34,265 nt of DNA, taken from an uncultured Candidatus Saccharibacteria bacterium (GTDB taxonomy: Bacteria > Patescibacteriota > Minisyncoccia > Phycocordibacterales > UBA918). Each line of letters starts with the position of its first letter. The first letter of the stretch is position 1. This document shows, in pieces, positions 1 through 34,265 of this stretch. A program made the translations under genes and the position numbers. The DNA lies in NCBI GenBank assembly GCA_964508585.1, contig CAZDUC010000001.1, positions 6,921-41,185 of the forward strand. The letters are read 5' to 3'. Under the pieces are notes generated by a model. It was given only the letters and a program-made list of their open reading frames with translations, did not search any database and was not told the origin of the DNA.

Positions 1-69
1 ACTGATCGGGTCAAATCACGACGGTAGCCTCCTCTGTACATTGCATTTCAGTACGATATACTGTCGGGT

Positions 70-480
70 ATGAAAATGACAAAAACGACAATCGCATACG
101 GTGTGTTTGTTATTGCGCTACTCGCACTTATGATCTTTGTTCGCAATCAAGCGGATCCTGCACGAGAAGAAACAGCGGTGGCAAATTCACCAATAGATAC
201 GTTTGCGCAGTGTATCAGTGACTCTGGTGCAACATTTTATGGCACGTTTTGGTGTTCTCACTGTAAGGCGCAGAAAGAACTATTCCAAAATTCAAAGAAG
301 CTTCCCTATGTTGAGTGCTCAACACCAGATGGGCAGAACCAAACGAAAGAATGTGCTGATAAGGGAATTGAGGGGTACCCGACATGGATTTTTGCAGATG
401 GGACAAAAGCAAGTGGTGAACAAACATTTGAAAAACTTTCCGAGAAAACGAGTTGTCCGATGCCAAATCAGTCAGAATAG
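70..480 (+). CDS. Membrane-anchored thioredoxin-fold protein (CxxC = CSHC), VKOR-associated Trx-like type
   Basis: N-terminal hydrophobic helix (IAYGVFVIALLALMIFV). Then FYGTFWCSHCKAQKELF ... YVEC ... GIEGYPTW, the pattern of the Trx-like domain that partners with bacterial VKOR. A strong terminator follows immediately. Confidence 0.75.
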   Translation: MKMTKTTIAYGVFVIALLALMIFVRNQADPAREETAVANSPIDTFAQCISDSGATFYGTFWCSHCKAQKELFQNSKKLPYVECSTPDGQNQTKECADKGIEGYPTWIFADGTKASGEQTFEKLSEKTSCPMPNQSE

Positions 481-515
481 AAAAAAGCCCGACAGCTTCG
501 CTGTCGGGCTTTTTT
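481..515. terminator. Bidirectional intrinsic terminator between convergent genes
   Basis: AAAAAAGCCCGACAG-cttcg-CTGTCGGGCTTTTTT: 10-bp GC-rich stem (486-495/501-510) with an A-tract on one side and a T-tract on the other. Confidence 0.85.
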
Positions 516-521
516 CATCTC

Positions 522-899
522 TTAACTCATTTCATGCGGTGGGTGGATGTTTTGCACTGGACTCACGATGTTTGGATTCCACTCAGCGGTGATTTCTCCA
601 TGCAGTTTTTCAAATTGTGCAAGTTCGTGGGTGAGGTACTGGAGGAGACGTTTTGCATGTTGAGGAGTAAGTGAATAGATAGAAGACTGAGTACCAGAGC
701 TTAGCCCCATGACAAAATACTCAGGGGTAAAACCCACTTTGATATTTTCACAAAAAATTTTAGGTGCTTGTTGCAGATCTTCTGGTTTCATAAAAAAAGA
801 GGTACATGAAGAATAATACCGGTAGTATACTGCTACAAAACCGATAGTCCAAATCACCATACAGCATAGAAAGACTTTCTTCACAGAATTTTGTGCCAA
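522..899 (-). CDS. DUF3467-like small protein, possibly with N-terminal membrane anchor
   Basis: The C-terminal ~90 aa (ENIKVGFTPEYFVMGL...LTPQHAKRLLQYLTHELAQFEKLHGEI) match my recollection of the DUF3467 family. The 36-aa hydrophobic N-extension may be real, or the true start may be the Met at 791. Confidence 0.6.
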   Translation of the reverse strand: MAQNSVKKVFLCCMVIWTIGFVAVYYRYYSSCTSFFMKPEDLQQAPKIFCENIKVGFTPEYFVMGLSSGTQSSIYSLTPQHAKRLLQYLTHELAQFEKLHGEITAEWNPNIVSPVQNIHPPHEMS

Positions 900-940
900 A
901 GAACGCTCTGTACAAAACTCAATTTTAAGCGCACAATGTT

Positions 941-1867
941 ATGTATATGGAAAACACCGCAAAAAATTTTGCCCTCCAACTGGGCTCGCTCATCACCTTA
1001 TACGTATCTATTGGTGCACTCATTACGCTCTTACTCAGCGTCATTACCGTTTTGTACCCAGATCAAGCAAGTATGCCTTGGGAGTACGAAAGTGCCAGTT
1101 CTGCCATTCGTTTTACTATTGCTATGCTCATTGTCTTTTTTCCAGCTTACCTCGTGCTCACTCGTCTTGTGAATGTTATTCGACGCACTGAGCACGGTAC
1201 GTATCTCACTCTCACCAAGTGGCTCATATACCTCTCACTCCTTGTTGGGGGTGGCGTGCTCCTCGGGGACCTTGTGGCAATACTCAATAGTTTCCTCGAG
1301 GGTGAACTGACCATGCGTTTTGCGCTCAAGGCAGTGACGGTCCTCTTGGTGACCGGAACGGCATTCATCTACTACCTTCTTGACGCTCGGGGATACTGGC
1401 AGGCGCATGAACAGAATTCTCTCTACTATGGAGCTGTCGTCTCGTGTGCGGTTATTCTCGCTTTGGTTACCGGCTTCATGCACACACAGACGCCAGGAGA
1501 GGTACGTGATGTAAACCTCGACTCACGACAAGTTACGGACCTACAAAATATTCAGTACCAGATTCAATCGTATGCAATGTTGAACGGAGCATTACCAAAG
1601 ACCATTGCCGAGGCATACGGAGCACTCGCTATTCCTGAGGCTCCCGATGAGCGCACCCCGTATACGTATGCGGTACTCGACGCTGAGCGTTTTGAACTCT
1701 GTGCAGAATTTGCGTCTGAACCGATTGTATCGAATGGTTACTATAATTCTGGTATGGGGATGTATGCAGAACCGCTCAGTATTAAAAATCCTGACGACTG
1801 GAACCATGGAAAGGGGAAGTGGTGTTTCACCCGAATTCTCAATCCACAGAAACAGGTGCTGGACTAA
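941..1867 (+). CDS. Polytopic membrane protein, DUF5671-like N-terminal half plus Cys-containing extracytoplasmic C-terminal domain
   Basis: Four to five hydrophobic segments in residues 1-190. The C-terminal part (LNGALPKTIAEAYG...TPYTYAVLDAERFELCAEF...KWCF) resembles the globular head pattern of pilin or pseudopilin proteins. The family call is from memory only. Confidence 0.6.
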   Translation: MYMENTAKNFALQLGSLITLYVSIGALITLLLSVITVLYPDQASMPWEYESASSAIRFTIAMLIVFFPAYLVLTRLVNVIRRTEHGTYLTLTKWLIYLSLLVGGGVLLGDLVAILNSFLEGELTMRFALKAVTVLLVTGTAFIYYLLDARGYWQAHEQNSLYYGAVVSCAVILALVTGFMHTQTPGEVRDVNLDSRQVTDLQNIQYQIQSYAMLNGALPKTIAEAYGALAIPEAPDERTPYTYAVLDAERFELCAEFASEPIVSNGYYNSGMGMYAEPLSIKNPDDWNHGKGKWCFTRILNPQKQVLD

Positions 1868-1916
1868 TTGTAGTTACACGGCATAATACGACATATATCG
1901 AATAGGATGATTTTCT

Positions 1917-4319
1917 ATGCACAAAAAATTTAATCACGAGCTCATTGAGAAAAAGTGGCAGAAAGAGTGGAAAGAGTCTGGTATGTATACCGTAGGTGCG
2001 CGTGATAACACGCGAGAAAAAGAGTACATACTCGCCGAATGGCCGTATCCGTCTGGAAACCTTCACATAGGGCATTGGTTTGCATTTGCGGTTGTGGATA
2101 TGTACGTTCGTGCGCGCCGTATGCAGGGGAAGCAGGTGCTTTTCCCTATGGGCTTTGATGCGTTCGGTCTTCCTGCTGAGAACGCTGCGATAAAGCGAGG
2201 ACTCGATCCAAAAGCGTGGACAGAATCGAACATTGCGTACATGCGTGAACAGCTTGAGAGTATGGGGAATGCATTTTCGTGGGATAAGACGACCAGCTCA
2301 ACTGACCCAGAGTACTACGCGTGGACACAGTGGATGTTCACACAATTTTTTGAAAAGGGAATCGCATATCAGGGGACTGGTACGGTGAATTGGTGCCCAG
2401 GGTGCCACACGGTGATTGCAAATGAGCAAGTACTTTCAAATGGTACCTGTGAACGTTCTGGAGATGTCATCGAGCGTCGTGATATGAAACAATGGATGCT
2501 TCGTATTACCGATTATGCTGATCGACTCATTGATGACCTCGACGCACTTGATTGGCCAGAACACATTAAGGAAGCGCAACGACAATGGATTGGACGCTCG
2601 AAGGGCGCACTTCTCACTTTCATGCTCTCAACAGGAGATGGACTTCAGGTATTCACCACACGGCCAGACACACTCTATGGTGCAACGTACGTCGTACTTG
2701 CCCCTGAGCACGACATCGTCACCGCACTCAGAGAGCGTATCCTGAATTGGCAGATGGTTGAGGAGTATCGAGTGCTCACGTCACACAAGGACGATATTGA
2801 GCGTACGAAGACCGAGAAAGAAAAAACAGGCATCAAGCTCGAGGGTATCACTGCGACAAATCCTGCGACGGGGAAAGAAATCCCTGTGTACATTGCTGAT
2901 TACGTCCTCAGGGGGTATGGCACCGGTGCCATTATGGCAGTCCCCGCACACGATGAGCGCGATTTCGCGTTTGCAAAGAAGTTTAGTCTTCCTATACAGC
3001 AAGTGGTTGGAAAGGAACCTGGTGTTATGGAATCCCCGGTACGAGGTGATGACATTTTTGCGGGGAATGGATACATGATTCACTCCGGAGAGTTTGATGG
3101 CATGAACTCTGAAGAGGCGAAGGTTGCTATTACAGAAAAAGTAGGTGGGACAATGACCAATACGTACCGTCTGCGCGATTGGTCCATTGGTCGTCAGCGG
3201 TACTGGGGTGTTCCAATTCCAATTGTCTATGACCCTGAGGGAATGCCACACCCGATTCCAAAGGAGCATCTCCCGTGGCACCTTCCTACAGACGTTGATT
3301 TCACCCCCACTGGTGAACCACCACTTGCAAAGAGTTGGGAGCTCAAAGAACGTGTCACTCGTATTTTCGGAGAGGGGTGGACTCCTGAAGTTGAAACCAT
3401 GGATACCTTCGTTGATTCCTCGTGGTACTTTTTGCGATACATTGATAATGCCAATAGTAACGAGTTTTCTTCGAAAGAAGCACAGCAGGACTGGATGCAG
3501 GTGGATACGTATTTTGGTGGTGCCGAGCATACGACCATGCATGTACTCTATTCACGTTTTTGGCAAAAGGCCCTTTTTGATCTTGGGCTAGTCACAGAAT
3601 CAGAGCCATACAAAAAGCGTATCAACCGGGGTCTCGTCCTTGGTCCTGACGGTAACAAAATGAGTAAGTCAAAGGGTAATGTCATTGATCCTGACGAACA
3701 GGTGAAGCTACTTGGTGCTGATACGGTTCGCATGTACCTCGCGTTCATGGGACCGTATGGTGAGCTTGCAAACTACGCATGGGATATGAGGGGTATTGCT
3801 GGTCTCAGAAGGTTCCTCGAACGGGTGTATGGTCTTTCTGAGCACCTCACTGAGACAGAGACACCTGAGACCACAAAGCTTATCCACAAGACAATTCAAA
3901 AGGTGACAACAGACATTGATGGGTATAAGTTTAACACCGCAATTAGTGCGCTCATGGTATTCCTTAACCACGCTGAAAAGTCAGGTGTATGCAAGGAATC
4001 ATACGGCGCATATCTCCTGCTCCTCGCCCCATTTGCACCACACCTCACTGAGGAGCTTTGGCAAACAATAGAAGGAAACACGTCAATTCATGGCCAAAAA
4101 TGGCCAATGTATGACCAGACACTCCTTAAGGACAGCGTCGTGACCCTTGGTGTTCAGGTGAATGGTAAGATGAAGGGGACCGTGTCCGTTCCCGCAGAAT
4201 CAACAGAAAAGGAAGTGTTGGCTTGTGTGCAACATGATCCGGTGCTACAACACAAAATTCCACCACACATAGAGCGCATCGTATTTATTAAAAATAGAAT
4301 TATTAACCTCATTGGATAG
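1917..4319 (+). CDS. leuS: Leucyl-tRNA synthetase
   Basis: 800 aa. Class I HIGH motif (NLHIGHWF), KMSKS motif (GNKMSKSKGN), CP1 editing insertion, and typical LeuRS N-terminus (EKKWQKEW). Confidence 0.97.
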   Translation: MHKKFNHELIEKKWQKEWKESGMYTVGARDNTREKEYILAEWPYPSGNLHIGHWFAFAVVDMYVRARRMQGKQVLFPMGFDAFGLPAENAAIKRGLDPKAWTESNIAYMREQLESMGNAFSWDKTTSSTDPEYYAWTQWMFTQFFEKGIAYQGTGTVNWCPGCHTVIANEQVLSNGTCERSGDVIERRDMKQWMLRITDYADRLIDDLDALDWPEHIKEAQRQWIGRSKGALLTFMLSTGDGLQVFTTRPDTLYGATYVVLAPEHDIVTALRERILNWQMVEEYRVLTSHKDDIERTKTEKEKTGIKLEGITATNPATGKEIPVYIADYVLRGYGTGAIMAVPAHDERDFAFAKKFSLPIQQVVGKEPGVMESPVRGDDIFAGNGYMIHSGEFDGMNSEEAKVAITEKVGGTMTNTYRLRDWSIGRQRYWGVPIPIVYDPEGMPHPIPKEHLPWHLPTDVDFTPTGEPPLAKSWELKERVTRIFGEGWTPEVETMDTFVDSSWYFLRYIDNANSNEFSSKEAQQDWMQVDTYFGGAEHTTMHVLYSRFWQKALFDLGLVTESEPYKKRINRGLVLGPDGNKMSKSKGNVIDPDEQVKLLGADTVRMYLAFMGPYGELANYAWDMRGIAGLRRFLERVYGLSEHLTETETPETTKLIHKTIQKVTTDIDGYKFNTAISALMVFLNHAEKSGVCKESYGAYLLLLAPFAPHLTEELWQTIEGNTSIHGQKWPMYDQTLLKDSVVTLGVQVNGKMKGTVSVPAESTEKEVLACVQHDPVLQHKIPPHIERIVFIKNRIINLIG

Positions 4320-4392
4320 TATTTGACTCAAATCGTTTAATGTGATACAAATAGGAACACAGATTTTGCGAAACAACCATAATTAGCTTCAT

Positions 4393-5418
4393 ATGATATC
4401 GTTTAAACCAAAACAAGTTACAAAGAAACTCCTCTCAGTCTTGCCTTTGCGTGCGCGAGATGTTCTTGAGAAACGCTACGGACTCAATGCGTCTGCAGAG
4501 ACCTGCACACTCGAGTCTATTGGACAAACCTACGGGATTACCCGTGAGCGTGTTCGCCAGATTGAGAATTATGGTATTCAGTCAATTCAAAAATCACCCG
4601 TCTACAAGGAATTTCAAGAGGTATTTACAGAGCTCCAGTCGGCGCTCCATGCACTTGGTGGCGTCATCAATGAAGATGAATTACTCACTGAACTTTCAAA
4701 AGATCAGTCACTTCGCAATCATATTTACTTTTTACTCGTCGTTGGAGATCCTTTTAATCGAGTGAAGGAAAACAATGCGTTTACCCACCGTTGGTACGTT
4801 GAAAAAAAGATTGCCGATACTGTTGAGTATGCGCTCATGCAGATTTTTAATTCTATCAATGAGGATGAACTCGTTGCTGAAGATGAGATTATCGCCCGCC
4901 TGAAAGAGCACCTTGGTGAGATTGAGGAGAAATACCGCGATGAGAAGATCCTTAAGCGATGGCTTTCTATTTCAAAGCAGATTGACCGAAATCCACTTGG
5001 AGAATGGGGTCATGCCTCAAGTCCTAACGTCCACGCAAAGGGTATTCGTGATTACGCGTACCTCGCCGTAAAGCGCCATGGATCACCAATGCACTTTAAA
5101 GAGGTTGCTGACTCTATTAAGCAACTCTTCGATAAAAGTGCACACATTGCAACAACACACAATGAGCTCATTAAAGACAAACGATTTGTGCTTGTCGGAC
5201 GAGGTCTCTACGCACTCTCTGAGTGGGGGTACTCGACGGGCGTGGTAAAGGATGTGCTCCGAGATATTTTGGTCACCCACGGTCCACTCACCCGAGAAGA
5301 AATCATCGATAAGGTGCGCAAGGAGCGTTATGTCAAAGATAATACGATTATTGTGAATCTTCAGGATACCTCTATTTTCAAAAAGCTTCCTGATGGAAAT
5401 TACGTACTCGTTGAATAA
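4393..5418 (+). CDS. Sigma-70 region-4-like HTH protein with C-terminal HARE-HTH-like domain
   Basis: The N-terminus (RARDVLEKRYGL...TLESIGQTYGITRERVRQIENYGIQSI) is a near-canonical sigma-70 region 4.2, with no regions 2 or 3. The C-terminal part (IRDYAYLAVKRHGSPMHFKEVADSI...RFVLVGRGLYALSEWGY) resembles the RpoE-delta/HARE-HTH fold. Confidence 0.7.
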   Translation: MISFKPKQVTKKLLSVLPLRARDVLEKRYGLNASAETCTLESIGQTYGITRERVRQIENYGIQSIQKSPVYKEFQEVFTELQSALHALGGVINEDELLTELSKDQSLRNHIYFLLVVGDPFNRVKENNAFTHRWYVEKKIADTVEYALMQIFNSINEDELVAEDEIIARLKEHLGEIEEKYRDEKILKRWLSISKQIDRNPLGEWGHASSPNVHAKGIRDYAYLAVKRHGSPMHFKEVADSIKQLFDKSAHIATTHNELIKDKRFVLVGRGLYALSEWGYSTGVVKDVLRDILVTHGPLTREEIIDKVRKERYVKDNTIIVNLQDTSIFKKLPDGNYVLVE

Positions 5419-5454
5419 GTTACACCGTATCGTAGAACACAGGTGAACAAAACT

Positions 5455-5482
5455 AAAAAACACGTTTCATAACGTGTTTTTT
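5455..5482 (+). terminator. Intrinsic terminator
   Basis: AAAAAACACGTT-tcat-AACGTGTTTTTT perfect hairpin with a T-tract, 37 nt after the stop codon. Confidence 0.8.
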
Positions 5483-5539
5483 GTTGTCCACGTGAATAGG
5501 TAAGTTCATTTAGCACCATTTGATGTACAATGATAGAAC

Positions 5540-6856
5540 ATGCTTAGTTTTCTTGAAAAATTTGGTGCCAATACATCGATTATTTTGGCGGGTGCCGGAC
5601 TTCTCATGGCGTTCTTCGTCTTTAAGACGCTCAATCTCGACTCAAATGTCGTATTTGAGTTTATGGTTGTCTCCTTCCCCCTGTGGCTTCCTGTCGTCTC
5701 GTTCTTTCTCTTCTTTGAGTATTGGTTAAGCTTTGTTCGTAAACAGTACGATATTGCGCAGGGACGAGTCACACTCGAAATCAAACTTCCCCAAGATATC
5801 TTTAAATCGCCTGAAGCGATGGAGCTTGTGCTTATACAGATGCACCAGACCGCAGCTCCTGATAACCACGTGCAGACCTACTGGGATGGAAAACATCCTC
5901 CGGTCATTAGTCTTGAACTCGTCTCACGAGGTGGGGACGTACGATTCTATGTGAATGTGCCGAGAAAGAAATTTAAGAATCTCATTGAGACACAGCTGTA
6001 CGCACAGTACCCGGGTGTTGAAGTACACGAGCTTGATATCGACTACACCGCTGAGATACCGTGGGATTTGAAACGATTCTCATACTTTGCCGTCCATTTT
6101 GGACTGAAGAAGGCTGATGCGTACCCTATAAAGACCTACATTGAATTTGAGATGCACAAAATGCCAAAGGAGGAGGAAAAAATTGACCCAATTACTTCAA
6201 TGCTTGAGATGCTTGGAAGCATGGGGCCTGGTGAACATGTGTGGATACAAATTCTCATCGATGCAAATAAGGAACTTACTTTTAAAGAGGGAGTGTTGCG
6301 CACGCAGCCAGATTGGAAGACTGCTGCAAAAGCAGAAATGAAAAGTATTATCGACAAGGCGGTAAAAGAGAGAGGCGATCCCGATTCGAAGGGAAAAAAT
6401 ATCATGATGCTTCTCACTGATACCGAGAAAGACACCATTAAAGCAATTGAGCGAAGTCTAGGGAAGAATGCCTTTAATGTCGCAATTAGAGGTCTCTACA
6501 TTGGTGAAAACAAAGTTTTCAATCCTGGTGAACGCATGGGACCTATTATCACCGCATGGCGTGTGTATGATGATCTTAACCGGAATGCAATAGGCGCCCG
6601 TTGGCGTTCTGATTTTGACTGGAACTGGTGGCAAGATCCTACGGGGAGAAGAAAAGATGCCTGGAAGAAGAGCGAGCTCTCAGAGTACAAAAGGCGTGCA
6701 TATACACATTACAATGCAATTGATACCCACAAGGTGATGACTACTGAAGAATTAGCGACGATCTACCATATCCCTGGACAGGTTGCGACGACACCTTCTC
6801 TTGCTCGTATTCCATCCAAGCGTGCTGAACCACCACCGAATCTTCCTATTGGATAG
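5540..6856 (+). CDS. Conserved-looking hypothetical membrane protein (3 N-terminal TM segments plus large soluble domain)
   Basis: 438-aa uninterrupted ORF. Hydrophobic N-terminus, Trp-rich C-terminal region (DFDWNWWQDP), and a terminal EELATIYHIPG box. No family assigned with confidence. Confidence 0.7.
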   Translation: MLSFLEKFGANTSIILAGAGLLMAFFVFKTLNLDSNVVFEFMVVSFPLWLPVVSFFLFFEYWLSFVRKQYDIAQGRVTLEIKLPQDIFKSPEAMELVLIQMHQTAAPDNHVQTYWDGKHPPVISLELVSRGGDVRFYVNVPRKKFKNLIETQLYAQYPGVEVHELDIDYTAEIPWDLKRFSYFAVHFGLKKADAYPIKTYIEFEMHKMPKEEEKIDPITSMLEMLGSMGPGEHVWIQILIDANKELTFKEGVLRTQPDWKTAAKAEMKSIIDKAVKERGDPDSKGKNIMMLLTDTEKDTIKAIERSLGKNAFNVAIRGLYIGENKVFNPGERMGPIITAWRVYDDLNRNAIGARWRSDFDWNWWQDPTGRRKDAWKKSELSEYKRRAYTHYNAIDTHKVMTTEELATIYHIPGQVATTPSLARIPSKRAEPPPNLPIG

Positions 6857-6859
6857 CGT

Positions 6860-7846
6860 ATGGATTTACAAGCGTATTACGATGAAAAAGAAAAACGGAA
6901 CTGGCTGAGTAAGGGGGCGGGCTTTACACTTGTTTTTTTGGCGCTGTGCGCCTGTGTCGGTTTTTTTCTTGTACAGTCTCTTTCTTCCATACCTGATACG
7001 TTTCCACTCCATACGGACATTACGATTGAAGAGGGGCTTTCGATAAATGCAGTGACGCAAGTGCTGGCAGAAAAACAAGTCGTTCGTTCCTCACTTTTTC
7101 TCTACTTCACACTCCTCTATCGATACGAAGATGCATACGTGCAGGCAGGTACGTATAGCTTTAACGCACCATTAAGTCCTGCCGAAGTGGCAGAAGCGAT
7201 CACGACGGGGAAGTACCGGTCACCCCTTATTTCCATCACGCTTCCTGAAGGATTTCAGGCTAAAGACATATACCAGTACATAGGAGATGCGCTTGCGAGC
7301 ACATCACCCGAACTCTTTATTCCATTTGAGGGATACCTATTTCCCGACACCTATTTTGTGAAAAGAAATACGACACCAGAAGAGCTCCGCACCTTGCTCA
7401 CCGATACCAGTGCGGAGCGATATGCGAAGTACACCGACGCAATTCTTGCATCTGGATTTTCAAAAGAACAAGTCATTATACTCGCATCTATTCTTGAACG
7501 TGAAGCTAAAGATGTGCGTTCCAAACAAATTGTCTCTGGTATTTTGCAGAATCGTCTAGCAGAGGACATGCCACTTCAGGTAGATGCGACATTCGATTAC
7601 GTGCTTGATAAGAGAAGCGATGAACTCACTATGGATGATCTGCAATTAGAATCACCATACAATACCTATACAAAGAAAGGACTTCCTCCAACGCCAATCT
7701 CGAATCCGGGTATCGAATCTATTGAGGCGGTACTCTACCCCGAGCGCACCGACTTCCTTTACTACCTCACGGCACCAGACGGCACATTCTACTATGCGAA
7801 GACATTTGAGGAACATAAAAAGAATAAAGCAAGATATTTACGATAG
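6860..7846 (+). CDS. mltG: Endolytic murein transglycosylase MltG (YceG family)
   Basis: N-terminal TM anchor. YLFPDTYF, ASILEREA, LQVDATFDY and SPYNTYTKKGLPPTPISNPG motifs typical of YceG/MltG. Confidence 0.92.
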   Translation: MDLQAYYDEKEKRNWLSKGAGFTLVFLALCACVGFFLVQSLSSIPDTFPLHTDITIEEGLSINAVTQVLAEKQVVRSSLFLYFTLLYRYEDAYVQAGTYSFNAPLSPAEVAEAITTGKYRSPLISITLPEGFQAKDIYQYIGDALASTSPELFIPFEGYLFPDTYFVKRNTTPEELRTLLTDTSAERYAKYTDAILASGFSKEQVIILASILEREAKDVRSKQIVSGILQNRLAEDMPLQVDATFDYVLDKRSDELTMDDLQLESPYNTYTKKGLPPTPISNPGIESIEAVLYPERTDFLYYLTAPDGTFYYAKTFEEHKKNKARYLR

Positions 7847-7885
7847 TGTATTGTATGTACGTATGGTAATTTCTATCTACAACGT

Positions 7886-8947
7886 ATGAAAGATAAAATT
7901 TTTGTCGGCGTCTCTGGAGGGGTGGATTCGAGCGTGTCTCTGGAACGCCTTGTACATAAAGGAAATGACGTGACTGCAGTCTTTATTAAAACCTGGCAAC
8001 CTGATTTCATTGTGTGTAACTGGGAAAAAGAACGACTTGACGCAATGCGGGTAGCGGCACATCTTGATGTTCCTTTTGTCACATTTGATGCAGAACAAGC
8101 GTACAAGGAACATGTTGCTGGGTACATGATTCGAGAGTATACCGAAGGGAGGACACCCAATCCGGACGTCATGTGTAACCAGTACGTTAAATTTGGTGTT
8201 TTTCTTGATTTTGCTCGTGCGAATGGTGCACAAAAAATCGCGACAGGACATTATGCACAGTGTCTTCTGAAAAATGGGTACTATGAGCTCCATCGTGGTA
8301 TGGATACCGAAAAGGATCAAAGTTATTTCTTATGGACACTCACTCAAGAACAGCTTTCCCACACACTTTTTCCTATTGGAGACACGGTGAAAGCATCTGT
8401 CCGTGCTGAGGCAGAAAGAGAAGGTCTCCCAACGTTTGCAAAACATGATAGTCAAGGTATCTGTTTTCTTGGACCAATCGATATCAAAGATTTTCTCTCG
8501 CACTACATCAATACTACTCCTGGACCTGTGTACGATGAGGCAGGGAACCAGGTGGGGGTGCATGATGGTGCATTCTATTACACACTTGGACAACGACATG
8601 GGTTTTCCATCATTCCTGCATCGACAACGACACAGCCATACTACATTGTAAAAAAAGATATCGAACACAACACACTCGTGGTTGCTCACCAAGTGAGGGA
8701 GTGTACACAAAAAAAGGTTGCACTGACGTCAGTCAACCTCATCACCGAGATAGTACCGCAGGTCTGCACCGCACAATTCCGATATCGACAAACTCCTTTT
8801 CAGGTTCGTGTGGAAACATTGGCAGACGGGCATGGTATGCTTGAAGTGCTTGATGCGCATGTTGAAATGCCATCTCGTGGACAGTCATGTGTGCTCTACA
8901 CGGGGACACGATGTATCGGTGGGGGAATAATTAACGATATACTATGA
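7886..8947 (+). CDS. mnmA: tRNA-specific 2-thiouridylase
   Basis: PP-loop VGVSGGVDSSV, TPNPDVMCNQYVKF with catalytic Cys, and ATGHYA. The 353-aa length is typical. Confidence 0.95.
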   Translation: MKDKIFVGVSGGVDSSVSLERLVHKGNDVTAVFIKTWQPDFIVCNWEKERLDAMRVAAHLDVPFVTFDAEQAYKEHVAGYMIREYTEGRTPNPDVMCNQYVKFGVFLDFARANGAQKIATGHYAQCLLKNGYYELHRGMDTEKDQSYFLWTLTQEQLSHTLFPIGDTVKASVRAEAEREGLPTFAKHDSQGICFLGPIDIKDFLSHYINTTPGPVYDEAGNQVGVHDGAFYYTLGQRHGFSIIPASTTTQPYYIVKKDIEHNTLVVAHQVRECTQKKVALTSVNLITEIVPQVCTAQFRYRQTPFQVRVETLADGHGMLEVLDAHVEMPSRGQSCVLYTGTRCIGGGIINDIL

Positions 8948-9771
8948 TAATCACAAAAGCAGACGGAGGAAGTGAGGAATTTAAATCACAGAAACTTGCA
9001 GATTCGCTCAAGAAAGCAGGTGCACGGCCAGAGCAGATAGCGTACATTCTCCAAGAGGTTGAATTGTCACTCCAGGATGGCATGAAGACACAGATGATCT
9101 ACCAAAAGGCCTTTCAGCTTCTTCGGGAGAGTGATGATCCTATTGCAGCTAAATACTCACTGAGACGTGCGGTATTTAGTCTTGGTCCGACTGGTTTTCC
9201 ATTCGAAGACTTTTTGGGTAAAATATTTGAAGCAGAAGGGTACACCACGAAACGTCGACTCACCCTTCGGGGAAAATGCGCGATACACGAGATTGACCTC
9301 GCTGCGTATTCACCTGATCATACATTTATTGCGGAGGCAAAGTTTCATGCGCGTCCTGGTATTAAGTCTGACTTGCAGGTTGCCATGTACTCATACGCTC
9401 GTTACCTTGACCTCGCATCGGTACGGGTGAGTAAACAGGACCCTCGTGGGGTGATATCACTCTCTATTATCACAAACACCAAATTCACGGAAGCTGCAGT
9501 CAAGTACGCACAGTGTAGCGGTATAAAACTACTGAGTTGGGATTACCCAAAACATGATTCGCTCCATGACAAAATAGAGCGCCTGGGCACGTACCCCATC
9601 ACGGTACTTACTCATATAAGTAGTGGACAAAAACAATATCTCCTGCAACATGGAATTATTCTCTGTTCAGACATTACAAAAAATCCAAACATATTGCATG
9701 AACTTGGTTTGCCAAAATCAAGATTCAATGCTGTACTCAACGAAGCATCAGCACTTTGTGGCTCAAAATAG
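8944..9771 (+). CDS. ATP-cone domain fused to Mrr-like (PD-(D/E)XK) restriction-endonuclease-fold domain
   Basis: The N-terminus (MIITKADGGSEEFKSQKLADSL...AAKYSLRRAV) fits an ATP-cone. The central part (FEDFLGKIFEAEGY...HEIDLAAY...FIAEAKF) supplies a D...E-x-K nuclease core. The start overlaps the mnmA stop (ATGA). Confidence 0.75.
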   Translation: MIITKADGGSEEFKSQKLADSLKKAGARPEQIAYILQEVELSLQDGMKTQMIYQKAFQLLRESDDPIAAKYSLRRAVFSLGPTGFPFEDFLGKIFEAEGYTTKRRLTLRGKCAIHEIDLAAYSPDHTFIAEAKFHARPGIKSDLQVAMYSYARYLDLASVRVSKQDPRGVISLSIITNTKFTEAAVKYAQCSGIKLLSWDYPKHDSLHDKIERLGTYPITVLTHISSGQKQYLLQHGIILCSDITKNPNILHELGLPKSRFNAVLNEASALCGSK

Positions 9772-9837
9772 ATTTTTTTGACAACATACAAAAGCATATT
9801 GTAGAGTGATTTGGCTCACTTCCTCAGTATGTTTACA

Positions 9838-9846
9838 TGGTATAAT
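9838..9846 (+). promoter_or_regulatory. Extended -10 promoter element (TGgTATAAT)
   Basis: Perfect TATAAT at 9841-9846 preceded by TGG, located 44 nt upstream of the 9891 start in an otherwise non-coding gap. Confidence 0.4.
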
Positions 9847-9890
9847 CTTGAATCATTACAAGGTGTCATTAGTTACACGAAAGAAAAATT

Positions 9891-10457
9891 ATGTCAGAAG
9901 TAGAAAAACAGGAGAGTCAGAAGACCGTTGTTGCGTTTATCACTGGGTTACTCATTGGAGGGTTGCTCGTGTGGGTATTCTCATCAGCACCAGCAGATAA
10001 GAATAAGACGAACGAGGAGAAAACTGATACAGATACAGAACAGGTTGATACCAAGGATGAAAAGAGTGATGAAAAGACTGACGGGAAGACAGATGGGGAG
10101 AAAGAAGCTACTGGAGAGACCGTATCTGATGCAAGCAAGATTATTGGAAAAGGAACAATCACCGTTTCTGATCAAGCTTCAGGTGAGGTGGTTACCCTTG
10201 GAAAGCTTGAATTTCCAACAAAGATTGGATGGGTAGTCGTTCGAGATCTCAAAGATGGAAAGGGTGTTGGCGTACTTGGTGCAGCACTCTACAACACTGA
10301 AATTGGTTTAATTCCTACAACAGTTCCACTCATGCGCGCTACCGTAAAGGATAGCTCATACCAGGTGGTATTCTTCACCAACAATGGTGATAGTGGATTT
10401 TCAATCGTTGATGACAAGCCACTTGATGAAGCAGTTGCAACATTCAAGGCAAACTAA
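9891..10457 (+). CDS. Bitopic hypothetical protein with acidic/lysine low-complexity linker and beta-rich C-terminal domain
   Basis: TM segment VVAFITGLLIGGLLVWVF, then a K/D/E/T-rich tract (EKTDTDTEQVDTKDEKSDEKTDGKTDGEKE), then a globular domain. A terminator follows. Confidence 0.7.
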   Translation: MSEVEKQESQKTVVAFITGLLIGGLLVWVFSSAPADKNKTNEEKTDTDTEQVDTKDEKSDEKTDGKTDGEKEATGETVSDASKIIGKGTITVSDQASGEVVTLGKLEFPTKIGWVVVRDLKDGKGVGVLGAALYNTEIGLIPTTVPLMRATVKDSSYQVVFFTNNGDSGFSIVDDKPLDEAVATFKAN

Positions 10458-10474
10458 CAACAACTTTAGGTTCA

Positions 10475-10514
10475 AACACACAGAAAGCCCCTGATAAGGG
10501 GCTTTCTGTGTGTT
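10475..10514 (+). terminator. Intrinsic terminator-like hairpin
   Basis: AACACACAGAAAGCCCC-tgataa-GGGGCTTTCTGTGTGTT long perfect stem, followed by a short T-containing tail. Confidence 0.7.
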
Positions 10515-10547
10515 TCTCGGAGAGGAGAATGCTATACTATCGAGGAT

Positions 10548-11336
10548 ATGGCTACATACAGTAAAAAGTACAATCCCAATCGAAGTAGTGATTGGAATTA
10601 CGGGGGTGCAAAATGGCGACTTTCGCGTTCAAAAATTGATTTATTTGTAGAGTGTCCGAGATGTTTTTACCTTGACAACAAGCTTGGTACCGCACGACCG
10701 CGTGGGCCTGCATTCACACTTAACGTCGCTGTCGATACGCTCTTTAAAAAAGAGTTTGATGCATACCGGGTAGCCAAAACAGCTCACCCACTCATGGAGG
10801 AATATCACCTCGATGCAGTGCCGTTTGCACATGTCAACATGGATACGTGGCGTGAGAACTTTGAGGGAATTGAGTACCACGATCCTGGTACTGGCTTCAC
10901 CATTTCGGGAGCGATTGATGATATTTGGCTTTTGAGGAGCGGAGAACTCATTGTCGTGGATTACAAAGCAACTGCAAAAGAAGGCACGATTGAAACCCTT
11001 GCTGATTCAGCGTGGGAGGAGCAGTATAGACGGCAAATTGGCGTATACCAGTGGCTTCTTCGCAAAAATGGTTTTTCGGTTTCTGAGACAGGCTACTTTG
11101 TGTATGCAAACGGACTCAGTGATGCCGAGGCTTTTCATGACACACTCAATTTTAAGACGACGCTTGTCCCATGTGTTGGCGATACGACGTGGATTGAGCC
11201 AACCCTCGTGCGTATACAGGAGTGCCTCGCGTCAGATATGTTTCCAAAACCAGGAGATGCGTGCGAATTTTGCCCGTACCGAGAAGCATGTGGGAAAAAA
11301 CTGCAAACCATACACACAAACGCAAAGAAGGAGTGA
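10548..11336 (+). CDS. Cas4/RecB-like PD-(D/E)XK nuclease with 4-Cys (Fe-S) signature
   Basis: N-terminal CPRCFY plus C-terminal CEFCPYREAC (the Cx..C ... CxxCxxxxxC arrangement of Cas4/AddB clusters). Core IDDIW...LIVVDYKAT (D...D/E-x-K) and the QIGVYQWLL (QxxxY) motif. Confidence 0.75.
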   Translation: MATYSKKYNPNRSSDWNYGGAKWRLSRSKIDLFVECPRCFYLDNKLGTARPRGPAFTLNVAVDTLFKKEFDAYRVAKTAHPLMEEYHLDAVPFAHVNMDTWRENFEGIEYHDPGTGFTISGAIDDIWLLRSGELIVVDYKATAKEGTIETLADSAWEEQYRRQIGVYQWLLRKNGFSVSETGYFVYANGLSDAEAFHDTLNFKTTLVPCVGDTTWIEPTLVRIQECLASDMFPKPGDACEFCPYREACGKKLQTIHTNAKKE

Positions 11337-11456
11337 TAAAGTAGAGAAGAAAGAGTAATGGCGAACCACACAACTCATTGTCACAGAGACCACCTGTGCA
11401 AATGATGGCATTCGTGGGTATAATGGAGAAGGAAAGTCTAGTCTTCTTCTTGTGCA

Positions 11457-11813
11457 ATGAAGACTCAATGGAATAAAGATTATTACAGACTAAAGAAAAT
11501 TAATTACATTATATTTATGAGCAGTAAATACGATTCAAAGATTAAAGATCTGGATACTGAGGTGAGAAAGTTGACACAAAAAAATGTTGATCTGAAGAAA
11601 TACGTTGACAAATATGAAGCAGATGAAGGTAGAGCAATGATCGAACAGAAAAAGATTGAAGCTACTCTTGCGGATATCAGAAAAAAGACAGCGGATACTG
11701 AAAGAGAAATTGAGCGCAATACAACCGAACTCGCTAAAATACAGAAAGAACTTGCAGATCAATCAGACCTCAGAAGTAAAGAGGCATTGGCAGAACAACA
11801 AAAAAAGAAATAG
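11457..11813 (+). CDS. Small coiled-coil protein
   Basis: Heptad-rich, highly charged sequence (KIKDLDTEVRKLTQKNVDLKKYVDKYE...ELAKIQKELADQ). The start is uncertain; an alternative Met lies at 11517. Confidence 0.5.
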   Translation: MKTQWNKDYYRLKKINYIIFMSSKYDSKIKDLDTEVRKLTQKNVDLKKYVDKYEADEGRAMIEQKKIEATLADIRKKTADTEREIERNTTELAKIQKELADQSDLRSKEALAEQQKKK

Positions 11814-11822
11814 TACTACCCT

Positions 11823-12419
11823 ATGGCATACTCGTACGCCATTGAGCAAGCCATTCGAGCTGCTTCAGTGTTACACAAGGATCAGGTAAGAAAGGGAAGT
11901 GTGCCGTATCCCTACGTCACACACCTTTTTGCTGTGGCGACGATTGTGTCGGATTATACGGATGACGAAGATACTATCGTCGCGGCACTTCTCCATGACA
12001 CACTTGAGGACACCGACTATACCGAAAAGGAACTCGAGGATGATTTTGGTGGGCAAGTAAAAGAGATTGTGACGGCGCTCACTGAGCCAAAGATTGAAGA
12101 TCGAGATCGGAAGAGCGTTGATGCACAGAAAAAACAGTACCTGAAGCAAATCAAATCTGCTTCAGAGCGAGCGCTCATTGTGGTTGCCGCGGACAAAATT
12201 CACAATATGCGCTCTATTGTGGAAGAGTACTACGATGATCACTCATCGTTCCTTTCTCACTTCGGTCCTCACATTGAAGATAGACTCCTTAATTACCAAG
12301 AAATCAGTAACACACTGAACCGAGGGCTCAAAAACAATATTCTTGCTGAATTCAATAGCGTCTTTACTGAGTATAAGAATTTTCTCCACGATGTCGAAAA
12401 GAAACGCACCGAATACTAA
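11823..12419 (+). CDS. Stand-alone HD-domain hydrolase of the RelA/SpoT type (putative small alarmone hydrolase)
   Basis: YPYVTHLFAVATIV...DEDTIVAALLHDTLEDTDYTEKELEDDFGGQVKEIVTALTE matches the (p)ppGpp-hydrolase HD signature (H...HD...ED). No synthetase domain is present. Confidence 0.8.
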   Translation: MAYSYAIEQAIRAASVLHKDQVRKGSVPYPYVTHLFAVATIVSDYTDDEDTIVAALLHDTLEDTDYTEKELEDDFGGQVKEIVTALTEPKIEDRDRKSVDAQKKQYLKQIKSASERALIVVAADKIHNMRSIVEEYYDDHSSFLSHFGPHIEDRLLNYQEISNTLNRGLKNNILAEFNSVFTEYKNFLHDVEKKRTEY

Positions 12420-13701
12420 AGCGACGGCCCCCCGTCTTCTCAAAAAAAAGACTGTCGGCACAATTACCGAATATGTACTCACAAGTAACAGCATGCGTGT
12501 GCTTTTTTCACCACGTGCGGGTACTGGAGTGATTACTTCAGATATTGTATACCGTATTGGTTCTCGGCACGAAGCGCATGGCGAGACTGGTATTGCACAC
12601 ATGCTTGAGCATATGCTTTTTAAGCAAACAACACATGACATCGCACAAAAGCATGGCCCTGCTTCAACCGAATTTGAAAAAGCATATGGAGTAAATCTTA
12701 ATGCAAACACATGGCGTGACCGTACGAGTTACTTTTTTTTATATCCAAAAGAACATTTTGGACAGGCAATCAGGATTGAAGCAGAACGCATGCGCGACGT
12801 TGTTATTACTGATGCATCACTTGCTCCCGAAAAAGCAAACGTGCTCAGCGAATATGACATGTATGCCGGTGACGAGTTTTTCACACTTGCTACTGAGATG
12901 TGTGACGTAGCATTTCGTAATCATCCCTACGGCCATGAGACCATAGGGTATCGCGAAGATATCGAGGACTACACTGCAGCAAAAATTTGTTCATACTATG
13001 AACGCTATTACACTCCAAGTAATGCAACACTCATTGTTGTGGGTGATTGTACAGAAGCTGTATTGAAGCGTGAGGTGCTTGCTCATTTTGGTTTACTTCC
13101 GAAAGGCGACGTTCCTGCTGAACACCTATTCCGTGAACCAAAACAAGAAGGGAAGCGTACCATCACCGTGTCACGCCCATCCACAAAAAATATTCTTGCT
13201 CTTGGGGTAAAACATGAAGCCTTTCCTCGTGTGGCATGGTTTGAAACAATGGTAGTCTTTGACATGCTTGCGGGTGGGGAAGGTAGTATTCTCAATAAAC
13301 ACTTTGTCGATTCGGGAGTCATATCGCATATTGACACTTCACTTGAGCAATCAAAAAATACAAACCTCGGTATTATTTTTTGTACACTTTCAAACAAAAT
13401 AACCCATGAAAAACTTGAACAAGAAATCCATAAGGTAATTATGGGCCTTACTTCAAAAGATATTGCTCCGTATCTCAAAAAAACCACTGCAAAACTACTT
13501 ATGAGTGAGGCCCTTTCCCGTGGAAGCAGTCTGTCCTTCACGCGAGAATTAGTGGAGTATGTAAGCGCGGATGCCTGGGAACAGTTTTTTGTATCGGAGG
13601 AAATACTTAAAAGTATTACGCCAAAAGCAGTACATGAACGACTCAAAACGCTCTTTTCTGAAACTCAAATGACTATTGGATACTTTATTGGTCAAAAATA
13701 A
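12391..13701 (+). CDS. M16 family zinc peptidase, catalytically competent subunit
   Basis: Inverted zincin motif HMLEHMLF (HxxEH). Start chosen at Met 12391 (MSKRNAPN), which overlaps the upstream HD gene by 29 nt. The 12343 start would extend the overlap. Confidence 0.85.
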   Translation: MSKRNAPNTKATAPRLLKKKTVGTITEYVLTSNSMRVLFSPRAGTGVITSDIVYRIGSRHEAHGETGIAHMLEHMLFKQTTHDIAQKHGPASTEFEKAYGVNLNANTWRDRTSYFFLYPKEHFGQAIRIEAERMRDVVITDASLAPEKANVLSEYDMYAGDEFFTLATEMCDVAFRNHPYGHETIGYREDIEDYTAAKICSYYERYYTPSNATLIVVGDCTEAVLKREVLAHFGLLPKGDVPAEHLFREPKQEGKRTITVSRPSTKNILALGVKHEAFPRVAWFETMVVFDMLAGGEGSILNKHFVDSGVISHIDTSLEQSKNTNLGIIFCTLSNKITHEKLEQEIHKVIMGLTSKDIAPYLKKTTAKLLMSEALSRGSSLSFTRELVEYVSADAWEQFFVSEEILKSITPKAVHERLKTLFSETQMTIGYFIGQK

Positions 13702-13704
13702 ACC

Positions 13705-14979
13705 ATGCAAACATACATTGATACACGCACTGTTGTGCGCGAAGAAGCAGAGTTTGTTGCAAGTCGTTTTTCTGTAGATATTCCCGAAGAGCACACATGT
13801 CACGAAGAAGCCGTGCGTATGGTTTTTACTGAGATAATGCGTGCAGGGTGTGGCACACTCTCGCGCGAAGCGTTTCAGGATGCGCTTCATACACTCGGTG
13901 CACAGATGGGTGTCTCTGATGCGGGAAGTCTTCTTACCTTCAATTTGGAAGCACGCACTGAGGTGATTAAAAAGGCACTCCCTCTCTACAAATCATTTAT
14001 TACCACTCCTGCATTTCACGCAAGAGAACTCATGCGTGTCAAGGAATATCTCAAAAACATCCTTGCGCTTGCACATGAGGATGCAAAAGGTCGTGCACAC
14101 GATGCATTTGTGAATACTGCTGTCGATATTCGTGATTGGCGCTTCTCATTTGAAATTGACGAATATATTACAGCTGTTGAAAATGTTACTCGTGCTGATT
14201 TGCTCAAAATACATAAAGCAGTTTTTGCACATCCGTGGAAACACACTGTGGGAGGTACGGAAACGACGTGCGCACTCGTTGTAAAGTCTATAGCATCATA
14301 TGCACCAAAGCAGATACATACAGAAGAATGTGTCACGACTGCAGTGCGCACTCTGGAAAGCACATCACTCACCCTCACTGATATTCCCGCAAAGCAAAAT
14401 ATAGAATTTAGCATTGGAGGCACACTCCCCATCACATTTGAGCACCCTGACACTCCCGCACTCACGCTCGGTATGAATGTACTCGGTATGTACGGAGGTT
14501 TTGCCGGCCGCCTCATGAGTACGGTGCGCGAAAAAGAGGGACTTACCTACACCACATATAGTCGCCTTGAGGATATCACTCGCTATGACGAGGGCTATTG
14601 GCGCATTATGACCTTCTTTAATCCAAAGGACACTATGCGGGGTATTGCATCAACACTCCGTGAAGTACGCTCGCTCGGACACAAAGGTATTACCGCCGAT
14701 GAACTTTCTCGTTTCAAGACCATCATGCGAACACGTCGTATTCTTGAACAGGATTCACTCCTCCAAACACTCGGGAGTGCACATGCACGCCACACTGCCA
14801 ACATTGATGACGCACTCTACGCAACGTATATTGCCCACATTGATGCATTGACGCTCACAGAGGTGAACGACGCACTCAAGCGACATCTCGTAGGTCAGCC
14901 TGTTGTTCTCTCAGCAGCTGGCCCCGTTTCTGCTCTCAAATCTGAAATAGCAAAAACCTTTGAAAACACTGTAATATAG
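13705..14979 (+). CDS. M16 family peptidase-like protein lacking HxxEH (non-catalytic partner)
   Basis: Same length class and C-terminal M16 features (REKEGLTYTTYS). The zinc-motif position reads VFTEIMRAG instead. Begins 3 nt after its partner. Confidence 0.8.
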   Translation: MQTYIDTRTVVREEAEFVASRFSVDIPEEHTCHEEAVRMVFTEIMRAGCGTLSREAFQDALHTLGAQMGVSDAGSLLTFNLEARTEVIKKALPLYKSFITTPAFHARELMRVKEYLKNILALAHEDAKGRAHDAFVNTAVDIRDWRFSFEIDEYITAVENVTRADLLKIHKAVFAHPWKHTVGGTETTCALVVKSIASYAPKQIHTEECVTTAVRTLESTSLTLTDIPAKQNIEFSIGGTLPITFEHPDTPALTLGMNVLGMYGGFAGRLMSTVREKEGLTYTTYSRLEDITRYDEGYWRIMTFFNPKDTMRGIASTLREVRSLGHKGITADELSRFKTIMRTRRILEQDSLLQTLGSAHARHTANIDDALYATYIAHIDALTLTEVNDALKRHLVGQPVVLSAAGPVSALKSEIAKTFENTVI

Positions 14980-15013
14980 AAAAAATTACATAAATCTTGT
15001 ATAGTGTGATTCT

Positions 15014-16954
15014 ATGTCTGGTAATGAAATAAGAGCAAAGTACCTCGCGTACATGGCAAAACACGGGCATGCGGTCATTCCGTCGTCTGCGATAGTGCCC
15101 GAAAATGACCCCACAACACTCTTTACTGGTAGTGGTATGCAACCCCTTGTGCCTTTTCTCATGGGGGAAACTCATCCAATGGGTACACGACTTGTGAACT
15201 CGCAGAAGTGTTTTCGAGCAGAAGATATTGATGAAGTGGGTGATAATCGACACACCACATTCTTTGAAATGCTCGGTAATTGGTCACTTGGAGATTATTT
15301 CAAAAATGAACAAATTCCCTGGATTTATGGCTTTCTCATTGATGAAGTACGTTTGAAGCCAGAAAACATCTACGTCACTGCTTTTGCTGGTGATGATGCA
15401 AACAATGTACCCCGTGATACCGTTGCAACTGAACTCTGGCAACGCCTTTTTGCTGAACAGGGAGTATCAAATGGAGTCGCCCACATGGGCTCAGAAAAAG
15501 AAGGTGGTGAACGTGGTATGTTGCCAGGTGAACGTATTTTCTACTACGATGCGTCAAAGAATTGGTGGAGTCGTGCGGGAAGACCAGAGAAAATGCCGGT
15601 TGGTGAGATTGGTGGTCCTGACACTGAGATGTTTTACGATTTTGGAACTCCGCACGACGAGAAATTTGGCCTATACTGCCATCCGAACTGTGATTGTGGA
15701 CGTTTTCTCGAGATTGGAAATAGTGTCTTCATTGAGTACATTAAAGCTGAAGACGGGACGTTTCAAAAACTTCCGAAACAAAATGTCGACTTTGGTGGAG
15801 GACTCGAGCGTATCGCCGCAGCTGCACACGGGAATCCAGATGTATTCACTATCGATCTCCTTCAGAATGTGATTGCAAAAATCGAAGAACTCTCAGGGAA
15901 AAAATATGCTTCGCACACGGTTCCGTTTCGCGTTATTACCGATCATATCCGAGGCGCGGTGTTCATGATTAGTGAAGCCATTTATCCAAGTAACGCAGAG
16001 CAGGGGTACTTCACACGCCGTCTTTTGCGTCGCGCGGTGCGCTACGCTGATATTGTTGGTATTCCTCATGGTGAGCTCAAACTACTCGCAAAGAGCGTTA
16101 TAGACACGTACAAAGCACACTACGAGAAGATTGCAGAACATGAGTCTGATATTATCGACACGATTCATGGTGAAGAGGTGCAATTTCGTAAAACACTAGA
16201 AAATGGTCTCAAAGAATTTAACAAAATCGCTCTCCGTGTAACGGTGCCGGTAAAAAAAGAAGATGGGAAGCTTGTGGTTGATACCTCAAAAAAGACAGCG
16301 CCTCAAAAATTTATCACTGGCGAAAATGCGTTTAATCTCTTCACAACATACGGATTTCCTATTGAGCTTACTGAAGAGATTGCAAAAGAACGTGGTATGA
16401 CCGTTGCGATGGGGGAGTATAGAAAACTTATGGATGAGCATCGAGAGCTTTCACGCGCTGGAGCAGGGCAGAAGTTTAAGGGAGGACTTGCTGACAGTTC
16501 AGAAAAGGTCATCATGTATCATACCGTCACTCACCTCTTACTCGCAGGCCTCCGCAAAGAGCTCGGTACGGGTGTGCATCAAGCCGGCTCAAACATTACC
16601 AATGAACGTTTGCGCTTTGACTTTACGTATGATGAACGGGTGCCTGAGACAGTGCTCAGAAATGTTGAAAAGTTTGTGAATACCGCAATACAGCACAATG
16701 CGGTGGTATCGGTGGCGACACTCAATAAATCTGAGGCTGAACAAGACACAACCATTGAAGGAAGCTTCTGGGATCGGTATCCTGACCAGGTGAAGGTGTA
16801 CACCATTTCAGGAGACGATGGGGTCGTGTATTCTCGCGAGCTTTGTGGTGGGCCACACGTTGAGACAACGAGTGCAATCGTTGGTGAGTTTAAGATTCAA
16901 AAAGAGGAGTCCTCATCTCGAGGAGTTCGTCGAATTAAAGCAGTGCTTGTATAA
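15014..16954 (+). CDS. alaS: Alanyl-tRNA synthetase, short form without C-Ala domain
   Basis: N-terminus IRAKYLAYMAKHGH...PTTLFTGSGMQ, FFEMLGNWS, editing-domain HTVTHLL and CGGPHV motifs. The protein ends about 30 aa after CGGPHV, at 646 aa. Confidence 0.93.
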   Translation: MSGNEIRAKYLAYMAKHGHAVIPSSAIVPENDPTTLFTGSGMQPLVPFLMGETHPMGTRLVNSQKCFRAEDIDEVGDNRHTTFFEMLGNWSLGDYFKNEQIPWIYGFLIDEVRLKPENIYVTAFAGDDANNVPRDTVATELWQRLFAEQGVSNGVAHMGSEKEGGERGMLPGERIFYYDASKNWWSRAGRPEKMPVGEIGGPDTEMFYDFGTPHDEKFGLYCHPNCDCGRFLEIGNSVFIEYIKAEDGTFQKLPKQNVDFGGGLERIAAAAHGNPDVFTIDLLQNVIAKIEELSGKKYASHTVPFRVITDHIRGAVFMISEAIYPSNAEQGYFTRRLLRRAVRYADIVGIPHGELKLLAKSVIDTYKAHYEKIAEHESDIIDTIHGEEVQFRKTLENGLKEFNKIALRVTVPVKKEDGKLVVDTSKKTAPQKFITGENAFNLFTTYGFPIELTEEIAKERGMTVAMGEYRKLMDEHRELSRAGAGQKFKGGLADSSEKVIMYHTVTHLLLAGLRKELGTGVHQAGSNITNERLRFDFTYDERVPETVLRNVEKFVNTAIQHNAVVSVATLNKSEAEQDTTIEGSFWDRYPDQVKVYTISGDDGVVYSRELCGGPHVETTSAIVGEFKIQKEESSSRGVRRIKAVLV

Positions 16955-17046
16955 CTTTTTTGTAGAGTATATTATTGACCTGCGCGATAAAGGCGTAGCG
17001 TCTGGATTGCCAATACGCGTTTGGCAAAACGCACGAATAAACCTAC

Positions 17047-17073
17047 AGAGGACTTTCCAGGGTCCTCTTTTTC
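17047..17073 (+). terminator. Intrinsic terminator after alaS
   Basis: AGAGGAC-tttccagg-GTCCTCT followed by TTTTTC. Confidence 0.65.
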
Positions 17074-17153
17074 ATTCTATTTTTGCAAAATACTCTTACG
17101 TATTAGATATGTAGATTACTAACGTTCCACTATCTTATTTCTTACATTTAATA

Positions 17154-17244
17154 TTCTCTATCTTCTATTCTCTATCTTCTATCTTCTATCTTCTATTCTC
17201 TATTCTCTATCCTCTATTCTCTATCTTCTATCTTCTATTCTTCA
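17154..17244. repeat. Tandem heptanucleotide array, 13 units (TTCTCTA / TCTTCTA variants)
   Basis: Hand count of units: TTCTCTA TCTTCTA TTCTCTA TCTTCTA x3 TTCTCTA x2 TCCTCTA TTCTCTA TCTTCTA x2 TTCTTCA. Flanked by an 11-bp direct repeat TGTAGATTACT at 17110-17120 and 17248-17258. Confidence 0.9.
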
Positions 17245-17297
17245 CCCTGTAGATTACTTCGCATATTACTATACTGAGCACTGTATACTAGCAGTAT

Positions 17298-18488
17298 ATG
17301 TTTCACCTTCGCCAGCACAGTAGCGATACTGTATATGGTGTGCTCATTGATATCAGCTCAGGCACCGTTGGTGTTGCTATTGTCTCATCGAAATTAGGAG
17401 AGAAACTACCACAACTTATTTACACCTACCGCAATACCATGCGGATTACGAAATATGGAGGTGAGAAATCAGAAAACATACGTAGAGTACGTGAAGCACT
17501 CTTCTCTGCATCGCTCACATTGTCGCAGGAGGGAGTAGGGGTATTGAGTAATCATGATGCACATGCAACCATCACAAAACTTTACATCACTTGCTCCGCA
17601 CCGTGGTCATTTACCATTGCTCGGACCGTTGATCTCAAGAATGATGATCCCATAAAAGTTACTGGAACAATTATCGATGATCTCATACAGAGCGCTGAGA
17701 CTGAAATACTCAATTATCTCCATACGCTTCCTGAGGTCAGTGAAGAAGAATTCAGTATTGTAGAGCGTACTTCAGTTGATTATCGCGTGAACGACTATCC
17801 AACAACACATCCAATTGGTCATACTGGCACTGAGCTCAGCTTGACACATATTGCTGGTCTTGTCCCACAGGATGTCATCGGCGTTGTAGAGGAGGTGCGG
17901 GAAAAACTATTTCCTCATATAGAACTCCATACGCATACATACATGTTGGTGATGTACTGCGTTGTACGTGACATGTTTCCTCATACACACACGATGTGTA
18001 TCGTCGATATCACGGGTGAAGCAACAGAGTTTGCTATTATCGAAGAGGGACTACTTGTTGAAAATACGTTTATTCCCGTAGGAAGTAATACATTCATTAG
18101 AGACATTATGTCCGCCACAGGAAAACCTTCTGCTGATATACAATCGTTTATATCAGGGACAGAGACTGGCTCTACAACTGATGCTTCATATGAGACGTAC
18201 AAGGATGCATATGAACAAGAAGTGTGTACTGCGCTTCAACATATACAAGAACGACATGCAATACCCAAAAAACTCATTGTTACGGTACAACAATCATACC
18301 AACACTTTTTCGAGCCGATGGTTATGAACGCGTTTGAAAAAACGATACATACGAGACCACATATGCTCGCGATTCGTAAAAGTAATACTGATATAGTGAT
18401 GCACGGTACCGGTGACGATATCTATCTCGCTATCTGTGCTCGGTTTTTCCACAAAATCCACGCATTGGGTGAGGTAGATTTACCGTAA
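17298..18488 (+). CDS. Divergent actin-fold (ASKHA) ATPase, FtsA/PilM-like
   Basis: Phosphate-1-like YGVLIDISSGTVGVAIV and phosphate-2-like CIVDITGEATEFAIIEEGLLVENTFIPVGSNTFIRDI (compare DIGGGTTD...IPxGG..it.DI of FtsA/PilM). The Gly-rich motifs are partly degenerate. Confidence 0.6.
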   Translation: MFHLRQHSSDTVYGVLIDISSGTVGVAIVSSKLGEKLPQLIYTYRNTMRITKYGGEKSENIRRVREALFSASLTLSQEGVGVLSNHDAHATITKLYITCSAPWSFTIARTVDLKNDDPIKVTGTIIDDLIQSAETEILNYLHTLPEVSEEEFSIVERTSVDYRVNDYPTTHPIGHTGTELSLTHIAGLVPQDVIGVVEEVREKLFPHIELHTHTYMLVMYCVVRDMFPHTHTMCIVDITGEATEFAIIEEGLLVENTFIPVGSNTFIRDIMSATGKPSADIQSFISGTETGSTTDASYETYKDAYEQEVCTALQHIQERHAIPKKLIVTVQQSYQHFFEPMVMNAFEKTIHTRPHMLAIRKSNTDIVMHGTGDDIYLAICARFFHKIHALGEVDLP

Positions 18489-18506
18489 GGGTATATACTT
18501 ATAGTT

Positions 18507-19847
18507 ATGGCACAAAAATGGAACTTACAAGATATTCGACCAGCATCTGCTCCCAAGCAACCTGTTCGAGAGTCAATTGACAAACGAACACACCAAGACA
18601 TTAGTCCGCGGGTACAGAAAGTTGCTCCAGTGGTGCATGAGGCATTCGATGACTCCGATCTTGAATCGATTGAGGTACTCGATGGTAATAGCGTTAAGCG
18701 CAAGCGTGTTGTCGTCACTGGAATCGTGTCTGTGATTATTATTGCCTCAGCAGTGATCGTAAATATTTTTCTTGGCGGAGCGGTCGTAACGGTCCATCCA
18801 AAAATAAAGGATACCGCTGTCCAATCAAACATACTTGCCTTTACTGAACCACAGGCTGACGAGCTTGGCTACGAAATGTTGTCACTTGAAGAGACTGGCG
18901 AGCGACAAGTGAAAGCAAGTGGAAAAGAGCCAGTGTCACTTCGTACAGAGGGAAAGATCTTTGTCTATAACACGAAAAGTACCGCGGTTCAACGTCTCAT
19001 CAAAAATACACGATTTGAAGATAAAAACGGCCTCATCTTCAGAATTAAGGAATCTATTGATGTTCCAGGAGCAACAAAAAATGCACAAGGTGAACTTGTT
19101 CCAGGAAGTGTCGTAGCAGAAGTCTTTGCAGACAGTACGGGAGAAAAATACAATATTCCACCATCAAAATTCACTGTCCCAGGTCTCAAAGGAAGTGATC
19201 AGTTTGACAGTGTATATGGGGAATCAACCACTGCATTCACAGGAGGGTATGAGGGAGAAAAGTTTATTATCGATGAGCAGGAGCTCAATACCGCTCAGCA
19301 ATCACTCCAGATGGAACTGCGAGATAAACTCATCGCACGACTTGCAACGGAAAAACCAGCAGGGTTTGTGGTGTTTAATGATGCAGTTACCTTTGCGTAC
19401 GAAACACTTCCCTCAACAGAGTACGGTGAATCCCTTGCAACAATCAAGCAAAAGGCTCGACTCAACATACCACTCTTTAAAGAGTCAGAATTTGCAAAGT
19501 ATCTTGCAAATTTGACCATTCCTGACTATGCGGGGGAGTCTGTTACGATTCCAAATCCACTTTCACTCACATTCTTGTACACGAATGCAACGACAAGCGT
19601 AAGTGATATCTCAATGAGTAAATCGATCGATATCACTCTCAAGGGGACTACTCGAATAGTTTGGACATTCGATGAGGAAAAACTCAAGGAAGCACTTGTT
19701 TCCAAGAAGAAGAGTGAAGCAACGCAGATTTTGAGTGATTACCGAACCTCGATTTCAAGCGCACAGACTGAATTACGACCTTTTTGGGCAAATTCATTCC
19801 CAGATTCACCAAGAAACATTACCATTAACACGGTTCTCGATAACTAA
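18507..19847 (+). CDS. Bitopic membrane protein with short cytoplasmic N-tail and large extracytoplasmic domain
   Basis: 446-aa ORF with a single TM (VVVTGIVSVIIIASAVIVNIFLGG) after about 65 cytoplasmic residues. Starts 18 nt after the actin-like gene. Confidence 0.7.
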   Translation: MAQKWNLQDIRPASAPKQPVRESIDKRTHQDISPRVQKVAPVVHEAFDDSDLESIEVLDGNSVKRKRVVVTGIVSVIIIASAVIVNIFLGGAVVTVHPKIKDTAVQSNILAFTEPQADELGYEMLSLEETGERQVKASGKEPVSLRTEGKIFVYNTKSTAVQRLIKNTRFEDKNGLIFRIKESIDVPGATKNAQGELVPGSVVAEVFADSTGEKYNIPPSKFTVPGLKGSDQFDSVYGESTTAFTGGYEGEKFIIDEQELNTAQQSLQMELRDKLIARLATEKPAGFVVFNDAVTFAYETLPSTEYGESLATIKQKARLNIPLFKESEFAKYLANLTIPDYAGESVTIPNPLSLTFLYTNATTSVSDISMSKSIDITLKGTTRIVWTFDEEKLKEALVSKKKSEATQILSDYRTSISSAQTELRPFWANSFPDSPRNITINTVLDN

Positions 19848-19872
19848 TTCAGGTATGTGTGAACTAGGTGTA

Positions 19873-19901
19873 TTGACTCTTTTTCGATTATTTGTTAAAC
19901 T
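19873..19901 (+). promoter_or_regulatory. Sigma-70-type promoter for the infA/ribosomal-protein/rpoA operon
   Basis: TTGACT (19873-19878), 17-nt spacer, TAAACT (19896-19901), 9-12 nt upstream of the infA start. Confidence 0.55.
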
Positions 19902-19913
19902 CACGGTCGTTTG

Positions 19914-20135
19914 ATGCAAGATAAATCAGACAAAGAACAACTCGTCTATGGAACTGTAGAGGAGGCGCTCCCTAATGCGCTTTTTCGAGTTATGATAGAT
20001 GGAGCTGACAAACCCACCATTGTGTACCTTGCTGGGAAAATGCGAAAGTATAAAATTCGCGTTCTTGTTGGTGACAGGGTAGCTATAGTCCCTGAGCCAT
20101 ATGGTGGTAAGGCACGAATCTCTAAACGTCTATAA
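19914..20135 (+). CDS. infA: Translation initiation factor IF-1
   Basis: S1-like fold sequence [18 protein letters not shown]...[40 protein letters not shown] at 19914; the ORF track uses the TTG at 19911. Confidence 0.93.
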
Positions 20136-20137
20136 TT

Positions 20138-20254
20138 ATGAAAGTACGATCATCAGTCAAAAAAATTAGTCCAGACGACAAGATTGTTCGAAGACGCGGT
20201 GTTGTGTATGTTATCAATAAGAAAAAACCTCGTAATAAGCAACGACAAGGATAA
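20138..20254 (+). CDS. rpmJ: 50S ribosomal protein L36
   Basis: Not in the supplied ORF track. Hand translation gives [38 protein letters not shown], a classic L36 pattern, in the canonical slot between infA and rpsM. Confidence 0.9.
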
Positions 20255-20256
20255 CT

Positions 20257-20634
20257 ATGAGAATTTCAGGTATTACAATTCCAGAATCAAAGCATCTTGA
20301 ATACGGTTTAACGGCAGTGTATGGCGTTGGACACTCAAGAGCACTTTCTATATTGAAGGAATTGAGCATTGATCCATACAAAACAGTAAAAGACCTCAGT
20401 ACAGAAGAAGAAAACGCAATTCGTGAGAAGGTAGAGTCATTTAGCATAGAAGGTGAACTCAAGCGTGAGGTTACCTCGAGTATCAAAAGACTCAAGGATA
20501 TTCAATCGTACCGAGGAAGTCGCCACATTAAGCATCTCCCTGCTCGTGGGCAACGCACAAAGACAAACTCACGTACCCTTAAAGGAGTGAAGAAGACCAT
20601 GGGTTCTGGTCGTCGTAAGCTTGAAAAGACCTAA
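20257..20634 (+). CDS. rpsM: 30S ribosomal protein S13
   Basis: MRISGITIPESKHLEYGLTAVYGVG...YRGSRHIKHLPARGQRTKTNSRT. Confidence 0.96.
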   Translation: MRISGITIPESKHLEYGLTAVYGVGHSRALSILKELSIDPYKTVKDLSTEEENAIREKVESFSIEGELKREVTSSIKRLKDIQSYRGSRHIKHLPARGQRTKTNSRTLKGVKKTMGSGRRKLEKT

Positions 20635-20669
20635 TTTGTATTTGATTATCTACTAACGATTGTCCTCAT

Positions 20670-21098
20670 ATGGGAAAGAAACGAATTATCAAAAAAGGAG
20701 GGAGTGACGCAAACGCATCATCGCGTGCGCTTGCTCGTATACCGAAGAAGAAAATTGCGAACGGCACGCTCAATATTCTTGCAACCTTCAACAATACAAT
20801 ACTCACACTTTGTGACACGAAGGGTAATGCACTCGTTGCTGCGTCGAGTGGTGCTATTGGTTTCAAGGGTTCACGAAAGAGTACCCCTTTTGCAGCCGCT
20901 AAGGTGGGTGAAATTGTCGGAGACAAGGCTTCTCAAATGGGTATGAAAGAAGCTGATGTTGTTATTCGCGGTATTGGCGCAGGTCGTGAATCAGCACTTC
21001 GAGGATTTTCAAGCAAAGGTATCTCTATTACAAGCATCGCTGACAGGACACCGGTACCACATAACGGTCCACGGGCACCTAAGCCACGGAGAATCTAA
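20670..21098 (+). CDS. rpsK: 30S ribosomal protein S11
   Basis: ATFNNTILTLCDTKGN...SSGAIGFKGSRKSTPFAA...TPVPHNGPRAPKPRR. Confidence 0.96.
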   Translation: MGKKRIIKKGGSDANASSRALARIPKKKIANGTLNILATFNNTILTLCDTKGNALVAASSGAIGFKGSRKSTPFAAAKVGEIVGDKASQMGMKEADVVIRGIGAGRESALRGFSSKGISITSIADRTPVPHNGPRAPKPRRI

Positions 21099-21110
21099 TA
21101 TGATACGTAT

Positions 21111-21725
21111 ATGATAATCGGTCCAAAATATAAAATTGCAAAGCGACTCGGAGCACCTATCTTCGAGAAAACTCAAACACAGAAATTTGCACTTTCTGAG
21201 GCAAATTCAGCGCGCAACAAAACCCGAAAAGGGAGAGGTGGAATGATGTCTGACTATAAGAAGCAACTTATAGAAAAGCAAAAGATGCGATTCAGTTATG
21301 GTGTCTCTGAAAAACAGTTTTCTGGGTACGTCCAAGAATCTTTTGAAAAAGGAAATCAGCCAATCAATTCTCTCATTGCACGGCTCGAGTCACGTCTCGA
21401 TAATGTGGTATGTAGACTTGGTCTTGCAAAGACACGTCGACTTGCCCGACAAATCGTGTCTCATGGTCACATCTGTGTCAATGGGCGTCGTCTCAATATT
21501 CCTTCTCACAAAGTAAATATTGGTGATGTCATTTCAGTCCGCGAGCAGAGCAAGCAATCACCACTTTTTGTCACACTTCCTGAAACACTTGCGTCACACA
21601 CCGCACCGCACTGGCTTCAACTCAATGCAAAAGAACTTTCTGGTGAGAAAAAGGCCGAACCAACATATGAGCCTTCTGAAACACTGTTTGATCCACAGCA
21701 AGTCCTTGAGTATTACAGTCGTTAA
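21111..21725 (+). CDS. rpsD: 30S ribosomal protein S4
   Basis: GPKYKIAKRLG..., S4 RNA-binding domain RLDNVVCRLGLAKTRRLARQIVSHGHICVNGRRLNIPSHKV. Confidence 0.95.
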   Translation: MIIGPKYKIAKRLGAPIFEKTQTQKFALSEANSARNKTRKGRGGMMSDYKKQLIEKQKMRFSYGVSEKQFSGYVQESFEKGNQPINSLIARLESRLDNVVCRLGLAKTRRLARQIVSHGHICVNGRRLNIPSHKVNIGDVISVREQSKQSPLFVTLPETLASHTAPHWLQLNAKELSGEKKAEPTYEPSETLFDPQQVLEYYSR

Positions 21726-21750
21726 TAATTAATACCTTAACTAACGTACT

Positions 21751-22722
21751 ATGCTTGAAACCAACGTAGCATTACCCTCAAAACCACGAGTAATCAAAGA
21801 GGAAGAATTCTCTGGGATTTTTGAAATTGATGGGCTGTACCCAGGGTACGGACATACGCTCGGTAACTCACTTCGTCGAATCATTCTTTCTTCACTTCCA
21901 GGCGCAGCAATCACACAGGTGAAGTTTGATGGTGTTGAACATGAGTTTTCAACTATCGCTGGGGTCAAAGAGGATGTTATTACTATACTACTCAACCTCA
22001 AGCGTGTACGTTTGCTGATGCATAGTGACACTCCACTCACTCTCACCCTCAAAGCATCAGGTGCACAAGTAGTAACTGCAGCAGATATTACTGTTCCAAG
22101 CCAGGTAACGATTCTCAATCCAGAACAGCCAATTGCAGAGATCACCGAGAAGGGTACAACACTCAGCATCGAACTCACTCTCGAACATGGTTTGGGGTAC
22201 GTTCCTCGTGAGGTACACCAAAAGGAAAAGGTTGATATCGGTGCGATTGCCCTCGATGCAGTATTCACTCCAATTCGTCGTGTGAACTACGAGGTAGAGA
22301 ATATGCGTGTCGGCGAGCGCACAGACTACAACCGTCTCCGAGTTTTTATTGAGACTGATGGAACACTCACCCCACGTGAAGCGCTTGAAAACTCAATTGA
22401 AATCATGATTCATCAGCTCAAGGCAATCATTGGCTTTCAAGATGCGCTTCAGAAGCGAACCGAAGAAGCCCATGAAGATGAATCAGACCATGCTGTAGAA
22501 GAGGTAGAATCAATCGATGCAGATGTGCTCAAGACACGCATTGAAACACTTGATTTTTCGACACGAACGCTCTCAGCACTCGAGAATGCAAATATCAGAA
22601 CGCTCGGTGGACTTGTGCGTAAGAAAAAAGATGATATCCTAGCCCTTGATGGCATTGGTCCAAAAGGGGTTGAGGAGCTTGAATCTATTCTTGCCAAGAT
22701 GCACCTAGGATTTAAGGAATAA
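21751..22722 (+). CDS. rpoA: DNA-directed RNA polymerase alpha subunit
   Basis: N-terminal domain [22 protein letters not shown]. C-terminal domain [23 protein letters not shown]. Canonical position after rpsD. Confidence 0.96.
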   Translation: [323 protein letters not shown]

Positions 22723-22723
22723 T

Positions 22724-23077
22724 ATGCGACACAGTAATCAAAACAGAACATTTGGACGTTCACGTAGCCAGCGCACTGCGCTTTTACGCGGGCTTGCACT
22801 TTCACTTGTTGAACATGGAAAAATCCAGACCACAGAAGCAAAAGCAAAGGAGCTTCGTCCCTATGTTGAGAAGCTCATTACCAAGGGAAAGAATGACACC
22901 GTTGCTTCACGCCGATTAGTCATGAGCACCTTGGGTGAACCACACACAGACACTGTACAGAAACTGTTTAGTGAAGTGGCAAAACGCTATGCAGAACGAT
23001 CCGGGGGATACACACGTATTATTAAATTAGGTGAAACGAAGGCAGGTCGTCGAGAGGCGTACATTGAGCTTGTATAA
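22724..23077 (+). CDS. rplQ: 50S ribosomal protein L17
   Basis: MRHSNQNRTFGRSRSQRTALLRGLALSLVEHGKIQTTEAKAKELRPYVEKLIT. Confidence 0.95.
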   Translation: MRHSNQNRTFGRSRSQRTALLRGLALSLVEHGKIQTTEAKAKELRPYVEKLITKGKNDTVASRRLVMSTLGEPHTDTVQKLFSEVAKRYAERSGGYTRIIKLGETKAGRREAYIELV

Positions 23078-23081
23078 CGGT

Positions 23082-23432
23082 ATGGAAAAGAAAGAATTCA
23101 TTATTGATGCATCAGGAAAGCGACTCGGTCGTCTTGGTACTGAAGTGGCAACAATTCTCCTCGGAAAGAACACAACTCACTTTGCAAAAAATGTGGTTGA
23201 GCCAGTCGTGGTTAAGGTTACGAATGCTCGGCTTTTAGATATTACTGAAAAACGAGGGAAGGGGGAATTTCAGACTTACTCAGGATATCCTGGAGGACGT
23301 CGCGTGGAGAGCGTCGCACACCTTGGGACACGACTTGGATATAGTGAGGTCGTACGTCGTGTTATTAGTGGTATGCTTCCAAAAAACAGACTCCACGCAC
23401 TACGCATGAATAATCTTGAAGTAACTGAATAA
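23082..23432 (+). CDS. rplM: 50S ribosomal protein L13
   Basis: IIDASGKRLGRLGTEVATILLGK...GYPGG...MLPKN. Start moved to Met 23082 so that it no longer overlaps rplQ. Confidence 0.93.
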   Translation: MEKKEFIIDASGKRLGRLGTEVATILLGKNTTHFAKNVVEPVVVKVTNARLLDITEKRGKGEFQTYSGYPGGRRVESVAHLGTRLGYSEVVRRVISGMLPKNRLHALRMNNLEVTE

Positions 23433-23839
23433 TGGATATGGCAACGAAACAATATACAGAAGGAATCGGAAGACGAAAGACAGCGACAGCTCGCGTTCGT
23501 ATTGTGAAATCAGCTGAACAGCGCGTGCTCGTCAATGAAAAACCCGTTGCAGAGTACTTCCACTCAGCAACACTTCAAAAGAATCTTTTGACAGTACTCG
23601 ACACTAAGGATGCTGGAATTGACACCTATGAAATTAGCGCACATGTGCAAGGAGGTGGACTCAGTGCACAATCAGATGCTATCAAGCTTGGCATTGCACG
23701 AGCACTCGTAAAGGAGAGTAGTGCACGCCGTACAGCACTCAAGAAGTCAGGCTTCCTCAAGCGCGATTCTCGAGCTGTTGAGAGAAAGAAATTTGGACTC
23801 CGAAAAGCTCGCCGTAGCCCACAGTGGAGTAAAAGATAA
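23432..23839 (+). CDS. rpsI: 30S ribosomal protein S9
   Basis: GIGRRKTATARVRI...GGGLSAQSDAIKLGIARAL...RKARRSPQWSKR. TAATG overlap with rplM. Confidence 0.95.
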   Translation: MDMATKQYTEGIGRRKTATARVRIVKSAEQRVLVNEKPVAEYFHSATLQKNLLTVLDTKDAGIDTYEISAHVQGGGLSAQSDAIKLGIARALVKESSARRTALKKSGFLKRDSRAVERKKFGLRKARRSPQWSKR

Positions 23840-23914
23840 TTTCTTATCTTTTACTCTGATCCTGACCTTAGTCAGGAATTTCCGATGCCGTCTAGGTAAG
23901 GAAATAGGAGGACG

Positions 23915-23955
23915 AAACGCTAAAAAGGCTCCTCTACGGAGCCTTTTTAGCGTTT
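23915..23955 (+). terminator. Intrinsic terminator closing the ribosomal-protein operon
   Basis: AAACGCTAAAAAGGCTCC-tctac-GGAGCCTTTTTAGCGTTT, a long near-perfect stem ending in a T-run. Confidence 0.75.
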
Positions 23956-24139
23956 CGAAGCCACAGTACTGTTTTTGACTTTCATTATGTCAAAGATAAG
24001 CGAGACGTGCTTAAGAGTGCTTAGTAAAATCAGAGCGTAGCGAATGATTGTACTTAGCAACTCGGAGGAAGCAATGTCTAACATACTCCATGTATTGGAA
24101 TATTTCCCTTTTATATTCACCGCTCACATGATTACAAAA

Positions 24140-24159
24140 TATTCCCATTAATGGGAATA
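24140..24159. promoter_or_regulatory. Perfect 20-bp palindrome, candidate operator upstream of grpE-dnaK-dnaJ
   Basis: TATTCCCATTAATGGGAATA is its own reverse complement (checked by hand). It lies about 140 nt upstream of the grpE start in a ~330-bp ORF-poor region. Confidence 0.3.
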
Positions 24160-24300
24160 GTCTGATGAACATTACTTTCTACACGACTACGCAATTGAGT
24201 AATAGTGTAGGCATATCTTTCACATATCAAGCTCATAGTACAGAGTGTGTATTCAAATACGTATCCATGCACAAAGTTCAGTGAATAGGTGAATTTTGAC

Positions 24301-24924
24301 ATGAGTAAAATTCATCTATATAATACGGAAGTTATGGTAGATACAAACAATTCACAACGTGATGTAGAGGAAGAGGTTGTAGAGGAGGATACATTTATTG
24401 AGCATGAAGATCTTGAGCTCGAAGATGAGGAGCTATCCATGCAGGATAAACTCAAGATTGTACGAGAAAAGTTGAAAGCGTGCGAAGCAGAAAAGCAGAC
24501 CTATCTCGATGACCTCCAGAGAGCGCGTGCCGATTTTCTCAACAGTAGACGTCGATTAGAGGAGCAACTCGCGCGTGATAAGGAGCGAGCCACTGATAAA
24601 ATCTTAACCGAACTTCTCACCATTGCAGATAGTTTTGATAGCGCAATGGCAGATAGAACGCTCTGGGATACGCTTCCCGCCACATGGAAAACGGGAGTTG
24701 AAGCGATTCATGCAAAACTCATCTCAATGCTTCGAAGTAATCAGGTGACATCAATAAATCCACTCGGAGCACCATTTAACCCTGAGGAGCATGAAGCAGT
24801 TTCAAATAGCCCCGTGACAGATGCGACTCAGGTAGATATGGTCGTTTCCGTCCTTCAGAAAGGTTATAAACGGAATGCAGATATCTTACGGCCAGCACGA
24901 GTAGTCGTGGGAGTAGACCATTAA
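24301..24924 (+). CDS. grpE: Nucleotide exchange factor GrpE
   Basis: Coiled-coil N-half, LTELLTIADSFDSAM, and NPLGAPFNPEEHEAV. ATG at 24301 preferred over the GTG at 24289. Confidence 0.92.
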   Translation: MSKIHLYNTEVMVDTNNSQRDVEEEVVEEDTFIEHEDLELEDEELSMQDKLKIVREKLKACEAEKQTYLDDLQRARADFLNSRRRLEEQLARDKERATDKILTELLTIADSFDSAMADRTLWDTLPATWKTGVEAIHAKLISMLRSNQVTSINPLGAPFNPEEHEAVSNSPVTDATQVDMVVSVLQKGYKRNADILRPARVVVGVDH

Positions 24925-24954
24925 AAATTATTCAATAATATTTCATATAACGTT

Positions 24955-26856
24955 ATGGCAAAAATACTTGGTATTGATCTTGGAACAACAAATTCAGCAA
25001 TGGCGATTATTGAAGGTGGAGAACCAACCATTATTGAAAATGCAGAAGGGAATCGCACCACGCCGTCTATAGTCGCAATCTCAAAGACAGGCGAACGACT
25101 TGCAGGGCAAATTGCAAAAAGACAAGCAGTGACAAATCCAAAGAATACCATCTATGGTATTAAGCGATTCATGGGGCACAATTTTGACGAGCAAGCGGTC
25201 CAAAGTGACAAGGCGATTGTCCCCTATGAGGTAAAGAAGGGGGATGATAATGGTGTCATTGTGCATCTTGGTGAGAAAGATTATCGACCAGAGGAAGTCT
25301 CTGCGATGATTCTCTCAAAACTCAAAGCTGATGCAGAGGCAAAACTTGGTGAAAAAATCACTGAGGCCGTCATTACCGTACCGGCGTATTTTAATGACGC
25401 ACAACGAAAAGCAACACAGGATGCGGGTAAGATTGCAGGACTCGATGTGAAGCGTATCATCAATGAACCAACGGCAGCGGCGCTCGCGTATGGGTTTAAC
25501 AAAAAGAAAGAAGAAAAAATTGTCGTATACGATTTTGGAGGAGGTACCTTCGACGTGACCGTCCTTGAAGTAGGTGACGATGTCATTGAGGTGCAGTCAA
25601 CAGACGGTGATTCACACATGGGAGGGCGCGACATTGATCAGGGTATTGTCCATTACTTTATTGATGAGTTTAAGAAGACCAATGGCGTTGATCTTGGAAA
25701 AGATAAGCTTGCACTTCAGCGACTCGATGAAGCTGCTGAAAAAGCGAAGCATGAGCTTTCTTCTACTGCTGAGACAGATATCAACATTCCATTCATCTCA
25801 CAGGGGGAAGATGGCCCACTTCATATGGACCTTAAGCTCACGAGGGCAAAGCTCGAGGAAATCGCTCACGAGTATGTGGCTCGTTCGATTGAAATCACCA
25901 AGCGAGCGCTCGAAGCATCATCTCTCAAAAAAGAAGAGATTGACGAAATTATTCTTGTCGGAGGACAAACACGTATGCCCGCGATTGTGCAGGCAGTGCG
26001 AGAACTCTTTGGGAAGGAGCCAAACAAGTCGGTAAACCCAGATGAGGTGGTGGCACTCGGTGCAGCAATCCAGGCAGGAATTTTCCAAGGTGATATTCAT
26101 GACATTACGCTCGTTGATGTGATTCCACTCTCACTCGGTATCGAAACGATGGGAGGAGTATCAACGAAGCTTGTTGAAAAGAACACACACATTCCAACAA
26201 AGCGTGAGCAGGTGTTCTCAACCGCTGCAGACAATCAGACATCTGTTGAAATTCATATCACCCAGGGCGAACGTCCTATGGCAAGTGATAATAAGTCCCT
26301 TGGACGATTTATTCTTGATGGTATTCCTCCAGCACCACGAGGCATGCCACAGGTAGAAGTGATCTTTGATGTCGACAGCAATGGTGTCCTCAACGTAACC
26401 GCCCGTGACAAGTCGACCAACAAAGAACAAAAAATCCGCATCGAAGCAAACTCTGGTCTCACCCCGGAAGATATTGAGCGTATGAAGAAAGAGGCAGAAG
26501 ACCATGCAGGAGATGACCTCAAGAAAAAGGAATTAATCGAATCACGAAATCTAGCTGATCAGATGCTCTATACCGCAGAAAAAGCACTCACTGATCACAA
26601 GGATGCGGTCAGTCCTGAAATCAAGGCCGGTGTTGAAGAAAAAATCAAGGCACTCAAAGACGTGAAAGATAAGGATGATAACGATGCCATTAAGTCTAAG
26701 ACACAGGAGCTTTCTACTGAAATGCAAAAAATTGGTGAAGCAATGCAAAAGAGCGCTTCACAGACACAGCCCACTGGAGAAGAAAATGGATCGAAGCCAG
26801 AAGATAATATTCGTGATGCAGAAATGGGTGATGAGGGAGCAAGCAAGTCAAATTAG
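24955..26856 (+). CDS. dnaK: Molecular chaperone DnaK (Hsp70)
   Basis: [19 protein letters not shown] and VGGQTRMP signatures; 633 aa. Confidence 0.98.
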
Positions 26857-26877
26857 CCATACACATAACACTGCACT

Positions 26878-27945
26878 ATGAAAGATTATTACGAACTCCT
26901 TGGTATACAAAAAAGTGCCTCGAAAGACGAGGTCAAAAAGGCTTTTCGAAAGCTTGCATCGAAGTACCATCCTGACAAAAAAACAGGCGATGAAGCAAAG
27001 TTCAAAGAGATCAGTGAAGCCTACGCGACGCTCAGTGATGACAAAAAGCGTGCCGAGTACGATACCTACGGCAAATCGTTTGCAGGGGGTGGTACACCAC
27101 ATGGGCAGTGGGGTGGTGGCTTCCAGGGGGGATTTAATGGAGCAAATGTTGAATTTGACCTCAATGATATTTTCGAAAATTTCGGCGACATTTTTGGAGG
27201 GGGCGGACGTGGCGGACAGCGAGCGTCTCGAGGAAATGATATTTCAGTCGATATTGAGCTCACCTTCAAAGAGTCTATTTTTGGCACGAAGCGTACACTC
27301 AAGCTTGCAAAGAACAATACATGCACTACGTGTCACGGTACTGGAGGAAAACCAGGTACGGACATGACTTCGTGTAGTACCTGTAACGGTAATGGAAGAG
27401 TCCGTGAGACACGGCAGAGTATTCTCGGACAGTTTGCAACTGTGCGTGAATGTTCTGCATGCAATGGAACTGGTAAGATTCCAAAGGAGAAATGTGGTGA
27501 TTGTCATGGTGTGGGGATACGACGCTCGGAAGATACTATCGATATCAATGTACCAGCAGGAATAGAGCCGGGTGAAATGATTCGAATGACAGGGCGTGGA
27601 GAGGGAATTAAAGGTGGCACTCCTGGGGATCTGTACATCAAGGTGCACGTCCAACGCCACCAGACCATTCATCGAAATGACAGTACCCTCGAGAGCACTA
27701 TCAAGGTGAAGCTCACAGACGCAATTCTCGGAGCAACATATGAAGTTGAGACGCTCGATGGTATGGTGCAAATTAAAATTCCAGAGGGAGTGAAGCACGG
27801 TGAGATTCTCCGCATCAAAGGAAAGGGTGTGCCAGTCGGTTCATCTCGCGGTGACTTCCATGTAAAAATAGTTATCGATATTCCAGAAAAACTATCCCGC
27901 TCTGCCCGTAAGCTCGTCGAGGAATTAAGAAAAGAAGGCATTTAG
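26878..27945 (+). CDS. dnaJ: Molecular chaperone DnaJ
   Basis: J-domain with HPDK, G/F-rich region, and four CxxCxGxG zinc-finger repeats. Confidence 0.97.
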
Positions 27946-27962
27946 CTAAACGAACCGGAACG

Positions 27963-28005
27963 ATAATGTAAATCGTAGGGGTCTGACCCCTACGATTTAC
28001 ATTAT
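27963..28005. repeat. REP-like perfect palindrome (left copy); also a bidirectional terminator
   Basis: ATAATGTAAATCGTAGGGGTc-tg-aCCCCTACGATTTACATTAT: 19-20 bp perfect stem. Sits 17 nt after the dnaJ stop and 4 nt beyond the stop of the minus-strand transposase gene. Confidence 0.85.
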
Positions 28006-28009
28006 GAGA

Positions 28010-28618
28010 TTACTCTATAATTGATTTCTCTCTCTGTCTTCTTTGATATATATCTTTTGCAAGTTCCTGTGATTTTTCAACATTATATGATGTCTTCAAA
28101 TCAATAAGTTTACTCTGATGGTGACCCTGAAAATATGAGGAGCTTGAATAACAGATATCATCAGGACGTTGTGTCATATGAACGATGTGATTTTCATTAA
28201 CGTAGGCAAATACATATTTATACTGCTCATCGGTAGTTACATGAACACGTTTAAAACGCCCCTGAAATAATGCCCCCGATCTATCATACTTTTCATTAAA
28301 GTATGAAGTAAATCCACCTGAAACTCTTTTAACGAATTCGCTGATACCCCCCTCAGACAGTTGTTCAATGAGTAAATGGTAATGATTAGGAAGCAACGAA
28401 AATGCGTGGACACGAACAAGTCTATCCTTTGGATCATCAATGACTAAAGTTAAAGCGTGTGAATAATTTAGTATTGGCTCTACTGTATTAAACAAATACA
28501 TCGATTGATAAAATCGAATGTAATCTGTTTTGTCATGGAATATTTCACGCTTATCGACACCACGATTGAACACGTGATACACTTCACCAGTAATGAGGGG
28601 AATAATTTTTCTTGGCAT
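28010..28618 (-). CDS. HUH/Y1 tyrosine transposase, IS200-like / REP-associated (RAYT-like)
   Basis: YHVFNRGVDKREIF, HUH motif LLPNHYHLLI, GALFQGRFK, and Tyr-helix YVFAYVNENH. Start set at Met 28618 (MPRKIIPL), because the longer track ORF runs through the upstream palindrome. Confidence 0.85.
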   Translation of the reverse strand: MPRKIIPLITGEVYHVFNRGVDKREIFHDKTDYIRFYQSMYLFNTVEPILNYSHALTLVIDDPKDRLVRVHAFSLLPNHYHLLIEQLSEGGISEFVKRVSGGFTSYFNEKYDRSGALFQGRFKRVHVTTDEQYKYVFAYVNENHIVHMTQRPDDICYSSSSYFQGHHQSKLIDLKTSYNVEKSQELAKDIYQRRQREKSIIE

Positions 28619-28646
28619 ATATACATTATATACTGATTCTTGCAAA

Positions 28647-28671
28647 ATCGTAGGGGTCAGACCCCTAAGAT
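28647..28671. repeat. REP-like palindrome (right copy)
   Basis: ATCGTAGGGGTCAGACCCCTAAGAT matches 27972-27996 at 23/25 positions in direct alignment and 24/25 in inverted alignment. Lies 28 nt upstream of the transposase start. Confidence 0.8.
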
Positions 28672-28764
28672 TCAGTAGGTATATAGTAAATGAGATGATG
28701 GCGGTATACACAGATATTGCGGGTACATAACAATATATACTCATAAAAAGCATATAATAGACAA

Positions 28765-29244
28765 ATGGACACTGACAGTATTATCTCACTCCTCAAAGAG
28801 TCTGTTTTACTACTTTCTGTTTTTGGTGTACTACTCCTCTACGCTATGGCAAAGGGGCGCTATGCACTCATTAACGTGATTCTTGCACTCTATCTGGCAT
28901 TGCTCATTTCTCTCAAATTTCCGTACTACGACCAGATTGCAGAGGGAAGTGGTGAGGGTACCGCGGTTGCAAAAATTTTAATCTTTCTCTCATTTGTGGT
29001 CGCGGGTACGTTCCTTTTCAGACGGCATATTCCAGGCGATGACTACGAACCTGCTTTTTACAGGTTTTGGAAAAAGCTGCTCCTCGCGTGCATGGGGACA
29101 GTGCTCATTATGATATTTAGTTTTCATGCGCTTCCGGTGACTGAGATTATCACTCCAGGAACGCCGATTCAGGCACTTTTTGCATCTGCAGATAATTTCT
29201 TCTGGTGGCTCGTTCTTCCACTTTTTGCGCTCTTTTTGGTGTAG
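28765..29244 (+). CDS. Small polytopic membrane protein (4-5 TM), function unknown
   Basis: 159-aa ORF dominated by hydrophobic segments. TATAAT at 28753-28758 lies 6 nt before the ATG. Confidence 0.65.
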   Translation: MDTDSIISLLKESVLLLSVFGVLLLYAMAKGRYALINVILALYLALLISLKFPYYDQIAEGSGEGTAVAKILIFLSFVVAGTFLFRRHIPGDDYEPAFYRFWKKLLLACMGTVLIMIFSFHALPVTEIITPGTPIQALFASADNFFWWLVLPLFALFLV

Positions 29245-29311
29245 TGTCGAGACGTCGTGTTGGACTACCTGCATGGTGGACGCTCTCAACACGTTGGACA
29301 AGGACTAATAC

Positions 29312-29339
29312 TTGACAATAATTTTATATATGCTAAAAT
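29312..29339 (+). promoter_or_regulatory. Strong sigma-70-type promoter ahead of the polyamine module
   Basis: TTGACA (29312-29317), 16-nt spacer containing TGc, TAAAAT (29334-29339). Confidence 0.55.
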
Positions 29340-29555
29340 TGAAAACATTCATATTTATGAATACTAAAAAAAACTCACATATTTGCACGTTTTGTTTAAC
29401 AGAGTCTTTGTATGGGGCTAGTGTTGATGTATTAATATCTGCTCAAAAATTACGTTTCGATTAGGCCACCCTTGCACGGTGGTCTGTTTGTATCTACCTA
29501 TACAAAGCAATTAATTCTTACACACGAGTATTATAAATTGAAAATATCTAATCTG

Positions 29556-29966
29556 ATGGGAAAATCAAATGCATTTGAACAGTTTGGTGTACATCTCATG
29601 GTGGATGGCTATGGGGCTTCTCGAGAAATACTCAAAAACAGAGAGTTGCTCACAAAGATTCTTCATGATATCCCAGTGGAAATGGGTATGCACCTTATTT
29701 CTGATCCGGTTGTCATTGAAGTCGGACCAAAAAATCGCAAGGACCCAGGAGGTCTCAGTGGATTTGTGCTTATTGCGGAAAGTCATTTTAGTTTTCATAC
29801 CTTTCCAGATAGAGGTTTCATAACACTGGACATCTATACTTGTCAAAATTCTCTCGACACCTCACGCTTTATTGAACGTTTTAAAGATGTATTTAAACTT
29901 TCTTACGCTGATTCTTATGTACAGCCGAGAGGTATATCCTATCCTTCTGAGAATTTTTATATGTAA
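29556..29966 (+). CDS. speH: SpeH/SpeD class-1 pyruvoyl-dependent decarboxylase proenzyme (AdoMet decarboxylase family; substrate uncertain)
   Basis: FGVHLMVDGYG...LIAESHFSFHTFPDRGFITLDIYTC contains the Glu-Ser self-cleavage site (ESH) of the family. Start set at Met 29556 rather than the TTG at 29472. Confidence 0.8.
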   Translation: MGKSNAFEQFGVHLMVDGYGASREILKNRELLTKILHDIPVEMGMHLISDPVVIEVGPKNRKDPGGLSGFVLIAESHFSFHTFPDRGFITLDIYTCQNSLDTSRFIERFKDVFKLSYADSYVQPRGISYPSENFYM

Positions 29967-29979
29967 ATCTAATACTTTT

Positions 29980-31014
29980 ATGAAAAATACTAAGAAAAAA
30001 CAGCTTCTTAATACCGCAATTCGTCATATCGATATCAAAAAACATGATACGAGAGCTTTAATTAAAGATATGAGCACTATGTCTTTTTCAGCTCGTGATC
30101 TTGCACGCGCGAGTGAAGTATATGACCTGATGCTTAAAGACAAGAAGTGTACTGTTTTTCTTAGTCTTGCTGGAAGTACCAGTGCAGCAGGATGCATGCA
30201 GGTATACGTTGATATGGTAAAAAACAACATGATTGACGCCATTGTAGCAACAGGTGCATCAATCGTGGATATGGATTTTTTTGAAGCTCTTGGATACAAA
30301 CATTATAAAGGTTCTCAATTTGCTGATGACTCTGAACTTCGCTCTCTTTACATTGACAGAATCTATGACACATATATAGATGAGGAGGAGCTACAAAATT
30401 GTGACATGACTATTAAGAAAATAGCAGATAATCTTGAAGTACGACCATACTCATCACGTGAATTCATATACGAGATGGGGAAGTGGCTTCATGAAAATCC
30501 AAAACTTGCCAAAAAGAAAGATTCATTGGTCCAAGTTGCATATGAACACAATGTTCCGATATTCTGCCCGGCTTTTGTTGATAGTAGTGCGGGACTGGGA
30601 CTTATCGTACACTATGTGGAAAGACCCAATAATCACATAGTCATTGATTCAGTAAAAGATTTTCTCGAACTCACTCAGATAAAGATGCATACCGAAGCAT
30701 CAGGTATTCTTATTGTTGGAGGAGGAGTACCAAAAAACTTCCTTCAAGACACGGTAATTGGAGCTGAGGTGCTAGGGAAAAAAGTACCCATGCACAAATA
30801 TTCAGTCCAAATTACTGTTGCCGATGTGCGTGACGGTGCACTTTCTGGTTCAACTCTTAAAGAAGCTGGCTCATGGGGTAAGGTAGATAAATCCTATGAA
30901 CAAATGGTTTTTGCTGAAGCAACTACTGTCTTACCACTTCTTGCAGGATACGCATACCATCAAGGTAATTGGAAGAAACGCAAGCAAAGAAAACTTACTG
31001 AAATTTTTAAATAG
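29980..31014 (+). CDS. Deoxyhypusine synthase-like enzyme (DHS / DHS-type homospermidine synthase family)
   Basis: LSLAGSTSAAG, VATGASIVD, IFCPAFVDSS and GGGVPKNF, plus the catalytic-Lys box EAGSWGKV (compare EAVSWGK in DHS). Start set at Met 29980 to remove the overlap with speH. Confidence 0.85.
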   Translation: MKNTKKKQLLNTAIRHIDIKKHDTRALIKDMSTMSFSARDLARASEVYDLMLKDKKCTVFLSLAGSTSAAGCMQVYVDMVKNNMIDAIVATGASIVDMDFFEALGYKHYKGSQFADDSELRSLYIDRIYDTYIDEEELQNCDMTIKKIADNLEVRPYSSREFIYEMGKWLHENPKLAKKKDSLVQVAYEHNVPIFCPAFVDSSAGLGLIVHYVERPNNHIVIDSVKDFLELTQIKMHTEASGILIVGGGVPKNFLQDTVIGAEVLGKKVPMHKYSVQITVADVRDGALSGSTLKEAGSWGKVDKSYEQMVFAEATTVLPLLAGYAYHQGNWKKRKQRKLTEIFK

Positions 31015-31016
31015 TC

Positions 31017-31889
31017 ATGATTGATTCAATCGTTGGCGCACCATTTTCAGAGGCAGATGCTGTCGTCATTGGTATACCATATGAAAAGACCGCTTCCTTT
31101 GGAAAAGGGGCATCTTCAGGACCAGAGGCTGTGATCAATGTTCTCAATGATAATCTTGAATTTTTTGATCGCTTCACGCACACTTCACCAGCGTATGATT
31201 TTGCATTTGGTGCTGAAATCCTTGAATCAGTAAGAAATCTTGCTCCAGTGGAAATGGTGGGAATAGTCAAAGAAATAATTCTAAAAGAAAACCGTTTTTT
31301 TGTACTTTTGGGTGGAGACCACTCTGTTTCAATTGGTGCTCTTCAAGCACTTGCACAGAAATATAATCCTGCTGAGATAACTGTGGTCCAGCTTGATGCT
31401 CATTTCGATATGAGAAATGACGACTCTGATTACAATGAAGAAAATCCAGGATCTTATGCTCACTCAACTGTCATGCGAAGAGTACATGAACTTGGCTATG
31501 CTGTGTTACCTATCGGTATTCGCACCATGTCTAAAGACGAGTTTATCTATGTACAAGAGAACAATATACTTTTCTATGAGTGGGGGAGAATGGATAAGAT
31601 AATTCCCACTATCAGTGAAGTACTTCACAGTATCAAAACTGACAAAGTCTATATCACCATTGATGTCGATGGCTTTGATCCTTCCGTGATGCCAGGAACA
31701 GGGACACCTGTTCCGGGTGGCATTTCCTGGGAATACGGTGAGGCACTTATTCGTATGATTATGCAAACAAAGGAGGTGGTTGGAAGTGATATTGTTGAAA
31801 TTGCTCCTCTGAAAGGGAATGTCCTAACCGAGTATAATGCTGCGCAACTTATCTACCACATGTTATCACTTGCGATGCTGAAACATTAA
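31017..31889 (+). CDS. speB: Agmatinase-family ureohydrolase
   Basis: Mn-binding motifs GGDHSVS, QLDAHFDM and ITIDVDGFDPSVMPGTGTPVPGG. Begins 2 nt after the DHS-like stop. Confidence 0.88.
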   Translation: MIDSIVGAPFSEADAVVIGIPYEKTASFGKGASSGPEAVINVLNDNLEFFDRFTHTSPAYDFAFGAEILESVRNLAPVEMVGIVKEIILKENRFFVLLGGDHSVSIGALQALAQKYNPAEITVVQLDAHFDMRNDDSDYNEENPGSYAHSTVMRRVHELGYAVLPIGIRTMSKDEFIYVQENNILFYEWGRMDKIIPTISEVLHSIKTDKVYITIDVDGFDPSVMPGTGTPVPGGISWEYGEALIRMIMQTKEVVGSDIVEIAPLKGNVLTEYNAAQLIYHMLSLAMLKH

Positions 31890-31938
31890 TACGACACTAC
31901 ACTCAATACAAAATTATCACAGACTCTAGAGTTACTCT

Positions 31939-33009
31939 ATGGAATTCGCACTTATTGCATCAATAATCAGTGGTATCTGTCTCGCACTTATGGTAGTGAC
32001 AGATAGACTGATGGTCGGAGACTGCTATCAAGGCAATTCGAACCATGCTTGGTTCGTGAGTTCACTTGCTGGTTCAATTTTTGGTCTCATACTTACTTTT
32101 CTTGTTTCAGTAGCCATGATTGTCATAGGTATGATTACCACACATGAGTTTTTTTCTACTTTCATTGAAATGTTTTGGTGGAGAGGATTCCTAATGATAC
32201 TGATTGGTGCAACTAGCATACAACTTCTTCTTCATTATTTTCGTTGCTTTGTGGAGGAAGCACACTCAGCTTCAGTAGCTGCCTGGCTTGCAGCAACTCC
32301 CATCTTTGTATATGGTGGCATGCTACTCCTCACGCTTATTGAAAATACTAGTCTAATTCGTACTATTATAGAACCCTGGTGGATTTTAGGAATTGCACTT
32401 GCTACTTTCGGACTTGTAACCTTTGAGCGTCTTACTATGGGAAAGGGCAATGAAATTGGAAAATATAGAAAAGACCTTGTACTCATGCTTATATGTAACG
32501 TTGTGTACATTATCGGACTTCGTCAAGTGCTTGGACACAGCACCGAGGGAAGAGAACTCATAGAAGCTATTGCGCTCATGCCATATTATTGGATTGGATT
32601 TGGTGCGGGAATTCGTACTTTATTCACACAAGGGGCATCGGGCAGTCTTAAACTAAGTTGGTACGCGCGAATCCGGTATTTTATTCTACCAATACTTTTT
32701 GTTGAAGTAATTGGTATGTGCGTATTTTGGTTTGAATATCTTGGTATCACTGAACTCGACCCGACCTACGTCAGTGTTATCATAGGTGCAAATGTATTTC
32801 TAGTATACGTAATAAATATTAGCCTTGGTTTTCTTCGAAAATCATTAGAAAAACATGAAAAGGACTCTATTCAATTTTGCAAAATAAAACTTGGAGTTTC
32901 AAACTTACCAGAAATAAATATCAATCCAAAGCATATATCCATGGAAGTCCTGACAATTTTGCTTACTGGGATAGGAATAGGGCTTGCGACCGCCTATGGG
33001 GTACACTAA
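31939..33009 (+). CDS. Polytopic membrane protein (about ten hydrophobic segments by eye), possible DMT-like transporter
   Basis: 356-aa ORF, hydrophobic throughout, directly downstream of the polyamine genes. The transporter assignment is inferred from topology only. Confidence 0.65.
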   Translation: MEFALIASIISGICLALMVVTDRLMVGDCYQGNSNHAWFVSSLAGSIFGLILTFLVSVAMIVIGMITTHEFFSTFIEMFWWRGFLMILIGATSIQLLLHYFRCFVEEAHSASVAAWLAATPIFVYGGMLLLTLIENTSLIRTIIEPWWILGIALATFGLVTFERLTMGKGNEIGKYRKDLVLMLICNVVYIIGLRQVLGHSTEGRELIEAIALMPYYWIGFGAGIRTLFTQGASGSLKLSWYARIRYFILPILFVEVIGMCVFWFEYLGITELDPTYVSVIIGANVFLVYVINISLGFLRKSLEKHEKDSIQFCKIKLGVSNLPEININPKHISMEVLTILLTGIGIGLATAYGVH

Positions 33010-33090
33010 GGACTATACTCAAAAAGACATTACCATTCCACTGTAGATAAGTATAAATCTACCATCTATGAAGGAGTATAATGAACATGT

Positions 33091-33228
33091 ATGCATACGA
33101 GTGGATCAGTACGATTAAAATTTTTTCTCATCACACTCATTTTCTTATTCACACTTTCCGTGATGAGTCTCTACTATCGGTACATGATACTCCATGACTA
33201 TACTGTATATCTAGTAGCGGAAGAATAA
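33091..33228 (+). CDS. Candidate 45-aa single-TM small protein
   Basis: MHTSGSVRLKFFLITLIFLFTLSVMSLYYRYMILHDYTVYLVAEE. A competing 38-aa ORF in another frame (33081-33197) sits closer to the AAGGAG at 33071-33076, so the coding call is weak. Confidence 0.3.
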   Translation: MHTSGSVRLKFFLITLIFLFTLSVMSLYYRYMILHDYTVYLVAEE

Positions 33229-33235
33229 ACACCTT

Positions 33236-34265
33236 ATGTCACCTCTCGATCATGTCATCAATGATAGCCTCGGATGCTTATGGGAGGCACCGCATTTTTT
33301 GTTTTTTTCAAGTGAAGTTGAACAACTTGTAGTATACTCACATCTTTTCCCAGGAACTGCATCCCTCATTTTTGCAACAATACTCCTTTTTAAACATAAA
33401 AAGGATTTAGAAATATACTTACTCTCCGCACTCTCCTTTCTGTTTTCATTTTTTGCGATTATTGATTTGCGTCTTTGGGCACTTCTTGATCCGAATCAAA
33501 TCATGTTCTTGTGGTCATTTATTAATTACATTGAACCACTGCTGTATCTCCTCACTGCTTACCTTGTAATACGATACGCATTCAGAGGAATAATACCACA
33601 CTCTATTATCTATTGGCTTGGTTTAGGATATATCCCAATTATTCTTTTTGGTCCGACAGATCTTAATCTTTCAGGATACGATTATTCAAACTGCGATCGC
33701 CTCGCTGTTGAAGGAAATCTTGTTAACTATATTTATGGTCTTGAAATTTTTGTTTTACTTCTCATCATAACCACCACCATATATACATTATGGAAGTCAC
33801 AAAATTCAGACCATAAAAAGACAACAATTATATTGGTAACTGGTTCTATTTTATTCCTTTTTACACTGTCGTCTGGAAATATTTTTGGTACATTATTCCA
33901 AAGCGCTCTTGGAGAAAATGCATGGATGCTTGCACAGTACGGGCTCTTAGGTATGCCAATCTTCCTCGGTACTATCATTTACATTATTGTTAAATTTGAG
34001 GCATTCAACACAAAGCTCTTTGGCACCCAAGCTATCGTAATTACCTTATGGACACTTATTGGTTCACTTTTGTTTATTGCACAGAGTATCCAGACAAAGA
34101 TTGTTGCAGGTATTACCCTTATCATGATTTCTTTTTTTGGATATTTCTTAGTAATGAGTGTCAAAAAAGAAATCCAACAACGAGAAGAAATCACTGCACT
34201 CGCACTGAGTCTTCAAAAATCAAACGAAAAATTAAAAGCGCTTGATAAACTGAAGTCAGAGTTTA
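33236..34265 (+). CDS. Sensor histidine kinase, N-terminal multi-TM sensor region (3' partial, runs off the window)
   Basis: Not in the ORF track because it has no stop in the window. Hand translation from ATG 33236 is open for 343 codons to the window edge. It shows about 7 hydrophobic segments, then a coiled coil ending in ALDKLKSEF, the usual lead-in to the HisKA H-box. Confidence 0.75.
   Translation, partial: MSPLDHVINDSLGCLWEAPHFLFFSSEVEQLVVYSHLFPGTASLIFATILLFKHKKDLEIYLLSALSFLFSFFAIIDLRLWALLDPNQIMFLWSFINYIEPLLYLLTAYLVIRYAFRGIIPHSIIYWLGLGYIPIILFGPTDLNLSGYDYSNCDRLAVEGNLVNYIYGLEIFVLLLIITTTIYTLWKSQNSDHKKTTIILVTGSILFLFTLSSGNIFGTLFQSALGENAWMLAQYGLLGMPIFLGTIIYIIVKFEAFNTKLFGTQAIVITLWTLIGSLLFIAQSIQTKIVAGITLIMISFFGYFLVMSVKKEIQQREEITALALSLQKSNEKLKALDKLKSEF

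Follow-up and report, generated by a model that had tools for sequence, protein, structure and literature searches.

The signature of TIRtron/TIRYT units is a pair of GGGGWSAS terminal inverted repeats, some of them self-complementary, which form moderately abundant families (Di Nocera, De Gregorio and Rocco 2013, PMC3733652). In the classification of Quentin et al. (2018, PMC6006769), proteins of TnpA-Y1 subclass 2.1 carry the motifs NH[YF]H, FQ, and SS, and no REP-like structures were reported beside their genes; the motifs of TnpA-IS200 are DH[VI]H and Y---Q. The 16-mers flanking RAYT genes of Group 1 number about 12 per replicon, and RAYTs have been argued to behave like housekeeping genes (Bertels et al. 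2017, PMC5581495). In this study, TIRtron/TIRYT was taken as equal to subclass 2.1 and to Group 1, and the canonical RAYT class was defined as the NCBIfam NF047646 equivalog, Quentin subclasses 2.2/2.5, and Bertels Groups 2/3.

The window (the whole stretch of DNA analysed, 34,265 nucleotides, from a CPR/Paceibacteria host) contains a Y1 HUH gene bracketed by two palindromes. Judged from sequence comparisons, the locus is probably a chromosomally fixed REPtron/TIRtron-type unit, consisting of a putative domesticated Y1 HUH ssDNA endonuclease/ligase and two cognate self-complementary repeats. The pairing of repeat and enzyme is of a kind that comparisons of other bacterial genomes have already described; the unit is a new member of it in a new phylum and no new kind of system. 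The features of the unit are as follows:

27963..28005, no strand assigned: downstream flanking palindrome, a perfect 21+1+21 inverted repeat
28010..28618, minus strand: Y1 HUH (RAYT/TIRYT-like) gene, 202 aa
28625..28630, minus strand: possible -10 box, TATAAT, as read from the sequence, 6 nt before the ATG
28645..28672, no strand assigned: upstream flanking palindrome, second copy of the 28-nt unit, with a single mismatch between its 13-nt arms

Flanking Palindromes

The arms of the downstream palindrome (27963-27983 and 27985-28005) are 21 nt each, 100% complementary, and separated by a 1-nt spacer. The palindrome follows the stop codon of dnaJ by 17 nt and that of the Y1 gene by 4 nt. Its 25-nt core (27972-27996) is common to the whole family, and the outermost 9 bp of each arm are locus- and lineage-specific. 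As single-stranded DNA it is predicted to fold at -20.4 kcal/mol (z = -9.5), and 0/200 shuffles folded equally well. The 25-mer ATCGTAGGGGTCTGACCCCTACGAT occurs again at 28647-28671 with 2 mismatches in direct and 1 mismatch in inverted alignment, the chance expectation for such a second copy being 0.00 (100 shuffles). The unit common to both flanks comprises 28 nt (27970-27997 and 28645-28672) and agrees to 93% directly and to 96% in inverted alignment. With one mismatch allowed at most, no further site of the core GGGGTCNGACCCC was found in the 34-kb window. The upstream copy forms an imperfect hairpin (-8.7 kcal/mol, z = -3.9) inside the 146-nt intergenic region from which the Y1 gene and a conserved 159-aa membrane ORF (28765-29244) diverge, and a 28-nt gap separates it from the Y1 ATG. 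All coordinates and counts given in the initial annotation were reproduced, including the 202-aa minus-strand ORF, both palindrome positions, the gaps of 4 and 28 nt, and the agreement of the 25-nt copies (23/25 direct, 24/25 inverted).

Orthologous copies of both palindromes are present in the relatives L005, L007, and L008, and the upstream copy of L007 carries a compensatory double change. The TATAAT block at 28625-28630 is kept in the same three relatives, and the 3' arm of the upstream palindrome falls at the position expected for a -35 box. The promoter scan did not report this block, and its promoter-like sites were not above chance. An intrinsic-terminator reading of the downstream hairpin was rejected as unsupported, since neither strand has a T-tract after the hairpin and no terminator-like sites were returned by the scan of the window DNA.

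Across the orthologous palindromes, AGGGGT...ACCCCT is invariant. The GTAG that had been taken as a REP-type mark is indeed present in the window, but it is base-paired inside the stem and is not conserved, reading GTAA in L130 and L134, TTAG in L132 and L136, and ATAG in the upstream copy of L007; on this comparison, GTAG in the window palindromes is probably coincidental. The covariation analysis revealed that 9/15 pairs change on both sides and that 91.8% of cells are paired, a level reached by 0/500 shuffles. The alignment indicates that hairpin pairing is kept by changes in both arms around the invariant core. Symmetric changes of this kind can also arise through a dimeric double-strand-binding protein or intrastrand template switching, with no role for a single-stranded hairpin.

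Y1 Gene and Protein

The 202-aa product matched Pfam Y1_Tnp (PF01797) with 26.9 bits against a cutoff of 23, which bears out the Y1-transposase hallmarks noted initially. The HUH motif is H79-Y-H81 (LPNHYHLL), accompanied by FQ (LFQGRFK), the catalytic Y139 (YVNENH), and an SSSS tail (YSSSSY), after which comes a C-terminal helix. H79, H81, and Y139 are invariant among 37 family members, as are N78, Q119, N143, and S159. The class-2 motif Y---NP is altered to YVNENH, with Pro replaced and Y139 and N143 kept; members of this HMM family at greater distance have YIHLNP or YIHTNP. At 50% identity and E <= 1e-30, the Y1 family falls into 904 clusters. A longer, 247-aa reading from a start at 28753 would cross the upstream palindrome and was not supported, because homologues begin at MPRK. 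The dN/dS of the gene across species is about 0.1 (range 0.08-0.22), which indicates purifying selection.

The RAYT equivalog model NF047646 (REP_Tyr_transpos) was matched by the window protein at 34.9 bits, below the curated cutoff of 80, and by 37/37 family members, all below the cutoff. The IS200 model NF033573 (transpos_IS200) matched 2/37 relatives at E = 0.03 and gave no match to the window protein. Structure prediction and Foldseek were needed because searches of the PDB by sequence, with the single protein or the family profile, yielded only marginal ISDra2 matches (E ~0.35-1.3). The best match of the AF2 model (pLDDT 88.9) was 4ER8, the E. coli RAYT-REP complex (E = 8.6e-8), as against E ~1e-4 for the TnpA of IS608 and ISDra2; the Foldseek probability was 1.00 for all three alike. 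The match of the RAYT model to all 37 members, against two for the IS200 model, and 4ER8 as the best structural match place the protein closer to RAYTs than to IS200. Its C-terminus is modeled as one helix (180-201); no HTH family was detected by Pfam, and the distal HTH-like tail is missing. According to the motif comparison with Table 1 of PMC6006769, by which the likeness to subclass 2.1 was judged, the window motifs point to that subclass and not to the E. coli-type one. The initially proposed RAYT placement thus stood in that the protein is RAYT-like, and gave way in that its score is below the equivalog cutoff and its motifs are those of subclass 2.1. The protein would accordingly be a member of the RAYT superfamily closest to the TIRYT/subclass 2.1/Group 1 branch.

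Locus Order and Inheritance in Paceibacteria

The gene order (grpE-dnaK-)dnaJ, Y1, and an ORF of ~160 aa was found in eight Paceibacteria genomes, namely the window and L005, L007, L008, L130/131, L132/133, L134/135, and L136 (about 47-99% protein identity), with one or two extra genes between dnaJ and Y1 in two lineages. Two flanking copies were present in every genome examined (8/8), each with a genome-specific palindrome. No second Y1 gene was detected in any DNA stretch examined of these genomes, the single copy being always at the same locus. In the closest trio, Y1 and DnaJ co-diverge (83-85% for both). Strict co-divergence of the two was tested and not demonstrated beyond this trio, the relation at depth being weak (Spearman rho 0.31, p = 0.18). 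In L136 the cassette has the opposite orientation, and it has diverged to a degree unlike that of the adjacent genes, a pattern resembling an inversion or a replacement of the cassette.

These data bear on whether the whole 0.7-kb unit transposes as an ordinary autonomous IS200/IS605 element with the palindromes as left and right subterminal hairpins. Such an element would share with the unit the Y1_Tnp domain, the Y1 HUH fold (as in IS608 and ISDra2), and DNA hairpins near the gene ends, here within about 40 nt of both; the L136 cassette likewise suggests something exchangeable. IS200/IS605 elements are, however, multi-copy and mobile, their left and right ends are dissimilar, and they frequently include tnpB; none of this was seen for the window unit. 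Its neighbours are constant in eight genomes, at identities as low as about 47-50%, with no second Y1 gene in the stretches examined, the same palindrome stands at both ends, and the protein has NHYH and YVNEN (Y---N) in place of DH[VI]H and Y---Q (PMC6006769). The near-silence of the IS200 model, the low dN/dS across species, and the solo palindromes dispersed without the gene (see below) also oppose transposition of the whole unit, which we regard as very improbable.

Palindromes in Related Genomes

In the sister genome, the MAG DALYES01, the exact 25-mer was found in five contigs, and nine sites were found at <=2 mismatches. The Y1 gene there is flanked by the syntenic pair only; the other seven sites are solo, six of them clearly intergenic, between ordinary genes, and no Y1 gene besides the syntenic one was present in the stretches examined. 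The preference of the initial annotation for a REP/RAYT-like unit over a plain IS200 was upheld by these solo copies together with the conserved position, the identical palindrome at both ends, the RAYT model matches (37/37), and 4ER8. In L047, a relative with 49% identity, 19 palindrome copies were counted in 14 kb, 16 of them intergenic; one copy is in frame within the Y1 gene, and others are located at duplication joints. Four other relatives showed the flanking pair alone in 20-kb loci. Dispersal is thus documented in DALYES01 and L047 only, because the 34-kb window and these four loci show just the flanking pair.

The long locus-specific stems had a candidate explanation in the insertion of the core into pre-existing hairpins. 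The orthologue alignment favours another route, in which the reverse complement of one flank takes the place of the opposite flank and the length stays unchanged; there is one clear case.

The palindromes could instead serve the host chiefly in regulation, as terminators, operators, or stabilisers of transcript ends, with the Y1 protein acting as a domesticated sequence-specific binder or nickase and no spreading of repeats. The very low copy number in most genomes (the flanking pair alone in 20-34 kb) is consistent with this possibility, as are the retention of the unit by purifying selection in streamlined genomes, the position of the downstream hairpin between the convergent dnaJ and Y1 genes and of the upstream hairpin in a divergent promoter region over the likely -35 position, and the housekeeping-like behaviour of RAYTs (Bertels et al. 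2017, PMC5581495). It is opposed by the lack of a T-tract or terminator-like site at the hairpin and by the invariant HUH and Tyr residues, which are not required of a pure binder. Moreover, a spreading process is needed to account for the identical 25-mer at seven unrelated DALYES01 loci and for the L047 palindromes, which number 19 and include the in-frame copy and those at duplication joints. A mainly regulatory role is unlikely.

Core Repeat beyond the Clade

A metagenome scan with the 17-mer TAGGGGTCNGACCCCTA revealed that the core is widespread and palindromic, 40/128 sites extending by at least 4 further pairs against 0.5 expected; this 17-mer is too permissive for the lineage of the window, the full ATCG...CGAT 25-mer being absent among the matches listed. 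A scan of viral contigs gave one match, which was unrelated. In the high-GC metagenome loci L108, L065, and L072, the core lies beside Y1 genes, with a single copy adjoining an incomplete gene in each of the latter two, and the low-GC locus L048 has one core copy beside its Y1 gene. An identical GGGGTC-N-GACCCC core was found at Y1 genes of an R. rubrum plasmid and of soil-metagenome members. The Y1 gene of Iodobacter is accompanied by non-palindromic GGGGTCAGAG inverted repeats, that of Skermanella by GGGGTCAGAG copies on the upstream side only, and that of Pseudoalteromonas by the related repeat GGGTCAGAG. As far as these sequences go, the link between core and Y1 gene holds across phyla.

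This link also bears on whether the palindromes are independent of the Y1 gene, being either a CIRCE-like heat-shock operator that belongs to the dnaK operon or an inverted repeat that arose by chance. The site adjoins the grpE-dnaK-dnaJ operon, and the outer TTAG...CTAA of some orthologues loosely recalls CIRCE. The palindromes are, however, downstream of the operon and not upstream, and in the loci with intervening genes (L132 and L134) they stay with Y1 and not with dnaJ. The core is found at the flanks of distant Y1 homologues as well, in unrelated surroundings and on plasmids, and the chance expectation is 0.00. A CIRCE/HrcA operator was ruled out by position and by the co-occurrence of palindrome and Y1 across phyla; because of this co-occurrence, the probability that the palindromes are unrelated to the gene is negligible.

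Comparison with Published Classes

The unit resembles TIRYTs in its RAYT-like Y1 gene placed between GGGGWSAS inverted repeats at short, fixed distances. The flanking repeat conforming to this signature is GGGGTCAG in the window, L005, and L007 and GGGGTGAC in L132; that of L136, GGGGTTAA, departs from it. Of the reference members, R. rubrum, Iodobacter, and, in upstream copies only, Skermanella bear the signature too, and Pseudoalteromonas has the related GGGTCAGAG. Further shared traits are the NHYH, FQ, and SS tail motifs of the protein and the low copy number of the repeats, published TIRYT families being small to moderate and partly self-complementary. Unlike TIRYTs, the unit belongs to a CPR/Paceibacteria host, its protein has 202 aa versus a median of 238 and is without the distal HTH-like tail, and the tyrosine motif reads YVNENH versus YIELNP or Y[IV]HLNP. 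In addition, both flanks in the window clade are full hairpins with stems of up to 21-23 bp, and the unit has a clade-wide fixed place beside the same ORF near the dnaK operon.

With the canonical REP/RAYT systems of Enterobacteria and Pseudomonas, the unit shares a low-copy Y1 HUH gene, cognate inverted palindromes at its flanks, intergenic dispersal, E. coli TnpA-REP (4ER8) as the best structural match, and a short-range inheritance that looks vertical. It differs from them in the sub-cutoff NF047646 score (34.9 versus 80 bits), in having no conserved unpaired 5' GT[AG]G foot in the window clade, in repeats that are symmetric perfect palindromes and not asymmetric REPs or REPIN doublets, and in a copy number tens of times lower in most genomes of the clade.

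Proposed Function and Significance

In the favoured reading as a fixed REPtron/TIRtron-type unit, the Y1 protein would bind the GGGGTC-N-GACCCC hairpin where single-stranded DNA lets it extrude, the lagging-strand template being one possible place. Tyr139 would cleave beside the hairpin, with a metal held by His79 and His81, and the strand would then be rejoined. The short palindrome, and not the gene, would occasionally be copied or moved to new intergenic sites, the two gene-side copies being the resident pair, and the upstream copy may allow the protein to regulate its own promoter. Counted against this reading were the altered YVNENH motif, the missing HTH-like tail, the sub-cutoff RAYT score, the weak DnaJ correlation, and the flanking pair standing alone in the 34-kb window and in four 20-kb loci.

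A broader and rather doubtful proposal, which we put forward only tentatively, is that the GGGGTC-N-GACCCC hairpin (invariant AGGGGT) may be the element recognised universally throughout the Group 1/subclass 2.1/TIRYT branch, the largest of the RAYTs, in CPR as well as in Proteobacteria and high-GC soil bacteria. The Paceibacteria cassette would then be a long-term neighbour of the dnaK operon, selected in ~1-Mb genomes for a benefit to the host (e.g., hairpin-dependent control of neighbouring transcripts or replication), and would just occasionally seed new hairpins that then lengthen by intrastrand template switching.

The initial annotation knew of no such unit characterised in CPR-type genomes, and the literature is consistent with this, RAYTs and CPR taxa being unpaired in the papers listed save for one passing KEGG annotation (an archaeal gene). 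The present findings carry the REP/RAYT-type enzyme-repeat partnership into the Candidate Phyla Radiation, whose genomes have few repeats and little mobile DNA and in which any gene that persists calls for an explanation. They correct the published impression of subclass 2.1 genes as being without hairpin-type flanking repeats and tie a very large family of environmental proteins to a conserved DNA hairpin of simple structure. The 25-nt perfect palindrome and the 202-aa protein together provide a compact test substrate for a RAYT branch never studied biochemically.

Y1 Protein and Its Flanking Palindromes

The description of the palindrome, its second copy, and the ORF in the initial annotation was exact in every respect. 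The features of the region are as follows:

27963-27983 and 27985-28005, arms of the downstream palindrome, a perfect 21-bp inverted repeat with one central base between them
27972-27996, the 25-mer ATCGTAGGGGTCTGACCCCTACGAT, with a second copy at 28647-28671
28010-28618, minus strand, Y1 ORF, 202 aa
28765-29244, plus strand, predicted membrane ORF, 159 aa, adjoining the Y1 cassette (palindrome, Y1, palindrome) in every genome examined

The Y1 protein passed the Pfam Y1_Tnp threshold (26.9 bits against 23). A longer reading of 247 aa would cross the upstream palindrome, and homologues begin at MPRK, so it is unsupported. The 370 database relatives are nearly all 200-220 aa long; those with names belong to Patescibacteria/Paceibacteria, and some are automatically annotated as "REP element-mobilizing transposase RayT". 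When 37 relatives sharing 42-85% identity were aligned, H79 and H81 of the HUH motif (LPNH[YF]HL), Q119 (LFQG), Y139, N141, and N143 (Y[VI]N-N), and one serine of the SS tail motif were invariant. The NCBIfam RAYT equivalog was matched by all 37, every one under the cutoff (34.9 bits for the window protein, cutoff 80), and the IS200 model was touched by just two (E = 0.03). The AF2 model was confident (pLDDT 88.9), with the E. coli RAYT-REP complex 4ER8 as its best structural match (E = 8.6e-8), followed by the ISDra2 and IS608 TnpA (E about 1e-4). A profile search retrieved 904 clusters at the 50% identity level (E <= 1e-30), indicating a large, environmental protein family.

The two 25-mer copies differ at two positions in direct and one in inverted alignment, and zero matches were expected by chance for the second copy (100 shuffles). 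The 13-nt core GGGGTCNGACCCC had no further site in the 34-kb window beyond the flanking pair. Folded as single-stranded DNA, the perfect downstream hairpin reaches -20.4 kcal/mol (z = -9.5) and the imperfect upstream one -8.7 kcal/mol (z = -3.9). dnaJ and Y1 converge on the downstream copy, and no T-tract was found at 27963-28005. The upstream copy is placed in the divergent promoter region, where its 3' arm coincides with the expected -35 position for a conserved TATAAT 6 nt ahead of the Y1 ATG; judged by this placement, Y1 autoregulation through the upstream palindrome is possible. Three other long perfect hairpins of the window (480-516, 10474-10515, and 23913-23957; stems of 17-20 bp with A/T-rich feet, e.g., GAAAAAAGCCCGACAGC...GCTGTCGGGCTTTTTTC) have sequences unrelated to that of the Y1 palindrome and look like ordinary bidirectional intrinsic terminators.

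Conservation of the Locus

Y1 kept its neighbours in every relative that could be placed. The order is grpE-dnaK-dnaJ, one or two extra genes in two lineages, Y1, and a conserved membrane ORF of ~160 aa. The latter, with no Pfam match for the window copy, is usually transcribed divergently from the cassette and stays beside it even when other genes part dnaJ from Y1.

Loci of relatives keeping the order, with Y1 identity
L008: 99%
L005 (MAG DALYES01): about 87%
L007: 83-84%
L130/131: 57%
L132/133: 55%
L134/135: 55%
L136: 47%

The Y1 dN/dS ratio was 0.08-0.22. In the closest trio, Y1 and DnaJ diverged in step (83-85% for both); the deeper correlation was weak (rho 0.31, p = 0.18). In L136, the entire cassette (9957-10718) is flipped with respect to its neighbours, dnaJ and the 160-aa ORF. 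No other Y1 of the set is as divergent (48-50% identity), whereas the DnaJ of L136 is near the window clade (74-78%), which suggests that the cassette was inverted and/or replaced in place. Synonymous differences separating the window from L007 amounted to a proportion of 0.49 in Y1 and 0.79, a saturated value, in the adjacent dnaJ (26878-27945); the lower Y1 value may reflect a later cassette exchange or a composition constraint.

Palindrome Variants and Covariation

Two palindrome copies, each within about 45 nt of the gene ends, bracket Y1 in every syntenic genome, and their sequence is genome-specific: ATCGTAGGGGTCWGACCCCTACGAT in the window, L005, and L007, AAGTAAGGGGTCWGACCCCTTACTT in L130, AACTTAGGGGTGACACCCCTAAGTT in L132, and ACTTAGGGGTTWAACCCCTAAGT in L136. 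Among 13 copies, both sides had changed at 9 of 15 base pairs while 91.8% of the cells were paired, a covariation attained by none of 500 shuffles. The conserved catalytic Y1 HUH protein is accompanied by cognate repeats whose hairpin-forming ability has been preserved through compensatory changes. AGGGGT...ACCCCT was invariant over these copies; the GTAG stressed previously was replaced by GTAA, TTAG, or ATAG in orthologues, and the proposed tie to enterobacterial REPs through it was not borne out.

Several hairpin stems continue well past the common 25-mer into locus-specific sequence, so that their perfect arms measure 18-27 bp:

window, 27963-28005
L002, 178-232
L003, 4106-4146
L005, 844-880
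L006, 1009-1045
L007, 9936-9982 and 10613-10655

In the Y1-upstream copy of L007, 11 nt of one flank have been replaced by the reverse complement of the other, with the length unchanged; the ancestral form is found on both flanks in the window and on one in L005. From these alignments, the palindrome looks as if it was lengthened by intrastrand template switching (quasipalindrome correction).

Dispersal of Solo Repeats

The 25-mer search in related genomes proposed in the initial annotation revealed dispersed solo copies in the sister MAG DALYES01 (Candidatus Paceibacterota), the only genome in a scan of species-representative genomes to contain the exact 25-mer (five contigs). Nine sites there have at most two mismatches: two bracket the syntenic Y1, and seven are solo. 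Six of the latter lie between ordinary genes (e.g., murA-like, YkuD, IspA, MgtC, and AhpC), and the seventh overlaps just an unannotated 100-aa ORF. No second Y1 gene occurred in the stretches examined around these sites. On L047, a metagenome contig whose Y1 is 49% identical, AGGGGTCSGACCCCT occurs 19 times within 14.3 kb, and 16 of these copies are intergenic. Both show the pattern of a low-copy enzyme and its family of repeats, not that of an insertion sequence; the REP/RAYT-like reading, preferred from the outset over a plain IS200, was right. In the 34-kb window, as in the 20-kb stretches covered for four further relatives, the flanking pair was all that was found of the palindrome, so copy number is usually low.

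One L047 copy, ACTGAGGGGTCCGACCCCTCAGT (12149-12171), lies in frame within the Y1 gene (11973-12707) and codes for LRGPTPQS in the variable loop ahead of the HUH strand. The same loop holds 20-40-aa inserts in several distant family members (e.g., GRRPPSATPL three times in P0253); such in-frame insertions were described by Quentin et al. for subclass 2.4 only (PMC6006769). L047 also holds a tandem duplication (6375-10294) whose 1.9-kb unit consists of a release-factor (PCRF/RF-1) gene and an ORF of ~250 aa. Copies of the repeat sit at every joint, and another RF paralogue, the third, is found at 1594-2613; the arrangement suggests that the repeats mediated a segmental duplication.

Related Repeats in Other Phyla

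In a permissive metagenome scan, the core TAGGGGTCNGACCCCTA was found in organisms spanning GC 0.33-0.72, usually embedded in a more extended palindrome (at least 4 additional pairs form at 40 of 128 sites, against 0.5 expected). A Y1 homologue was present in five of these loci (652 kb in all). In each of L048, L065, and L072, one copy lies no more than about 400 nt from the gene; in L047, the core match that recruited the locus is 11 kb from Y1, but copies of a related palindrome flank the gene; in L108, palindrome arrays lie on both sides. The proteins of the high-GC loci are classical subclass 2.1 (NHVH, WE, Y[IV]EMNP, YRWSSY), including that of L108, whose C-terminus runs into the first repeat. 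On soil/rhizosphere contigs of high GC (0.65-0.70), CTTAGGGGTCWGACCCCTAAG units formed by the core follow one another at spacings of 26 or 52 nt, as close pairs or in short arrays (L016, L025, L030, L034, L039, L055, L073, L102, L108, and others). The link recurs among plasmid-borne relatives: AAAAGGGGTCAGACCCCTT and ACGGGGTCTGACCCCTTTT stand on either side of the R. rubrum ATCC 11170 gene, inverted repeats are present in Iodobacter (non-palindromic, carrying GGGGTCAGAG) and in Pseudoalteromonas (carrying the related GGGTCAGAG), and the Skermanella gene has GGGGTCAGAG copies on the upstream side only. Y1 gene and cognate repeat are paired across phyla.

Relation to TIRtrons and Proposed Mechanism

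The motif beside these Y1 relatives is GGGGWSAS, which Di Nocera et al. reported from "TIRtrons", where it lies in the terminal inverted repeats; they noted self-complementarity in some of these repeats, which make up moderately abundant families (PMC3733652). TIRYTs were equated with subclass 2.1 by Quentin et al. (PMC6006769), and its NH[YF]H, FQ, and SS motifs match the window protein (PMC6006769); however, the latter has YVNENH instead of the expected Y[IV]HLNP, lacks the distal HTH-like tail, and is 202 aa long. None of the papers listed in the library searched brought RAYT terms together with CPR taxa, save for an archaeal gene given a KEGG label in passing. The architecture is already published, and the novelty is the phylum; unusual traits are the full hairpins, whose stems reach 21-23 bp, the shortened protein, and the unit's long-term position next to the dnaK operon. 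If it works like E. coli TnpA-REP and IS608 (PMC6006769, PDB 4ER8), the Y1 protein would bind the hairpin on single-stranded DNA and would cleave and rejoin it through Tyr139 and a metal bound by His79/His81, with the outcome that the short palindrome would spread and the gene would not.
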